From a virus, in IMG/VR virus record IMGVR_UViG_3300027901_000001: a stretch of 64,000 nucleotides of DNA. One strand, written 5' to 3'. The position numbers and the translations under genes are program-made. The notes under the pieces were generated by a model that was not told where the DNA came from, made no database searches, and saw only the letters and a program-made list of their open reading frames with translations. Below, piece by piece: positions 1-64,000 of this stretch; position 1 is the first letter of the stretch; each line of letters begins with the position of its first letter.

Positions 1-58
1 CTGAGCAACGTTTCCGTTGATTTCCTTGGCCTCCTGGAGGCTCATTCTGGATCGTTCT

Positions 59-838
59 TCAGGCATACAGGCCCTTTTCCAGGTTGAACTTCTTGATGAC
101 CGCCCGCGCCTCCTGGTAAGTCTTCTCCGCGTTGAATATCCCACAGCCCCAACAGAAGCCCTCCCGGTCTAACAATTGCGGATGGCCGCCACAATCCTCA
201 TACTCTAGGATGAGCAGGATGGCCTCCGATTGATTGAGCAGCTCATACCAGCCATCTGCGGCCCGTAGAGGCACCTCGTCGGCGTCCCTGGGCTCACAGG
301 CACCACAGACCCCATCCTGGCGTCGGCCGCGCCACAAACGCCCCCTATAGGACCCCGGCAGCAGGTTGAAGTGCCGCTTACAGAACGGCAGTTCAGGATG
401 GCAGTCGACTGCCTCACACCCCCTGGCATGGCAACGGTGAACTGGCCACGCCTGCGGAGCTTCGGCCTTCGCGGCCCTCCTCTCCGTTTTCAGCGGCGTC
501 CCCGTTCTCCTGTACTGCCTCATCAAGCGAGCATGAGCGGCCTCAACCTTTGCCAAGGAGGTCCCCTCTATCTCGATCAAATTCGCCGCCAGCCACTTCC
601 TTATCCTTCCCCCTATAACGGCACTCCAGGCGTTATGATGATGGGGCTCTCCTACAACAGACTGAATAGCGGTTCGGATATCCTCCCCCGTAAAAACTTC
701 TCCTTCCGGGGTTTCACTAAACCAACCATCTATCTCAGCTTGCGCCGTATATTTCCACTCCCCGGCGTTCTCCGCGACACGCTCCATTCCCCTGTCGCGC
801 AGCTCTTCTCCGTTCGTCCGATCATCATCATCACACAT
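59..838 (-). CDS. Phage hypothetical protein; N-terminal helical domain fused to a Cys/His-rich putative Zn-binding domain
   Basis: 259-aa ORF; HHHNAW motif, then HRCHARGC...PFCKRH and CGGH...CWGCG. Confidence 0.7.
   Translation of the reverse strand: MCDDDDRTNGEELRDRGMERVAENAGEWKYTAQAEIDGWFSETPEGEVFTGEDIRTAIQSVVGEPHHHNAWSAVIGGRIRKWLAANLIEIEGTSLAKVEAAHARLMRQYRRTGTPLKTERRAAKAEAPQAWPVHRCHARGCEAVDCHPELPFCKRHFNLLPGSYRGRLWRGRRQDGVCGACEPRDADEVPLRAADGWYELLNQSEAILLILEYEDCGGHPQLLDREGFCWGCGIFNAEKTYQEARAVIKKFNLEKGLYA
400..413. repeat. Dispersed palindrome GGCAGTCGACTGCC, copy 1
   Basis: Exact 14-bp palindrome inside CDS 59..838 (encodes AVDC). Confidence 0.95.
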
Positions 839-850
839 AACAGCGGTGGC

Positions 851-1612
851 TCACTTATCCCAGCCGCGCAGCTTGGCCTCGCCATCATCTGGGTCCTCCG
901 GCTCAAGAGACTCGGCATCTTTTTCTGGCTCGCCTGCGGGCTCGGGGACATCATCTGCGGGCTGCGGAGCTTCTTCGGTCACAAGCGTTCCTATCACGTT
1001 CCCGTCCGCATCCTTCACGAAATGCCACCATCCCTCAACACCCATCCTGCTCCGCGCCTTTGTTTCCCTTTCGACTATCTCAGCCTCTTCTTTGGACAAA
1101 AACACGACCGGCTTGCCATCGTGCCTACCGGCCGCAAAAGGAACCTCTATCCTGAAATAGCGTTTCTCCGGCCTCATTCCTTCCTCAGAATGCGTGGCCA
1201 TCACGCGCCGTTGAAAATCGAGATACCTGGATAACAGCCGCTCCTCCCGCAACGTCGGGTCAAACCATCTGCGATACCGGTTCGGCAAAGGAACTCCACG
1301 CAAAGGGGGCTCGACCCGACGCAGAAATCGTTTCACCCCCCATATCAAATCCTCCACGTACGCTTCTTGCGCCCGCTTCTTCAGCCTGAAAAACATCCGC
1401 GCCCGGCGCTCCCAGAACCAGTGAAACAAATGCTTTTTCAGGATGGAAATAATCTGCTGCGTGTCGACTCCCGCATCCCCTTCCTGCTGAAGGGAATCCA
1501 GTAGCTCCGTGAATCTCTCGCTGGCTTCTCGCCTCGTATCCGACGAAAAAGGGGACTCCATTAGTTTTTGGAGTATGCCGATCAAATCGTCCAAACGTTC
1601 TCTTGAATCCAC
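851..1612 (-). CDS. Hypothetical protein with acidic tail
   Basis: 253-aa ORF tiling between neighbours. Confidence 0.7.
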   Translation of the reverse strand: MDSRERLDDLIGILQKLMESPFSSDTRREASERFTELLDSLQQEGDAGVDTQQIISILKKHLFHWFWERRARMFFRLKKRAQEAYVEDLIWGVKRFLRRVEPPLRGVPLPNRYRRWFDPTLREERLLSRYLDFQRRVMATHSEEGMRPEKRYFRIEVPFAAGRHDGKPVVFLSKEEAEIVERETKARSRMGVEGWWHFVKDADGNVIGTLVTEEAPQPADDVPEPAGEPEKDAESLEPEDPDDGEAKLRGWDK

Positions 1613-1623
1613 GTTTCCTTCTC

Positions 1624-1905
1624 CTAGTGATAATCCTCGTCCTCTCCCATGTGCAGCACCGGGTCATGCTCACCGTCAATCTCTTCCGGCAGCTCCCCCT
1701 CCACGCGCCTAAGAAGGCCGTCCACGTCTCTCAAATCGGCATTCCTTCTGAACGGCACGCCCGCCCTGTCGCCATCATCAGGCTGGAGTGGATCGAAATG
1801 AAGCGATGGCTCACGCGGTGCCAGCACCACGTCCTTTGTCCATTTCCATATCAGATACCGCTTCAGCCAGTAAAACGGCGACAGCCAGCGCAAAACCGTC
1901 ATCAG
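1624..1905 (-). CDS. Hypothetical protein (start MTVLRW)
   Basis: 3' part of ORF 1624..2244; ATG overlaps the stop of 1902..2393. Confidence 0.55.
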   Translation of the reverse strand: MMTVLRWLSPFYWLKRYLIWKWTKDVVLAPREPSLHFDPLQPDDGDRAGVPFRRNADLRDVDGLLRRVEGELPEEIDGEHDPVLHMGEDEDYH

Positions 1906-2393
1906 TGCACCTGCTTCTCTTCCGGCGCGGGCACCACGCCGTGCTCCTTGGGCGGCACGCGGGCGAACTTGATCAGCCTGCCCAGCGCCAGGGGCTCGCC
2001 GCAGTTCGGGCACGGATCGCCAACCTTGCTCTTGCCGCGCTGCTCCTCGGTGGGCTCGCACTCCTCGGCCAAGCACACCACGTCGAAGTGCCCGCACACG
2101 CGGCCCCAGCCGTCCGGGTAGCGCCCGGCCAGGCCGTTGAGCAGCCCCATGACCCGGACGCCCCACTTGCGCTCGCCCTGCTGGTACTCCTCCGGCAGCT
2201 CGCGCACCTGCACGGACGGGTGATCGGCCAGCGCCTTGTTGCACGGAACGTGCGTCCCGAACACCAGCTCCACGGTCGCATCGTAGTCCAGCGCCAGCAT
2301 CTCGTTGAGCAGCCCTACCATCCGATCGGCCAGGACCTCCTCCAGCATCTCATGGGCCGCCGCAATACTCTTTTTGGTAACGGTCATTTGCAC
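1902..2393 (-). CDS. Hypothetical protein with C-terminal Cys cluster
   Basis: 163-aa ORF; C..C, CPNCG. Confidence 0.7.
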   Translation of the reverse strand: MQMTVTKKSIAAAHEMLEEVLADRMVGLLNEMLALDYDATVELVFGTHVPCNKALADHPSVQVRELPEEYQQGERKWGVRVMGLLNGLAGRYPDGWGRVCGHFDVVCLAEECEPTEEQRGKSKVGDPCPNCGEPLALGRLIKFARVPPKEHGVVPAPEEKQVH

Positions 2394-2617
2394 GCCTTCT
2401 TGAGGTCTTTTAGAGCCGCCGCGATGTCCTCCAGCGCCTCAGCCTGTTTTTGCTGGGCTTTCACCATCTGCTGCCGCTGCTGACACTCGCTGAATTCCGT
2501 AGCCTTCCCGCGATTCTCGACCACCGCCACCACCACACACATCACGATAAACGTCACCAGCCAGCCCAGAATCATAGGGGGGAGGAAACGCACCCACTCT
2601 TTTAGAAAATCTCCCAT
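2384..2617 (-). CDS. Small membrane protein with coiled-coil tail
   Basis: Hydrophobic stretch MILGWLVTFIVMCVVVAVV. Confidence 0.65.
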   Translation of the reverse strand: MGDFLKEWVRFLPPMILGWLVTFIVMCVVVAVVENRGKATEFSECQQRQQMVKAQQKQAEALEDIAAALKDLKKACK

Positions 2618-3109
2618 TTAACCCTCCTGGCCTTCCGGCTGAGGCTCGGACTCGGCCTCTTCCTTTGGCGGTGGAAACGGCCGAATCTCATCGACCATTT
2701 CCAGCAGCTCGGTCTCTTGGAACAGCACACCGTCCGAAGCGTAGATGTTGGCCATCGCGTCCAGACGAAACGGCAACCGCATGGGCTTCCCGATCCGCAG
2801 GGTGAAGACACGGGACTTTTGCTCCACCTTGGGCGCGAACAGCACCACCTCGACCGTCCGGGCGTTCTGGAGCAAGTCGAACAGCATCGGCTGTTCTATC
2901 CGCTGCCCGGTCCACACCTCCAGGCCAAGCGGTGTAAACCGCATCCCGCAGTGCTCCGCGCCGACCTCTAGCGACTGGAAACCACGTTCACCCAGGTCCA
3001 GCGGCGGCCCATCCTTGGTGTAGAGCTGCCAGAACCGAGCGTGAAACCGGAATCCGAATAAGAATTCGTGTGGAACTGGTACCGCCATTTTCTCCTTCTC
3101 CTTCTCCAA
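2618..3109 (-). CDS. Hypothetical protein
   Basis: 163-aa ORF abutting 2617. Confidence 0.65.
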   Translation of the reverse strand: MEKEKEKMAVPVPHEFLFGFRFHARFWQLYTKDGPPLDLGERGFQSLEVGAEHCGMRFTPLGLEVWTGQRIEQPMLFDLLQNARTVEVVLFAPKVEQKSRVFTLRIGKPMRLPFRLDAMANIYASDGVLFQETELLEMVDEIRPFPPPKEEAESEPQPEGQEG

Positions 3110-3131
3110 TGGGTCCGCGTACGCGGCCCGG

Positions 3132-3368
3132 TTATCCGCAACAGCCGGTCGCCGTGGGCTTCCCGGTCTGATTCCCCTTCAGGCGGCTCATGGCAATCGC
3201 TGGCTGCTCCTTTTTCCAGCACTTCGGACAGACGGCCACGGCATTCGCCTCGTTCTCTCTCCGGCGCGTCATCCAGTGCCATCCTTCCGGGAGGGTCGTG
3301 CGCGGTCGCTGACCCTCAACCTCTTCTGACCATTCGCAGAAATAACAGACGTGGACGTGCTTGTGCAT
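3132..3368 (-). CDS. Small Zn-ribbon protein
   Basis: CYFC and CPKC pairs. Confidence 0.6.
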   Translation of the reverse strand: MHKHVHVCYFCEWSEEVEGQRPRTTLPEGWHWMTRRRENEANAVAVCPKCWKKEQPAIAMSRLKGNQTGKPTATGCCG

Positions 3369-3537
3369 GGCTTTCCCTCAGCCTCCCACGACACTTTATC
3401 ACGAGGAGGTGGCGGTTCGATATGGGCCGTCCGGAGCCTGAAAAGGAGCTGATCCACTGACTTACTGCTGCCCCGCCACTGGCACACCACCTGGATAAGC
3501 TGCCGCCGGGCAGCCCGGATCACTTCCTTGTCACGCT

Positions 3538-4650
3538 CTATCGACATGGATACTCATCCCAAATTCGTCCGTCCAACTCGCGCCCGGCCGCCTTCTTGCC
3601 GGTACGCCTCATCCAATGCAATCCACCGCCATAGAACTCGTATTTCTTCCCGTTCGCCTTGATAAACGTGTTCTTCCCGTACGGCTGCGCCGTCGGCAAC
3701 GGCATGTCGACGGTCACGTTCTCGGCTACTTCTTCGACGCCGACATGCGGCTTCCACTCGCCCCATTGCTTGAAGAGAAATGGTATCCCGGCGTGCTGGC
3801 ACTGGTCCCGGAGCGTGCGTACCCAATTCAGACTCATCGGCCGCCCCTTATGCCCGGATTCGCCACCAACCACTACCCAGCCCAGCTTCGGCCCCAACTC
3901 CTCCGCCATCACGCCGCCGTGATCACGCGGTGCGTACTCGCCGTTCAAGTACTCGTCCGGTATCAGAATCGCCCCGAGCAGCGGCTCGAAGCTGACCCAG
4001 TGCACCGCCGCCGGAACCGTCAACAGCGTCTCCACGCGGTCCATCGTACTGTCGTCCTCGACGCTGACTCCGAGCCAGACGTGCGGCAGCGGCCACCCCT
4101 TCGAGAGGTACCCGAACCCCATTCGGTTGATCGCCTTGTTGATCCGATCGGAGTGCTTCCGCGAATAGCTGTCCACGATGCAGGCCGCATGATGGGCGAT
4201 AGACGGGACCTTGTGCCGTCCCTGCATATCGTTCTCGGCCCATTCAAACCATTCCTTCATGCGGTCCGGTCGTTTTGTCAGCACCTGAAAGATGTGCTGT
4301 CGGCAAACCGCCATTATCCCGAACACGGCCGCGATGAACTCGTAGGGCACGTCCGGATGGAACAGGTCGCTCATAGAATTCACGAACACCTTGCACGGCT
4401 TCTTCCACTCCATCGGCCGGTGCAGCATCCCGTGGATCGGCCGCGCCTCTCCAACCCACTTCGGACCGTCCGGCGTCATCCGGGTCAGCCCCTCGTACCT
4501 GCCGCCCGGCTTGTCGAACCTGTGCGCGAAGGCTGCGGCGTAACAGTTCTTGCAACCCGCGCTCACGTGCGCGCACCCTCTGACCGGGTTCCAGACTTTA
4601 CCCGGAGAGCCGTCCTCACCTCGCGTCCACTCAATTTTTGTCGTACTCAT
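3538..4650 (-). CDS. Phage Gp37/Gp68 family (DUF5131) radical-SAM-like protein
   Basis: TKIEWT, WNPVRGCAHVSAGCKNCYA, FVNSMSDLFH, FQVLTKRP, WLGVSVE, VSFEPLLG, WVVVGGESG, FLFKQWGEW. Confidence 0.92.
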   Translation of the reverse strand: MSTTKIEWTRGEDGSPGKVWNPVRGCAHVSAGCKNCYAAAFAHRFDKPGGRYEGLTRMTPDGPKWVGEARPIHGMLHRPMEWKKPCKVFVNSMSDLFHPDVPYEFIAAVFGIMAVCRQHIFQVLTKRPDRMKEWFEWAENDMQGRHKVPSIAHHAACIVDSYSRKHSDRINKAINRMGFGYLSKGWPLPHVWLGVSVEDDSTMDRVETLLTVPAAVHWVSFEPLLGAILIPDEYLNGEYAPRDHGGVMAEELGPKLGWVVVGGESGHKGRPMSLNWVRTLRDQCQHAGIPFLFKQWGEWKPHVGVEEVAENVTVDMPLPTAQPYGKNTFIKANGKKYEFYGGGLHWMRRTGKKAAGRELDGRIWDEYPCR

Positions 4651-4662
4651 GCTACCCTTTCC

Positions 4663-5010
4663 CTAATAGTCCCTTCCACGCCTCCCGTTCCGGCGACCCC
4701 TATCGTTTCGGCCACCGCTATCCCATCCACCGCCCCGGCGCGGCCCGGTGCCCCGGCCTCGCTCCTCGCGCTCCCGCGCCTCGTTCACCCGGAGCGGGCG
4801 GCCATCCAGCTCGAAGCCGTCGAGCTTCTCCTGGGCGATGCGAGCTTCCTCAGTAGAGGACATGGTGACGAATCCGAAGCCCCTGGACCGACCAGTCTCG
4901 CGGTCCGTAACAATCTTGGCGTCGAGCACATCGCCATACTGCCTGAAGCAATCCGCAAGCGCGTCCTCGCTGGTGTCCCAGCTTATGTTACCCACGTACA
5001 ATTTCGCCAT
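4663..5010 (-). CDS. RNA recognition motif (RRM) RNA-binding protein with Gly/Arg-rich tail
   Basis: RNP2 KLYVGNISW, RNP1 RGFGFVTM, LDGRPLRVNEA, RGG-rich C-terminus. Confidence 0.95.
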   Translation of the reverse strand: MAKLYVGNISWDTSEDALADCFRQYGDVLDAKIVTDRETGRSRGFGFVTMSSTEEARIAQEKLDGFELDGRPLRVNEAREREERGRGTGPRRGGGWDSGGRNDRGRRNGRRGRDY

Positions 5011-5016
5011 TCTCGC

Positions 5017-5370
5017 TCAATTCCTTTCTGGTTCCGCCTCCTCAGAAAGCGGACTTTCGTTGTTCAATGGCTTTCTGCAAAAGCCACAGACCCATTTACC
5101 CCCGGCGCGCTCGGCCTTCCACTGTAGATGGCGCGAACACGTCGGCGGCTCTGACGGTAGCACCTTTTCTTCGGGAGGCTTCCGCCGAAACCAAAGTCTC
5201 TGCCACCAGGACAGTTGCTCGGACAGCTTCATCTTCCGCTGGAGGTCCAGGGCCACGCGCAGAGCGTCCTGCTCGGGCATCGGCCCCCTGGTGAAAACCC
5301 CAGTGGGCAGACTGGCCATGACGTAGAAGCCGCCCTTCCCGAACGTAACCTTGACCTGATACCGGCCCAT
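5017..5370 (-). CDS. Hypothetical protein (start MGRYQV) with C-terminal Zn finger
   Basis: ATG overlaps the upstream stop; CSRH...WVCGFC. Confidence 0.55.
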   Translation of the reverse strand: MGRYQVKVTFGKGGFYVMASLPTGVFTRGPMPEQDALRVALDLQRKMKLSEQLSWWQRLWFRRKPPEEKVLPSEPPTCSRHLQWKAERAGGKWVCGFCRKPLNNESPLSEEAEPERN

Positions 5371-5720
5371 CAGGGCTTCTCCACGATGAAAACGGCGGGC
5401 TGAATCTCCACCCTGGGAGGACTGGGCTTCTTCAAATGCTGCTTGTAGTTCCTGGCAGTAATGATCCCCCGCGTGTACCAGAACGCGAACGAGGCCGTAA
5501 ACTCCACCTGGTGCACAACATCCTCCAGCGTGAGCCCCAGCTCTTTCATGCCAACGGCATAATGCTCCATATACGCCCCAGCCTTCACCCACTCCTCAGC
5601 TTCCTCGACCGAAAACCCGGCCTCCTTCCACTTCCGGGCCACGTAGGGCACATCGTAGATGGTCTTGCCCTCCTCGAATGGAGGGTGCCGCCTGAGCATC
5701 TCCAGGTACTCGTCCGCCAT
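5370..5720 (-). CDS. Hypothetical protein
   Basis: 116-aa ORF, tiled. Confidence 0.65.
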   Translation of the reverse strand: MADEYLEMLRRHPPFEEGKTIYDVPYVARKWKEAGFSVEEAEEWVKAGAYMEHYAVGMKELGLTLEDVVHQVEFTASFAFWYTRGIITARNYKQHLKKPSPPRVEIQPAVFIVEKP

Positions 5721-6146
5721 CTACCGCCCCGACATGCGCTGGGCAACAATCTCATCGAAATGAACGGAGCCTGTCCCCTTACACTGCGGACACCGACCTG
5801 ACCCCTCGCAAGTAGGACACGGTGCCTTGGCCTGAGTGCGCCGCCGGAATATCTCCTCGCACTTCTCGTGCACCACGCCGTGTTTTACCACCAGCGCCTT
5901 CCCTTCCGGTACGGGTTTCCGACAAGACAAGCAGAGCATAATACCGTCCTTGTCCCGGCCCTCAATCCCTTCAAGCTGACGCTCCAGGACCTTGATGCGC
6001 CGGTCCTGCTCGTTCACTCCTTTGGCCAGACCGTTGGCCCGGCTTTCCTCGTTCTCCGCCTTACAGCCAGGACACTCCTCCTCCGTCCCCCGCATCTTCA
6101 TCAAGGACCCTGGCTCCCAGGTCAGGCCGCATTCATCGCAGTGCAT
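5721..6146 (-). CDS. Multi-Zn-finger protein with DnaJ-type CxxCxGxG repeats at the C-terminus
   Basis: CDEC..CPGC, CLSC..HEKC, CPTCEGSGRCPQCKGTG. Confidence 0.7.
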   Translation of the reverse strand: MHCDECGLTWEPGSLMKMRGTEEECPGCKAENEESRANGLAKGVNEQDRRIKVLERQLEGIEGRDKDGIMLCLSCRKPVPEGKALVVKHGVVHEKCEEIFRRRTQAKAPCPTCEGSGRCPQCKGTGSVHFDEIVAQRMSGR

Positions 6147-6183
6147 ATCTCACGGTTGTTACATGGTGGAGAGCGTTTGTCAA
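6147..6183 (-). promoter_or_regulatory. Sigma70-like promoter P1
   Basis: Minus strand TTGACAAACGCTCTCCACCATGTAACAA; -35 at 6178-6183 overlaps the stop of 6180..6521; weak -10. Confidence 0.45.
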
Positions 6184-6521
6184 CGCCTCGCCCTGGTTGC
6201 CGTCAACTCGGCCCGGAGGCCCCGAATATGGATGCCCCGCTGGAGCCGATCGGCCTCGGTCTCCAGGGGGTCGACCGGGCTGTTGGGGTCCGGCAGCACC
6301 AGCACCTCCAGCACCAGGTCGATCTGGCGCGCCGTCAGGGTCGTGACGCCGTTACGCAGGTACGCCTGGCAGGCGTCGGCCTTCTCCAGGAAGGTGCCCC
6401 GGTCGTCCATGTGGATCCGGGTGGCCGCCGCGATGGCATCGTTGGAGCCCAGCTCCAGCAGCCAGCGGGCGTACTCCGCCGGGCTCATCTTCGAGATACG
6501 GCGTCGCCAGGGGTCGGTCAT
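6180..6521 (-). CDS. Hypothetical protein
   Basis: 113-aa ORF. Confidence 0.65.
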   Translation of the reverse strand: MTDPWRRRISKMSPAEYARWLLELGSNDAIAAATRIHMDDRGTFLEKADACQAYLRNGVTTLTARQIDLVLEVLVLPDPNSPVDPLETEADRLQRGIHIRGLRAELTATRARR

Positions 6522-6524
6522 CGC

Positions 6525-6842
6525 TCACCGACCTGAAGACCGCTGCGGCGAATAAACCAGAGACCAATCCGATACCACAGCCAGCCGAACGGCGTCGGGG
6601 AGATGGACTCCACCACGATCAACCGGACCTGCACCGTCAACGGAAGCGTCTAATGACCGCCCATTTTTATCAGTCCACTTCAAATACAATCGCTTGTCAC
6701 AGATATGATAAAGAAGCCGTCCCATCTCAAGATAATCACGTGTCATCCGGTCTCGCAGGACGACAACCCTCGCTCGGACCTCCTCTTCCGAACTAAGGTC
6801 TATCGCCGTAATCGGTTCAAGTACCACGCCACTGATGCTCAT
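6525..6842 (-). pseudogene. Probable chimeric or truncated gene
   Basis: Composition and coding frame switch near 6650; a GC3-rich frame without an RBS (6518..6640) underlies the 3' half. Confidence 0.4.
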
Positions 6843-6903
6843 CGTCTTTTCCTCCTCTACTTTTTCACTTCTTCTTAGGCTGCCCGCGCTACTTTTACCG
6901 CCA

Positions 6904-7458
6904 TTACTCCCTTGATACTGTCACCGCCCCTCCTCTTTCTATCTCGCCCCACGCCGCATCTGCTTCACGAGCACTGCAACTAAAGTGATCCTGAAATCTC
7001 TTCTGCGCTTCCTTGGTTTCTATTCGTATCCATTCTGTCATTTCTTCTGCTAATTTATTTCTTTTATCCCGTCTATCCTTCATTTTTCTCCAAAAATCCC
7101 AGTCTTCCAAAGGGAAAGAGCCTCCGTCGCCTCTCCATCTTGCCAGCGCCTCTTTCCCTTTTTTTGACAAATCAATCGTCTTTACCCCATAGCCAACACC
7201 AGGCCCGTCGCAAGTAAAACCCATTAAATCAATTCTACGCATATAACTGCGAACGCCGTGGTACGGACTCGGCCTTCTGTCAGTAATGGAATACAACGTG
7301 TCGTCCAGGGTGGTTGTTTTGCCTTCAAAATTCACTAGATATCTGTATTTGTCCCACATACAGATAGCAAATTCCGTATAAGTTATATCTCCCTCGAAAA
7401 GCCCTAGAATTGTTAACGCCCTGGCAATATTAGAGGTAATCACCATGTCATCTGTCAT
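6904..7458 (-). CDS. Low-GC hypothetical protein (start MTDDMV)
   Basis: ATG overlaps the upstream stop; visibly AT-richer. Confidence 0.65.
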   Translation of the reverse strand: MTDDMVITSNIARALTILGLFEGDITYTEFAICMWDKYRYLVNFEGKTTTLDDTLYSITDRRPSPYHGVRSYMRRIDLMGFTCDGPGVGYGVKTIDLSKKGKEALARWRGDGGSFPLEDWDFWRKMKDRRDKRNKLAEEMTEWIRIETKEAQKRFQDHFSCSAREADAAWGEIERGGAVTVSRE

Positions 7459-7949
7459 CACCGCCTCCTTTTCCAGCGCTTCTTCCGCTTCCTCTTGGGC
7501 CGCCCACGCCACTCCTTCCAGAACGCGGTTCCCGGCCCGTGGGTCCGGACCTTCTCGACCACCTGCTTGCACTGCTCGATGTTCATCTCGAACATATGCG
7601 CCTCATCGGCAGTCAGCTCCATGACCTCCATCAGCCAACCGTAGGCCCCGGTCCGGCTGCAATGCCCCTCCTGCCAGATAGGGTCGAATGCGCCGTGCGC
7701 CTGGTTCCGCCAACCCTGTAATTCCCGCGTGCGCGGACGCCCGCGTGGGGAACCATTCTCGTTGGCCGGGAGAACGCCGTTGCAGTCCGGAAACCGGGAA
7801 CAGCCGTAGAACCAGCGCCCGAGCTGGACGGACCAGCGCAGCTCCAGGACGCCGTCACAGCCTGGCTCGGCACACCGGAGGCCCTCCACACTACCCGTCG
7901 GCTTCGGCGGCTCCTTGGGCTGCTCAGCGCCTGCAAACAGCATCGGCAT
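7458..7949 (-). CDS. Topoisomerase-type C4 Zn finger plus DUF3268-like domain
   Basis: CAEPGC...GRWFYGCSRFPDC, then LQGWRNQAHGAFDPIWQ...AYGWL...AHMFEMNIEQC. Confidence 0.75.
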   Translation of the reverse strand: MPMLFAGAEQPKEPPKPTGSVEGLRCAEPGCDGVLELRWSVQLGRWFYGCSRFPDCNGVLPANENGSPRGRPRTRELQGWRNQAHGAFDPIWQEGHCSRTGAYGWLMEVMELTADEAHMFEMNIEQCKQVVEKVRTHGPGTAFWKEWRGRPKRKRKKRWKRRR

Positions 7950-8161
7950 TACTGCCCCTTTTCTCCCGGACTCTCTTCACCCCTTTCCTTCAAACTCAGA
8001 AGAGAAACCTTCCTGGCCAACTTCTCCTTCAAACAGCAGGGATGGGCCACGATACGGAACCTATCCACGTCATCGGCCTTGAAAGCTACATGGCCATGCA
8101 CGGGACAATCGTAGAGATAGCACCGGACGCCATCTATCATTGCCTCGGGGTGCCCAAACAT
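7949..8161 (-). CDS. Small hypothetical protein
   Basis: 70 aa, CPVHGH. Confidence 0.55.
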   Translation of the reverse strand: MFGHPEAMIDGVRCYLYDCPVHGHVAFKADDVDRFRIVAHPCCLKEKLARKVSLLSLKERGEESPGEKGQ

Positions 8162-8164
8162 TCC

Positions 8165-8725
8165 CTACCCCCGAACGAGCTGCCGGGCCATCTTGAACAC
8201 ATCGCTGTCCAGGCAGGCCACCACCGTCGCCGCCGCGTCGAATCCGTGCTCCCACTGGCCCGCCGGACACTTCTCCTTGAACTTGTCGAACTGGCCCGGA
8301 TACCGGGCCTCCATAGTATCCTGAACCATTTTCTTGGTCACCGTGGCCTTGCCGCACAGCTTCTTCTTGATGGCCTGGGGCGACGCCTCCGTGAGAGGGG
8401 TGCCATGCAAGGCCAGGAGCGTGATCCAAACACCGTCGGCAATACCGATCTTGTGCGCGGAGCTGGAGTTGCGCGGCAGACTGGTGGACTCGGCCGCCCC
8501 CGCCACGGGCCTGAAGAGATCGAAAACCCCAGCCAGCTCCCCGTAAATCTCCTGGCCGCGCCGGTGGTTGTCGGACGCCGCCAGCACAACCTTCTTCTTG
8601 GCGTCCTTCTTGGTCTCGATGACCCCGACTTTAACCACGCGCTCGCCCACGGCTGTCAGCTCGAAAACCGCGTATCCAAATTTCGCAAACCCCCGGTCAG
8701 CTCCTATGACAAAAACGCCGCTCAT
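8165..8725 (-). CDS. ruvC: RuvC-like Holliday junction resolvase
   Basis: VIGADRGFAKFGYAV, AES, SPQAIKK..CGKATVTKKMV, EHGFDAAA. Confidence 0.82.
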   Translation of the reverse strand: MSGVFVIGADRGFAKFGYAVFELTAVGERVVKVGVIETKKDAKKKVVLAASDNHRRGQEIYGELAGVFDLFRPVAGAAESTSLPRNSSSAHKIGIADGVWITLLALHGTPLTEASPQAIKKKLCGKATVTKKMVQDTMEARYPGQFDKFKEKCPAGQWEHGFDAAATVVACLDSDVFKMARQLVRG

Positions 8726-9411
8726 TTCTTGCCTCCGCAGCGGTGCACATCGAGCCCGCTGACCTTGCTGTGGACTTTGTAGTCCGCCAACCTATAAAGC
8801 TCCGTGTAGTGATGGTTCAGCGTTACAAAGCCGCCCTCCAGCAGCTCCGCCTTATAGACCTTCGCCCCACATTTCGGGCAGACCTGCTCCAGATTCAACA
8901 TCCGTATCGCGTATTCAACGTGGTGCTCTTCCAGGCCACGCTCCATCCGAGTCCGAACCTGACGCAGGTTGACGCGGATGTTATGCAGCTCATCATCATC
9001 CAGAACCACATAGATAAACTCCGGCCCGCGCCCGGCCTGCTCACGTTCGACCAGCCACCGCGCAATCTCATCGCCAGTCTTGGACCACCTGTCGTTTCCC
9101 TTCTGGAAAGGCTCGGGGGTGTAGTCGATCACCTCTCCCTTGAAACCGCGCTTCTCCAGTAACGCCTGCATCTCCTCGATGGTAAACCGCTTGCGCCAGG
9201 TTGAAGAAATCACCACCTTCGCCTCGGTCTCCTCAACGATGCGATTCAGCAGCGCCACCTTCTCGGGATCGATTTGGTGCGGCCCGTACCACTCGCTGGC
9301 TGGGATAACAAGGGGGGACTCCTTAAGCTGCGCCGTGCGCTCCTGCTTCTTGGCGGCCACGTAATCCTGGTAGTTCAGCACGCCGTCGATATCGAGGAAG
9401 ATGATTTTCAC
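8722..9411 (-). CDS. HAD-family phosphatase (Swiss Army Knife RNA-repair-like HAD)
   Basis: KIIFLDIDGVLN, VVISSTWR, EIARWL, YVVLDDD; GTG start overlaps the upstream stop. Confidence 0.88.
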   Translation of the reverse strand: MKIIFLDIDGVLNYQDYVAAKKQERTAQLKESPLVIPASEWYGPHQIDPEKVALLNRIVEETEAKVVISSTWRKRFTIEEMQALLEKRGFKGEVIDYTPEPFQKGNDRWSKTGDEIARWLVEREQAGRGPEFIYVVLDDDELHNIRVNLRQVRTRMERGLEEHHVEYAIRMLNLEQVCPKCGAKVYKAELLEGGFVTLNHHYTELYRLADYKVHSKVSGLDVHRCGGKK

Positions 9412-9590
9412 TTCCACAGCTCCTTCCACCAGTGAATCAACGCAAGGTAAAGAGCCAAAAAAGCAGCACCCTTCGTAGTAAGCTCGCCGGTTTCGGTTAT
9501 CCAAAAAATGTATCCCATGACCGCGAACATCCCGATCCTCATCCCCCACGTCAGCGAGGCGTTGACCTTCTTCAGGGTCGCGTCCTTCAT
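9408..9590 (-). CDS. Small two-TM membrane protein
   Basis: Two hydrophobic segments in 60 aa. Confidence 0.6.
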   Translation of the reverse strand: MKDATLKKVNASLTWGMRIGMFAVMGYIFWITETGELTTKGAAFLALYLALIHWWKELWK

Positions 9591-10174
9591 ATCTGCCTCA
9601 CCAGCTCCTCGACCTCTGCCCAGGACACCGGCCGGTAGTGCCAGGCGTCAACGCCGATGTTGATCATGTTCTCATGGCGACGCTTACTGCCGTGGATGTG
9701 GCCGTGCAGCAGCACTTCACCCTTTATCCGCTGAGGGTGCAGAGCCTTGTACCTCTCTATCTGCTCGGGCGTCAGCTCCTTGTTCCGGCCGTGCCGATCG
9801 GCATCACCTGTCCAGTAGGGATAATGGCTGACGCGCACCACTCGATCGCCCATCGACAAAACCAGCTCGCCGGTTATTACCATGAATCCCAGCTTGGCCA
9901 TGCCGGACACGGACTTGTCGTGGTTGCCCATCAGCAGGAACTTCCTGCCATTGAGCTGCCCCATGATCATCTTGCAGACCTCAGACGGCATCTTCAGAAA
10001 GGCGTCCCCGGCCCATAAGCAGGTATGCTCCGGCTTCACCTCCCTGTTGTAGCGGACGATGAGTTCGCGGTTCATACCCGCCACGTCCCCGAAAGGGCGC
10101 TGCTCGTACTCAATTATCTTGTCGTGCCCGAAGTGAGGATCGGCATAGAAGTGCGAAATTACGTGCTCATCCAT
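9587..10174 (-). CDS. Calcineurin-like metallophosphoesterase
   Basis: ADPHFGH, AGD, MGNHD, SHYP, LHGHIH, INIGVD. Confidence 0.92.
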   Translation of the reverse strand: MDEHVISHFYADPHFGHDKIIEYEQRPFGDVAGMNRELIVRYNREVKPEHTCLWAGDAFLKMPSEVCKMIMGQLNGRKFLLMGNHDKSVSGMAKLGFMVITGELVLSMGDRVVRVSHYPYWTGDADRHGRNKELTPEQIERYKALHPQRIKGEVLLHGHIHGSKRRHENMINIGVDAWHYRPVSWAEVEELVRQI

Positions 10175-10716
10175 TGATTTACCCTTTGATGGATTCTTTC
10201 AACCCACTTTGCAAACTCCAAGACGGACATCGTTGACTTGGCGCTGTTACAGGTAGTGCAACAGGCAACAACATTCCCCTCCTCGTACCCCTTGCTGTTG
10301 TCGATACGATCTATCCCGTTATACTTGAGATCGTATGGTCCTGGTCGAGAAGGAGGAGGGGTTCCGCAGAAATAACAGTCAGCCTGAATCAGCCTGAAAA
10401 ACTCCTCTTTCGACAGATTCCAGTCAACCCCCCGCATCTTGGCGTTGCGCCTGTAGTACCGAAAAACCCGAGAGTGTTTTGGGTAGTCCCGGAAACGCTC
10501 CCGTACCCGATGGGCCGCCAACTCTCGATGAAGGCAACCACAGCTCCGAACATCCCCATTACTCAAATTTAAGTAGGCCACCTCCTTGGTTTGTCCGCAG
10601 TCACATCTACATTTCCAAAACGTTCGACTGTTTCCGGCCCTTCCACGACGATTGGAGGCGCGTTCCAACGCCACCAAACGACCAAACCTCTTTCCCTGTA
10701 TATCCTTAGCCAGCAT
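10159..10716 (-). CDS. Free-standing HNH homing endonuclease
   Basis: GKRFGRLVAL..WKCRCDCG..SCGC; CYFCG..NGIDRIDNSKGYEEGNVVACCTTCNSAK. Confidence 0.88.
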   Translation of the reverse strand: MLAKDIQGKRFGRLVALERASNRRGRAGNSRTFWKCRCDCGQTKEVAYLNLSNGDVRSCGCLHRELAAHRVRERFRDYPKHSRVFRYYRRNAKMRGVDWNLSKEEFFRLIQADCYFCGTPPPSRPGPYDLKYNGIDRIDNSKGYEEGNVVACCTTCNSAKSTMSVLEFAKWVERIHQRVNQWMST

Positions 10717-10746
10717 GGCCCCTCGGGTCCGCATAGAAATAGTCGA

Positions 10747-11178
10747 TCATCGCTGCACCAATAAAATCGCTATGGGCAAAAGAAACACGACATGCAGAAT
10801 CTGGTCCACCGCGATGAACAGAATCGGGTTGACAGGATTAGCCAGCCACGCCTCCTTGAATCTCGGGTTGTTGGGCGGCGGCATCCGACGCAGATACTTC
10901 GCCCACCAGTAGACCGGCCAGTAGGAGTCGATGAAGTAGTGGGAAAACAGAATCCAAAGGAATCCGCCCATCCCCGCCTCCAGCGAGACCTCGGTAGACC
11001 AGACAAAAAAGCAGGGAATGAACCAGATGGAATAGCCGAAGGAATGCCACAGCCGCACCACCCTGTTGTGGTTCTTCTTCTGCGCCGTATCGTGCGTCTG
11101 AATCAGCCAGTCCGCAACGAAGTGGACAAGGCCCAGCAACGCCAGCGTCGCCCCCAAATTCACAAGCGTTTCATTCAT
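10747..11178 (-). CDS. DUF3307 family membrane protein
   Basis: HFVADWLIQT, SHYFIDS, DQILH. Confidence 0.85.
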   Translation of the reverse strand: MNETLVNLGATLALLGLVHFVADWLIQTHDTAQKKNHNRVVRLWHSFGYSIWFIPCFFVWSTEVSLEAGMGGFLWILFSHYFIDSYWPVYWWAKYLRRMPPPNNPRFKEAWLANPVNPILFIAVDQILHVVFLLPIAILLVQR

Positions 11179-11452
11179 CGGATTCCCTTTCCCGCACCCA
11201 AATAACCGGACACCGCGACCACGGAGGCTTACGTGGCGTGGGCATCTGAATAATTATCCTGACTTTCTTCCACAGCTCCGGCTCCTCCAGCTTCTTCACG
11301 GCTTCGCCTATCGTCATGCCCTTGATGGCCGCCTTGACCATATCCACCAGCTCGTAGTTGTCACAAAGCGAGTCCGGGCCGATGAGATAATCCGTAACAT
11401 CCATCAGGTCTTTTGGAATGCGATAGCCCACGCTATTCCTCTCGGCTGCCAA
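11171..11452 (-). CDS. Hypothetical protein (start uncertain)
   Basis: 93-aa ORF filling the gap. Confidence 0.5.
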   Translation of the reverse strand: MAAERNSVGYRIPKDLMDVTDYLIGPDSLCDNYELVDMVKAAIKGMTIGEAVKKLEEPELWKKVRIIIQMPTPRKPPWSRCPVIWVRERESDE

Positions 11453-12215
11453 AGCCCCACACCTTCTGCTTGGGGAAATCGGTCTTACGGCCCCGCAGCT
11501 TCTTCAGCTTGATGTGCCAGCACCAGGGATTCGTGTTCCAGGCGTAGCCCTCGTTGTAGTACGACCCATCCCAACCCGAGGCAAAGTGAGCACGGAACAG
11601 GTCGTCCTCAGTCCACTCTGGAAGGCGACGCCCCACGTAGGCAGTCGGGGGGTGCGCGCCGGTGAGCCGGATCATCGGCCTGAACCGGCCCTTCTCCCTC
11701 GCACCCATGACCCGGATACCGTCCAGCTTGATTTCCTCCAGGGTAATAGTCTGGAGCCGCCGTACCTCGATGACCTCGATCCGGAAGAGGATGCGCGAGG
11801 CCCAGCGCGGCATGTGGATGGACGGCCGCCAGGGACCGTTCACATACTCCACCTCTTGGTCCGCCCGGTATATTATCTCGTAGCCATCAGGACACTTCTT
11901 CGGAATTGGCTCCTTCCACAAATCCTCCCACTCCTCTCTAAGCCTGAGATTCCACGCCTCGCGCACGTACAGCCGGTCGCCAGGCACCCCGTGGGGACAG
12001 CGAACGACGCCTCCATCAAGGCAAGGGTAAGACGGCCCTCGGAACAAGCGGGCGGTCCCCGGCCCGTCCCGGCCTGGACACGCCACGTACTGGGTGTACG
12101 GGGGCGGCGGCTGCGGCCGGATCGGCCGCCACGTCGCCTTCTTGAGGCCCAGCAACGCGGCCCGCACCAGCTCGTCCCGAAGGAGAAGCTGGCGCTCTTT
12201 CACCTGATGTTTCAC
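11433..12215 (-). CDS. ASCH/PUA-like phage protein, paralogue 1
   Basis: KERQLLL..LLGLKKATWR, PGDRLYVREAW, WRPSIHMPRWASRI, RRLQTIT, NPWCW. Confidence 0.8.
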   Translation of the reverse strand: MKHQVKERQLLLRDELVRAALLGLKKATWRPIRPQPPPPYTQYVACPGRDGPGTARLFRGPSYPCLDGGVVRCPHGVPGDRLYVREAWNLRLREEWEDLWKEPIPKKCPDGYEIIYRADQEVEYVNGPWRPSIHMPRWASRILFRIEVIEVRRLQTITLEEIKLDGIRVMGAREKGRFRPMIRLTGAHPPTAYVGRRLPEWTEDDLFRAHFASGWDGSYYNEGYAWNTNPWCWHIKLKKLRGRKTDFPKQKVWGFGSREE

Positions 12216-12223
12216 GTGAAACG
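12208..12223. promoter_or_regulatory. parS-like site (15/16 to consensus)
   Basis: TGTTTCACGTGAAACG versus the bacterial parS consensus TGTTTCACGTGAAACA; lies at a gene junction. Confidence 0.8.
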
Positions 12224-12224
12224 T

Positions 12225-12626
12225 CTACTTGGAGCTGGCCGCTGCGTCGCTGATGAGCTTGGCCGCCTTGTCCCTCAGCGCGCCGTCCCGCGAGAGCTTC
12301 CCTTCCAAGATGACCGTTAGAGTGCCCTTATCACCGAGATTGAGCGACATTTCCTCATGCTGCCCATTCACCATCGCGACAGGGGGCTTCTGCTGCGGCT
12401 TCTTGGGAGGCATCGTCCGTGGACGCTCTCTGAAGCCCAGGCCCAGCTCCCCTAATCGCTTCTCGACACCAGCCTTGGAGCGGCCAGCATTGAACTTCTT
12501 GTTGAACAGCCGCCTGATAGCAGCAACACGGAGACCCTTGTTGTGCAGCTTTTTAAGGTGCTCATCTTCGGCTTTGCGCCATCCATAGCGGCGCTTTTTC
12601 TTGCCGTTCGTCTTCTTCGTCGCCAT
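12225..12626 (-). CDS. Basic DNA-binding-type protein (Myb/HTH-like N-terminus; start MATKK)
   Basis: WRKAEDEHLKKLHNKGLRVAAIRR...RSKAGVEKRL. Confidence 0.55.
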   Translation of the reverse strand: MATKKTNGKKKRRYGWRKAEDEHLKKLHNKGLRVAAIRRLFNKKFNAGRSKAGVEKRLGELGLGFRERPRTMPPKKPQQKPPVAMVNGQHEEMSLNLGDKGTLTVILEGKLSRDGALRDKAAKLISDAAASSK

Positions 12627-12646
12627 CTTTATCTCCTCTCTCCTAG

Positions 12647-12841
12647 TCAGAGACTGAAGATGTCCGGGTCCGCCTCCCTGAACTCTCGTTCCGGCCCACC
12701 ACAGCCCAGACAGTGGCGCACCGAAGAAGGATTGACGGCCCCGCATCGGGAACAGCTCCAGCCCAGTTCCCCTTCTTCTTCACCTTCTCCGTTCAAAAGG
12801 CGGTCGACTGCATCCGCCGCGTGATTGAAATCGTCGCTCAT
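12647..12841 (-). CDS. RanBP2-type Zn-finger protein (start MSDDF)
   Basis: WSCSRCGAVNPSSVRHCLGC matches W-x-C-x2-C-x3-N-x6-C-x2-C. Confidence 0.7.
   Translation of the reverse strand: MSDDFNHAADAVDRLLNGEGEEEGELGWSCSRCGAVNPSSVRHCLGCGGPEREFREADPDIFSL
12799..12812. repeat. Degenerate palindrome copy (2 mismatches)
   Basis: GGCGGTCGACTGCA, about 30 bp downstream of the P2 start. Confidence 0.5.
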
Positions 12842-12877
12842 CTCACCAAATCTAATACGATGACAAGCGATAGTCAA
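12842..12877 (-). promoter_or_regulatory. Sigma70-like promoter P2 (leaderless candidate)
   Basis: TTGACT-17-TAGATT-7 nt-ATG; -35 overlaps the upstream TGA. Confidence 0.65.
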
Positions 12878-13887
12878 GCCTCGCCGGGTATATCGAGCAC
12901 CAGCTTTTTCACCGGCACATCGCCTTTCCCCACCACCTGGTAATCCCGGATATGGCCAGCTTTGAGCGTCTGCACCAGATGGTTATCGTCGATAACGATC
13001 TTCCATACGTCCCGCGCCCGGCCACCGCCCAGCTCCCGGCTGATACCCACCGCCCGGTCCGGGTCGGTCGTCAAAAAGATATTGGTCGGCACCGTCCTGG
13101 CCCCCATGTACCGGCGGCGGTCCCTCACAGGGCGCGCCGTCCATAGGGTCAGTGGCCGCCCGCGCCGCTTGGTGGAACCTGGGCTCTTCAGCTCGCGCAC
13201 CAGGTCGAAATACTGGAGCTGCTCAACGGTGTCCTTGAAGAAATCCGGATCCCCGGCCTCCAGCACATCGTCTATTTCATCGACCTTGCCGTTCTTGGTG
13301 AACACGGTAAAGCCCGCGTCGCGCTTACCAACGGTCACGTAAAAAGATTCGGCAACGTCTTCTTTGGGCTCGCCGCTTGGCTTAATAACAACCGGAGGAT
13401 CCTGCCAAACGCGCATCCGGCGTGTGGCCGCCTGTATCTGAGCCAGCAGCTTCTGGGCATTCTTCTTGGTCCCATCAATGCGCTCTTTTGCCAGGCCGCT
13501 CAGCTCCTTTTTTATCTTCTCCGGCGTCTCCCCGCCCGCGACTTCCTCCCAACTCAGAATATCGCTCCGCAGCTTGAACAGCTCATCCCAGTTCTCCGGG
13601 GGTGCCTCCCCTTTAAGGGAAAGGTTGATGAGCGCCTTTAGTACCGCGTGGGCCGCATACACGTCACCCTTTTCCAGACGGTCGATGCTCTTGGACGGCC
13701 CCAAGTGTTTGCGCGCCCTGGCCGCCAACTTAGCCGGATCGTGTTTTGCGGCTCTCGCCTGCTCGATACGCCGAATAGAGCTGGCAATTAGGTCCTCTTC
13801 GTAATCCTTGGCCGCCTGCTCATACTTCTTCATGTCCACGGTGATGGACTCGACCAGCGCCGCGCTCAACTCCTCCGAGGGCCTCAT
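12874..13887 (-). CDS. Leader-bearing putative head-internal protein; C-terminal ADP-ribosyltransferase-like fold (tentative)
   Basis: N-terminus MRPSEELSAALVE; C-terminal LWTAR...IFLTTDPDRAV...VWKIVID...DYQV. Confidence 0.45.
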   Translation of the reverse strand: MRPSEELSAALVESITVDMKKYEQAAKDYEEDLIASSIRRIEQARAAKHDPAKLAARARKHLGPSKSIDRLEKGDVYAAHAVLKALINLSLKGEAPPENWDELFKLRSDILSWEEVAGGETPEKIKKELSGLAKERIDGTKKNAQKLLAQIQAATRRMRVWQDPPVVIKPSGEPKEDVAESFYVTVGKRDAGFTVFTKNGKVDEIDDVLEAGDPDFFKDTVEQLQYFDLVRELKSPGSTKRRGRPLTLWTARPVRDRRRYMGARTVPTNIFLTTDPDRAVGISRELGGGRARDVWKIVIDDNHLVQTLKAGHIRDYQVVGKGDVPVKKLVLDIPGEA

Positions 13888-13899
13888 GCCCCGAGAGTA

Positions 13900-14751
13900 T
13901 CACAGGGCATCGCGCATGGCCCGATATAGGTCGTCCGGTTCAATGGCCGATAAGCCCGACTGCTGGCCGTCGTTCAGCTCGATGACATACCACACATCCG
14001 GATCGGTCCCGCTGCGGGCCACGTCCACCACGAAGAACCGGACGTTCGGGGCCACGCACCTGATGACCTCCACCAGGAGGGCCTCCGGCACGAAATCCGG
14101 ACTCACCTCCACATCGATATCGTCGAGGTACTGGCTCCAGTAAAATCCCCCGGCGAGCACCTTCCCGTCGAGGATGAAAAACCGGTACTCCTCCGTCACA
14201 GGCGGCCCACCGGGGACCACCGGGTCACAGAGTTTCCGCAGCGGCATCCACTTCCGAATGTAGATGTTCTGCTCCCCTATCATGCCGTCGGCCGACAGGC
14301 GGTGATGCACCTTCAGCACCTCCTCCCAGTTGGCCGCGTGCATGTGGGTCCGCCAGAGCTGTTTCTTGGAGTTGGTCGCGCCCTTGAGCACAAATGGGCC
14401 GTCCTCTTTGTCCACCTCATCCAGCGAAAACCAAGTCGTCGGCGTAAACCGCTCCAGGTCCTGGTACCAGTTCTTCAGATCGGCGACGTAAACGTGCTGG
14501 CGGTGGCTGTTAATGAGCTGGCTGCCCAGCGCGAGCACATCCTGTTCCAGCTCGTAATTGCAGGGCAGCGCCGCATACCGGGGGATAATCAGGCTGCCCG
14601 CCGGGACCGCCGTGCGGCGCTCCACGATGGGAAAATACTTGGCCGCCGCCTGCTTCTCGTCCTCTTCGGCGAGCGACGCCCGGATGAAGACTACCGGCTC
14701 CATATCGGGAACTTGACCGGCCGCCGAAGCCACATCCACAGGCGCATCCAC
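13900..14751 (-). CDS. ATP-grasp domain protein (DUF4343/R2K-like)
   Basis: PFVLKG..NSKK, EYRFFILDGKV, FFVVDVA, WYVIELNDGQQSGL. Confidence 0.82.
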   Translation of the reverse strand: MDAPVDVASAAGQVPDMEPVVFIRASLAEEDEKQAAAKYFPIVERRTAVPAGSLIIPRYAALPCNYELEQDVLALGSQLINSHRQHVYVADLKNWYQDLERFTPTTWFSLDEVDKEDGPFVLKGATNSKKQLWRTHMHAANWEEVLKVHHRLSADGMIGEQNIYIRKWMPLRKLCDPVVPGGPPVTEEYRFFILDGKVLAGGFYWSQYLDDIDVEVSPDFVPEALLVEVIRCVAPNVRFFVVDVARSGTDPDVWYVIELNDGQQSGLSAIEPDDLYRAMRDAL

Positions 14752-14948
14752 CAGGTGTTACGGCGCTCCGCCGCCTTCTCCTCCAGCGAGAGTGTCCGCA
14801 GCCTGAACGTCAAGAGGGAAGGCCCAAATTCGTTCCCCTCAACATGGAATTCGGTAAGCCGATACTCCTCTCCCATGAATTGAAAACCCTGTCCCACCGG
14901 CCTGTCGACCAGCTTTATTTTCGTCCCACGACCAAATTGAAAATGCAC
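14691..14948 (-). CDS. Hypothetical protein
   Basis: 85 aa; RBS AGGAG upstream. Confidence 0.5.
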   Translation of the reverse strand: MHFQFGRGTKIKLVDRPVGQGFQFMGEEYRLTEFHVEGNEFGPSLLTFRLRTLSLEEKAAERRNTWWMRLWMWLRRPVKFPIWSR

Positions 14949-14957
14949 AACTCCTCC

Positions 14958-15203
14958 TTAGTGCTCGTCTATCTTCTGATACCGCACCCTGATGGTGCCC
15001 TCGATGGAACTCTCCCTACCAGTGGGAGACGGAGAGTTCCAAACCACTTCCGTCACCACGACTCTAGGGCCACCTGCTCTAACCATGACAGGCTCGACGG
15101 GCCTCTTGCCGTTGAGAGGGGGAAGGGGAAAGGCCAGCGATCGAAGAAAGTCCATCAAGTCAAAAGCCGGGTCCTCGACCAGTTTCCGGTAGTCGATAGC
15201 CAC
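14958..15203 (-). CDS. Hypothetical protein (GTG start, VAIDYRK)
   Basis: 3' part of ORF 14958..15410; GGAGG upstream. Confidence 0.5.
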   Translation of the reverse strand: MAIDYRKLVEDPAFDLMDFLRSLAFPLPPLNGKRPVEPVMVRAGGPRVVVTEVVWNSPSPTGRESSIEGTIRVRYQKIDEH

Positions 15204-15703
15204 TACACTCCCTCCGTCTTGATCGCCGACGCCGCCATGCCCAGTGCCACCAGCAAGTCCGGATGCCGCGCCTCCAGATACACCGGCTCCGCTTCCACTC
15301 GTACTACCCAGACGAAGGGAGGGTCTTCCGCCGCCTGAGCCGCAGCTATCCAGTTGCGTTCCGCCGAAACGGTCGCCAGGCCGCCCAGCGTCTCGTCCGC
15401 CTGGACGCAAAGGGCCTCCAGCTCGGTCCGTGCCCGGACGCGCTTCTGGCCTTCCCTGGTCTCCTCAGTCAGCTTGCCCAGGCCGCCGTCAGGAGGAGAC
15501 GGTAAGACGGTGCTCCCTTCCAACAATATCACAATCTCGCTCTGCCTCAGCGGACACCACTCCGGAACATCCTCCGGAAGCGGAAACACCAGCTCCTTGT
15601 TCGTCGCCCAACACACGCTCCGCTCGTCCTTCATTATCACAATTTTGTGATGGAACGGACACGGGGCCAGGCAGCTCTTTATCTTCTTGAATCTCGGTCT
15701 CAT
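15203..15703 (-). CDS. Hypothetical protein with N-terminal Cys cluster
   Basis: CLAPCPFH..C...WCPL. Confidence 0.6.
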   Translation of the reverse strand: MRPRFKKIKSCLAPCPFHHKIVIMKDERSVCWATNKELVFPLPEDVPEWCPLRQSEIVILLEGSTVLPSPPDGGLGKLTEETREGQKRVRARTELEALCVQADETLGGLATVSAERNWIAAAQAAEDPPFVWVVRVEAEPVYLEARHPDLLVALGMAASAIKTEGV

Positions 15704-15711
15704 CTTTCCCT

Positions 15712-16281
15712 CTAGGCAGTCGACTGCCCTTTGAAAATCTCCAGCGGCGTCTTGTACGGCCGCATCAGTGGATGGAAGGGATCACCCTCCTTGGTAATGC
15801 CCAGGCACTCCGGCTCGCGATTCTGAAACTGAACGAGCGCCAGCACATCCCGCTTGCGCCTGGCAGCCCGGCGACGCCCGGCCCCGCCCCAGGCCACCAC
15901 CACCTTGCCAACGTTCTCCTGCTTCAGCACCTCCATGATGTACCGATCGTTGGTCGGCCCGATGGGTCTAACGTCGCGGCCCCAGAGGTCGCCCGGCTTG
16001 GTAGTGCGGAAGGCATACAGGTTCACCACCTCGATGCCACCGTACTCCCAGAGCGCCGCGAAGCCCATACACTTGCGGATGGTTGGGTCGTCCTCGGTGG
16101 CGTCGGCCGTGCTCGGGTTGAGCATAATCCATAACACGCGCTTGTCCTGGTGAGCTGGCGGAAAATGCCTGAGCGGAAACAATGAACGGCCTTCCCGAAT
16201 GCCGAACTCGCGCCACAGCCGGTAACGGTACTTGCCGTCATCGCTGATCACCGCGCCCGCATCTGCGACTATTGGCTTCAC
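15712..16281 (-). CDS. DUF1643 family protein
   Basis: SDDGKYRYRLWR, IMLNPSTAD..DDPTIRKC, VNLYAFR, VVAWG, HPL. Confidence 0.92.
   Translation of the reverse strand: MKPIVADAGAVISDDGKYRYRLWREFGIREGRSLFPLRHFPPAHQDKRVLWIMLNPSTADATEDDPTIRKCMGFAALWEYGGIEVVNLYAFRTTKPGDLWGRDVRPIGPTNDRYIMEVLKQENVGKVVVAWGGAGRRRAARRKRDVLALVQFQNREPECLGITKEGDPFHPLMRPYKTPLEIFKGQSTA
15715..15728. repeat. Dispersed palindrome copy 2
   Basis: Exact; last codons of DUF1643 (GQSTA*). Confidence 0.95.
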
Positions 16282-16859
16282 TTACCCCTCTTCTTTCTGA
16301 CAAAAGGAGAAGTCGTGTGCCTGGACCAGCATGTCCTCGCGTCGTGCCCCCTTCTCCCACAAAGAGAACACCGTCTAAGAGATACATTGCAGGTACGAGC
16401 ATTGTGTCCCCGCCCTCCACAACGAGAACAACGAACCCTGTGAGGACAATGGTTGCTGTGATGCCCCGCTTCATCACAGTGCATACAGTGATCTTTTTCC
16501 TTCTTTCCATATATTCTTCTGAGAGGAATTCCTTTTTTCTTCTTTTCTAACCGGTACGTCTCTCCTTCCTCACTCGGACAAGTATTTTTTTTGTGCCCCG
16601 TCTCTCCACAAAACGAGCATCTCTGCAATCCATCGCCACGCTTAGGGCGGGGGGGTCTTCCAAGGGATAGAATGCTTCCAAATTCAGTTGGCTTCCACTT
16701 CCTTTTTCTTTTCTTTTTGAGGGCAACCCCCTCCAATCTATCAATCGCATGTAAAAGCCTTTTCTCTGGTTTGGATAGCCCTTTTTTTTTACTTCTTGCC
16801 TCCTTTGCCCATCCCTTGGCCTGAAAAATCACATAATTTTCTGCCGCCACTTCGCTCAT
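16278..16859 (-). CDS. Protein with four CCHC zinc knuckles
   Basis: CSFCGETGHKKNTC, CMHCDEAGHHSNHC, CSRCGGRGHNARTC, CSLCGRRGHDARTC. Confidence 0.88.
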   Translation of the reverse strand: MSEVAAENYVIFQAKGWAKEARSKKKGLSKPEKRLLHAIDRLEGVALKKKRKRKWKPTEFGSILSLGRPPRPKRGDGLQRCSFCGETGHKKNTCPSEEGETYRLEKKKKGIPLRRIYGKKEKDHCMHCDEAGHHSNHCPHRVRCSRCGGRGHNARTCNVSLRRCSLCGRRGHDARTCWSRHTTSPFVRKKRGK

Positions 16860-16866
16860 GGCTGAC

Positions 16867-17112
16867 TCACTGCCGCCCTGCCTTCACCACACTGACCACC
16901 TGAACATCGGGTTTGGTCCTGCTGATGAGAAAACCATCACCAAACCTCTGACCCAGCAGCCTATCGACCACCGCGCAGTTTAGAAGCCGCTCCAGCCGTC
17001 GCTGCTCTTCAGTCCCGAACAGCTCCTCCACGGACTTAGCCTCCAGCTCCTGCAACCGATCGTGCTGAGCCTCCACGTCCAGCTCCAGACTCACCTTGCA
17101 CTTCACCTGCAT
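16867..17112 (-). CDS. Hypothetical protein
   Basis: 81 aa, tiled. Confidence 0.55.
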   Translation of the reverse strand: MQVKCKVSLELDVEAQHDRLQELEAKSVEELFGTEEQRRLERLLNCAVVDRLLGQRFGDGFLISRTKPDVQVVSVVKAGRQ

Positions 17113-17227
17113 CGCCTTCTCCTCCGGTTTTTTTCTTCAGCCCACGAATGTAGCGAGCGGCGGCCTGCCAGCCCTCCCCGGTCTTGGCCATCCGCGCCTT
17201 TACGAGCTTCTTGAAGTTGCTCGGCAT
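17036..17227 (-). CDS. Small basic helical protein
   Basis: FKKLVKARMAKTGEGWQAAAR. Confidence 0.6.
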   Translation of the reverse strand: MPSNFKKLVKARMAKTGEGWQAAARYIRGLKKKTGGEGDAGEVQGESGAGRGGSARSVAGAGG

Positions 17228-17230
17228 TTT

Positions 17231-17740
17231 CTACTTCTTATTTTTTTTGGGAGGAGGGAGCTTGCCGATTTGCCTGATGTAGCTGTCTCCAAGAGTACGG
17301 CTGGCCTTATCGAGCTGGCGCACTCGTTCCCGGAGAGCCGGATCCTTAATCTTGTCCAGGTCGATGAGACGCCGAATCTTATCAAACCCTTTTCTGGAGC
17401 CAACGATCCGGCGCACCTTAGCCTCCAGGGCCACGGCTGCGAGATCGTCCTGACTAAAAGTGGCCCGATAACCCACCGTCCGGAGAGGAACGAGGGCCTG
17501 CCCATACTTCAAGTTCAGAACATCCCCAACCCGCTGCATCTTTTTTGCAAAGAGTTTTACAAGCTCGGACTCTTCGCGGGGCAACCTCGACAGGATATGA
17601 GCTGCCCGCACGATGTAGCGAAGTGAGACGTACCTTCCAGGATACTTCTTCGCGCACCAGTGGAGAAAGTCCGCTGCCCTCTCCGTCTCGCTCATTTTTT
17701 TAGGATTAGAATATCCGTTGAATTCATCCTTCACTGGCAT
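17231..17740 (-). CDS. Hypothetical basic protein
   Basis: 169-aa ORF. Confidence 0.7.
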   Translation of the reverse strand: MPVKDEFNGYSNPKKMSETERAADFLHWCAKKYPGRYVSLRYIVRAAHILSRLPREESELVKLFAKKMQRVGDVLNLKYGQALVPLRTVGYRATFSQDDLAAVALEAKVRRIVGSRKGFDKIRRLIDLDKIKDPALRERVRQLDKASRTLGDSYIRQIGKLPPPKKNKK

Positions 17741-18671
17741 AATCGGCTCCTTTCTCCTTCCACTGCTGCCTAGCGGCCAGAGAACGATCCTCCAACCGCC
17801 TCACCTTCAGATACGCTAACAAAACCACACGCGCCTTGTTCACGCGGTCAAACTCTTCTTTTGCAGCCTCCGTAGGATTCCTATCCGGATGCAGCTCCGC
17901 CGCCCGCTTATTAGCTTTCCTCACCACAAACCTCTCGTCCGGAGGCTTTTTGAATACAAACCTTATCCCCAAAACTTCACAGGCCCACCTGGCATCGGCA
18001 ACGGTAATCGCCAACGCCTCTTCCATGTCCGCCCGCCGCTTTCCCTCTCGAATCCCATTAATAAGATCACTGATACAAAAACCAAGACCAACCTTGAATC
18101 GCCGGACAACCTCGTCCTTCACACTCCCATTGATGGCGTAGCCCTCACAAATTCTTTCCACAAAACCTTCAGCATTTTCCATCACCTGCGCCTTGAATAA
18201 ACGTGCGTCCGCGTCACCCTTTTTTTCTTCCTTCGCGTCTTTTTTTGTCTCCTCTGGCGCTTCTACGACTTCTTCTGGACCCGTTTCTCCCCGTAAACAT
18301 TGACTAACAACAAGTTCTAACGCCTTGGCAGTAGAAATCTTTTCTTTCCGAGAAAGTGCCAATATCTTTTTCCGTAACGAAATTGCCTTTCTAAGCGTAA
18401 CGGTCCCCTCATCGACCAGTCTAAACAGAACCTCCCCCCACCCACCTGTATTCAACAATATAGACCTACTTTGATAATGCGAAACCTTCCCCCCGAGAGT
18501 TTTACAAAGCCAGTCCCTTTTATAGATCCGCTTTCCATTTTCTTTTCCGCCCAGCATCGACCATAGGCCGTACATCTTGCCCTCAGCCTTGGCCAATTCG
18601 CGCTGGGACATTGACCCTTGCCCCTGCTTATAGCTATCAATCAGCTTAGCCAACTTTTCCTGTGCCGTCAT
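17724..18671 (-). CDS. Protein with C-terminal J-domain (DnaJ-like)
   Basis: RKANKRAAELHPDRNPTEAAKEEFDRVNKARVVL with the HPD motif. Confidence 0.75.
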   Translation of the reverse strand: MTAQEKLAKLIDSYKQGQGSMSQRELAKAEGKMYGLWSMLGGKENGKRIYKRDWLCKTLGGKVSHYQSRSILLNTGGWGEVLFRLVDEGTVTLRKAISLRKKILALSRKEKISTAKALELVVSQCLRGETGPEEVVEAPEETKKDAKEEKKGDADARLFKAQVMENAEGFVERICEGYAINGSVKDEVVRRFKVGLGFCISDLINGIREGKRRADMEEALAITVADARWACEVLGIRFVFKKPPDERFVVRKANKRAAELHPDRNPTEAAKEEFDRVNKARVVLLAYLKVRRLEDRSLAARQQWKEKGADYASEG

Positions 18672-19662
18672 CTCCGCCCTCTACTTCCGTGTACCCAGCC
18701 GCCTGCAAAAGCCGGTTAACCACCTTCCCACCAGATCCCTTCGACTCAGCCCCTTCTTCTCCATCCACTACTATGCTGCTCAACTTCTCCAGCCTGCCCA
18801 TCCCATCATTCATCAACTCCATATTCGCCTTCAGCTCCCGGATCAGCGGCCCCAGCGCAATGACCTTTAACAGCTTTTTCACAAGCCCCCCAACAAACAG
18901 AAGCTCGCCCCCCAGCTTTCTCATAAGGGACCGTGACTCTTCATCAAGAGTTATGTCCTGCTCCCGCTCCAGCTTTAACTCGTTTAATCCTTCCTCTATT
19001 TTTTGCAGCCGCCTACCGTAATCATCCTTGATCGTGCTCCAACGACCGTCCTCCTTCTCAAAACGAAGGTTCAACCGTTCCTTCAGCAAATCCATCCCTA
19101 AACAAAGTTCATTTTGTGTCTCCAACATCATACGCGCCCACTCATAATCCGGCGCTAAAGAACCGGTTGGGCCACCTTCATCCTCATCCTCGTATCTCTT
19201 CTCCTTCTCTCTTTCTTCCTCTCTTTTTTCTACCGAATCCTCCGACTTAACAATTGTTGAAGCCTCCTCCATAACGAACTGAAGAATATCGTCTGGCATC
19301 CGTGTTCCCTTGCTATTGGGAAATAAAAACCAAAGAAGCTCGTTTCCTCCATTAATGTCTTCTTGGTTAATAATTTTCTTCACATAGTCCAGCCACTGAA
19401 TGCCATAAAAAAGCTGGCCGTCTATGGTCGTAGTATAGAGAACACCATGCTCCACCATCCGGTGCAGATATTCTTTTTGCCAACGACTGTTTTTGAAGAG
19501 CCTGGTAACGACAACCCGGTCCACCGGCTCGGGCGGCTCAACGAATAATTCGCTCCTGGTTAAAATACCTCCCTCTCCTTCTTCAAAAAGCCGGATGAGT
19601 CCGTGCAAAGCGAATTTAGCTCGGGCGTCCTCTACGCTCTCCTTGCTGACCTTCGCCACCAC
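18646..19662 (-). CDS. Hypothetical protein with acidic linker and coiled coil
   Basis: 338 aa; GGAGG RBS directly after the palindrome. Confidence 0.7.
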   Translation of the reverse strand: MVAKVSKESVEDARAKFALHGLIRLFEEGEGGILTRSELFVEPPEPVDRVVVTRLFKNSRWQKEYLHRMVEHGVLYTTTIDGQLFYGIQWLDYVKKIINQEDINGGNELLWFLFPNSKGTRMPDDILQFVMEEASTIVKSEDSVEKREEEREKEKRYEDEDEGGPTGSLAPDYEWARMMLETQNELCLGMDLLKERLNLRFEKEDGRWSTIKDDYGRRLQKIEEGLNELKLEREQDITLDEESRSLMRKLGGELLFVGGLVKKLLKVIALGPLIRELKANMELMNDGMGRLEKLSSIVVDGEEGAESKGSGGKVVNRLLQAAGYTEVEGGDDGTGKVG

Positions 19663-19670
19663 CGTCCTCC

Positions 19671-19684
19671 GGCAGTCGACTGCC
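19671..19684. repeat. Dispersed palindrome copy 3 (intergenic)
   Basis: Exact; adjacent to the RBS of 18646..19662. Confidence 0.95.
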
Positions 19685-19714
19685 TACATGATAACTTTAG
19701 TGACCACCAACGCC

Positions 19715-19748
19715 TCCCAGTATTTATATTATGGTCACCGTTTGTCAA
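19715..19748 (-). promoter_or_regulatory. Sigma70-like promoter P3
   Basis: TTGACAAACGGTGACCATAATATAAATA; GTGACCA/TGGTCAC inverted repeat spans it. Confidence 0.55.
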
Positions 19749-19941
19749 GTGGGAGTGTTCGCTTTTGTATCGAGACGTAAGTGTCCGATAACATTAATCT
19801 AGGTGAACAACCAGGTCACGCTCATAAGAAAATTGAGGCTACCAACCCACATAGATTTGTAATAGTCAACGCATAAAAACTATGGAGCTACTGAAAAAAA
19901 ATCTTGACGCTCCACTGTTTTTGGTCCATAAAGTTGTCACG

Positions 19942-20178
19942 ATGTCAAAAAAGGTCAAGGCAATCCGAACAGTCCATGTAAACCCAGAGATTCCTACCCA
20001 GGGGCGTCCGAAGCTCTGGGCCTTCGGGTACCGCGATTTCGCCCAACTGTTTGGAATTACTGAGGAAGAAGTCTACTACATGGCCCGGCAAGGATTCGAT
20101 TTCGGCGATCTCAATGCAATCTGCACCAAGTGGTGGGATTGCAAAAAGGCCCGGCTCGTCCGGGACGGCAACTGGTAA
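19942..20178 (+). CDS. Small helix-turn-helix DNA-binding protein (start MSKKVK)
   Basis: YRDFAQLFGITEEEVYYMARQG; preceded by TTGACG...TAAAGT-7 nt-ATG. Confidence 0.6.
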   Translation: MSKKVKAIRTVHVNPEIPTQGRPKLWAFGYRDFAQLFGITEEEVYYMARQGFDFGDLNAICTKWWDCKKARLVRDGNW

Positions 20179-20197
20179 TCAACAAGGAGAAGGTGAC

Positions 20198-21337
20198 ATG
20201 CAAGTAGCATCACACGATGGTTCAGTGTCGTTTGTCGATGGTGACTTCCGCCTCGACGTGAAGTTCCACCGGACAATCCGGTTGCCGGAGGACGGCCGCA
20301 CGCACGCGCTCCCGCCCTCGCTCGGCACCTTTCCCGTCCGCCTGGTGGATGACTTCAAGGACAAGGTTCCGGCCGACTGGATAGAGCACGGCGGAATCTT
20401 TCTGCCCATGCACCAGCGCGAGGCCCTGTGGCTGAGCTTTCACGGCTCGGTAGGGGCCATCAAGGTCGCGGCCGGGAAAATCAATGCGGTCAGCGGCAAG
20501 CCCTGGGACCCGGCTCTGAAGGCCGGAGGCAAGCGGGAAGGAGACGAACAGGACTACATGGTCGGCCCAAGCCCACAGCCCTGGCTCGACGGTTTTAACT
20601 CCGGTGACGGCGTTATCAAGCAGTTCGTGGGCATGGCACTCGGCCAAGGCTACACGGTCGAGGGGCAGGTCACTGGGGAGGAAAAGTTCGGCGGTATCCA
20701 GCTCCTGGTGGTGCCCCCGAAGGACGAACACAGAAAGCGCGTCAATCCACCCCGACCACGCGGCGGCCTGATCGCCTCCGGGTTACACCCCAACCACCTG
20801 GCGGAAGAAAAGACCAGCGGCGGCGTTATTACGCCGGACAGCAGCGAGGTCTACTTCTCATCCGCCATCGACCCCAGCATGGCGCGTTCCGTCAGCCGCC
20901 GGGAACTCTGTTCCTCCAGCGTGCGCCGCCGGGCTTCCACCAAGGGCGCGCAGATCGGCCTGGCCGCCGGGGGCTCCATGAAGCAGAAAATCTACCCCGA
21001 TCCTTTCGGCCTGGAGGTCTGGGACCAGGCCAAGTCCGGCCGCCTGTACGTGCACATCATCAACGCAGAAATGTACCAGGAAATCACCGGCATCTACCCG
21101 CCGGAGATGCCCCAAGACGCCCAGAGTTACGACGGCGCGTGGTTCGACCTGAACGACGGCCAAATGGGCGACGTGGCGGCCTCCGAGACCCTCAGCGGGG
21201 TCAAGACCGTGGCCGAGAAGGACAAGGAGCACGGCTTCGAGGGCCAGCAGGACGACTCGAAAGTAGACGAGAGCGGCAAGGTGCACACCTACGATATGCC
21301 TGCCGGATCATTACCGGTCCGCAACGGGAAGTGGTAA
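20198..21337 (+). CDS. Conserved protein of unknown function
   Basis: RBS GGAG/AAGG before MQVASH; RTIRLPEDG..LPPSLGTFP, FLPMHQREALWLSF, QPWLDG, RQF-like QFVGMALGQGYTVEGQVTGEE. Confidence 0.8.
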   Translation: MQVASHDGSVSFVDGDFRLDVKFHRTIRLPEDGRTHALPPSLGTFPVRLVDDFKDKVPADWIEHGGIFLPMHQREALWLSFHGSVGAIKVAAGKINAVSGKPWDPALKAGGKREGDEQDYMVGPSPQPWLDGFNSGDGVIKQFVGMALGQGYTVEGQVTGEEKFGGIQLLVVPPKDEHRKRVNPPRPRGGLIASGLHPNHLAEEKTSGGVITPDSSEVYFSSAIDPSMARSVSRRELCSSSVRRRASTKGAQIGLAAGGSMKQKIYPDPFGLEVWDQAKSGRLYVHIINAEMYQEITGIYPPEMPQDAQSYDGAWFDLNDGQMGDVAASETLSGVKTVAEKDKEHGFEGQQDDSKVDESGKVHTYDMPAGSLPVRNGKW

Positions 21338-21435
21338 ACTCGGCTCTGATGCCACGTTCAGGGTGGCGGTAGCCATAGATAAGACGCTCCACAGAAGGGT
21401 AGACGGTACTGAACGAGGAAGTAGTAGGCCACAAT

Positions 21436-21472
21436 AACCCGGCCTCGCCTGGACAGGGGCCGGGTTTTTTTA
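21436..21472 (+). terminator. Rho-independent terminator
   Basis: AACCCGGCCTC-loop-GGGGCCGGGTT followed by a T-run, at the convergence of + and - genes. Confidence 0.85.
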
Positions 21473-21991
21473 TGCCGCCGAACTCTCCCAGACGGTGACC
21501 TCGCCAAATTCGTCCCGACGCTTCGTCCGCTTGGGCCTGTGGTCGAATATCAGGTCGGAAGACACGCGCTTCGCGCCCTTGGCCGTCTGTACCTCGCAAT
21601 AGTAGTGGCCGCCGTGGTAGGTCCGCTCCACCCGCGAAATCGTCCCCTGGATGGGCTTCTGGTCGACCTGGCCAACGAGAGCCCAGACCTTCTCACCCTC
21701 CTTTGGAATACGGCGCTGGTCGAAGAAGCTGCCCTTGTTTCTGGCCTCCTCCAGCCCCTCCCGAATCCTCTTCTTCATAATGCCTTCGGCGTGATCGAAG
21801 GTGGCGCGACGCCCCAGGTTAAACTCCATACCGCGCCAATCCAGATAGAAATTCTTACCGCGCTTGAATATCACGGCCTTGTTACCACCGAACACTCCCG
21901 CATAGCGCGCCCCCTGGGAATAGTGCGTCGATCCTTCTACTTTCTTCCAGGACTCATGGAGAGCCCCGACAAGCTGAGAGGAGAAGGACAT
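21470..21991 (-). CDS. Leader-bearing two-domain protein; second domain SH3-like
   Basis: MSFSSQLVGALHE; linker GLEEAR; PKEGEKVWALV..GTISRV..CEVQT. Confidence 0.7.
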   Translation of the reverse strand: MSFSSQLVGALHESWKKVEGSTHYSQGARYAGVFGGNKAVIFKRGKNFYLDWRGMEFNLGRRATFDHAEGIMKKRIREGLEEARNKGSFFDQRRIPKEGEKVWALVGQVDQKPIQGTISRVERTYHGGHYYCEVQTAKGAKRVSSDLIFDHRPKRTKRRDEFGEVTVWESSAA

Positions 21992-21995
21992 CTCC

Positions 21996-23228
21996 TTAGC
22001 TCTCGCCCCTCGACCGCGCTATCTCCGCCTTGGCCGCCGATAGCTTCTTCGGCTTGAAGTACATATCGCGCTCGATCGCCTGCACGCCCTTGTACTTCGC
22101 GCCCTCCATCTCCTTCAGTGAGGAGTAGCCCAGCTCCCAGCCGTGGCCGGTGTTGGCCGCGCCGAACATGGTGTCGTCCCCGTCAAACTCGGTGATCAGC
22201 CAGTAGCCCATAGCCATGTACGGGCTGAAGAGCTTGAGATAGACCATCGGATCCTTTTCCTTCTCCTGGGAGTAAAGTGGCGGCAGCTTTTTCCGAACGG
22301 ACCCGATGACGAGCTTCTGCTTGCGCTCAGTTAATTCGGTATGATTTGCGTCACTCGCGTCATTCAGCTCGGTCCGTAGCTCCGCGATGCGCTTCTCCCG
22401 GATCTCCGGAAACGGCGAGCTGGTGGCGTCCAGCCGGTCGATCTCGGCCTGGATACCCTCTTGCTTCTTCGCCTTCTTGCCCTTGAACATGGACGCCTTG
22501 ATGCGAAGCCACTTGCGCTCCCGCGCCTCGACCCTGAAGCGGTGAATGGGAGGACCGCCGCCGTAGCTGATGGAGAACTTCTCTCCCTTGCCGCCGCCTC
22601 CGGCCGCCGCCTTCTTCGAGCCACCGCCCTTCACCTTCACGATGTCCAGCGGAGACACGCCGACCGTGCCGGTGTCGTCCCACTTCACATAGACCAGGCC
22701 GCCGCCCGGCCCCGACATATAGTGCATCTTGCCGCGAGGCCCGGCGATCGTTGTGACGGTGCCCTCACCGCCCTTGTCGGGCAACCTCCTCCGGTGATCG
22801 GCGGAGTACAACATGAAGCTGGCCGGGTTGGGCTGGAACTTCACCCTGGTGCCGGGACGCGGCACGCCCTTGCGGCCCTCGGCCAGTTCGAGCTGCTCTT
22901 CCTGGTACGAAGGATAGGCGACCATGTTCTTCGCCACCTTGTCTTTGATCAGCGCCCTCCACTCCTTGCGCCCGAGAGCCCCGTGCGACGGATGACGGGT
23001 TGCCTTCTTCAGAGCAGCAATCATCGCCTCGCGTGACGGGAAGGTCTTGACCTCGTACCCGGCGAAAGCTCCACCCGGCGCTCCGCGAATTGCCATCTGC
23101 TTGGCCTTGGGGTTTTTCTTCAGGTCCATCATCTGGGCTATGGAGATGATCTGGGTACCCCGCGCCTCCTCCAACCGCATCTCGCGGTCGATGTCCGGGG
23201 CTCCGTAATAATCGAATCGTCCGTACAT
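21996..23228 (-). CDS. Multidomain protein with SH3-like and C-terminal DUF2958 domains
   Basis: LPPLYSQE..DPMVYLKLFSP..WLITE..FG..GWELGYSSLKEM; linkers RLEEAR and LELAEGR. Confidence 0.8.
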   Translation of the reverse strand: MYGRFDYYGAPDIDREMRLEEARGTQIISIAQMMDLKKNPKAKQMAIRGAPGGAFAGYEVKTFPSREAMIAALKKATRHPSHGALGRKEWRALIKDKVAKNMVAYPSYQEEQLELAEGRKGVPRPGTRVKFQPNPASFMLYSADHRRRLPDKGGEGTVTTIAGPRGKMHYMSGPGGGLVYVKWDDTGTVGVSPLDIVKVKGGGSKKAAAGGGGKGEKFSISYGGGPPIHRFRVEARERKWLRIKASMFKGKKAKKQEGIQAEIDRLDATSSPFPEIREKRIAELRTELNDASDANHTELTERKQKLVIGSVRKKLPPLYSQEKEKDPMVYLKLFSPYMAMGYWLITEFDGDDTMFGAANTGHGWELGYSSLKEMEGAKYKGVQAIERDMYFKPKKLSAAKAEIARSRGES

Positions 23229-23240
23229 GGGACCTCCGTC

Positions 23241-23777
23241 CTAGTAAAACCTGAAGTCCGTACTCCGCAAAAGCCCGTGAAGTGCCGTCAGCGCATTCAC
23301 AGCCATAGAAGCATTCATGTTGGCGCTGTAGTAGGTGTCGCTGGCATCCTGTTTCCCGCCCGACTGTGGGAGAGGACCGCCCTTTTTACTGAACCGATCC
23401 ATCTGCGTGACGGCGTCCTTGAACTCATCGTAGTGTCGCTTCGACTTGTCCGGCAGCTTCTCTGGATCAATAAGACTGGCCATCTGGCGTACAGACTTTC
23501 TCACCTGTTCAGCGGCCCGGTGCTTCTTGTCCGCAAACTCCTTGGCCTTGGGCAACAGCTCCCTTTCAACCGCTGCGGGATCGCCTGCCCCGTGGTGAGC
23601 GCGTCTCAAACGCCCCGTTTCCGACTCTGCCCCCCCCATATTCCGGAGTTCCCCATAAGCCTTCATCGCCCGCTTGTTGGTCCGCTTCATGGCCCTTTCA
23701 TCGAAACCGTAAGGACCTACAGTCCCGGCCCCCGAACCCTCGGAAAGCGCCTCGCTGAGCTGTTCTGAAACCGACAT
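23241..23777 (-). CDS. Leader-bearing helical protein (start MSVSEQL)
   Basis: MSVSEQLSEALSEG; AGGAG RBS. Confidence 0.7.
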   Translation of the reverse strand: MSVSEQLSEALSEGSGAGTVGPYGFDERAMKRTNKRAMKAYGELRNMGGAESETGRLRRAHHGAGDPAAVERELLPKAKEFADKKHRAAEQVRKSVRQMASLIDPEKLPDKSKRHYDEFKDAVTQMDRFSKKGGPLPQSGGKQDASDTYYSANMNASMAVNALTALHGLLRSTDFRFY

Positions 23778-23785
23778 GGTCGCTC

Positions 23786-24748
23786 CTATGATTTCCCCTT
23801 CATCATGTTGTCGACGTACCACTGGGTGTAGTAGTCCGGCACCAGCTTCAGCCCGGTCTGGTCGATGACGTGATCCCGGCTCACCTGGTCAGGCATCTCG
23901 CGCTCCACCCACCACTTCAGATCGTCCTTCTTGTGGAAGGTCCACTTGGTCTTGGAGCCGCCCTTGCGCGGGTCGCCGATGGACACCACCCATCCGGAGC
24001 CCGCCTTGGCAATAAACCACATATGGGGCGCGGGCTTCTTCTTGACGGTGGACAGCTTCCCCGTATCTCCCCTGGCCTCCGAGAGCACCCGGTAGGCCCA
24101 AGTCGCCCCGGACTTCTTGCGCTCGATCTTCCCGTCGTCCTCCAGCTCGTCCAGCCCCCAGTGGATGTACTTGTAGTCACCGCCGGGGACAGCCGCCGGA
24201 TATCGCTTCTTGACCGCATTCAGAATCGCATCCCGCTTCTTCCATTTACCGCCGGAAAGCGCGTCCCGGATGGCCTGGAGCAGGTTGGTCTTGCCAACGG
24301 GCACGTCCTTCAGGCTGGCCTCGAACAGGTCGTCCAGGTCTCTACACCCAGAAAGCATTACCTCCCAATCCAGGCTCTCCATCACACCTTTGAACCGGGC
24401 CATGACCTTCGGCGGAACGTCCTTTTCCTGAATGCGCTTCCACTCCACGCCCAGCGTCGGATGGTACACGCTGTCCTTCTTCGGCTTACTGGGCTTCCTC
24501 CCCACGTGCGCGTCCACGCGGTAGCCCGTGGCGTTGCCGTTCTTCAACGTTCCGGTGCGGTAAAAATAAGCCTCATCTCCCAAGCCCAACCCTATCTTGT
24601 AAAACTCTCCGGCCCCAGCCGTCGGATCCTTGCCCGCCTCCCGTCCTGCTCGTTGCAGCGCCGCGTATCCACCACCGTAGGTCGCCGCTGGGTAACGCCG
24701 CCGGGCTTCGGTGGTCACGGCCTCCTGGAGCTGCTTGGATAGTGACAT
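23786..24748 (-). CDS. Leader-bearing three-domain protein with central winged-helix-like domain
   Basis: MSLSKQLQEAVTTEA; linkers DLDDLFEA and VLSEAR. Confidence 0.72.
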   Translation of the reverse strand: MSLSKQLQEAVTTEARRRYPAATYGGGYAALQRAGREAGKDPTAGAGEFYKIGLGLGDEAYFYRTGTLKNGNATGYRVDAHVGRKPSKPKKDSVYHPTLGVEWKRIQEKDVPPKVMARFKGVMESLDWEVMLSGCRDLDDLFEASLKDVPVGKTNLLQAIRDALSGGKWKKRDAILNAVKKRYPAAVPGGDYKYIHWGLDELEDDGKIERKKSGATWAYRVLSEARGDTGKLSTVKKKPAPHMWFIAKAGSGWVVSIGDPRKGGSKTKWTFHKKDDLKWWVEREMPDQVSRDHVIDQTGLKLVPDYYTQWYVDNMMKGKS

Positions 24749-24758
24749 GGTTCGCCTC

Positions 24759-24983
24759 CTAGTCCGCGAAACCGGCCCGCTTCCACTTCTCGGCCAGCCC
24801 GGCCAACGCCTTCCAGCCGTGCTCGGCCGTCACCTTCTTCTGGTCTGCCTTCAGGTGCTCCGAGCCCTTGCCGGAAAACTCGGCTATCCACTTGTCGTCC
24901 GATATCCGGCGAAGGGTGATGTTGTAGCTCACGGCCTCTTCGAGCTGCGCAGCGGCCTCCTGGAGCTGTTCGGACAAACCCAT
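24759..24983 (-). CDS. Leader-bearing small protein
   Basis: MGLSEQLQEAAAQLEEA. Confidence 0.7.
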   Translation of the reverse strand: MGLSEQLQEAAAQLEEAVSYNITLRRISDDKWIAEFSGKGSEHLKADQKKVTAEHGWKALAGLAEKWKRAGFAD

Positions 24984-25016
24984 GCTCCGAGCCTACCGCA
25001 CCGGCCCGCGCCGGGT

Positions 25017-26240
25017 CTACTTTTCCGGTGCGGCAGCCGGAACGGAGGGAACCGCCTTGAGCGTAAAAACGAGACCTATAAACTTCTCGTTCTTGCGCGC
25101 TCGGACCAGCCTATCCACCTCTACCTTCGCCGCCTCGAACATCTTGCTCACACCGACACGAATTCGATCCAGGCTCACCTCTTCCAGATTCATATCTGGA
25201 TATGCCGAAGGCGGAATAAGAATATGGCCGCCGTCGTACCTTCCGGCCACAATCTTCCCAATCAAATCCGGTGTGAAACGCGGTAATTCCTCCAAATCCA
25301 CCATCGGCACATCCGACTGCCTATCAAACGGCTTTTGGCTGACCTCCCCAGCCTCCGGGCTGTAGACGCCAACCGTTTCCTGGGGCTCCTGGACACTGGA
25401 ATCAGCCTGTTTGGACGGGCTCTCCTCTTCAACCTGAGCCTCGAAAATCTCCGCGCACTGAACACATGGTATGCAACTGTCAGGCAGCTCCTCACCGACG
25501 GAGAAAATCGCACCTTCCGCACCACATAACGAGGTTACGCCATCCCTGGTTTGGTGCACGGTGACGCCCGCGAACGCCTGCTCCACGGCCGCGTCGTTCT
25601 CCGCCGGGCCGGGCTTAGGATCGACCACATCATCAACGGTCACCTCCGTCGCCGTGTCCTGTTGGGCAGTCGACTGCCCCTTGCGCACCTTCAAAGCAAT
25701 CAAACGGCTTTTGAGCCGCTGTTCCTCTGCCAGGGCCTCCTCATCGGAAAGCTGCTCGACGGGCTTTACAACCGGATTCTCGGCCAGCCGCTGAGCTATT
25801 TGCTGCTCGGCCAGCATTTCGACCTGGCGCTGGGCGATGAACTCGTCCCGCGCCTGCTGGCACGCGGGCTTGTCGCAGTACCAGGCCATCTTGCCGCCGC
25901 CCGCATCAACGCCCTTCCAGCCCGCCTGGTCGCCCCGGCCGATCACCTTCAGGTGGCAGCCCTCGCACTCCCGAATCTCATCTGGAACCTTATGTCTCGG
26001 ATACAAGTCGTCCGGTACTATTGCCATCTCCTTCTCCTTTCGCTCCTCCCTCAAAACGGCCCAGCGCTTGGTGCTGACCCGCCGGAATTCCACCCTTACT
26101 ATACTCCCGTCCTTGACCACTTCGGCTATCCAAATGTCACCGGTACCGATCGGCGGTAGCATTTTCTTGATGGCCCCGCCGCCATCGTACCGGCTCCGCA
26201 AAAATCCTCGCGCCCAGTTCCACTCAATGGACTCGCCCAC
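25017..26240 (-). CDS. Hypothetical protein with Zn fingers and acidic region (possible internal start at 26027)
   Basis: CEGC...YCDKPAC, C...CVQC. Confidence 0.65.
   Translation of the reverse strand: MGESIEWNWARGFLRSRYDGGGAIKKMLPPIGTGDIWIAEVVKDGSIVRVEFRRVSTKRWAVLREERKEKEMAIVPDDLYPRHKVPDEIRECEGCHLKVIGRGDQAGWKGVDAGGGKMAWYCDKPACQQARDEFIAQRQVEMLAEQQIAQRLAENPVVKPVEQLSDEEALAEEQRLKSRLIALKVRKGQSTAQQDTATEVTVDDVVDPKPGPAENDAAVEQAFAGVTVHQTRDGVTSLCGAEGAIFSVGEELPDSCIPCVQCAEIFEAQVEEESPSKQADSSVQEPQETVGVYSPEAGEVSQKPFDRQSDVPMVDLEELPRFTPDLIGKIVAGRYDGGHILIPPSAYPDMNLEEVSLDRIRVGVSKMFEAAKVEVDRLVRARKNEKFIGLVFTLKAVPSVPAAAPEK
25664..25679. repeat. Dispersed palindrome copy 4 (extends to 16 bp)
   Basis: GGGCAGTCGACTGCCC. 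Confidence 0.95.
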
Positions 26241-27522
26241 TAGAGCATCGTAGCAGCCGCGTAACCCCAGGCGTATCCAAGAATCATTCCGATCGCCAGC
26301 GCCAGCGCCACCACGGTGGCCCCGAACTGGAGAGCCTCGCCATCGTCGATGTCAGTATCGCGGTCGTAGATTTCATCCGCGCACTTCTCGCAGAGGATGT
26401 CCCCCTTCGGGTCCGTGCAGTAGCAGCAATCAGCCATGAAGCGCCTCTCTTCCTTCTCTGGTCAGGCTATACATCCACACCCCGTCCTTGGGCCTGGCCA
26501 AGACAAATCCCCTCCGACACAGCTTGTTCAGGTAGGAGCCGCCCTGCCGGATAATCCCCGCGCCGGTCGTAGATCCCTTGGGGCCACATTTGGAATGCCG
26601 CCTCCAGGAGGGACTATCAGGCCACATCTTATGAGCAAACCATCCAGCCATCATCGGGCCGTCGGCCCTCTCCAGAATCTCCAGCGCCCGGCGCTGGGCC
26701 GTGGTGAGCTTCACAGTCACCGCCCCCTCCTAGCGCTCACCCGGTGCGGTATCGGTACCGAAGTAATCGCAGTCTCCCGAATCTCGCGGTCAGGCGGCGG
26801 CTGCGGCTTCTGCGGCGGTGGCGGTCTTGGCCGCTCGTCTATCTGGTAGTCCTGGTTTACGCCGCCCTTTTTGACCTTACCCTCCCGCAACCTGCTCTTG
26901 ATGATCGTCTGCTCCAGTTGATGCTGACAACCGGTACACGTCACCTGGGCCTGATCTGTGGTCCCGTGCGCGGAAAGCGCGCCACATAACGGCCGCGTAT
27001 GCTTCCCCGCCGCGTCCATAAAGTGCATCGGCGAGCGCACGGCATGGGATTCCAGCCAGCGTACCAGCCCCTGCATCTTGGAATCGGCGACGTAGAACTC
27101 GTCCCAATTGTTGACCGTTATTGTCCCCATTCACCCGTCTCCAGTATGCGCTTCACCGCCCCCATCCAACATAAGTCCTTCTTCGGACGATACAAGAAGC
27201 ACTCCGGACATCCTCCCAAACCGTGCTCCAGGAGGTGTTGATAGCAGGCGTCCCGCAGCTCCTTGATCATCTCGACCATCAGGAAATAGACAATCTCTTT
27301 GTTCCCGGCGACCTGGCCATAAGCTCCAAGGTGTCGAAGCGCGTCGACCGTCATCCATAAATCCGACACTTCGACAAAATTGACAAAGTGCTCGTCCGCC
27401 TCCTCTTCTTCCGCTAGGAATTTGGTGTAGCTGCTGATGACATCAATCACCTGCTTGCGACGCTTCAGCGGCAAAAAGGCCCATCGAGAGCACGGGTCAT
27501 TGGCTTTGAATCGGGCGGTCAT
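26240..27522 (-). CDS. Run of four small hypothetical genes (26240..26437 TM, 26430..26720 wHTH-like, 26717..27130, 27118..27522)
   Basis: Overlapping start-stop tiling. Confidence 0.6.
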
Positions 27523-27976
27523 ATCGATCCTTCAGCTCCTGCAACAGACGCTCGACCTCTTTCCGGGTTTCGGCGTGCAGATGCATCTTGTCCTTGTTCT
27601 TCTCGTACCAACCCCACACGTCAATCTTCCCGGTGATGGCCCGACCCGCGCCTACCCAGTCAGCCACCATCTCCAGCATCTCATCATGCGGCATCTCCAG
27701 GGCGTCTACGGTGCCGTTGTCACGTCTTAGGAGCCAAAATTGCCAATGGTGCGGATTGCGATGTTGATGGAAAAGCCACGCCCGGTCGAACGCTTTTTTC
27801 ACCTCCTCCGTCGCCTTTGGACCGAAAAAGTTGTCCCGGTAAGGTGCCCATTCGTCTTTCTTGAACTTGCTGTTGTCGTGCACCAGGCCGCGCCGGATGA
27901 TGCCCAGCCGAACGCACTGAACGAACACGAACCACTTGTGCCGAAGCACGTACCAGAGGTATCGCAGGTTCCTCAT
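27497..27976 (-). CDS. DUF5662 family HD-like protein (start MRNLRY)
   Basis: HKWFV..HDNSKF..HQHRNPHHWQFW..EMVADW. Confidence 0.82.
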   Translation of the reverse strand: MRNLRYLWYVLRHKWFVFVQCVRLGIIRRGLVHDNSKFKKDEWAPYRDNFFGPKATEEVKKAFDRAWLFHQHRNPHHWQFWLLRRDNGTVDALEMPHDEMLEMVADWVGAGRAITGKIDVWGWYEKNKDKMHLHAETRKEVERLLQELKDRYDRPIQSQ

Positions 27977-28890
27977 TTCACCATCTCCGCGTACCAATCC
28001 GTCCGAACCTCGATCCGGAATTCTCCTTTCCCCTTCGTCCCTTTAACCTCCACCACGTCGCCGTCCTCCAGGCCCCACTCCTCAGCAAAACACGAAGCCG
28101 CGTCCACCGGATCGAGAGCCTCCGTGACCCTCCACCGCTTGGTGCCCTTCTTCCGGCAAGAGTAGGTCTTGATCTCAGCCACGGGACTTCTCCTCCCGAC
28201 GCGCCACGATCATCGTGTCCGGCAGCTTGATCTTCAGCGCCTTCAAACGCTTCCGCAAATCTTCTCTCGGTCCCGCCGCCGCCCAGCCGTAGGTTTCCTG
28301 CACCCACTGTTCGGCCTCCGCGATGAGCTGCAACCGCGTCGCCGTCTCCACCTGGAGGTCACGCGCTCCGCGCCTCCCTTCGACCTCTGCCAGCCTGAGC
28401 GTTGTCTTCGCCAGCATCTCGTCCAGCCACGCCGCGCACTGCGGACAGTGGCACGGATGGCCCTTCTTCCACGTATCGGTGCCGCACAGATTCCCTGTTA
28501 CCTCGCACCACCTGTACCCGTTTTCGCTCACGACTTTTCTTCCTTGGCCACTACCCCGATGTCCTCCAGTTTCTTCAGCAGCTTTTCCATCTTACCGATC
28601 GCGCACGTCTCCTTGTGCGCGGTGCCCTTGCAGAGGTCGCACTTCCGCACCCCGGCAATCTCGTAGGACGCCTGGGCCACGATATCGCGGACGACCTTGA
28701 CGACCATCGCCGACGCCTGCTTCCCCAGCTCCTCCTCCGACATCTTGGGAAAGTAATAGGTCCACGTATGGCCGTCCATGCACACCATGTCGTAGTAGAC
28801 CCCATGCCAGCCCCAGATGATTCTGGATTGCTCGACGCTACAGAACGGACACGGCCCGAACTGGTCAGTAGGGGCGTTCTGGCCGGTCAT
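27973..28890 (-). CDS. Three small hypothetical genes (27973..28182, 28175..28531, 28528..28890)
   Basis: Tiled ORFs, two with Cys clusters. Confidence 0.6.
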
Positions 28891-28902
28891 AACGACTCCT
28901 TA

Positions 28903-28940
28903 TCTGGTCAAAGTAATACGGTCAGAAGGCTTTGTCAATC
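28903..28940 (-). promoter_or_regulatory. Sigma70-like promoter P4 (38-bp repeat copy A)
   Basis: TTGACA-17-TACTTT; 33/38 identical to 33809-33846. Confidence 0.75.
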
Positions 28941-29332
28941 CGGGGCCGCCGGGCTCTCTGCACCCGGTTTAGTCGATCAATTTCGGCCGCAATAAGAGCC
29001 CCGGCCTTCACCAGCAGGTCCAGGCGTTCCTCGTAGGTGTAGGTCGCCGGATCCGCCGGGTCACCGATCGGAACACCGGCTGGATGCGGATCCTCACGGT
29101 CCTCTCCGTAGAACCTTCGTTTGTCCCACTTCATTTCCCAGCTCTCCGGCCACGGGTCCTCAAAGGTAACCGTTGTCCCGCAAGCGATCTTGAAAAGCCT
29201 GACCGGCGTGGCGTAGCAGACGGCCGCCAGCGCCAACGAGCCGTCCGTGTGCTCGTCATCGTGTTCGGCGTCCCAGCCTTCCCCTTCAATCTGCCTTTTC
29301 CGCTCTCTTGCGATCAGCTCTGCCCCTGTCAT
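28922..29332 (-). CDS. Conserved phage hypothetical protein
   Basis: IARERKRQIEGEGWDAEHDDEH..LALAAVCYA..LVKAGALIAAEIDRL. Confidence 0.8.
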   Translation of the reverse strand: MTGAELIARERKRQIEGEGWDAEHDDEHTDGSLALAAVCYATPVRLFKIACGTTVTFEDPWPESWEMKWDKRRFYGEDREDPHPAGVPIGDPADPATYTYEERLDLLVKAGALIAAEIDRLNRVQRARRPRIDKAF

Positions 29333-30755
29333 CGCCGCCTCCATTCTCCTTCACTAGATTCTTCATAGAGGGCAGTATTTCAGCCCATTCCGCAAGTGCT
29401 GTCGCCGCTTTTCGCGCTGAAACACCCAAACGCGCAAACGCCCGCATTCCCCGGTTCACCTGCACCTTGAATTTGAACCTCCGGAACCGCCTGTCCCAGT
29501 CGTCCATCAATCGCCCTTCTTCTTCAGCTCTCGGATCAGCCCACGCATGATCCTGATGGCATCTTGCAAAACAGTCGGAGGCACGGGCACGGTGGCCGTC
29601 TTGCGGCTCGCCCACTTCGTGCCCGTCAACCACCGAAGGAAATCCTCCGCCTGCTTTATCCAGTTGGGGTCCTCATCCTCCCAGGACTCCAGCTTCACAC
29701 GCCGGTCCAGGTCCGCCAGGTCCACGGTCACCGCACCCTCCGGATACAACGCAAACTCGTACAGCTCCTTGCCATCCGATATCAGCAAGAACGTGGCGCG
29801 CTTGCCGTCCACCAGGACACGCTCACCGAGCTGGAGCGCCTTCGCCACTTTCGAGGCCCTGTATGTCTGCGCCCACCCCATCAGCGGTTCATCGCAGCGA
29901 TGCCACGCACGATGTCGGACAGCTTGTACGGCCTGGTCAGCCGCAGCTCGCCCGGATTGCACACGCGCTCCAACTCCTCCACCCTGGCGCGCACGATGTC
30001 CAGGGCCTCCGCATCATTGCGACCCTCGCCCTTCACGGCCAGGTCGCCCTTGGTGAGCAGCCAGAAGGTGAAGCCCTGGTCGTCCAGCCGATAGTCGCTG
30101 TGCACGGCCACGGTCCAGCCCATGAACCGCAGATCGCTCGGATCGCCGCGCTGGGCCACGTCGATTTCAACGCGGTCCTTGTCCATCTGCGCACACATGG
30201 CGTTGGCAAACCAGCCGACCATCAGGTCCGGGTCGATCTGCTCCAGCGTCCAGCGGTTCTTCTTTTTGAGCCGCTCGAATTCCGCTGCCCAGACCGTAGC
30301 GTCGGTCGTTTCGAGCAGGTTCACGTCGTCTCCCGTGGCCGGTTCCGGCTCCGCGACCTCGCGCACCGCCACCTCCGGCTGGCACGGCGAGATATCGTTT
30401 TCGACCTCGATACCGGAGTGCCGGATGGCACGCTCCAGATCGGCAAATCCGACATCGCCGGTATCCTTATGGTGCAGGTGCTCCCACACCCTGATTACCT
30501 CTGACAGCTTCAGCTTCGTCATGGCCCCTCCTTCTGCGCCGCCGGTACATCGTGCTTGCCGCACACCCGGCAGATGTTGGTCTTGTCGCGGCCCATAATG
30601 TCTCTGAAATAGGTCTCCGGATGGTCGCACACCGCCTGAATCGCCTCCGTTAGCTTCTTGTTGTAGGCCAGCTTCAGGTCCAGCAGCCGCCGCTCCTCTC
30701 GCAAGGCCCGCATCTGGGCCTCAATCTCCTCCCTGGTGGTCGGCATCTCGGGCAT
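29286..30755 (-). CDS. Run of small hypothetical genes (within ORFs 29286..29633, 29507..29962, 29881..30522, 30519..30797)
   Basis: Tiled minus-strand ORFs; true starts internal. Confidence 0.5.
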
Positions 30756-31696
30756 CATCCACCCCCGGCCTGGTTCTTGTAGGGAAACGCCGGACACTCG
30801 TACTGCCCCTTTTCGGCAGTCCGAAGACGGCAGTCGTCTGCCGCCTCCAACGCCTGTTGGAGTCTGTTTTCGAGCTTTCCGTGGGCTACCGCTACTCTAT
30901 CGAAAGCCGTGTTTACCGTGAACAACTCGGCCCGCGCCTGCTCCAGCTCGATTTCGAGCCGCTCGACCTTCCTGTCCTTGGACCGTAGCTCGACCGCCTC
31001 GTCAAAGCTCCAGTCGGCGATCAGCTCGCGCAGTTCCTCCAGTTCCTCATGGGTGGTAGTGAGCTGGTCGCCTTCGACCCTTACGTGCTCGTGCCACCAG
31101 GCCCGGATGGCCTCCCGCTTGTCAAACTCGGCATGGTAGGCCCGCTCCATCTTGTCGCGTTCCTGCGTCACCGCATCCATCGTCTGCTGCGAATAACCGG
31201 TCCCAGCATCGTCCAGTTTCTTCAATCGCGCTAGAGCCTCTTCTCGTTCCAGCTCCGCCTGCCGCGCCAGGTCGTTCTGCTGGGCCAGCACCTTGGCGTT
31301 GGCGGCGAGATCCGCCCGCGCCTTTTCAAGATCACGCCTGGGCTTACAGTGAAGATGCCCATCATTATCGCAAATCGCATCCTTACAACGAGCGCACATC
31401 TCCGTATTGAAGGCCCGCGCTTCCTTGAACAGGCGCAGTATCCGCTCCAGCTCCCTTTCCAGAGGGTAGGGGGCGCTATCATCGTCCGGCCGCCGCCTAA
31501 AGCTCAACACCGACAGCGCCTTGTCGAGCTGCTCCGGCAGGCTCATCCAGACGCCCAGCGTCGCCATCATCCGGTAGACGGTGTTCTGCGGCAGCGGCCC
31601 TTGCAGCTCCGCCTTCAGCAGGTCCTCGACCTCCTCCGGGGTCATCGGCCCTCGCGGATCACCTATCATCACCACCTTCTTTCCCACCCAAAACAA
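30755..31696 (-). CDS. Coiled-coil hypothetical protein
   Basis: 313 aa, heptad-rich, CARC..C..H..C. Confidence 0.7.
   Translation of the reverse strand: MFWVGKKVVMIGDPRGPMTPEEVEDLLKAELQGPLPQNTVYRMMATLGVWMSLPEQLDKALSVLSFRRRPDDDSAPYPLERELERILRLFKEARAFNTEMCARCKDAICDNDGHLHCKPRRDLEKARADLAANAKVLAQQNDLARQAELEREEALARLKKLDDAGTGYSQQTMDAVTQERDKMERAYHAEFDKREAIRAWWHEHVRVEGDQLTTTHEELEELRELIADWSFDEAVELRSKDRKVERLEIELEQARAELFTVNTAFDRVAVAHGKLENRLQQALEAADDCRLRTAEKGQYECPAFPYKNQAGGG
30829..30842. repeat. Near-copy of the palindrome (1 mismatch)
   Basis: GGCAGTCGTCTGCC. Confidence 0.7.
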
Positions 31697-32968
31697 TCAA
31701 TATATTTTCGATCGCTTTCTCTATTTGACCATCTTTCAAAAAGCCCCTCGCTTCATCGACAAGCCTATTCCGCGCTTGCCTACGCTCTTCCCTTTTAGTT
31801 ATGTTTTTATGCTTTTCCTCCCTCCTTTCTCTATGTATCCGACGCTGCTTTTGCCTTATCACTCCCTTCAACAATTTACGTTTTTCGACCATAAAACCGA
31901 GAGCCATACTAGCTCTCCGTCTTAGATCCCCGTCCAAATTTATATTCTGAGCAGTCGCCTGCGTAATCGCAATAGCACTCCCAATCTCGTTACCAACAGC
32001 GGCTACCTCATCAAAATTCATCTTCTCAATTTGTTCTAAAAACTCCTCTACTTTGCAGTGCTGCCACCAACTTTTTTCTTTCTTCCCATCAGGGCCTATT
32101 CTAAAAGTCACAGCCCTTTGTTCGGGAACGAAAACCCTTCGACGAGGAACTTCCGCCTCACCATTTGGCTTTTGAGAATCACCCGTCACTCTATCAGCTC
32201 CAGATGAGAGTCCGCCTGGTGCAGCCTGGAGCCGCACTTCGTACAGAAAACCACGGCCGACCCCTGCTGCCAGTCCTCCCGGTCCACCTCTGCCTCGCCC
32301 TCAGCACAGCACTCGTCCGGCTCATACCGATCGACGCCCTGCCACTTCGCCGGACCGACGTACATGCCGCAATACCACTTGACCCGGACAGTCTCACACG
32401 GTCGCTCCACGATCCCATCCGGAGGATGATGCACCGGACACCTGTGGTTATCCCCAGCAATCGCACCGTCCGCCGTCATCAGACACATGCAACCAGAGGG
32501 CGGTTGTTGAAAACGCGGAGCATTACCCATTGGATTGTGCCTCCAGGTAGCACTCCCAGCAGCGCATCCGATACCGCGCATATTGGCCTCCCTTGCGCCG
32601 CACCTCATGGCCGCATTCAAGCGTAAAAATCACCGAATGAGTCCCCCTCGGATGATTCTTGGTGCGGTACCGCCGCCGCCGGATAATCTCCCTGAGCGGG
32701 CGCTTGTCTCCCTTGACACCGCTCATGCCTGGTCCTTCTTTTCCTGAAGGTCCTCTCCGCATTCCACGCAAAGAAGCGCATGGCGTTGGAACACCTGCTT
32801 CCCTTCCTCGTTGACACGCCGCCCAGCCCGCATCGTTTTGCCGCCTCTGGGGATGAACTCTTCACAGCCGTCGCAGATCAAATCCGTCCGCGCCTGACGC
32901 CATTGAATCGTAATGTCGGCAACGTGTTCTTTGAGCCACGCCAGGCTCACCTTTGCCTTTTCAACCAT
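31659..32968 (-). CDS. Run of hypothetical genes (31659..32237, 32186..32620, 32523..32771, 32723..32968), several with Zn ribbons
   Basis: Tiled ORFs; CxxC pairs. Confidence 0.55.
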
Positions 32969-32983
32969 CCGCCAATTCCTCGG

Positions 32984-33529
32984 TCATAGTGCTCCGAACG
33001 GCTTGGACTTCTCGAACACTTCCTGCTGGGTTTCCCTGTACCAATCGGGGTACTTCTTCAGCATCCGTTCGCAGAAGGCCATGTCCTCAGACCGATACTC
33101 TGTCCCGCGCTTGCTCTCGATCCGCAGCCGCAAACACCTCTCGGCATCCGGCAACGGGGGGCGCGGGTACGCCAGCAGCTTCCAGTGTGGAAACGGCCGC
33201 TCCTCGCTCCGGTCCCACCACCGATACCGGCACCCCTGGAAGCCCCGGATCCGCTGGTCGATGGTCACGGCCACCGCCCCGCCCCGACGCACCAGGACGT
33301 ACCCACGTATATGGGGATTCTGCCGGATGCAGACCAGCGGCGCGTACCCGATAAGGTGACCATCGTAGACCACGTACACCCGGTCGCCCGCGTCGAGATT
33401 CCTGGGCGGCCGACCGCCCATGTACCAGCCCCACTCGGTACCGGAGTAGGGCGCGCCTGCCGGGTCGCCTTCCGCGATCCAGGCCGCGAGCCCGAAACTC
33501 TTGGGTAGCGTGACTACGACATCAGCCAT
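32984..33529 (-). CDS. Hypothetical protein (PUA/ASCH-like N-terminus, tentative)
   Basis: AGDRVYVVYDGHLIGYAP..RGFQGCRY. Confidence 0.65.
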   Translation of the reverse strand: MADVVVTLPKSFGLAAWIAEGDPAGAPYSGTEWGWYMGGRPPRNLDAGDRVYVVYDGHLIGYAPLVCIRQNPHIRGYVLVRRGGAVAVTIDQRIRGFQGCRYRWWDRSEERPFPHWKLLAYPRPPLPDAERCLRLRIESKRGTEYRSEDMAFCERMLKKYPDWYRETQQEVFEKSKPFGAL

Positions 33530-33809
33530 CCGGCTCCCCCTCTCTACCTTCCAACCTCTTCAGTTCTTCCTTGTCGGCCGCCAACAACTTCTGGTGCGAC
33601 TCCTTCAGCTTCTTGTAGTGCTCCAGGCGCTCGGGGTCGCGCCAGATTTCCTCGATGGCGTTCGCCACCTGCGGGACCCGACCGAAGCCGTGCATCTCGC
33701 ACAACCCCAACAGTTCCCGGATCATCTTCTTGTCGTGCTCCTCCCCCCGACTTCCCGGCGGGTACAGAACCAGGGCGTCGTAGAGGTCGGTGATTCGCGG
33801 TCTCTCCAT
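33522..33809 (-). CDS. Hypothetical protein
   Basis: 95 aa, directly after P5. Confidence 0.65.
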   Translation of the reverse strand: MERPRITDLYDALVLYPPGSRGEEHDKKMIRELLGLCEMHGFGRVPQVANAIEEIWRDPERLEHYKKLKESHQKLLAADKEELKRLEGREGEPDG

Positions 33810-33846
33810 CTGGTCAAAGTAATATGGTCAGGAAAGTTTGTCAATC
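33809..33846 (-). promoter_or_regulatory. Sigma70-like promoter P5 (repeat copy B, leaderless candidate)
   Basis: TTGACA-17-TACTTT-6 nt-ATG. Confidence 0.75.
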
Positions 33847-34481
33847 AGCCTAAATTCGAGCACCCAAACCCAGAGATTCGACTCCCAGGGGAAGCCGCGC
33901 CGCTCGTTCAGCAGGTCCCAGGTCATCGCATAGGCCCCAACCACATCGCCCTCCACGGCCTTATCCGCAACGCCTTCCGCGATGGCGTCCGCCTCGGAGA
34001 TGGCCTGGAGCCGCTCAACCCGGATGCCGGTCAGCTCCAGCGTCATCCGGCTGGCCCACCGGGGCATGAAACGCGGAGATTTCCACGGGCCGCGATGCCC
34101 GCTCTTGAACCACGGCTCATTTATCGGCTGCCCGTTGTGCTCATGGCGACACATCAAATCGGCCTTGTAGTGCGCCCACCGAAACGGGTTTTTCTTGTCC
34201 CAGTCCGAATACCAGGTCTCGCGTACCCAGATGCGGTCGCCCGGCTGGTAAGGACAGAACTGCGCCATCGGCACCGTCACGTCCCGGATGCCATCGGCCC
34301 ACGAAGCCTTTAAGCGTCTCCAGGAGCCGTCCGGGAGCTTCTCCGTGATAAAGGGCCATTCCCAGGTCCGGCCCTCCACCAGGACCGGCTGAGCGCTTAT
34401 CACACGCCGGGTCTGGGTCTTGGCCCCGGACAGAAGACCGGGAATCGACTCCCCGGTGAAGATGAGACCGCGCTCCTTCAC
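33828..34481 (-). CDS. ASCH/PUA-like phage protein, paralogue 2
   Basis: KERGLIF..LLSGAKTQTRR, PGDRIWVRETW, WKSPRFMPRWASRMTLE, ERLQAISEADAIAEG, WVWVLEF. Confidence 0.85.
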   Translation of the reverse strand: MKERGLIFTGESIPGLLSGAKTQTRRVISAQPVLVEGRTWEWPFITEKLPDGSWRRLKASWADGIRDVTVPMAQFCPYQPGDRIWVRETWYSDWDKKNPFRWAHYKADLMCRHEHNGQPINEPWFKSGHRGPWKSPRFMPRWASRMTLELTGIRVERLQAISEADAIAEGVADKAVEGDVVGAYAMTWDLLNERRGFPWESNLWVWVLEFRLIDKLS

Positions 34482-35382
34482 CTGTCCCCTTCATCCTGCC
34501 GCTCAGCAGCCACCAGTTCATCGAGTTTGTCATCCCCTTGCAAGGCAGTCGACTGCCCCTGCTCGAAATCCACCTGGTCGGCCTCCAGGGCGAATGTCAG
34601 CTCCCGGACCCGGCCCTCCAGGACCTTGATATAGTCGGCGGCGATGTGGCCGTGGGGGTCCTCCGATACATCGTAATCGGCCTTCAGGTCGCGCAGCTCC
34701 TGGTCGGTAGGAAACGGCATCGCGCCCCGGACCGCCGCGTCCCATATCTTGACCGGTACGTGGAACGTGTAAAAGCGAGCACAGCCGGACCGATGCTCCG
34801 CCACTCGCAATAGCCCGGTATTGGGTTCCTCCAAAACAAAAATGACCTCGTATTGCCTGTCGCCGATTCTCAGCTTGTCACCCAACGTGGCCATTACTTC
34901 TCCAACTCTTTCAATATTCGTTCCTGGGCCTCCCGAACAGCCGTGGCCGCTTCCGTTTCCGTCAGCTTCAACGCTGCTATCTCCTTTACCGCGTCCAATG
35001 AACGAGAGACGTGTTTCTCCAGCGCCTTCTGAAAAGCCCCGGCCCTGAATGCCAGCTCGCGTACCCGGCCTTCCAGCGCCTGAACATACTTTTCCGAGTC
35101 TTCCCGTGCGAACGAGAGATTGTCGCTGGAATTCCAGGTGTGAGCCTCAAACTCGCCCTTCAGCTTCGCCAGCTTCTCAATCGAAATTTCGGCAGGAAAA
35201 GGAGCCGCTCCCTGGACCGCTGCGTCCCACAGCTCGACCGGTACCAGGAATTGATGGTCCTCGGGAGTCTTCACCGTGACGAACCGGTCCTCCCCGGTAT
35301 CGAAATCACCAAGGGAGACCACCTCGAACCGCCTGCCGTTGATCGTTACACTGTCCCCTCGTTTGACCATCGCCCACCTCAA
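34478..35382 (-). CDS. Two related hypothetical proteins (34478..34894, 34894..35382)
   Basis: Both contain PVxxWDAAVxGAxPFP and YxxxLEGRVRELxF. Confidence 0.7.
34544..34557. repeat. Dispersed palindrome copy 5
   Basis: Exact (GQSTA). Confidence 0.95.
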
Positions 35383-35609
35383 TCCGGCAACTTAGAGCCG
35401 TGTTCTTTCTGCCATCGCCACATTGCGCTAGCCAACAAGCGCGCCTCCCGTACCTTGTCAGGGTCCACGCCCTCTATCTCGGCATAAGCGGCCCACACCT
35501 GAACGGCCATCGGAGCCAGCTTGTCCCGCGCCCGCAGCACAAATACGGGCTCGTCATCGGCCACCTTGGACAGACAGCCGCCCTTCAGTTCCTCAGCTCT
35601 CGTACCCAT
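35379..35609 (-). CDS. Small conserved phage protein
   Basis: DDEPVFVLRARDKLAP. Confidence 0.75.
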   Translation of the reverse strand: MGTRAEELKGGCLSKVADDEPVFVLRARDKLAPMAVQVWAAYAEIEGVDPDKVREARLLASAMWRWQKEHGSKLPD

Positions 35610-36239
35610 AGTCCCTTTCCTGTCTCCTTTCCGCCTTCTCTATCTGCTTCTCCCAGCTCTTGACGGCCTCCTTCGCCACATCACTGCGGCCCGCGTGGTA
35701 GCCCATACGGTAGGCCAGGACCGGAATCGCAGCCCCAATTACAACCAGGGCCGCCGTGACCAAATAGGTGATCATGGGTTGTCCCTCATCCACTTCGTGG
35801 CCTTGATCGCGTTCTCGGCAGCGCGAAGATTGCGGCGCTCCCTGCGACGGGCGGTGTCGGCCTTCACCGCCTCCCCGTACTCGCGCAGCTCACGCTCTTC
35901 CGGCGTCTCGGCCAGCTCCTCGACGGCACGGCGCGCCTTACCGATCTCGTCCATCGCGTCCTCGACCCGATTGTAGGATTTCTCCAAATGGTTGTGGACG
36001 CCGTACAGGTAAATCTCCAGGCGGTGAAGCTCGTCCGGACTGCAAGGGGTCAGCTCCGGCTTCGGGCATGAGCACTCCCCAACCATCTCTTCAAGGGTGT
36101 CGGCGCGGGCATCGTACCGCTCCCTCTCGATCGTTCGGTCCATGTACCTCTGCGCCAAAACCCAGAAAGTGAAGGCTGCCCCCGCGCTGGTAACCGCAAC
36201 CACCATCCAAAAAACGAATTTTGGGAGCTTGTTGTTCAT
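35593..36239 (-). CDS. Two membrane-anchored proteins (35593..35775, 35772..36239)
   Basis: N-terminal TM segments followed by helical regions. Confidence 0.6.
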
Positions 36240-36318
36240 GGCCGCCTACTCCAACACGAGAACTCCGACTGTGCAGCAGACAAGCGTGAACACCATCGAA
36301 AAAACGACCTTTGCGTGC

Positions 36319-37089
36319 CTACTCATCGCCGTCGCCCTCTTTCGGCCCAGAGGCGTTACTTCCGGCGATACGCTCCAGGAAATTCTCCGAATCGGCCCTA
36401 TTCACCATACCCAACCGGTGTAACATTTTTTCTCCGTCGCCCTTGTTCAGAACCAGCTCGCCCGCCAGACCGCCTCGGTTCCATATTCTTACCTTGTCAT
36501 GCACCCCTTCGGTCCTGAGCCGAGCACTGGTAAAAACCGGATGGTCAACGCCCACGAACTCCTGCTCCACCGGCTCTATCCTGGCCCCCAGCGCCGCCAA
36601 CATCTTGTCGGCCTGCATCAAATATCCCACCTGCTGCACCCGAAGTAAGTCGGCAAATCCCACAAGCATCAGCGCCTTCCATCCGTTGATGGCCAGCTCT
36701 TCCCTGCGAAGGGCATCCAGCAACTTTTGCGTCCACGGATCGCTCTGATCACGAGCGTTCAGGGAAGACAGGTGATTCGCCGCCAATTTCTCCAGACCGG
36801 GCATCACGTCGTTCTTCATCTGGTAACTCCAGATGTCGTGGGCCACAGCCGCCAATGGTGCACGGAATCCTTCAAAGGCGGTCAGAACCAAGCCCACGAT
36901 ACGCTCCGCGCAATCAGGACAGACATAAACGCCGCCCTCATCCTCGCCTATATCCCGGTCTTTCGGGTTCGGCGCGATGTCAAGCACCACCGGGGAATGG
37001 GACTTACCGCAAAGGCTACAACGCCCGCTAGCCCATTGAACCCCCGGCGGTGGGCTTGCCGTTTTCGGTACCAGCATCACCTTCTTCAT
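36319..37089 (-). CDS. Hypothetical protein with ClpX-type-like Zn finger
   Basis: CSLCG...YVCPDC. Confidence 0.65.
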   Translation of the reverse strand: MKKVMLVPKTASPPPGVQWASGRCSLCGKSHSPVVLDIAPNPKDRDIGEDEGGVYVCPDCAERIVGLVLTAFEGFRAPLAAVAHDIWSYQMKNDVMPGLEKLAANHLSSLNARDQSDPWTQKLLDALRREELAINGWKALMLVGFADLLRVQQVGYLMQADKMLAALGARIEPVEQEFVGVDHPVFTSARLRTEGVHDKVRIWNRGGLAGELVLNKGDGEKMLHRLGMVNRADSENFLERIAGSNASGPKEGDGDE

Positions 37090-37255
37090 GCTCCTTCTCC
37101 TTCAAGAAATCGCCGCCTACTTTAGCGATAAAATCATGGACCGCCTGCCGAATGAGCACGGCCACAGGAATCCTGGTGCGCTTGCTCAACTCTCTGAGCT
37201 TTTCGACCTGCTCCGGCTCGAAATGGCAGGTGTATATCTTCTTCTTACGTCCCAT
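37028..37255 (-). CDS. Ribbon-helix-helix DNA-binding protein (start MGRKKK)
   Basis: IYTCHFEPEQVEKLRELSKRTRIPVAVLIRQAVHDFI. Confidence 0.8.
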   Translation of the reverse strand: MGRKKKIYTCHFEPEQVEKLRELSKRTRIPVAVLIRQAVHDFIAKVGGDFLKEKEHEEGDAGTENGKPTAGGSMG

Positions 37256-38777
37256 TCTCCGGGTCTCTCGCCTCCTCCATACCGCCGACAGCATCGGACA
37301 GGTCGTTCATGTACTTCGCAATCTCGGCCATGCGCCGGGGCAAATTCTCGGTGGAAGTAGATTCAAGGCTCTGGATAGCTTCCCACAAACTGGCTATCGC
37401 ATACTCGGCCGCCTCGGGATCGACCCGCGCCGCCAGCTCCTCGATGGTCGGCTTCTCTTCTGGCTCGCGCACCAGCCTCAGCGCGGTCAGCTTCTTGATG
37501 TCCGGGATGAGGTGCTCGGAATAGGTCAGCCGCCACTGTCCCGGCCCCATCTCCTCCAGATAGATGCGACCCATCCCTTCCGTGATCTTGTACTTGACCC
37601 CGGTGACTTTCCTCAACTCCAGAATAGGAAGCCCAGTGCCCTCCAGCTCGATTCCCTTCAGCATCCTTTACTCCTTCAACCGGACCAGAACCTCATGCTT
37701 TTTCAGCGGACAGTCCCTCAGCACCTCCTCCTTCGTCATATCCGTCATGTAGGTTGGGCAAACAGGACCGGGATATTCCCCGCCCGATCCCCACCCGAGA
37801 CAAATCCGCTCGCCCTCATCGAACCGAAAAAAAGGACAGTTGCAAAAGACAACATCCTCGTCATCTTCATCGTGATCCGACCCGCACTGGGCCTCCAGAA
37901 TCTTTGCCGTTCCGCTTCTCAGAACTCCCATTATCGACCTCCAAGGGTTGCGGTTTCCAGGGACGGCGTGAGCAGATCGCCGCCAACGCCGTACTCCGGA
38001 TTGTCCCACTTGAACAGCAAGGCACTCCCCTCACCCAGTACCCGAAACCCTGGCATGTGGTCACCATCCACGGTCACCATGTCCATCTGGTAGTACCGGT
38101 ACCAGAGGTTCCTGATGATCCGCTCCACGTCCTCGCACACCTGCTCGGTCAGCGGCTTACCACGGTACCGGCGCGTCTCCTGATCGATGAATTCGTCGAA
38201 CGCCTCCATCTTCTCCAGGTCGTCACGGAAAGCACGTCGCACCGCCAGCGGATAGGCCACGTTCTTGGGAACGATGCCTCGAAGGATAGCCCGTTTCAAA
38301 GCCTCCTTCAGCGGTTCGAGATTACCCACCAAGGGAAGGCCAGACGTGTAATCTCCCGGCCGGTCGCCATACCGAACGATCACTGTCTTCTCTCCCTTCG
38401 AGTCCCAGTGGACATAGAGATCCTCGCCTTTATATGTCCCCAAAAAATGGCATTTCAGGCAATTATCATGCCGATATTTCGGTTTCTCTTCAGGCATCGG
38501 CCGCGCCTTTCTTAAACAACTCGACCGCTCTCTCGACCCCTATACCCTCTTCATCCAGGTACCAATCACCACCCCACGCTCCGGCGTTTTTCCTCCTGCC
38601 CACCTCGAACTCCTCCCCCACTTCAGAGTCCTTAACTATCGGGCTCGGCAGGACCATCCGTACACACCGAAGGCGCAGCTTCGTCCACTTCTCGTCCGAA
38701 AGGTCCTCCACCACCTCCACAGCGATAATGCCACCCTCCTCATGGTAGAGACCCACCCTCTTTCCGTTGATGATCAC
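37245..38777 (-). CDS. Run of hypothetical genes (37245..37664, within 37668..38009, 37931..38497, 38490..38777)
   Basis: Tiled ORFs. Confidence 0.6.
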
Positions 38778-39000
38778 CTAACCCTCCTTTCAAAAATCCC
38801 CGCCGCTTCATAGCCTCCCGGCTCCACGGCGGGGGACACTCCTCATTCAACACTTCATCTCAAATAAACGAATCCGGCCTGTGCCGGTGTCCTTAAACCA
38901 TATTCGCCTCCATTATTTGAGGTTTGCACCGTTCTATTATCCGCATCGTGCACGTAACAAGGCTGCATCTCCGGGTCGTGATCCGGCTCCCAGCATAAAC
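38778..39000 (-). ncRNA. Candidate structured non-coding RNA or long leader
   Basis: About 220 nt without a substantial ORF behind promoter P6; several stems and a terminal CCCCGCCG/CGGCGGGG stem plus U-run. Confidence 0.3.
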
Positions 39001-39029
39001 CATCCTATACCTTGAAAAAAGATTGTCAA
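39001..39029 (-). promoter_or_regulatory. Sigma70-like promoter P6
   Basis: TTGACA-16-TAGGAT; -35 overlaps the stop of 39026..39328. Confidence 0.6.
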
Positions 39030-42000
39030 GAAGACCACCACCAGGCGATGCACGCCGCGCTAATGATTACCGCGACCCACTTGGCCACTATCGCCCGCTT
39101 CACTATCCGGTCAACCTTGAGCATCGCCTCGGTGAAGCCAATCTCATGGCCCGCCTCGAATGCCACGTCCGCTATCGGCTTGAGCGCGTAATCGACAATA
39201 GCATCATCATCGAGGTTAGTATTGCGCCGCAGCCAGCACATAACCCGGCGTTTTTCGAGCATCAATAGCCCAGCCTGGCGCTCATTCACTTCCTTCAGAT
39301 TCCACACCTCTGCCACTACTGATTTCACCGGTCTTTCCTTTCGCGCAAGCCCTCTCTACCTCTTCCTTCACCTTCTTCTCGATCACGGCAAGGACCGCTT
39401 CCTTATGCTTCTCACAAATGAAAACCGACGGCTCCCACATACTGTGCTCCATTAGCGCCCAGCCCGCATCGTTCACCCATTGGCACTGTTTCAAATCGAT
39501 CCTGGGAGTCGGACTGGTACCGGGAAAGGGCTCAACAGCGCCGCCCATCTCCACCTGAAATACCGCCGTGATCTGGATGGTCTCGGAGCACTCCTCCTCC
39601 AGCTCCAGGAACCGCTTGGCCTCGCAGTGCACCGTGATCTCAGACGAGTATCTCATCAGCTTTTCCCGTCTATCTTGGCGAGCCCGGCCTCCTTGTGCTT
39701 CGGACAAAAGAAGCAGGGCGCACCCCCCGGCCTCCTTTTGGTCATGGCCCAGTCGACACCAGCGGCGGTGGTGAGCACCAGGTTGGCGACCTTCGGCGGC
39801 GCGAAACCACCGACCAGGGCCGTGCTCCCACCGGTGCCCACCATCCCCACGTGGTGGAGCACGTCGGCCTTAGTGATCTCATCACACTTGACACCCAGGA
39901 CCTCCTGGGCTTCGCACTGCACCCTCACCTGCATCCAGTACTTCATCGGCGTTTCCCTGGTTTTTTCTTCTTGGAAGTCTTTTTGGACGCGGTACCGGGC
40001 TTCTCCGGCTTACCGTTCGTCGGTGACGGTTTTCGATCCGGGCGCTCCCGGTCCTTGCGTTTACCGCACTGCTTTTCCAACCGCTCCAGGATATCCACAC
40101 GGTTGCGCCGCCAGAACGCCGTGTTGTTCACCCAGAAGTAAATCTCCGGGTACCGATACCGGATGGCTTCACAGTTCTGGCACAGCGGCGGCTCACGCTC
40201 GATCCCCTCCCTTTCGAGCACCACCTTGCTGAACTTCTCGCTGGGCGGTAGAGGGTCGGTCCCGCGCCATATCGGTGCGCCACAGGCTGTACAAACCACT
40301 ATGCGGACCGCACACGCCCCCTTGACGCCCTGGGGCCGGGGAGCTTCCTTCAGCGCCCGCTGCTGAAGAGACATGATGAACCGCTGCTCCCGGTCCATCT
40401 CCACCACGTCGGCCCCACACTGCTCGCACATCGACCCTTCGGCATTCTCCTGATCCCTGACAATGTGCATCAGGTTTTTGGAACACACGAATCTCATAAC
40501 AAAGCCTCCCATATCTGGCTGAGTATGTAGCCCAGCGTCGCTGCCGTTAGTACCACGATGAGGTTCACCATCATCATCAGCCGGTTGAGTTTTTTCGCCA
40601 CGACACCGTGGACCGGACAATGTGGATCCTCCGTGTATACCTCCACCATGCCGTCAATCCCTACCACACGGCCGTCTACATCCGGATAGCGAACAGTGTG
40701 CCCGGACCGGACCAGCTTCAGGCAGGTACACCCCTGCTCCCTGGTCTTCTCCGGCATCAATGCAGCCCTCCATCTTCTTTCTGTCCCTCTGCTTCTTCGG
40801 TTGCGCCATCCAGGTCCAGGCCACTGTCGGCCAGCCGATTGGCCAGGGCGTGCGCTCGACCTGACAGGTCGTAGTAGATAAAGGGCGCGGCTTTCGCCAA
40901 CACGAAAGTCCCCTGAGCCACGTTGGGCTTCGTTGTTTTGCTGTCACGAGAGATGCAAATAATCATGCCGCCAAGGGCCTGGTCGGCCGTGATCTTGGCG
41001 AGCACATTCAGCATGTCAGCGATGATGGAAGCCGACCCTTCCGGGATACCTTTCTTGTCCACGGCCTCCGACATTTTTCTCAGCAAGTCGACTATGCGAA
41101 CGCTCTGATCATCCTTGACATATTTGGTTGGCATCTACCCTCCTCTTTGCCCTACAGCTTCACACCCGCATCGTCGAGAACGGTTTGAATCTCACGTTCG
41201 AGGTCGCCCCGAATCTCCGCCTTGATGTCGTGGTCGATCTCGTCCCACGTCTGCCGGAACCCTCTCCGGTCGAGCAGGTCTTTCAGGACCGCATCCCTTA
41301 TTCTCTGTGCCAATGTGCTCACGATTACCCCTTCCTAGCGCCGAAGATTCGGGCGCGAACATGAAGTTCTGATCGTCAAGTTCACCTGTTTTTTTCCTAC
41401 ATCTCCCTACTGGATAGGGGGCTTCGACCTCAACCCCAACGCCGCATCGGTCAACCGCGTCAGCTCCTCGAAATACTCTGTGATGTCGAACCACACCTCG
41501 GTTCCGTCATCGCACTGGAAAACATCGTACCTTTTGCCGTCCTTGAGCTGCATGGCGCGTGTTATGTGCCGCTTGCCCATCTGCTCCAGCTTCTCGTACA
41601 TCTGGCTGATATTTTCCTTTGTAAACGCCAGCGGATCCTGCTCGCCATAGATGACCTCGAACTGCACGACTACCTTTTCAGCCACGTTACCCTCCCAGAA
41701 TATGGTGGAGCGCCACCATGCCCCAGTAGCACACCGCGATCACCAGGACAGGGATGACCAGGACCAGGACTATCCGAGCCAGCTCTCCGGCCGTCAGCGG
41801 CGCGTCGGTTTTTGGGCTCTCGCTCATGGGTTTCCTTCTGCCTTCCTCATCTCCTCGATGTCGAGGTACTCCACGGCCTGCCCGCAGCAGATACAGGTAT
41901 CGGCCGCCATGAGCCTGAACCCGGCCTTTTCGTCGCGGCCCACCAGCAGCACGCCGTGGAAACAGAACGGGCACTCGGACCGGTAAGGGCTCTCCCCGGT

Positions 42001-42723
42001 CCGCTTTAGGTGCGCGTGGACCACCTGGATCGGCGGATTGTGGAGGTTGATGCCGGTCTCTTTTTCGAGGTCTCTCATGTGATCGTCCCGTCCCACTTCA
42101 GATATTTCAGTCCGCGCAAATCGACGCGCTTCGGCTTCCCTTTGAGAGACATCCCCCACGCCTCCAGATCACGGCCTTGTCCCAGGATCTCCCTTGCGCT
42201 GCCCTCCAAGCACCTCTTCAGGACGCTCATTTTGGTGGTCAAATCTCCGAAATCGACGGTGTAGCGCCTGATTACAACAATGGCCTGGTTGTCGCCCCGG
42301 ACTATACCCTTGGCCTTCGAGACCGCCTGATCGAAGCGGTAGAAGTACCACTTCGCGTCCTCATCACCGACGTACCGCTTGTCAATGAGACCGTACAGAG
42401 CACTCGGCATCGCCGCCTTCCTCCTCCGTCAGCTCCAGGTGGATGTCGATGGAGCCCCCCTTCTTCAGCAGCTCCCTGGGAACGGGGATGCTGACGGCCT
42501 CCTTCCCCTCGCGCCTCCTGTCCCGCTTCTCCAGCTCCCTCTCGGCACGACTGGCAACGAGATAGATGAGAAGCCACAACGATATCACCTCGACCGACGG
42601 CTGTTCGCCAAGCAACAGCCAGCCGATTCCGAGCATTAAAGCCGCCAAAACTGCCGTGAATATGGTCGCGCTTATCCAGCGCACAAAATCCTCCCCCATC
42701 TTCTCCTTCTTCGCCTTCTCCAT
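39026..42723 (-). CDS. Run of about 12 small hypothetical genes (e.g. 39026..39328, 39656..39946, 40494..40760, 40757..41134, 41407..41685, 42075..42410, 42382..42723); several TM or Zn-ribbon
   Basis: Tiled minus-strand ORFs with GC3 bias. Confidence 0.55.
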
Positions 42724-42751
42724 CTCCTTCTCCTTCAGAAACTAAAGCTGA

Positions 42752-43387
42752 TTACGCTTTTCTCTCACTCGCCTCTTTTCCAATGAATTCCCGCATCCTT
42801 TCTTCTCCGTCTAAAGCTCCGATCAACGCCCATCTCACGGCAACCGCCATAGGCAAAAGGTCTCCCATCACCCCAATTGCTTCTGCTATCCTCTGTGCCA
42901 CTCGCTGCGACCTTTCAAAATAGAAGTGGTTGTCCACCTGCCAAGCGCGCCCGATGATTTTCTGCACCTGCCTCGATTCACAAACAGAAGGACCCTCCAG
43001 CATAAAATACGTCCTACACATAACGGGCCTGCTCTGATAGGCCAAACACGACTTGTCTCTTTTTAAGAAAACACAAGGAATTCCGCACAACTCTTTCCAC
43101 GCATCTTCCCTAGCAGAAGCCCGGTTGCAGACCGCCATCTCACGAAAAGCGCGCCTTTCCACAACGCGACACCATCGCTCGAATTTCTCCGGATCTGTCT
43201 TCTGGTCTATCAAATCCAAGACAAGCAGTATGGCCTCCGGAATCGTTATCTCCAGAAACTGATGGCAGCACCACGCACACCCTTTTTTGCAAGGGATTTT
43301 ACTCAATTGATCCGATGGAAAAGAAGCCACCCACCCATCAGCTTCACGGCACACATCTTTCAGCGGTTGCAGCACTTCCTTCTCCAT
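42752..43387 (-). CDS. YkgJ family (CxxxCxxCC) cysteine-cluster protein
   Basis: CKKGCAWCC, PCVFL..CLAYQSRPVMCRTY. Confidence 0.85.
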   Translation of the reverse strand: MEKEVLQPLKDVCREADGWVASFPSDQLSKIPCKKGCAWCCHQFLEITIPEAILLVLDLIDQKTDPEKFERWCRVVERRAFREMAVCNRASAREDAWKELCGIPCVFLKRDKSCLAYQSRPVMCRTYFMLEGPSVCESRQVQKIIGRAWQVDNHFYFERSQRVAQRIAEAIGVMGDLLPMAVAVRWALIGALDGEERMREFIGKEASERKA

Positions 43388-43433
43388 CTCCTTCTCCTTG
43401 GTGAAAATTTGGTCCGCACCGCTAGCTTGCTAG

Positions 43434-43802
43434 CTACACCTCCTGGTTTTTCATTTTCGCCATCGACAGCTCATCTTCAGCCGCCTTGATGATCTGGAAC
43501 ACATGGCCCGGCAGCGGCTTCTCCACCAGGCTGACCTCGATAACCCGAAAATCCATCTCCATCTTCCACAGGCCCCTGCTCTTGGGTTCCGACACCACCA
43601 CCGCCGTAACATCTGGCCCCGTCGCCCAGTCCATGCCAAGGCAGTCGACTGCCTTTTGGCGCGCCGCGCCCATGTCCCAGTACCGCTTCGGCCCAAACAG
43701 CCGCCGGGCTATCGCCTCCACGAACCACGGGGTTACGAGCCCGGCCGCCAGCAGCGGGGCCGACCTCCCTAAAAATTCACGCCTGGTCATCGGAGTAGGC
43801 AT
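43434..43802 (-). CDS. Small protein with twin-arginine signal-like N-terminus (copy 1)
   Basis: MTRREFLGRSAPLLAAGLV. Confidence 0.7.
   Translation of the reverse strand: MPTPMTRREFLGRSAPLLAAGLVTPWFVEAIARRLFGPKRYWDMGAARQKAVDCLGMDWATGPDVTAVVVSEPKSRGLWKMEMDFRVIEVSLVEKPLPGHVFQIIKAAEDELSMAKMKNQEV
43638..43655. repeat. Dispersed palindrome copy 6 (extends to 18 bp)
   Basis: AAGGCAGTCGACTGCCTT. Confidence 0.95.
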
Positions 43803-44079
43803 CGGAACCCTTCCCTCCTATCGTAATCGTCCCGAAAAAATCGGGATTGATCCGCTTCTCCGCATAGCGATTTCTCACCCCCTCGATGTACTCCACGGCG
43901 TGGGGCGGACATACGTGAATGTCGACGTACCGGACGCCTCCGGCCCCCATGTCCCAGTACTTCTTGGGCGGAAACAGCCGCCTCATCACGGCTTCGACGA
44001 ACCAGGGCGTCACCAATCCGGCCGCCACCATCGGTGCGCTGCGCCTCAGAAACTCACGTCGGGTCATCCCTTGGGTCAT
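43777..44079 (-). CDS. Small protein with twin-arginine signal-like N-terminus (copy 2)
   Basis: MTRREFLRRSAPMVAAGLV. Confidence 0.7.
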   Translation of the reverse strand: MTQGMTRREFLRRSAPMVAAGLVTPWFVEAVMRRLFPPKKYWDMGAGGVRYVDIHVCPPHAVEYIEGVRNRYAEKRINPDFFGTITIGGKGSDAYSDDQA

Positions 44080-44303
44080 AGGTCAGCGAACTCCCCTCTC
44101 CGAATCCGGTCTATCGTCTCCCGGCTCTCCAGCAGCTCATCGACATTGACGGTCATCGCCCCCGCCATCGCCGCGATCCCGTCGGACAGAACATCGTCCA
44201 CCTCATAGCCGTCCGTGATGAGCTTGATCATCCCAGTCACAAAGGGATCGTGGGTATTGGCCTCTATTTTCCGAAGCCGCTTCAGCGCCTCATCCTTGGT
44301 CAC
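44076..44303 (-). CDS. Hypothetical protein
   Basis: 75 aa, tiled. Confidence 0.6.
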   Translation of the reverse strand: MTKDEALKRLRKIEANTHDPFVTGMIKLITDGYEVDDVLSDGIAAMAGAMTVNVDELLESRETIDRIRRGEFADL

Positions 44304-44724
44304 GGTACCTCCCCTGCCACCCTGGAAAGCAAGCCGATCCTTTTTTTTCTCCTTCAGTCGCTACCTTCAGCAATTCCTCAACCCACACCCGGTCAATTTC
44401 CTTGGCGATTTCCTCCGTCATCGCTTCCAGCAGCTCGCGCTCGAAATCGTCGCCGCCGAAGTCACCGAACAGCCGCTTACATTCCTCGTAGGACTTCACC
44501 TGGACCACCTGGTCCGTAGGCCCAGCCTCACCGACAAGGGGCCGTAAATCAGGCTTCTCGGGCTCCCCAGGGGGTAATTTCTCCCAGGCCGCCCGGACAG
44601 CCGAAACCGGCAGAATGCCGCCCGCGACCAGCGCCACCACTCCCCGCAAAAAACTACGTCTTGTCACAGTTCCTGGCATGTTCCGTAACCACATCCTCTC
44701 AGTCCAAATCTCCGAACGGATCAA
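44290..44724 (-). CDS. Small protein with twin-arginine signal (copy 3; likely start MPGTV)
   Basis: VTRRSFLRGVVALVAGGILPVSAVRA. Confidence 0.7.
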   Translation of the reverse strand: MIRSEIWTERMWLRNMPGTVTRRSFLRGVVALVAGGILPVSAVRAAWEKLPPGEPEKPDLRPLVGEAGPTDQVVQVKSYEECKRLFGDFGGDDFERELLEAMTEEIAKEIDRVWVEELLKVATEGEKKGSACFPGWQGRYRDQG

Positions 44725-47127
44725 GGCCCAGATCGCGCATCACCTCTTGCGCCGCCAGCTCCTCATCCAACTCCCCCATCGCCATTTCTTCGTCGAGGCA
44801 GAGCTGCGCCGCGTCGCCCTTCGGAGAGGCTGTTTCCCTCCTCTCGAAGTCCTCCAGGGTGAGCACCTTTCGAGGCCGCCCTCTCCTACCTTTCTTCCTT
44901 ACCGCCACCTTCTGCTTCCTCCGTAGGGGGTATCGTACCATCCAGGGGAAGGGTTATCACCTTGGGATAGAAATACTTGAGATGCTCGGGGGCCACCTGG
45001 AAGGTACAATTCACGAGCCCCTGCTTCCTGGTGGGTTTGACCACCACATCCTTGAGCGTGACCTTTATACCGTCCGGCATCTCACACTCGATGTCCGGCA
45101 CCCGGATTCCCTTTGGCTGCCCAAGCAACCGCTCCAGGTACGTGTTGGGCACTCCAAATTCCTGCTCCCGTGGAAAAAGACGCTCAGATATGGCGTCTTT
45201 CATGCCGAGATTCCGTCCCATATCGAAAATCTTGCGAGGCATAAGACCCTCACTTCCGCAAAAACTTCCCGATCTCTCCGCTCATCTCCCGCGCCCGCGC
45301 CACATCACGATCATGGTACTCCTTCTGGATTGGCGTGCGCGTGTCAAGGCCCTCTGGCGTCGGGCAGGAACCCTCCCAGTCCGCTAATGCCGCCTTGAGA
45401 ATCTTCAAGTCATCCTTCGAGACGGCCAGCAGGTACTGTCCGGGCGCAACGATCATCGGTCGCACTCCTTTGGTACAAAACTGCCGGGCTGAAGCCGGAA
45501 CACAATGTACTCCAGCGGCTTCGGAAATCTGGTCTTGAGATTTAATTCCTTAATATCCGGCCCTGCCTTTCTGAGCATCTCCAGGATGAACCATTCGGTG
45601 GCCAGGGCGACACATCCTGGATCGTTATGCACGAACACCGCCTCGGTCTTGTGCTTGCCGTCCAGAGTTTCGGCTTGTATTTCGGCCCACCGTTTTTTTT
45701 CCAAATCAAAAGGACACAGCCTTCCAAGATCGGTGGCCTGGAACGGTTCGACCTGCCGACAGCCATGACAGCAACCCAACGTCACCCTCATCGACCACCT
45801 CCAGATGTTTCACGTGAAACATGGCCCAGCGCCACACTTGGCGGCTCAGTCCAATGCCACTCGTTCTCCCCGACCAGAACGCCTTCCGCCCAGGCCCCGC
45901 TCGCTGTAACAAACCGGCCGGTGATCGTTTCGTGCCCTGCCAGACGTATCTCACCGCCGGTCCTATTCCACTCTTTGCACCTTTCCTCGTACTTCTTCAG
46001 CGCCGCTTCGTATTCCTCATCGGTCATCTCCCGGACGTAGGTAGGGGTCTCGGCATCATCATCCCATTCCCAAATCTCCCGCGTGGGTCTTTCCGGCGGC
46101 GGACAACGATAATCGAGTGTTTCCCGATCCATCTCCACGCTCTCACACCTCACAAATGGTTCCCCGGTGACAGGATGAACGTCAGTTGGCCACTTATCCC
46201 CAAGCATCTCCCGCTGAGACATACGAGGAGGAGGTGGCGGCTTCGACGGCTCCGGCACCTTGACCACCGTTCCGTCCGGCCACCGGACCTTGTAGGCCCC
46301 GTCGTGGTCCTTGAACAGCTCGGGCTCGGCTGATTCTCTACTCTTTTTCGGCATTGACCCGCTCCGACTCCTCGCGCATCCGAACCAGAACGCGCCTCAT
46401 GGAAAAATAAAGGCTCTTCTCGGGCGCAAGGTGGCGCATGTACTGTTCGCCTTCCAACATCTTGCACAGCGTGTCCACCGTATCCCAGTTGGCCTGGACT
46501 TCTAAGGTTTTGATACCCGGCTCGTCCAGCTCAAACATATTCCGCCAGCCGTAGAGAAAACCGCCCTGCTGCGACGCCGCCTTGCACTTCCAGTCGTAGT
46601 GTGCCTGGGAGCACTCGATCATGTGGTCCAGTTCCGACCTCGTAATCTGAAGCCGGACCTCCACTTTGAACCTGAATCCCTTGATCTCAGGCATCCTTGA
46701 TCGCCTCCAGGAGGTCCTCCACAGGAAGGTCCGATGTAGGGATGTTCTCGGCCCGGCATTTACGCAGCACCCCGGCGACCGCCCAGCCCTTATCGGTGAG
46801 CTTGAGGATGGGGTACATCCCGGTCCCTTCCCAGAGAATGAGTCCCGCCTGCACCATATCCTCCACACAGTCCCAGTCATCGTGCTCGGTCAGCTCATCC
46901 CCACCGCGCAACCGAGTCGGATATCCCTTGTCATTACCAACAGTCGGCAGACGGTCCCTATCGATGTCGCCACGGAGCACACGCCCCGGCCAATGCCGCA
47001 TTCGGGCAGCAGAGGGAATGCCCTTGTGATCGGTACACACTGTCTCGATGTAGCTCAGCGTGGTCAGATGATCCTTGCCCCACAGCTCCGGGGGCACCGG
47101 CTTTCCGTTGTGTTTCCTGGTCGTCAT
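44699..47127 (-). CDS. Run of hypothetical genes (44886..45242, 45250..45465, 45453..45791, 45788..46354, 46338..46694, 46687..47127)
   Basis: Tiled ORFs. Confidence 0.6.
45805..45822. promoter_or_regulatory. parS site, perfect consensus
   Basis: A-TGTTTCACGTGAAACA-T, 16/16 to the widespread chromosomal parS consensus; encodes HVSRET in 45788..46354. Confidence 0.88.
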
Positions 47128-47747
47128 CGGTTCCTCTCCGCCTCCGCCCGGCACCAGGAGCCCTGCCAGTCGCAGCGCCGCCCGAACCGCCGGTGGAGCT
47201 TGTGCATATCCGGCAGGTTGTCCGCGCAGATGTCGTCCCAGATATCGTGCCACACGGCGTCCCACCGCTTGTTTTTGGGCGGCTGCCACTCCAGGGCGTT
47301 GGCGTGGATGATGGTGAGCCGGGTGTTGGCCTTCCGGGCGATCTCGGCCAGCCAAGGCTCGACCAACATGATCACCTCCCTGGCCAGTTCCACTACGGTC
47401 ACGTGCTCGACCTCCGGCTTCATCAGGCAGGCCCGCGCCATCACCCCGAGCCCCAGGCCGTTAAGGAGCACGTCGCCCCTGGCCACACGAATGGCTAGCC
47501 GATGATCCCTAATCTCAGACGGTGTGTCGGACATCACCACCGTGCGCCTGTAGATGCCACCCTTGCGTACCAGCCGCGTATAGGTGCCCGCCGGAACAGC
47601 ACGCCCGCGCTCGCTAAAGCTGATTACCGCCCGAACCTCGCTGAACTTCGCATCTTCCTCGAATACCTCGTATCGCTCGATGGCATAATTCCCGGCGGTG
47701 CCCTCCGGCACGTCCACCTTGTACCTGTCGAACCAGCTCTCACTCAC
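47124..47747 (-). CDS. Class I SAM-dependent methyltransferase (spermidine-synthase-like fold)
   Basis: GDVLLNGLGLG, VTVVE, IIHANA, WDAVWHDIW. Confidence 0.82.
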   Translation of the reverse strand: MSESWFDRYKVDVPEGTAGNYAIERYEVFEEDAKFSEVRAVISFSERGRAVPAGTYTRLVRKGGIYRRTVVMSDTPSEIRDHRLAIRVARGDVLLNGLGLGVMARACLMKPEVEHVTVVELAREVIMLVEPWLAEIARKANTRLTIIHANALEWQPPKNKRWDAVWHDIWDDICADNLPDMHKLHRRFGRRCDWQGSWCRAEAERNR

Positions 47748-48123
47748 GACTCCCCCCTTCCGGCAGCACCAGCCGCTTGTACGCCTCGCCGAAGTCGACC
47801 CGGCCCGCGACCATCCGGTTGAAAGCCAGCTCGATGTAGAGCTTCGGGTTGGCGTACTTGTTACCGCTGCGCTTGCCGATGAAATGCAGGCTCCGATTAC
47901 CGTGCTTGACCAGCGCGTCCTTCCAGTTCCCGATCGTCTCGTGGTAGCCGTCGATGACTACTGGCGGCACGTCCATGAACCGGAAGTGCAGCTCCTTCGA
48001 TTCGGCCCGACGGATGATGAGCCCGCAGTTGCGGGGCTCACCACGCATCAAATCCGGGACAGCCTTAGCGAGGTAAAACCTCACCTCCCGGATGCCCTGG
48101 CCCTTCTCTCCGATGAGCACCAT
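47740..48123 (-). CDS. DUF3037-like protein
   Basis: FYLAKAVPDLMRGEPRNCGLII resembles the DUF3037 N-terminal YxxxRxxPDxxRxExxNxG motif. Confidence 0.6.
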   Translation of the reverse strand: MVLIGEKGQGIREVRFYLAKAVPDLMRGEPRNCGLIIRRAESKELHFRFMDVPPVVIDGYHETIGNWKDALVKHGNRSLHFIGKRSGNKYANPKLYIELAFNRMVAGRVDFGEAYKRLVLPEGGSRE

Positions 48124-48158
48124 ATAACCTAAGTTATAGGTTGACGAGCGTTTGTCAA
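48124..48158 (-). promoter_or_regulatory. Sigma70-like promoter P7 (leaderless candidate)
   Basis: TTGACA-16-TAACTT-7 nt-ATG; contains the TTGAC-N8-GTCAA inverted repeat. Confidence 0.65.
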
Positions 48159-48161
48159 GCC

Positions 48162-48650
48162 TTATCGGATACCGAGTGACGGATCGCCGATCACTATCTT
48201 CGCGCCGGGCACTTTCGTACCCGCTTTCAACGCGGCCAGGATAGCCTTGCGGTCTGGCGGCGGCGGACTGGGCTCGGCCCGATACTCGCTGGAGATCAGT
48301 GTCTCATCGTCGATCTGCACCTTCTCCTTGCCCTTGATGATGTAGATGGTGAACAGCGCCGTTTTGATCTTCTGCTTGTCCGCCGCCGTCATGTTCTCGC
48401 GCATGTAGGTCTTCAGCCGGGTAATGTTGTTCTCCACCGACTGACGCCGCCCGGCCAGCCGCGCCTCCTCCTCCTTCAGCACGGCGATATCGCCCTGGAG
48501 GTTCCTGACCACTTTAGCGCAGCCCTCCAGCTTGGTGTCGATCGCGTCGCTGAGGGTGTCCAGTACCGCCTGGAATCCTTCGCCGGTCTCGCTGTCGGAC
48601 ACCTCCAGCAGGTTCCGGTAGCTGCCCACCATTTCGTACAATTTCGCCAT
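48162..48650 (-). CDS. Siphovirus Gp157 family protein
   Basis: KLYEM..Y..L, DTL..IDTKLE, EEARLAGRRQSVEN..RLKTYM, KIKTALFTI, PDRKAILAALKAG..VPGA. Confidence 0.92.
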   Translation of the reverse strand: MAKLYEMVGSYRNLLEVSDSETGEGFQAVLDTLSDAIDTKLEGCAKVVRNLQGDIAVLKEEEARLAGRRQSVENNITRLKTYMRENMTAADKQKIKTALFTIYIIKGKEKVQIDDETLISSEYRAEPSPPPPDRKAILAALKAGTKVPGAKIVIGDPSLGIR

Positions 48651-48666
48651 CTCCTTCTCCTCGGAG

Positions 48667-48978
48667 CTATTTCAGCCCCAGTTCGTTCTTTACCTTCACC
48701 CTGAGCACGGCGGCCCAGTCTCCTTCGGCCTTCTTCAGAAAGGCCAGAACCTCTGTCAGGAGCCGCTGCTGGCTCTTGATCGTCTCCGACTCAGTAACCC
48801 CCAGGTAGGTGAGCAGCTCCACGTCCAACGTCCGGCGCGCATCCTCGCGCCAGACATCGAACTCGGGACCCCTCTTCCGAGCCACCTGCCGATAGGTATC
48901 GACGGCCGTGATGACCCTTTCAAGAGCCGTCTTCCGTTCCGCCATCGGCACCCCCGGCACACAGCTTGCTACCGGCAT
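48667..48978 (-). CDS. Hypothetical protein
   Basis: 103-aa ORF. Confidence 0.55.
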   Translation of the reverse strand: MPVASCVPGVPMAERKTALERVITAVDTYRQVARKRGPEFDVWREDARRTLDVELLTYLGVTESETIKSQQRLLTEVLAFLKKAEGDWAAVLRVKVKNELGLK

Positions 48979-49457
48979 AGTGCCCTCCGGCGCATCTCGG
49001 GGTCAACTGGTCGGGTCAGGGCTTCCAGAGGCGTCAGACCCAGTTTCAGGCGCTTGTAGACGGTGCTACGACCGAGCCCGCGCCGCGCCGCGTGCTCCAA
49101 AAATGTGGCCACCATTCCATTCAGTTTCACCTGACCTCGCTCGCCCGCCCGCGCCCGCGTACGACATCGATCGCTGCAATACTGCCGTCCCGGAACCGCA
49201 GGTCGCCCGCACAAGCCGCACGGATGGGTACCTTGCCGTTCCAGTCGCCGGGTCACCGGACCGCCTTCCAAAACCTCCTGGAAAATCAAAATCTCGACAT
49301 CCAGCTCCGAGTCAGCCTCCAGACGCTCAATCGCCCGTCCACGGCATTCCGCACAGTAAATAGCCCCCGGCTCGGCCGTCTCGCCGCATCCCAAGATGGC
49401 ACATCGCACCGGCTGGAAATATCGGGCAGTCGACTGCCTCCGGCGCGCCCCTAGCAT
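48969..49457 (-). CDS. Zn-finger protein with C-terminal homing-endonuclease-type HTH
   Basis: CAILGC..YCAEC, CGLC..YCSDRC, LGRSTVYKRLKLGLTPLEALTRPV. Confidence 0.65.
   Translation of the reverse strand: MLGARRRQSTARYFQPVRCAILGCGETAEPGAIYCAECRGRAIERLEADSELDVEILIFQEVLEGGPVTRRLERQGTHPCGLCGRPAVPGRQYCSDRCRTRARAGERGQVKLNGMVATFLEHAARRGLGRSTVYKRLKLGLTPLEALTRPVDPEMRRRALCR
49425..49438. repeat. Dispersed palindrome copy 7
   Basis: Exact; about 20 bp downstream of the P8-driven ATG. Confidence 0.95.
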
Positions 49458-49491
49458 CCAGCTATCTTATACGATAGCCAGCGTTGGTCAA
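49458..49491 (-). promoter_or_regulatory. Sigma70-like promoter P8 (leaderless candidate)
   Basis: TTGACC-16-TAAGAT-6 nt-ATG; GCTATC/GATAGC inverted repeat; -35 overlaps the upstream TGA. Confidence 0.6.
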
Positions 49492-50138
49492 GAGGTGGCC
49501 GCGTCCACCAATTTCCAGACCACCCCGATCATCTGGAGCAACGGCATCGCCATCAGCTTCTTCTGGTTCTCGGGCTTCAGCGCATCGTACACCTGAACCA
49601 CGTGGCTCGCAGTCCACAGGTCCACCATCTTGCCCTGAATCTTGCGCGCCGTCTTTTCCTTCACGATCTGGCGCATCTGGTCAATGACAGGCTTTTTCGC
49701 CCTACCCTCGTCCAGCTCTTCGGCCGCCCCGGTGAACAGCACGTCCAAGTCGACATTATCAGATTCTTGAGTGCCTCCTCCGGCCATAACGGAATACCGA
49801 TTACCCCGTCGGGAAATATACACCCCGATTCCTTTTCCAACGCCTCGGGAAACATCTCGCCTGTCTTGCAAATCCGATGGCCAAGCAACAGCAGGAGCCA
49901 AACCGTTTGCCTTCAGCACTCGATTTACCACCTGTACCACCTTCTTAAAGCTATCAAATTCGCGCATTTCATACTTACCAACTGTACGCCCCAAAAATGT
50001 CTGTTTCGGCTCACCGCCCCCAAAACCTGCCTTGCCGAAAGCCTTGTTCAATTTGGCTGTTTCAGCGGACTCTCCTTTCTCCTCCAACCCTCTGGCCTCG
50101 GAGCCCACCGCTTCCTGTAATGCGTTTGCAAATCCCAT
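49488..50138 (-). CDS. Leader-bearing two-domain putative head-internal protein
   Basis: MGFANALQEAVGSEARGLEE; linker DLDVLFTGAAEELDEG; VDLWTA..VYDAL..ENQ module. Confidence 0.72.
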   Translation of the reverse strand: MGFANALQEAVGSEARGLEEKGESAETAKLNKAFGKAGFGGGEPKQTFLGRTVGKYEMREFDSFKKVVQVVNRVLKANGLAPAVAWPSDLQDRRDVSRGVGKGIGVYISRRGNRYSVMAGGGTQESDNVDLDVLFTGAAEELDEGRAKKPVIDQMRQIVKEKTARKIQGKMVDLWTASHVVQVYDALKPENQKKLMAMPLLQMIGVVWKLVDAATS

Positions 50139-50153
50139 CCGTCGCTCCTTATC

Positions 50154-50792
50154 TCAAGGCACTTCCGATGCCGCCTCGCTGAACAGAGCGTTCAAATCGA
50201 CATCCGACGAATCGCTCTCATGTCGCCGGGAACCCGCGAAAAATCTGGTAACGCTTCCCTCCAAGGCAGCCTTCAATTGGGTCGCCTGAGAACGATTGAG
50301 AACACCGAGTGTAACCAGCTTCTTCACGTCCCACTTCTTCCACGCATTTTCGATATCGCTGGCCTTGTCCAGCATATCGTGGGCCTGATCCCGCAAATTG
50401 CGGACAGCAGAATCAATCAGAGAGGCAAAATATGCCGTTGATCCTTTGCCCCGTCCTGCCTCCTCCAAGCTACGGTTTCCCTCCCGTTCCCCGTCAGAGT
50501 CTTCACGTTTTCCGCGAGCCTTTCCGCTAAATGGCGGAGCATCGATCGGCATAACAATCGAACCCGGATTTTCGCGGGCTAACTGCGCGGCAGCGCTGGA
50601 GGTTTTTGCATAAAGGTAGTCGATTCGGTCACGAAGTTTGACCTCGACTTTGAAACGATACCCCTTCTCCTTCATCTTTTCGGCCTCGCGCTTGAACTCG
50701 GCCGCTGTCGAAGGAGTCTTCCCTTTCCCGGCTTCCTCCAGTCCCCCGGCCTCGAAGCCCACCGCTTCTGCCAGTGCGTTTGCCAGTCCCAT
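50154..50792 (-). CDS. Leader-bearing two-domain putative head-internal protein
   Basis: MGLANALAEAVGFEAGGLEEA; linker SLEEA; DVDLNALFSEA. Confidence 0.72.
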   Translation of the reverse strand: MGLANALAEAVGFEAGGLEEAGKGKTPSTAAEFKREAEKMKEKGYRFKVEVKLRDRIDYLYAKTSSAAAQLARENPGSIVMPIDAPPFSGKARGKREDSDGEREGNRSLEEAGRGKGSTAYFASLIDSAVRNLRDQAHDMLDKASDIENAWKKWDVKKLVTLGVLNRSQATQLKAALEGSVTRFFAGSRRHESDSSDVDLNALFSEAASEVP

Positions 50793-50795
50793 CGG

Positions 50796-51914
50796 TTACT
50801 CCTTTGCGCCAACCCTCCGCGCCTTGGACATCACGCTATAAATCACCTGGAGCACCTCGTAGATGCCCATTCCCTCCATGCGCTCCTGGTTGTCATCGTT
50901 CAGGCCGTCGTACATCTCGACCGCCACGTTCGCCGAAAACGGGTCTACCAACACGCCGTTGATCAGCTTCGGCTCACTGCTATCCGCCACGGCCCGCAGT
51001 TTCTCAATGGTATCGTCGCCTTCGGCCTCATCGGTCATCAGCTTCAGGCGATCGGCCGTGATACTCTCGCCAGCGATGTTGGGCAGCGCTGGATCGTGGC
51101 CAACAATCTGGATGGACGTAGCCATCTCGTAGTCGCCCGGCATCTTGCCGGTAACGAATGAAAACTGGCCGCTATGCGGGCTGTACTTGAGCACCGAGGT
51201 CCCGACCAGCGAGGTATGGCCCGTAGGGTTGCTGAGATTGCTCCGTGGAGCCACGTCGTGAGTATCTTGGGGAGTGGTCGCCCCGGACGGCACGGGGCTC
51301 TGTGGTGTCGGATAGCCCCCCGCAGGTCCGAAATCTCCGTACACCTGCTGACGAATGGCCTCGGGCTGAACCACGGCAGAATCGCCGGATTTGCCGATAA
51401 CACGGAACACGGTACCTCCCAGGTCGACGGCCATCCCCGGTTCGATCTTGCCCATCGCCGGAACGAAATCGCCGTAGCTCTGGAGGTCGGTAGAGCCCCC
51501 GAACGGGTCGGCCTGCTCACCCAGACTCTCGGTTGTGGTCCATTTCCCGCCGTAACTCGGCATTTCGCTCCGGTACCGGCCGCGACGACACACGTTCTCA
51601 ACGTGCTGGATCGATCGGTCGATAACTTCCCGCAGCTCCCGCAAGGCTGACAGCGGCGCGCCCTCGAATACCTCGAACACCTGTTTGCGGTCCTCACCGG
51701 TCTTCTTGCCCGCCCTGGTTGCATCCTGGTTGGCAATTCCGAATGCCGTCGACAGCGCATCCAGCTTCTTCTGAAGCAAGGTGGTGAGGTTGGTATGGGT
51801 CTTGAGCAGCTCCAGCGCCTCATCGACGGGCTCCTGGAGCTGCTCCGTCATCTGCTGGCCCGAAGGTTTCTTGCCCTCGTCCAGGATCGAACGGATTTCA
51901 TCTGAAAAAGCCAT
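50796..51914 (-). CDS. Leader-bearing multidomain protein (start MAFSDE)
   Basis: GGAGGAG RBS; MAFSDEIRSILDEG; C-terminal VDPFSA..MYDGL..DNQ module. Confidence 0.72.
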   Translation of the reverse strand: MAFSDEIRSILDEGKKPSGQQMTEQLQEPVDEALELLKTHTNLTTLLQKKLDALSTAFGIANQDATRAGKKTGEDRKQVFEVFEGAPLSALRELREVIDRSIQHVENVCRRGRYRSEMPSYGGKWTTTESLGEQADPFGGSTDLQSYGDFVPAMGKIEPGMAVDLGGTVFRVIGKSGDSAVVQPEAIRQQVYGDFGPAGGYPTPQSPVPSGATTPQDTHDVAPRSNLSNPTGHTSLVGTSVLKYSPHSGQFSFVTGKMPGDYEMATSIQIVGHDPALPNIAGESITADRLKLMTDEAEGDDTIEKLRAVADSSEPKLINGVLVDPFSANVAVEMYDGLNDDNQERMEGMGIYEVLQVIYSVMSKARRVGAKE

Positions 51915-51931
51915 GACTCCTCCGTATGCTG

Positions 51932-54900
51932 TTAGGCGACCGCCTCCAGCCAGCCTTTGCCCTGAGAATACACCCCGTCGCCGATGATGGCGATATCTTC
52001 GTCCTCCCACATCTGCTCGAAATCGGGGTCCGAAGCCCACGGCAGCACGACGATATGCAAGCCATGTTCAACGCCCTCCTGCATCTTCATCAGCCGCCGG
52101 GTCACCTCATTCATGCGCCGCGTTACGCTGGCGATCATCTTGAAAAGCCCAACTGAAACCTGGTCCCGGAAGTCCAAATAGACCTGCACATAAGCCGACA
52201 ACCGATCCGTGAGCTTGTCGCCCGTGATGACCGACTTCTGGTTCAGCAGCTTCTCACCCTCCCGGATAGCGACCGACCCCAGCTCCGCGCTCTCCCGGAT
52301 CACGGAATTCATCCTGGCTGTAACCTGGAGCACCTCGCGCACCAGATTCGTAGCGGTGATCTCCCTGGTAGGCACAGACGGCCCCTTACGCTTCCCGGCG
52401 CGCCGGGTTGAGATTCTGGCCATCTTGGCCAGCCGCGTCATGGCGTTGCGGCCCTCTGCGAACGGCCCGTACAGCTTCTTGGTCTCCGCCTCGAAAGACC
52501 GAGCAGCGTTGCCCAGGGGCGACCGCTGCATGGCGCGCTCGACCCCCGCCGTCCGCCGGATCCGCTCGGTCTCCTGGGCCGCGTGCGCCAGCTCTTCGGC
52601 CACCTCCTCCAGGTGGTAGACGGACCGGACGAACTTCCTGGTCTGGTCCACCGATCGCTCCAGCTCGCGCCGCAACTCCTGGTTGTCACTCCGCAGCTCA
52701 CCCACGGCCGCAGTGGCCGGAGCACGCTCGGACAGCTCTCCCTCGGTGACGCCGTACCTCTTCAGCAGGTCGCCGATCTTCTTCCCGGTGGACTTCCTCT
52801 GGGACAGATCCAGAACCGTGCGCGCCCGGCCCTGGTAGTTGCTGATATCGACATCCCTGGCCAGGGCTGCCTCGCCCAGTCCCAGCAGCAGCGCCGCGAC
52901 CACGGCCGCCTTCCCGGCCTTACTGAGCACGCCCTCGTCCAGCCCCTCCAGCTCCTCCAGCACGGCCTCCAGATCGGCATCGGTGCAGGACAGCACCGAC
53001 AAGTCGAACCAGTCCTCCTCGATCGGCCCTTCCATCAAAGCCAGGTGCAGATCGTTGGCCATCGACGCCGCGAGCTTCATCCCCTTGCTGTCGTGCTGTT
53101 TCAGGAACTTGACGATGTGCTTGCCCACCGCGTCGACGGACCCCTTCATGGGCTTGAAGCCGATGTCCTTCTGGTTGCTGTAGTGGACGGTGACCTTCAC
53201 GTCGCCATCGGCGTCGCCGTCCTTCTTGAAGGGCGCGACCTTGAACTTCACCTGCTTCGGACAGTTGACGATCTCGCCGGTCTTGGAACCCTTCGGCACG
53301 TCCGAGTACTCGATGATGACCTGCGGCGTGATGTACTGCGGCCCGAACCGGCAGAAAAAGTGCTTTTTCTTGAGCTGGGGCAGCCCCTTGGTCACCGTCT
53401 GGCACAGCTCCAGGGCGTCGCTCCAGCGGGCCTCGATCAGCTCGATGCCCTCCGTCTTCTTGGGAGGCTCTAGTTTACCGGTATAGAAGTCGGCGTCCCA
53501 TCCATCGGTGTAGAGTTTCTTCAGCTTCTCGGCCTTCGTTTTACTCATAATGTAACCGCGTTCGCGGTTCGTCCACTTACCCTTGAGAGCATCCGCGAGT
53601 CGAGCTGCCCGCGTCTTGTAACCGGTAGCAGAAGGGGCTCTCACGAGCATCTTATTCTTGGCATACCTAGCGGGAGAAATCTGGGGAGGTGCCTCTTCAG
53701 CTCTCTCCCAGAACAACTCGGCCAACTCAATACCTTCGGCCAGCTTGTAGGACGCCGTGCGGCTCACCCGCTTGCGGCCGGGCGCGGCCTGCACCAGCTC
53801 CAGCGTGCCCTTCTTGACGAGCTTCTTGAAGAAGCCGGTCACTACCTGGGGGCTGAGCCCGAACGCATACCCCAGGTCCAGCACGGATATCGTGCGGCCC
53901 GGCTTCTCCTTCATAAACGCTACCAGCTCGGCCTCGGTCGGCAGCTTTCCCTTCTCCGCCTCGTCCAGCTCGGCCGCTTCTACGGCCAACACGAAGTCCC
54001 CATATCCGTGCTTGACTACCTTGCCGGACCTGTCGGCGTAACCGATATGCGTGAGCTTCCCATCCCGTCGCAGCTTGTGAATGAATTGCTGGGCCACGTG
54101 CCTGAAATGGTCCTCATCGGCCCCTCTTCCGAACGTAGGCTTGAACTTCTTGTAGTACTGATCCCTGACCACCATATAGATGGCGTGCTTGAGATCCCCT
54201 TCCGTCCACTGCTTCTTCTTTTTGACCACCCTCGTAATAGGAGCAATGGAGAAGTCCTTGATGGTCGGCTCGACAGGAGCATCATCTCCCGTCTGACGCC
54301 CTTCTTCTAGCTCGACCTCCTCACGCACCAGCTCGGACCGGCCCTTCTTCTCCATGTTCTTAATCAGCTCCTTGACGAGCTTGCCTTCCTTGTTGTCGTA
54401 CACCTGGTGCGACCGACCGCTCTGGCCCTTGAACTTCTTGCCGCGCATCCGATCAAACTCGATGCTCTTGCCGTTGCCTTCCAGAGAAAACTCGCCGAAG
54501 CCCATGTGCTTGAGCTTCATGCCCGGCATGGCATCGCCGATCGAATTCAGGAAGGCGGTGTCGGCGTGGTAACTCTTGCCGTCGTAGTAGTGCTTGCCCT
54601 TCTCGGTGAGCAGCTCCTCCTCGATGGCCTCCTCGAACAGATTGTCCAGGCCCATGAGGTCCTCTTCCTTCTTCCGGGGCTTCAGCTTCGCCGCGTACAG
54701 CTTCTCCAGCACGGGCATCACTTTCTCCCGGAAGTACCGACCGGGATTGGCCCGCGCCCGCTTCATCTCGTCACGCGGAATCCCGGCCCCGCGAAAGGCC
54801 ACCTTCGCCACCTTCAGAACCTTCTTGGCCCAGGTCCGGGTCATCTGGAATCGGCGCATCAGATCGGACTCGCTGACGTTGCCTTCCTTGCTGGACACGA

Positions 54901-55474
54901 AATCGGAGATGGCGATGATGTCGGCCGGGAGCGAGATGGACTCTTCCAGCTCAGCCTCAAACAGATCGTTGAGGTCCTCCGACTCGAAATAGACGGGCTT
55001 GTGCTGCAACCCCTTCCTCTTGAACCGAGGATCGTGCTCGATGTTGAGCGGCGCAACGGCATGGGGCTCGTCCCTGTCGCTCCACAAAACCTTCGGCCAC
55101 ATCTTGCCGCCCCCCATCTTCACGAAGCCTACTACCTTCCCGTTGATCGGACCTCCGGCCTGCATCCCGATGTTCCGCAGAAACTTCCCGGTGTACCGAA
55201 CAATATCCCCTTTCTTGAACTCCTTACCGGACCGGCTGCCTTCCTCCAGCGCCCCCGCGAGCTGCCCGGCCAAGCCTTCCTTCTGGTACTTTTTCTTCAG
55301 CTCGGGCTCCTTGTCGTTCGTGGTGCTACCGGTCGACTTGTAGTGCGGCTTCGCACCCTTTTTATACATGTCCCAGGCCAGAGCAAAAGCCTTCTCGGTT
55401 GGCATGTGCCTCTTCATGGCCTTCACGGTCCCGGACCAGCCGGGCGGCGCTTTTTCGGTCAACGGTATGGTCAT
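51932..55474 (-). CDS. About 1180-aa multidomain (polyvalent-like) protein with repeated acidic L-x-E linkers (start MTIPLTE)
   Basis: ChaB-like N-terminus (KAFALAWDMYKKG), SH3-like, two wHTH-like modules, hydrophobic segment, coiled coil. Confidence 0.8.
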   Translation of the reverse strand: MTIPLTEKAPPGWSGTVKAMKRHMPTEKAFALAWDMYKKGAKPHYKSTGSTTNDKEPELKKKYQKEGLAGQLAGALEEGSRSGKEFKKGDIVRYTGKFLRNIGMQAGGPINGKVVGFVKMGGGKMWPKVLWSDRDEPHAVAPLNIEHDPRFKRKGLQHKPVYFESEDLNDLFEAELEESISLPADIIAISDFVSSKEGNVSESDLMRRFQMTRTWAKKVLKVAKVAFRGAGIPRDEMKRARANPGRYFREKVMPVLEKLYAAKLKPRKKEEDLMGLDNLFEEAIEEELLTEKGKHYYDGKSYHADTAFLNSIGDAMPGMKLKHMGFGEFSLEGNGKSIEFDRMRGKKFKGQSGRSHQVYDNKEGKLVKELIKNMEKKGRSELVREEVELEEGRQTGDDAPVEPTIKDFSIAPITRVVKKKKQWTEGDLKHAIYMVVRDQYYKKFKPTFGRGADEDHFRHVAQQFIHKLRRDGKLTHIGYADRSGKVVKHGYGDFVLAVEAAELDEAEKGKLPTEAELVAFMKEKPGRTISVLDLGYAFGLSPQVVTGFFKKLVKKGTLELVQAAPGRKRVSRTASYKLAEGIELAELFWERAEEAPPQISPARYAKNKMLVRAPSATGYKTRAARLADALKGKWTNRERGYIMSKTKAEKLKKLYTDGWDADFYTGKLEPPKKTEGIELIEARWSDALELCQTVTKGLPQLKKKHFFCRFGPQYITPQVIIEYSDVPKGSKTGEIVNCPKQVKFKVAPFKKDGDADGDVKVTVHYSNQKDIGFKPMKGSVDAVGKHIVKFLKQHDSKGMKLAASMANDLHLALMEGPIEEDWFDLSVLSCTDADLEAVLEELEGLDEGVLSKAGKAAVVAALLLGLGEAALARDVDISNYQGRARTVLDLSQRKSTGKKIGDLLKRYGVTEGELSERAPATAAVGELRSDNQELRRELERSVDQTRKFVRSVYHLEEVAEELAHAAQETERIRRTAGVERAMQRSPLGNAARSFEAETKKLYGPFAEGRNAMTRLAKMARISTRRAGKRKGPSVPTREITATNLVREVLQVTARMNSVIRESAELGSVAIREGEKLLNQKSVITGDKLTDRLSAYVQVYLDFRDQVSVGLFKMIASVTRRMNEVTRRLMKMQEGVEHGLHIVVLPWASDPDFEQMWEDEDIAIIGDGVYSQGKGWLEAVA

Positions 55475-55980
55475 TGTTTCACCTGTTCGACGGCTTCCAC
55501 GATGGCTACCGTGATCACCGCGCCAAAAATCAAACCCGCCCCCAGACCGATCTGGCCAGAGTGCTTCTCCCACCAGGACCGGACGGCTTCCTTCTTCCAG
55601 TGTTTGATCTCCCCGTCCGCCGCCTCCAGATGCCGATCGTAGATTTCGCGCTCACGCCCCCACGTCTTTAGATCGATGACGTAGAGCTGGCGCAGCTCGT
55701 TGTAGGCCACCACGTACTTCCCGGCCAAGACCGCCTTCTCGACCGACATGCAGACGCCGGGATTCTTGACCAGCTCCGGCTCCTCCTCCCCCTCCTTTTC
55801 AAGGAGGTAGCCCGCACACGGAACAGTCCAGTCAGCCGCCGGGGGAATGGGCTCAACGTTCGGTCGCTCCGGCAGATCGGCGGCCACCAACGGCGAGGGA
55901 AGCGTCCGCGTCGGCTGCGCCGCCTTCGTCGAGGCACAACCCTGAAAAACCAACAAAAAAATGACGAGGGCAAACCGCAA
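55471..55980 (-). CDS. Lipoprotein with C-terminal TM helix (u-spanin-like architecture)
   Basis: GGAGG RBS then TTG; MRFALVIFLLVFQG-C; C-terminal IGLGAGLIFGAVITVAIV. Confidence 0.6.
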   Translation of the reverse strand: MRFALVIFLLVFQGCASTKAAQPTRTLPSPLVAADLPERPNVEPIPPAADWTVPCAGYLLEKEGEEEPELVKNPGVCMSVEKAVLAGKYVVAYNELRQLYVIDLKTWGREREIYDRHLEAADGEIKHWKKEAVRSWWEKHSGQIGLGAGLIFGAVITVAIVEAVEQVKQ

Positions 55981-56002
55981 GGCCCACCTCCAGAAAGGCA
56001 GG

Positions 56003-56049
56003 CCCGCCAGGGGCAGAAGAAGAAGGCGTAGAATCAGACCCCTGGCGGG
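56003..56049. other. Intergenic inverted repeat (11-bp stem, 25-nt loop)
   Basis: CCCGCCAGGGG at 56003-56013 and CCCCTGGCGGG at 56039-56049. Confidence 0.75.
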
Positions 56050-56062
56050 TTGAACCTTACGG

Positions 56063-56323
56063 TTACAGCTCGTTGGCCTCGTCAAGGATGTTGGTGTCGT
56101 TCGCGTCGACCGCGATGGACATGGTGATCTTGCCCTCCTGCTCCAACAGGTTCAGGCGCTTGAAGGCCGGATCACCCTTGGGCACATCGCCCTCCATCAG
56201 GTCTGCCATCGATACGCCACCGACAAAGGTGTCGGCCGCACCACCGTTAGGGTCCAGAGTGCGGTTGATCGGGAAACCGATAGGCAGCGGTGTCGCGAGC
56301 TGGTTCTGAACAGTGAGAATCAT
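56063..56323 (-). CDS. Small putative virion protein
   Basis: 86 aa; GGAGG RBS. Confidence 0.65.
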   Translation of the reverse strand: MILTVQNQLATPLPIGFPINRTLDPNGGAADTFVGGVSMADLMEGDVPKGDPAFKRLNLLEQEGKITMSIAVDANDTNILDEANEL

Positions 56324-56412
56324 CGTTTCCTCCGTAGGGAACTATTCCGGGGACGTGCCCCGAGTGCACCCTCTGAAACTATCACAGAGGAGTCAGGGCA
56401 AGAAATTTTCGG

Positions 56413-56781
56413 TCACTTCTCCGCGAGCTTTTTCCCGTAGTTGGCCAGAACGTCCTTCACCGTACCAACCACGGAGGCGTACCCGATCATCGCGCCGATG
56501 CCCGCGCCTACATAGAAAATTACCGACCCCATCATCCCCTCGGTCGTCAGGGCCTCCGTTACCGGCATTCCGGGAATCAGCCCGATGAGCGCGCCCATCA
56601 CCAGCGAGTGGTTCTTGCAGGTAACCCGATATACGCCCTTCCAGCCCTTGAAACCCTCCTTGGGCCATTTGTCTTTCGGTCCCAGGATGAGCTTCTTACC
56701 AGTCTCGTGAACTGAACCAATTACGAGCAAGGCCACCCAAAAAGCCGGGTGAGTAAAATACGCAACTAGACCATCGAGCAT
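56413..56781 (-). CDS. Holin-like multi-TM membrane protein (start MLDGLV)
   Basis: Three hydrophobic segments, basic C-terminus, near the lipoprotein gene. Confidence 0.5.
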   Translation of the reverse strand: MLDGLVAYFTHPAFWVALLVIGSVHETGKKLILGPKDKWPKEGFKGWKGVYRVTCKNHSLVMGALIGLIPGMPVTEALTTEGMMGSVIFYVGAGIGAMIGYASVVGTVKDVLANYGKKLAEK

Positions 56782-56794
56782 GGCTTCACTCCTT

Positions 56795-57046
56795 TCACTT
56801 TTCCGGATCAAACTGCCCCCACTCCTGCGGGGGATAGATGTAAAACCGCTGTCCAAGAATCTCCTTCTTCTTGGCGGCCAGCCTCTTTTTGGCCTCCTCT
56901 TCAGTCGGAAAATTCCCCACCAGATACAGCTCCTCACCCGGATCGTTATGTTCATCGACGCCGACCACGTTGTAGCCCTTGCCCGGCATCGGGGTCAGGC
57001 GCTTCTGAGCCTTGAGTGCCTGGAGCGGATCGGCCATCCCCCACAT
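56795..57046 (-). CDS. Small hypothetical protein
   Basis: YNVVGVDEHNDPGEELYLVGNF. Confidence 0.65.
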   Translation of the reverse strand: MWGMADPLQALKAQKRLTPMPGKGYNVVGVDEHNDPGEELYLVGNFPTEEEAKKRLAAKKKEILGQRFYIYPPQEWGQFDPEK

Positions 57047-57050
57047 CCTA

Positions 57051-59087
57051 TCAAGTTATGCACCCGAAGTAACGACTCACCACTCTCGGACAAGGGGGCG
57101 CAGCACCCACTTCTTCCCCCTTATCCTGGGAATAAAAGTAGTCCGACACCCTAGCAGCGTAATCGATAATCCTGTTTTTGTGCCTCTCCAGAGCCCGAAC
57201 CTGCTCCCGAGTATAGGGCTTGTACTGATCGTGGGACCAATCGGCCGCCATATCCTGGCGGCGCGTGCGGATTTGGAGTTCCTTCACCTCACCGTCCTTG
57301 TCCACGATGTCCAGGTGGATGCTCCGATACTTCACCGCGCCCTGGGGATTACGCACCTTGTCATCAATGTTCTTGATCCTTATACCGTATCGCGCCCCCT
57401 TCCCTTTGATACTCTCAATAATATCATACACTTCTCCGATGGAACCGGCGATGATCCTGGTTCCGGTCACATCTCCCAGGGCACTCGCTGCCTTGTATTT
57501 GACGTTCTTTGCATCTGGCGGGGCGATCTTACCCAACATGCTATCGAGGTCCTTCAGCCGACCCGTTACCTTGTACCGGGGACCCGCCAGTCTTCCCAGG
57601 TCCCTCATAAATCCCTGCTGCCGCTTGGCGTGCTTGGCCCTCATCTCCTTCGCAGCCCGGATATGGTCACCAACGCCCAACGGCGCAATCAATCCCTGCT
57701 GCACATACCGCGCCATCCTCCGAATGGTACTAGCCAGCTCCTTCCTCTTCTTTGCCTGGGCCTCAGCATCTTCCACAACATCTTGAGCAAAGGTTCCCTT
57801 CACCTTCCGCCATTTACTCGGATCGGCGATTTTAACATGCACCCCCGTCTTGCGTTTACGCCGGGTGCCAATATCGTACTTGATTTCCTGCAAAATCCTG
57901 TCCAGCGGCGACAGCTCCCGTGACGCTCGAATACCCTTGGCCTCCGGCCATCTGGCCGCCAGCTTGCCCACGGTCACCTGGAGCCGAGCGGCCACATCCG
58001 AATCCAGGCGCTGCCCCAACAATTGCCCCGCGAAGGCCCGAGAAAAGCCCTCCTGCCCCTTTCCATTCCCCCAGGTCTCCCTGTCCCCCTTACCGAACTC
58101 CTGAAGCCACAGGCGTTCTGCGAGCGCCCTGAGCACGTTTTCGATGTTGGCCGAACCGGACCGCTGGGCATCGAAAATGAACAGGTCCGCCGTCGGGTCA
58201 TACTGAACAAAAGCAGTGCCTTTTACCTTGGCCGGATTCAGCTCCACCAGGCCGCCCGCCGCCGTCAACAGCCCCACACCGGTGAGCACCTTCGAGGCCC
58301 CCTCCAGCGCTCGCGTTACGTCCCGGACCTCGGAGCTGGTGTATCCCCACGTGTTCACGACCTCAAATCCAGCAGCCTTGAAAAATGGGTCTGCTTTACC
58401 CAAACCCTTAGCTGCCACCTTCCGAGCATCCCGAAGACCCCCGGCCAGCGCCCGCAACGCGGCCGACGCCTTCCTCGCCCCGGTGGGAGAGGTCCAAACA
58501 TTATGGGCAAGCCGCTTCAAAGTGGACCGGAGCTTACTCACCTCCGGCCGCTCACCCTCCAGGGCATCGGCGACGGGCTCTGCAAGCGCAGCCATCTGTT
58601 TGAGCTTCCAGGAAGCAGCCCCGGTAACCGACACCGCCACGGCCGTCTGCTCGATCTCCTTGGCGATAGCCTTGAGATAGGAGTCAGTCAGCGGGTCACT
58701 GCTGATCTTCGGAACGGCCTCTGTCAGATGCTCTTTCACCGTCACCGATCGTACCACCACCTGCGGGCCGGTCGGAGCATTTGTCGCCCTGGGCGGATCG
58801 TACCTCTTGAGCACCTTCACCGGCCACGCCCACAGCTCCCGGTCCTTTGGCCACCACTGCTGGCGCTGCTCATCGCTGATACGGTGCTCGCCCCGGCGAC
58901 GCTCAAACTGCTTAACGGTGAGCTTTTCCTGCTTGCCCAGCCGGACTGTACCGTACGCCTTCCGGCTACTGAGCAGCACGAACTCCTTGCCCGCGACATC
59001 AAAAGGCTTACTTTTGACGATGAGCTTCTTTTCGCCGTCGCGCACCATCTCCGCCATCGCGGTCGGCGAAAGGATGAGCCCCTCCAC
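57051..59087 (-). CDS. Multidomain protein: ASCH-like N-terminus, central domain, C-terminal RelA/SpoT (small alarmone synthetase-type) nucleotidyltransferase
   Basis: GRLKDLDSMLGK, GDVTGTRI, KYRSIH, ELQIRT, WSHDQYK. Confidence 0.88.
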   Translation of the reverse strand: MEGLILSPTAMAEMVRDGEKKLIVKSKPFDVAGKEFVLLSSRKAYGTVRLGKQEKLTVKQFERRRGEHRISDEQRQQWWPKDRELWAWPVKVLKRYDPPRATNAPTGPQVVVRSVTVKEHLTEAVPKISSDPLTDSYLKAIAKEIEQTAVAVSVTGAASWKLKQMAALAEPVADALEGERPEVSKLRSTLKRLAHNVWTSPTGARKASAALRALAGGLRDARKVAAKGLGKADPFFKAAGFEVVNTWGYTSSEVRDVTRALEGASKVLTGVGLLTAAGGLVELNPAKVKGTAFVQYDPTADLFIFDAQRSGSANIENVLRALAERLWLQEFGKGDRETWGNGKGQEGFSRAFAGQLLGQRLDSDVAARLQVTVGKLAARWPEAKGIRASRELSPLDRILQEIKYDIGTRRKRKTGVHVKIADPSKWRKVKGTFAQDVVEDAEAQAKKRKELASTIRRMARYVQQGLIAPLGVGDHIRAAKEMRAKHAKRQQGFMRDLGRLAGPRYKVTGRLKDLDSMLGKIAPPDAKNVKYKAASALGDVTGTRIIAGSIGEVYDIIESIKGKGARYGIRIKNIDDKVRNPQGAVKYRSIHLDIVDKDGEVKELQIRTRRQDMAADWSHDQYKPYTREQVRALERHKNRIIDYAARVSDYFYSQDKGEEVGAAPPCPRVVSRYFGCIT

Positions 59088-59090
59088 GCC

Positions 59091-59417
59091 TCACCTCAGA
59101 TTGGCGGCAAGAAAGGCAGCGATATCCCGGCGCGCCCCTTTCGGATCAGTCTCCCCCTTTTTTTCGATGGACTCGATCACCTTCTTCTGCGCATCCGCTG
59201 TGGCCCGCACCTTGGCCTTCTCGATCTCTCCTTCCAGATGCACACGCTCGATCTTGTCCCGCGCCCGCTCTGTAAAGGTCGGCGGCTTCAGCGGTCCCTC
59301 CGTAGGCTCCGGACCCCCTTTCGGCCCCAGCAGCTTCCACAGGATGGTAATGGCGAACCCGACACCGAGCGCGAACGCCCACCACCAGCGCCGAATAAAC
59401 CGCTTGACCTTTTTCAT
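59091..59417 (-). CDS. N-terminally anchored membrane protein with helical domain (i-spanin-like, tentative)
   Basis: KKVKRFIRR then WWWAFALGVGFAITILW. Confidence 0.55.
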   Translation of the reverse strand: MKKVKRFIRRWWWAFALGVGFAITILWKLLGPKGGPEPTEGPLKPPTFTERARDKIERVHLEGEIEKAKVRATADAQKKVIESIEKKGETDPKGARRDIAAFLAANLR

Positions 59418-59594
59418 CTAGCCCTCGGTTAGATATTGGCGGCGGTCCGGCGTGGGCATGTCATCGGTCAGCATCTTGCGGCCCTGCTGGTCCTTGATCT
59501 CCGTGTGACCGCAGTTCTGACAAGTGATCTTCACCCTGCCCTCATCCAGGCCCTCGGTGAGGACCTTCTCAGAACCACATCGTGAACACTTCAT
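59418..59594 (-). CDS. 58-aa Zn-ribbon protein absent from the ORF track
   Basis: MKCSRCG..VLTEGLDEG..CQNCG..MLTD..YLTEG*; GGAG RBS; stop abuts the next ATG. Confidence 0.7.
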   Translation of the reverse strand: MKCSRCGSEKVLTEGLDEGRVKITCQNCGHTEIKDQQGRKMLTDDMPTPDRRQYLTEG

Positions 59595-59604
59595 CTCCTT
59601 CTCC

Positions 59605-60186
59605 TTATTTACTGAAAACGCGGTATTTTTTCCAAATGGTCTCCATAAATGAATTCGCCGCTTTGTCGACCGCCCTAAGAAACGCCGCCTTGTCCTTGCG
59701 CTCCATGTGTTCCGACTTCACGGCCTGGTCCAAATCGTCAATGAATTTCCGTATCAACCTCGATGACGCATCGTAGAACGGCGGCCTTTCCTCCTTCAAT
59801 TCTTGCTCCTCCTGTACCGGCGGCGTGTACCCGTGGTCCTTCTTGCCGGTCTGGGGCTTCGTGGTGTCCCTCTGGCCAGGCAGTCGACTGCCTGCCTCCT
59901 TGGCCAACCGCACCAGGTCGGCGTCGGGCACCTCGGTAATCGCACTAGCCACGGCCCGGCCGCGAGCATCGAAATAGACAATCCCCTGAGAACCGTTGGC
60001 CATCCTGAACCGATGCCGGTCCGGAATGCACTTCCGGAGCACGAAGCTCTCCAGCTTCCGGCGCTGCTCGGGATCGGACAACAGCGGCCATCCGCTCACG
60101 TTGTAATCGGGGTCGAACTCGGGGTGATCGACCTCGCCATCCAGCTTCTGCTGCTCGGTAAGATGGGAAAAAATATGCTCCAGCAT
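59605..60186 (-). CDS. Hypothetical protein
   Basis: 193 aa; ATG overlaps the upstream stop. Confidence 0.7.
   Translation of the reverse strand: MLEHIFSHLTEQQKLDGEVDHPEFDPDYNVSGWPLLSDPEQRRKLESFVLRKCIPDRHRFRMANGSQGIVYFDARGRAVASAITEVPDADLVRLAKEAGSRLPGQRDTTKPQTGKKDHGYTPPVQEEQELKEERPPFYDASSRLIRKFIDDLDQAVKSEHMERKDKAAFLRAVDKAANSFMETIWKKYRVFSK
59877..59894. repeat. Dispersed palindrome copy 8 (extends to 18 bp)
   Basis: CAGGCAGTCGACTGCCTG (encodes GSRLP). Confidence 0.95.
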
Positions 60187-61217
60187 CAGGACCTCTCTTT
60201 CGGCTGCTGTACCACTTTACCACCGCCGATCCGCTCCCGGCCACCTTTCCCACGCTTGCGGCTCCGGATGACTGGACCGTCCACGTAGTTCTCGAACCGA
60301 GCCGGATCCGCCGGAGGCACGAACTGGGAAGCCGACGGGCTCGTACCGACGCCATGCGCAGAGCCGACAGGTACTCCCGTGTACGCCAAGCCAGGAGGAT
60401 AAGCGGGCGGCGTCTTGGGCGGCAAGACAATCTCGAATAGCGAATTAAACCGGCCACGCTCGCTGGCTTCCGACTTTCTGGCACCGTGTGGCATCGGAAT
60501 ACGGCCCTTGCAGAACTGGGCCAGAACAGCGTTGAGATTCCGCGTGGTGTGATCCGCCTCGAAAGACGACTTGGACCAGCCCACCTCCTCAGCGGCCTTA
60601 GCAACCCGCCGGAGCTTCGTGACCCACTGCAACCAAGCACGCCGCGCCCCGATCTCTCGCCGTTGAGGCTCAGGAACCCCCACCGCCCTTTCCAGCAGGT
60701 CATCCAACCGGAGGCAGCCACCTAGACATTCGGGCTCCGCAGCTTCATGGGTCTCCCAGGGAGGCTCACACTCTCCCTTCTTCATAATGGGCTTGCCATG
60801 CACCCCGCCACGCTGTTTCCCGTCAAACAGAATGTAGCACTCTTTCCCCGCTGGCTTCAGCTTCGCCATCCTAGCGCGAGCAGCCTTCTCATCGTCAAAT
60901 CCTTCCCCCAAAGGAATATCCTTCCCGGCCCAGGTCGTTCGGTGAATGATCTGGTATCGCTTCACCCCGGTTTTCACTCCGGGCGGCCGAAGGTACACCC
61001 GTCTCTCGCCCAACTCTGTCTCCTCAGCTTTCTTCTTGCCTGCCGCTATCACCTGCTGGGGCGTCATGCGCTCCTTGGATGTCACCCCGCACGCCCGCTT
61101 GAGCGTGCTCATGGCTATGGCGAAATGCTGGGTTCCCTTGGCCGTCTTGCCCCGGTAATACTCCCGCCGGATGTTCGCCTCAAAAGCATCCATCGAGCAT
61201 CTGCGGTCCAGCGGCAT
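60186..61217 (-). CDS. Multidomain hypothetical protein
   Basis: 343 aa; linkers ELGE and RLDDLLE. Confidence 0.7.
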   Translation of the reverse strand: MPLDRRCSMDAFEANIRREYYRGKTAKGTQHFAIAMSTLKRACGVTSKERMTPQQVIAAGKKKAEETELGERRVYLRPPGVKTGVKRYQIIHRTTWAGKDIPLGEGFDDEKAARARMAKLKPAGKECYILFDGKQRGGVHGKPIMKKGECEPPWETHEAAEPECLGGCLRLDDLLERAVGVPEPQRREIGARRAWLQWVTKLRRVAKAAEEVGWSKSSFEADHTTRNLNAVLAQFCKGRIPMPHGARKSEASERGRFNSLFEIVLPPKTPPAYPPGLAYTGVPVGSAHGVGTSPSASQFVPPADPARFENYVDGPVIRSRKRGKGGRERIGGGKVVQQPKERS

Positions 61218-61220
61218 AGC

Positions 61221-61472
61221 CTATCCTTGCTCTCGACGACCCTCAGCAACCAGGAAGAGGTAGTCGACTGCCTCTTTGCAGCCGTGCTCTTCGAGATATC
61301 CCCTTAAGGCTTTGTCCAGAATCCGGCCAGGGGTCAAGTTTTCGGCCTTGGCCTGGAGAAGTAGGGTCTCCCACATGGCCCGTGTGATCACCAGGACCAT
61401 CGCATCCCCGGCGTGCCTGATTATCTCCGATACGGCCTCATCTTCCTGGGAAAGCGCAATCGCTTTTGCCAT
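61221..61472 (-). CDS. Small protein, possibly ribbon-helix-helix-like
   Basis: VLVITRAMWETLLLQAKAENLTPGRILDKALRGYL. Confidence 0.6.
   Translation of the reverse strand: MAKAIALSQEDEAVSEIIRHAGDAMVLVITRAMWETLLLQAKAENLTPGRILDKALRGYLEEHGCKEAVDYLFLVAEGRREQG
61255..61276. repeat. Near-copy of the palindrome (1 mismatch, extends to 22 bp)
   Basis: AAGAGG-TAGTCGACTG-CCTCTT. Confidence 0.8.
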
Positions 61473-61474
61473 AC

Positions 61475-62317
61475 CTACAGCCCAAGCGGTCCAGCTATGG
61501 CACCGCCGATATCCTCCAGGATGCCGCCGTCCTCAGAATCCCCAGAAACCGCCAATGGATTCACAACTTCGCCCGCCAGCGTCATATCCGCACGATTGTG
61601 AAAGGCCACTTTACCCTCACTCTGCACCGTCTCAGCAAATTCCAGGGATATCTCCACGATACGCGGCCGACCGCTGGGGAACCACGCCTCGTAGGTGACA
61701 TCGCAGGTGGTCATCACACACACGATGTCGTGCTCGTCGATCTTGTGCCCCAGGTTCGTGCCGGGCAGCACCAGGATGCACTTCGGAGGCTCGAACACCC
61801 GCAGATCGTCCTGGATGTAGTACGGGTAGGTGAAATATCGCAGCCAATGAATCGCCGCCTCGATAGGCACATTCCTCATCGGATCCGCTTCCGGACCGCC
61901 CAGGCCAACAAAGCTGGCTGCCGATTCGACCGCGCTCACCACGGCTCCAATAGCCCCACCGATGCCCCCGGCCTTCTCCCTCGGGGGAGGCTCATGGTCG
62001 CGAGTAAAAACGGCCGTAAAGCTCAGCCGCCGCTCGCCGCCGTGGGTCCACTGATAGATGGGATGCGAGCCACCGGGAATGTTGCGGGGATTCCATTCCG
62101 ACGGGCGGCTATCGGTCAAGGACTCCGGCCAGTACTGAAACGCTATTCCGGCATCCTTGGCAGGCTCGGCCCCGACCGACAAACCGCTACCCTGTCCTAC
62201 CCACGGAGGCACCTCATCCTCAGCCAGATCAATGGCTTTCAGATAAGCCTGAGCCAGCTTCGGGTGATGCGTGCTCCCCGTAAGCTGAGTAATTATTCCT
62301 GTAGGCAGCGCGGGCAT
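61475..62317 (-). CDS. Contractile-tail baseplate / tube-initiator protein (CIS tube-like)
   Basis: FQYWPESLTD..IPGGSHPIYQWTHGGERRLSF..PPKCIL..CVMTTCDVTYE..GRPRIVEISLEFAE. Confidence 0.8.
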   Translation of the reverse strand: MPALPTGIITQLTGSTHHPKLAQAYLKAIDLAEDEVPPWVGQGSGLSVGAEPAKDAGIAFQYWPESLTDSRPSEWNPRNIPGGSHPIYQWTHGGERRLSFTAVFTRDHEPPPREKAGGIGGAIGAVVSAVESAASFVGLGGPEADPMRNVPIEAAIHWLRYFTYPYYIQDDLRVFEPPKCILVLPGTNLGHKIDEHDIVCVMTTCDVTYEAWFPSGRPRIVEISLEFAETVQSEGKVAFHNRADMTLAGEVVNPLAVSGDSEDGGILEDIGGAIAGPLGL

Positions 62318-62335
62318 ACTTCCATTCCTGCTTTA

Positions 62336-62548
62336 CTACGGCGGATCCTCTAGTGCCACGGTGAGATCGACAGGCGTTGGTATAATAACTTTTCCCACAA
62401 TCTTCCCGACCTGTTTATCGGTAGAAAGATTAAAACCGATAACCTTACCGGCGGTGATATCGGTCGCCAGATTACCAACCCATGCCCCTAACACCGCAGC
62501 ATCGGCAAAGGAAACCTCTATGTCTTCTATTTTTGTAGGCGGTGCCAT
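62336..62548 (-). CDS. Small hypothetical protein
   Basis: 70 aa; AGGAGAGG RBS. Confidence 0.65.
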   Translation of the reverse strand: MAPPTKIEDIEVSFADAAVLGAWVGNLATDITAGKVIGFNLSTDKQVGKIVGKVIIPTPVDLTVALEDPP

Positions 62549-62565
62549 TTTACCTCTCCTTCAAA

Positions 62566-64000
62566 TTAATCCAACGGCCCATTGAAAGCGGTAAGCGTTT
62601 GAATCCCGAAAACAACAAACTGAAAATAAATTACTTCTGTAGTCAAATCCTTATTACCGGTACTCCAATGATAACACGAGATGCGAAAGGTGTCGGTATC
62701 GTAAGCGTATCCTGAAAAATAATATCCCGGACTATCAGACGTAATTATGATGATCATGTCATCTTCGTCTGTAAAACTCTGTCTCAAATTGATATCTAGA
62801 TCGGGAGATTGTTTGACGGGATCCCCGTTAATATTGAAACCCTCTATCAAAGAAGGAGAAGCCCCGCTGTAACACTTTCCCCATGCCTTTGGAGCGTTTT
62901 TCGCTTTCAAAACGTTCCTCGGCACCGTGATATTTTTAGCAGGATTCTGGTCCGCACTAATTCCTCGGAAATCAACACCTGAACTCAACACTATCGCTTG
63001 CCCGTCAGCTCCTCCAGTTGGATTATCAAAAAGGCCACCTCCTTTGTCGCCTCTACCATATACGCCGTATCCCTGATCGGAACCCGGACCATCAAGACCA
63101 ACAACCCCGACGTTTCTATAGGAAGGCGATTCGGGACCACGTTCACCAGCCTGACCAAATACCCCAATACCACCCTCCCCCGCTCCATTTTCGGCATCAC
63201 CACCAAAGGCTTTTAATGCGGTATGCCCATCACCGTCGCTTAGTGCATCTCCCCCATAAATAATAACAGCGGGATCAAGGTAATACCCTGAATCCGTATT
63301 TTCACCATAAAATACTCCGGCAAGGCCATCGGTTCCTGCCACACACGCTACACCAGCACCTTGCGCCGAATCCAATTTTAGTGCCCCTAGTGCCTCTTCG
63401 GACGCGCCCTTGCCCCAAAACACACCGCCAACATCCTTAACCGTGGGTATATCACCACCATACTCACCCTTACCGAATACCCCCGCAGAGGCTTCGCCGC
63501 TGCCTTCTGCCATCCCATACATTCCAAACGCGGCATATCCTTCATCTGGATCAAGCGCTGCGGACAGCACTCCCATAACATGCTCACCTACCCCCGTTCC
63601 GTCTGCCACAGCATATATACCCCCTAACTTGCCCTCCGCCGCTATAGCAGGAGCGGTAAGGGACGGGGTTTCGCTGTAAATACCAGGGGCATCGGCAGCC
63701 ACGGCATGAATAGCAACATTGTCTTCCGATTCTACGAATATCCCTCTCCCCGATCCGGTCGCTACAATAGTTAGGGCATCAGTATCCGCTGGAGGCGTGA
63801 TGTCCATCGCCCCTTTGAAAAATGTATTAGCTTCAATGGTCCAATCAAACAGATCCACGTCATTGACAGGATCAGCCGTGATCTTTGCAGATATGGCACT
63901 GCCATCCGCCGGGCTGGTGTTAATTAATCTGATGGTCGAATCGGCCCATGTCGCCTCATCGTCCGGTAAGATAGCAGGGAAAAGCGCCAGAGCACTTCCT
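62566..64000 (-). CDS. Tail-fibre-like Gly-rich repeat protein, partial (frame open to the window edge)
   Basis: Repeated GxYG/GVFG motifs; C-terminal KAWG..SLIEGFNI; lower GC. Confidence 0.65.
   Translation of the reverse strand, partial: GSALALFPAILPDDEATWADSTIRLINTSPADGSAISAKITADPVNDVDLFDWTIEANTFFKGAMDITPPADTDALTIVATGSGRGIFVESEDNVAIHAVAADAPGIYSETPSLTAPAIAAEGKLGGIYAVADGTGVGEHVMGVLSAALDPDEGYAAFGMYGMAEGSGEASAGVFGKGEYGGDIPTVKDVGGVFWGKGASEEALGALKLDSAQGAGVACVAGTDGLAGVFYGENTDSGYYLDPAVIIYGGDALSDGDGHTALKAFGGDAENGAGEGGIGVFGQAGERGPESPSYRNVGVVGLDGPGSDQGYGVYGRGDKGGGLFDNPTGGADGQAIVLSSGVDFRGISADQNPAKNITVPRNVLKAKNAPKAWGKCYSGASPSLIEGFNINGDPVKQSPDLDINLRQSFTDEDDMIIIITSDSPGYYFSGYAYDTDTFRISCYHWSTGNKDLTTEVIYFQFVVFGIQTLTAFNGPLD

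Follow-up and report, generated by a model that had tools for sequence, protein, structure and literature searches.

A RelP/RelQ-like alarmone synthetase on an inactive zincin-like carrier in a T4-like phage: a candidate packaged effector

Introduction

Why does a lytic phage carry an alarmone synthetase at the end of a large multidomain protein, and in which cell does that enzyme act? The first minutes of infection are decided by injected phage effectors, few of which have been studied to our knowledge (T4 Alt and IPI), and we know of no demonstration that an alarmone-synthetase effector is injected. The presence of such domains on virion proteins of phages was a prediction made in 2017 (PMC5512222), and toxin domains of the MuF-Apk2 type have since been characterised as enzymes (PMC12226406).

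The gene analysed here belongs to a T4-like, lytic phage with a genome of 192 kb and lies in a stretch of 64,000 nucleotides, hereafter the window, of the IMG/VR record IMGVR_UViG_3300027901_000001. Our preferred answer, to which we assign a probability of roughly 0.45, is that the gene encodes a modular effector, composed of a carrier, an adaptor and an active synthetase, that may be packaged in the head, cut by the prohead protease and delivered with the DNA.

Results

The gene and its neighbourhood

The 678-aa ORF (Table 1) begins with GTG, has a GAGG Shine-Dalgarno sequence 6 nt upstream and lies 3 nt beyond the end of the preceding gene. Read in the ORF frame, the N-terminal 117 codons have a GC3 of 0.80, and neighbouring genes are alike. 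A single copy of the T4 late-promoter word TATAAATA is present in the window, distant from the gene, and scans for sigma-70 promoters and terminators gave matches at chance level.

Table 1. Features of the synthetase gene and its two nearest partners (positions in the window; the arrow marks the candidate cut)
Feature	Position	Strand	Remarks
Whole gene	57051..59087	(-)	678-aa ORF, stop included; ASCH-like module, carrier, linker, alarmone synthetase
ASCH-like N-terminal module, residues 1-117	58737..59087	(-)	ESM-Atlas language-model features
First linker, residues 118-125	58713..58736	(-)	L-T-E↓A candidate protease site, residues 121-124 (HLTE↓A 120-124)
Four-helix bundle, residues 126-231	58395..58712	(-)	First half of conserved carrier; AlphaFold pLDDT 91.6
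Zincin-like metallopeptidase fold, residues 232-388	57924..58394	(-)	Catalytically dead; HExxH columns read R-A-L-A-E (residues 320-324)
Basic linker/adaptor, residues 389-470	57678..57923	(-)	L-Q-E↓I candidate protease site, residues 399-402 (ILQE↓I 398-402)
Small alarmone synthetase (RelA_SpoT) domain, residues 471-660	57108..57677	(-)	syn1-syn5 intact
Conserved C-terminal tail, residues 661-678	57054..57107	(-)	Two invariant Cys (P-C-P ... G-C)
Upstream 108-aa gene	59091..59417	(-)	N-terminal transmembrane helix and coiled coil; translationally coupled
Downstream multi-pass membrane protein	56413..56784	(-)	About 123 aa, counted from homologues' Met

The head genes are about 47 kb away from the gene, which follows those for the baseplate and tail fibres. 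Its flanking genes, three small ones with the look of lysis or exclusion genes, encode a coiled-coil protein whose N-terminus holds a transmembrane helix, a multi-pass membrane protein, and a protein with a lipobox and a C-terminal transmembrane helix. The preliminary description had placed the gene in the virion region, which is only loosely true given the distant head genes and the membrane-protein neighbours. In the relatives, the 108-aa gene is conserved as the partner upstream of the carrier module, and the multi-pass membrane protein gene comes directly after the stand-alone carrier gene at two loci (L002 and L003). Two downstream genes have a common 20-aa leader ending in L-E-E.

These surroundings, namely the three membrane-protein genes with the conserved and coupled coiled-coil gene among them and the remoteness of the head genes, would suit a protein that is never packaged. 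As a middle- or late-expressed alarmone synthetase acting in the producing cell, it would tune host physiology, exclude superinfecting phages or time lysis, with the dead zincin serving to regulate or localise the enzyme, possibly at the membrane together with the neighbouring membrane proteins. We regard this explanation as possible but doubtful, because a toxin-type enzyme without an antidote is harder to explain in the producing cell: the earlier observation that no hydrolase antitoxin is adjacent was extended here, since the neighbours are membrane proteins and neither HD_4 nor MazG hydrolases were found across the whole genome. Further evidence on both sides is given below with the relatives and the linkers.

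The synthetase domain is closest to RelP and RelQ

The Pfam model RelA_SpoT (PF04607) matched residues 509-623 (57219-57563) with 49.6 bits, above its cut-off of 27 (E = 5.7e-13), and in a six-frame genome search with PF04607 the synthetase scored 53.6 bits. All five motifs were located (syn1, residues 509-520; syn2, 539-544; syn3, 587-591; syn4, 603-608; syn5, 617-623), confirming the complete C-terminal set that had been claimed. The catalytic Asp of syn2 and the catalytic Glu of syn4 are both kept, and the motifs align residue for residue with those of RelP and RelA of solved structures. The tail bearing the two Cys residues is found on every synthetase module, whether fused or split. In PHROGs, the synthetase part matched only phrog_4773, a family of unknown function.

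Foldseek analysis of the synthetase model retrieved RelP, RelQ, CapRel and Rel with E values from 4e-6 to 1e-4 and a probability of 1.00, the value for RelP/RelQ being 4e-6. The family profile gave E values of 2.7e-16 for RelP, 7e-10 for RelQ, about 1e-9 for the long RSH enzymes, 3e-6 for CapRel and 0.02 for FaRel2, and it did not match Tas1. By both profile and fold, the synthetase is nearest to the (p)ppGpp-making small alarmone synthetases (SAS) RelP and RelQ, with CapRel and FaRel2 further away. In addition, its syn2, syn3 and syn4 contain G-T-R, S-x-H and I-R, which are the guanosine-type signatures of RSH enzymes in PMC12226406, and the Apk signature given there (RYT / GxN / YH) is absent from the phage synthetase. 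Acceptor specificity is not reliably readable from sequence; swapping the signatures failed to convert Apk2 (PMC12226406). Among the products left open by the preliminary description (ppGpp, ppApp or pyrophosphorylated tRNA), the evidence leans toward a (p)ppGpp-type SAS.

The domain might instead catalyse (p)ppApp synthesis with ATP depletion, as Tas1, Apk2 and FaRel do, or pyrophosphorylation of the tRNA CCA end, as CapRel, FaRel2 and PhRel2 do. The delivered or toxic RelA/SpoT domains that have been characterised to date are mostly of these two kinds (PMC11782079, PMC12226406 and PMC7229694), and CapRel is matched by both profile and Foldseek; moreover, an ASCH-like RNA-binding module at the N-terminus might help the tRNA reaction. 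We nevertheless judge this chemistry unlikely. RelP stands about 10 orders of magnitude above CapRel in the profile comparison and RelQ also ranks ahead of it, Tas1 is unmatched, the residues of syn2 to syn4 are of the guanosine type, toxic and exported (p)ppGpp-specific synthetases are known (PMC12691689), and the ASCH-like module is missing from all relatives found.

The carrier combines a four-helix bundle with a dead zincin

Residues 126-388 constitute a carrier with no Pfam entry and no PHROG family match; its family numbers about 45 clusters, in which proteins of ~250 aa that stand alone predominate. A library-wide search with the carrier profile yielded 65 proteins, of which 41 had E < 1e-30; most are 241-268 aa long. 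The four-helix bundle resembles vinculin/talin-type bundles (VIA-align Z 10.3), which is a generic match.

The preliminary description had tentatively seen a degenerate zincin helix in residues 318-327, and this reading was borne out by profile comparison and fold. Alignment of the carrier zincin with relatives bearing HExxH by hhalign gave 95.7% and 94.3%. The best Foldseek matches were anthrax LF, collagenase and PPEP, with probabilities up to 0.99 and E values of only 0.016 or weaker, and the VIA Z scores were 9.5 for LF, 8.1 for 4l7a (BACCAC_01431, a putative zinc-binding metallo-peptidase; 151 residues aligned) and 7.7 for PPEP-3. Across 42 family members, the HExxH columns hold no His and no catalytic Glu. 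One of the distant relatives that do bear HExxH is a topoisomerase-IB protein of 1252 aa in which the zincin motif occurs twice, and distant relatives of this kind weakly match phrog_17197, annotated 'peptidase'. Searches with the carrier in ESM-Atlas gave weak leads (best score 0.80) to DdrB, LPD1, minor-capsid and LF-like clusters, and the matches of a BFVD fold search, to minor-capsid proteins, polyvalent proteins and phage peptidases, were all weak (E no better than 1e-3).

Two other readings of the carrier were rejected. A MuF domain is not indicated, as Pfam showed no Phage_Mu_F match in the protein or, with E values up to 1 admitted, elsewhere in the genome. An endolysin, prompted by the spanin-/holin-like neighbours, was dismissed because the catalytic residues are absent throughout the carrier family.

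The N-terminal module is unique to this phage

An ASCH-like domain had also been proposed ahead of the carrier. Language-model features agree with the proposal, 23 of the 30 nearest ESM-Atlas clusters of residues 1-117 being ASCH (score 0.95), but every profile search was negative: Pfam returned nothing for these residues even at E 10 (ASCH being PF04266), and a six-frame ASCH search of the whole genome was empty. No sequence homologues of residues 1-117 were found, which explains why residues 1-129 were modelled at pLDDT < 50, a level at which the fold model is unreliable. The ASCH identity is therefore a lead from language-model features. The module is missing from the relatives P0003-P0008 and from loci L002-L007; this phage has acquired it in addition to the three-part effector.

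The effector is exchanged among relatives of the carrier

The C-terminal effector is swapped among the relatives. The carrier is fused to RelA in three of them (P0004, P0007 and P0016), to Zeta_toxin/AAA_33 in P0008 and to another extension in P0025; the synthetase has its own overlapping gene downstream in L005, L006 and L007; and L002 and L003 have the carrier by itself. The short adaptor motif with invariant G407, G415 and W426 is also present in the Zeta-toxin relative. Against 50,697 phage records, neither tblastn of the protein nor megablast of 14 kb gave a match, and IMG/VR scans with A1, P0012 and P0008 found no family relatives and one unrelated Zeta-domain match (L014).

That most members of the carrier family stand alone without an effector is in line with action in the producing cell. 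On the other hand, the alternation of unrelated toxin-type enzymes (RelA and Zeta) in one slot is typical of delivered polymorphic and polyvalent effectors (PMC5512222) and argues for delivery.

One conserved non-catalytic module with alternative toxin domains could also be a fused sensor-toxin of the CapRel type for competition between phages, in which the dead zincin restrains the synthetase or the Zeta kinase until a trigger binds. The absence of a separate antitoxin and the match of the RelA part to the PADLOC defence-candidate model PDC-S33 (4.3e-11) would be compatible with such a device. We consider it very unlikely, however. The mostly stand-alone carrier, with its fixed place behind the baseplate and fibre genes and the same upstream gene, resembles a core gene of the phage more than part of an accessory defence island. 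Moreover, the toxin is a separate gene in three loci, and the full-length AlphaFold model (pTM 0.37) displays no confident packing between domains. A complex prediction of the carrier with the synthetase domain scored 0.00; it gives no verdict and counts neither way.

Candidate cleavage sites and the packaging machinery

The sites HLTE↓A and ILQE↓I, which had been noticed between the modules, are both present and fall in segments of pLDDT < 50 between folded domains. L/I-x-E is a short motif, with eight occurrences in the 678-aa protein, six of which lie within folded domains. A hydrophobic-x-E site is retained at the start of every effector, in nine fused and two split forms, and the split synthetases of L006 and L007 have leaders of 8-14 aa ending in L-x-E-A. 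At the N-terminus, the pattern [ILMV]-[TA]-E-A is conserved in the closest clade only, with stubs of 3-6 aa on the closest carriers. The retention of L/I-x-E at each effector start is a further argument against action confined to the producing cell. The full-length protein, for its part, has no N-terminal leader, unlike its putative cargo neighbours, and begins with the folded-looking ASCH-like module, which accords better with such action.

The genome contains T4-type head genes (Portal_T4, 184 bits; Peptidase_S77, 65.6 bits against a cut-off of 27; Gp23, 200 bits), and Peptidase_S77 is the gp21-family prohead protease. The capsid protein of the phage has an L-Q-E about 18 residues ahead of its conserved mature core. 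According to PMC9026906, T4 gp21 cleaves after L/I-x-E, the capsid-targeting leaders of T4 are 10-19 aa long and Alt loses 7 aa. The T4-type portal, gp21-family protease and gp23 genes, together with the L/I-x-E sites in the linkers, make packaging and cleavage of the effector plausible.

Discussion

Proposed mechanism

We propose that the effector has three parts, the carrier, the short basic adaptor and a RelP/RelQ-like SAS that most probably moves pyrophosphate from ATP to GDP or GTP. The protein would be made late and taken into the T4-type prohead, where the prohead protease would cut the exposed L/I-x-E linkers. The freed synthetase would then enter the next host with the DNA, so that alarmone levels would rise at once and the growth functions of the host would be shut down. 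Sequestration in the capsid may stand in for the missing antidote gene.

In a wider and more speculative form, the dead zincin would be a hitherto undescribed docking carrier of T4-like phages that loads interchangeable toxin-type enzymes, such as the alarmone synthetase and the Zeta kinase, into the head, from which the prohead protease frees them; the injected (p)ppGpp synthetase would force an instant stringent-type shut-off of the host, to which the lack of an alarmone hydrolase would be adapted. We hold this generalisation to be distinctly improbable.

The design of a swappable, phage-encoded effector is already known in outline from polyvalent proteins and MuF-Apk2-type effectors. What is new here is a carrier family absent from Pfam and PHROGs, an enzyme that is RelP-like and guanosine-type in place of the usual Tas1/Apk type, and a set of naturally occurring forms (fused, split, swapped and empty) that offers clean constructs for studying cargo choice and release in T4-type heads. 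The significance would be lower if the protein acted solely inside the producing cell.

Comparison with known systems

Among cellular enzymes, RelP and RelQ (SAS2 and SAS1) of Firmicutes (PDB 6fgk, 6ewz and 5ded) are the best match in sequence and fold, with the five syn motifs and a long C-terminal helix in common, although the identity is only 17-22% over the fold and the phage domain is fused to a carrier and has the extra Cys-bearing tail. The toxSAS enzymes FaRel, FaRel2, PhRel, PhRel2 and CapRel are likewise single-domain RelA/SpoT weapons that arrest growth, some of them phage-encoded (PMC7229694 and PMC11782079). The present locus differs from them in having neither an adjacent antitoxin nor a hydrolase, and its similarity to CapRel and FaRel2 is far below that to RelP.

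The MuF-Apk2 toxins of temperate phages, which are accompanied by the immunity proteins IapK and Aph1, also consist of a conserved N-terminal phage carrier and a variable toxin at the C-terminus, which may be a RelA/SpoT-type pyrophosphokinase, and injection from the head is presumed for them (PMC12226406, PMC5576092 and PMC10083569). In contrast, our protein has no MuF domain, bears guanosine-type signatures, lacks a gene for an HD_4-type hydrolase and belongs to a lytic T4-like phage.

Phage-type polyvalent proteins (Iyer, Burroughs, Anand, de Souza and Aravind 2017; PMC5512222) are alike in carrying several unrelated domains per polypeptide, a zincin-like hub and a RelA/SpoT effector, with predicted delivery together with the DNA. 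In that study, zincin-like domains form the hub of the polyvalent proteins of phages, and RelA/SpoT domains are confined to the phage type (PMC5512222). Such proteins are defined by at least two disparate domains in one phage polypeptide, and the ASCH-like, zincin-like and RelA/SpoT domains are found together here. The protein of this T4-like, lytic phage is small, with three modules, and all of the roughly 45 clusters of its carrier family have lost HExxH. The carrier thus cannot process itself, as has been proposed for polyvalent proteins, and a T4-type prohead protease would have to make the cuts.

T4 Alt and IPI-III are head cargo that is loaded through a capsid-targeting sequence and trimmed by gp21 (PMC9026906). 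The enzyme here is an alarmone synthetase and not an ADP-ribosyltransferase as in Alt, the N-terminal leader is absent, and loading and cleavage are inferred only. The likenesses are the T4-type portal, protease and capsid genes, the L/I-x-E sites at the module boundaries, the short L-x-E-A leaders of the split synthetase genes and a proposed cargo enzyme that would act on the host at entry.

Domain organization of the synthetase protein

The protein is encoded by one open frame of 678 codons, whose GTG start lies 3 bases past the stop of the upstream gene and is preceded at 6 bases by GAGG. Codons 1–117 are coding in this frame, as their third-position G+C (0.80) is as high as that of the remainder of the gene and of the neighbours. 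The full-length AlphaFold model comprises three ordered parts and two low-confidence linkers (residues 80–129 and 379–444), and the two L-x-E sites (HLTE|A and ILQE|I) that a preliminary description had placed between the modules are located in these linkers. All five synthetase motifs named in that description were found (residues 509–520, 539–544, 587–591, 603–608, and 617–623), coinciding with a Pfam RelA_SpoT match over residues 509–623 (49.6 bits; cut-off 27). In alignments with solved RelP and RelA structures, the motifs fall on the matching residues, and Foldseek superposes the C-terminal part of the model on RelP, RelQ, CapRel, and long Rel enzymes (E 4e-6 to 1e-4).

Every synthetase module, including those of the library proteins P0003–P0007 and the synthetase genes of the metagenome loci L006 and L007, carries two invariant cysteines in a terminal tail. 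The tail consists of P-C-P, about 8 residues, and G-C, with another 2–3 residues up to the stop. To our knowledge, this tail has no counterpart in RelP or RelQ.

For the proposed ASCH-like N-terminus (residues 1–117), language-model features pointed to ASCH (0.95; 23 of the 30 nearest clusters), but Pfam gave no match even at E 10 and no sequence relatives were found. The segment is also poorly folded in the model, and the ASCH domain is given here as a lead. In metagenome locus L005, an inserted ORF of 132 aa separates the carrier gene from the gene of the upstream membrane protein. This ORF occupies the position of the ASCH-like module in the 678-aa protein, and the junction is therefore a recurrent insertion point.

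An inactive zincin in the carrier

The middle part (residues 126–388, the carrier) was refolded alone with 42 family sequences (pLDDT 91.6, pTM 0.82). In the refolded model, residues 126–231 form a generic four-helix bundle and residues 232–388 a zincin metallopeptidase fold. Foldseek matched the carrier best to zincins throughout, namely anthrax lethal factor, collagenases, and Pro-Pro endopeptidases, with probabilities up to 0.99, yet E of only 0.016. The VIA-align Z scores were 9.5 for lethal factor, 7.7 for PPEP-3, and 8.1 for BACCAC_01431, a putative zinc-binding metallo-peptidase (PDB 4l7a; 151 residues aligned). With E values between 1e-6 and 1e-4, the carrier family profile reached proteins that bear HExxH, and hhalign (95.7% and 94.3%) aligned their H-E-L-G-H to R-A-L-A-E at residues 320–324. 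Together with the fold matches, this alignment bears out the degenerate zincin helix that had been suggested tentatively. Neither the two His nor the Glu of HExxH is present at its column in any of the 42 members, and the domain therefore cannot act as a metalloprotease. The carrier matched no family in PHROG or Pfam. A distant active relative is the polyvalent-type library protein P0058 (1252 aa), which combines a eukaryotic-type topoisomerase I core with two HExxH zincin motifs.

Modular family

A word-indexed search found six relatives of 545–572 aa that keep the carrier and the synthetase and are devoid of the ASCH-like part, and a seventh, P0008 (699 aa), in which Zeta_toxin/AAA_33 takes the place of the synthetase. 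The carrier profile matched 65 proteins among 1.84 billion representatives (41 with E < 1e-30), nearly all of them stand-alone carriers of 241–268 aa. The exceptions were the RelA fusions P0004, P0007, and P0016 (truncated), the Zeta fusion P0008, and P0025, which bears another extension. In loci L002 and L003 the carrier gene stops right after the last helix, directly followed by a homologue of the downstream membrane protein; L005, L006, and L007 encode the synthetase in a gene of its own, which lies in the -1 frame and overlaps the carrier stop. The synthetase and Zeta versions share a short motif behind the linker, in which G407, G415, and W426 are invariant.

Predicted product and antidote

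The synthetase-module profile matched RelP (2.7e-16), RelQ (7e-10), long RSH enzymes (near 1e-9), CapRel (3e-6), and FaRel2 (0.02); Tas1 gave no match. The syn2, syn3, and syn4 residues fit the guanosine-type consensus and not the Apk (adenosine) signature, as described in PMC12226406. Because that paper also shows these residues to be insufficient to determine specificity, we no more than lean towards a (p)ppGpp-type synthetase. Toxic and exported (p)ppGpp-specific synthetases are on record (PMC12691689).

The reported lack of an adjacent hydrolase antitoxin extends to the whole genome, in which neither HD_4 (SAH/Aph1-type) nor MazG genes were found, and no small ORF lies directly behind the 678-codon gene. 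In L007, a 77-codon ORF follows the synthetase gene.

Genomic context

The window belongs to a virus record of 191.6 kb that has direct terminal repeats and encodes a T4-type portal (184 bits), a Peptidase_S77 prohead protease of the gp21 family (65.6 bits), and a gp23 capsid protein (200 bits). These head genes are about 47 kb from the 678-codon gene, counted across the genome ends. The fibre-like gene sits directly upstream of the tube-like gene. Locus L007 keeps the order of tube-like gene, three ORFs, 108-aa membrane protein, carrier, and synthetase, followed further downstream by homologues of the lipoprotein-like gene and the 1213-aa modular protein, again in unchanged order.

Coordinates of the synthetase gene and other features
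Feature	Position	Strand	Remarks
Synthetase gene	57051-59087	-	678 codons
Two-Cys tail	57054-57107	-	end of synthetase
Baseplate spike gene	upstream	same	Phage_base_V, 34 bits
Hub and P2-I-like matches	upstream	same	weak
Fibre-like protein, 837 aa	62566-64000, on to genome 31019 (L013:17020-19533)	-	repeated G-V-[FY]-G-x-G motif
Tube-like gene	61475-62317	-	CIS_tube 21.9 bits; L007 counterpart 23.2; both below cut-off
N-terminal-TM and coiled-coil protein	59091-59417	-	i-spanin-like
Multi-pass membrane protein	56413-56784	-	holin-like
Lipobox Cys and C-terminal TM protein	55471-56085	-	unimolecular-spanin-like
Adjacent leader genes	49488-50138; 50154-50792	-	G-L-E-E leader
Peptidase_S77 ORF	G000:C1:179743-181422	+	beyond the window
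gp23-type capsid gene	G000:C1:181475-183007	+	beyond the window
132-aa ORF	L005:612-1007

The three flanking small membrane proteins resemble spanin or holin types. A genome search with Pfam Phage_lysozyme found no T4-type lysozyme gene; the carrier, considered as an endolysin candidate, was rejected since the catalytic set is absent.

Two adjacent genes, the only such ORFs in the 192-kb genome, begin with almost the same 20-aa leader, whose last residues are G-L-E-E, and differ thereafter; the leader resembles those that target T4 proteins to the capsid. The open frame with the Peptidase_S77 match is 559 aa long and far exceeds a plain prohead protease, suggesting that the protease carries a fused scaffold-like extension at its C-terminus. 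The capsid protein has L-Q-E some 18 residues ahead of its conserved core (R-R-x-x-P-N-L-I-A), at a plausible T4-type propeptide cleavage site.

Possible packaging and cleavage

According to PMC9026906, T4 gp21 cuts after L/I-x-E, T4 internal proteins are loaded via leaders of 10–19 aa, and Alt is trimmed by 7 residues. The present phage encodes a gp21-family protease. A hydrophobic-x-E site lies ahead of every effector module (9 fused and 2 split forms) and is kept although the remaining linker is poorly conserved. The split synthetases have 8–14-aa leaders with L-x-E-A at the end, and the closest carriers have 3–6-aa N-terminal stubs ending in [ILMV]-[TA]-E-A. On the other hand, L/I-x-E is short and occurs eight times in the 678-aa protein, six times within folds; the N-terminal motif is confined to one clade; the 678-aa protein has no leader; and tblastn against 50,697 phage records found no cultured reference for the protein. 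We therefore regard packaging of the 678-aa protein as an inference, at a little under even odds.

Comparison with known systems

The protein has the same design as phage-type polyvalent proteins (Iyer et al. 2017; PMC5512222), a zincin hub with RelA/SpoT, and functionally resembles MuF-Apk2 toxins and T4 Alt. The present system differs in that the MuF domain is absent, no antidote gene was found, the enzyme is RelP-like and of the guanosine type, the zincin is dead family-wide, and the carrier gene, which in T4-like phages mostly stands alone, lacks annotation.
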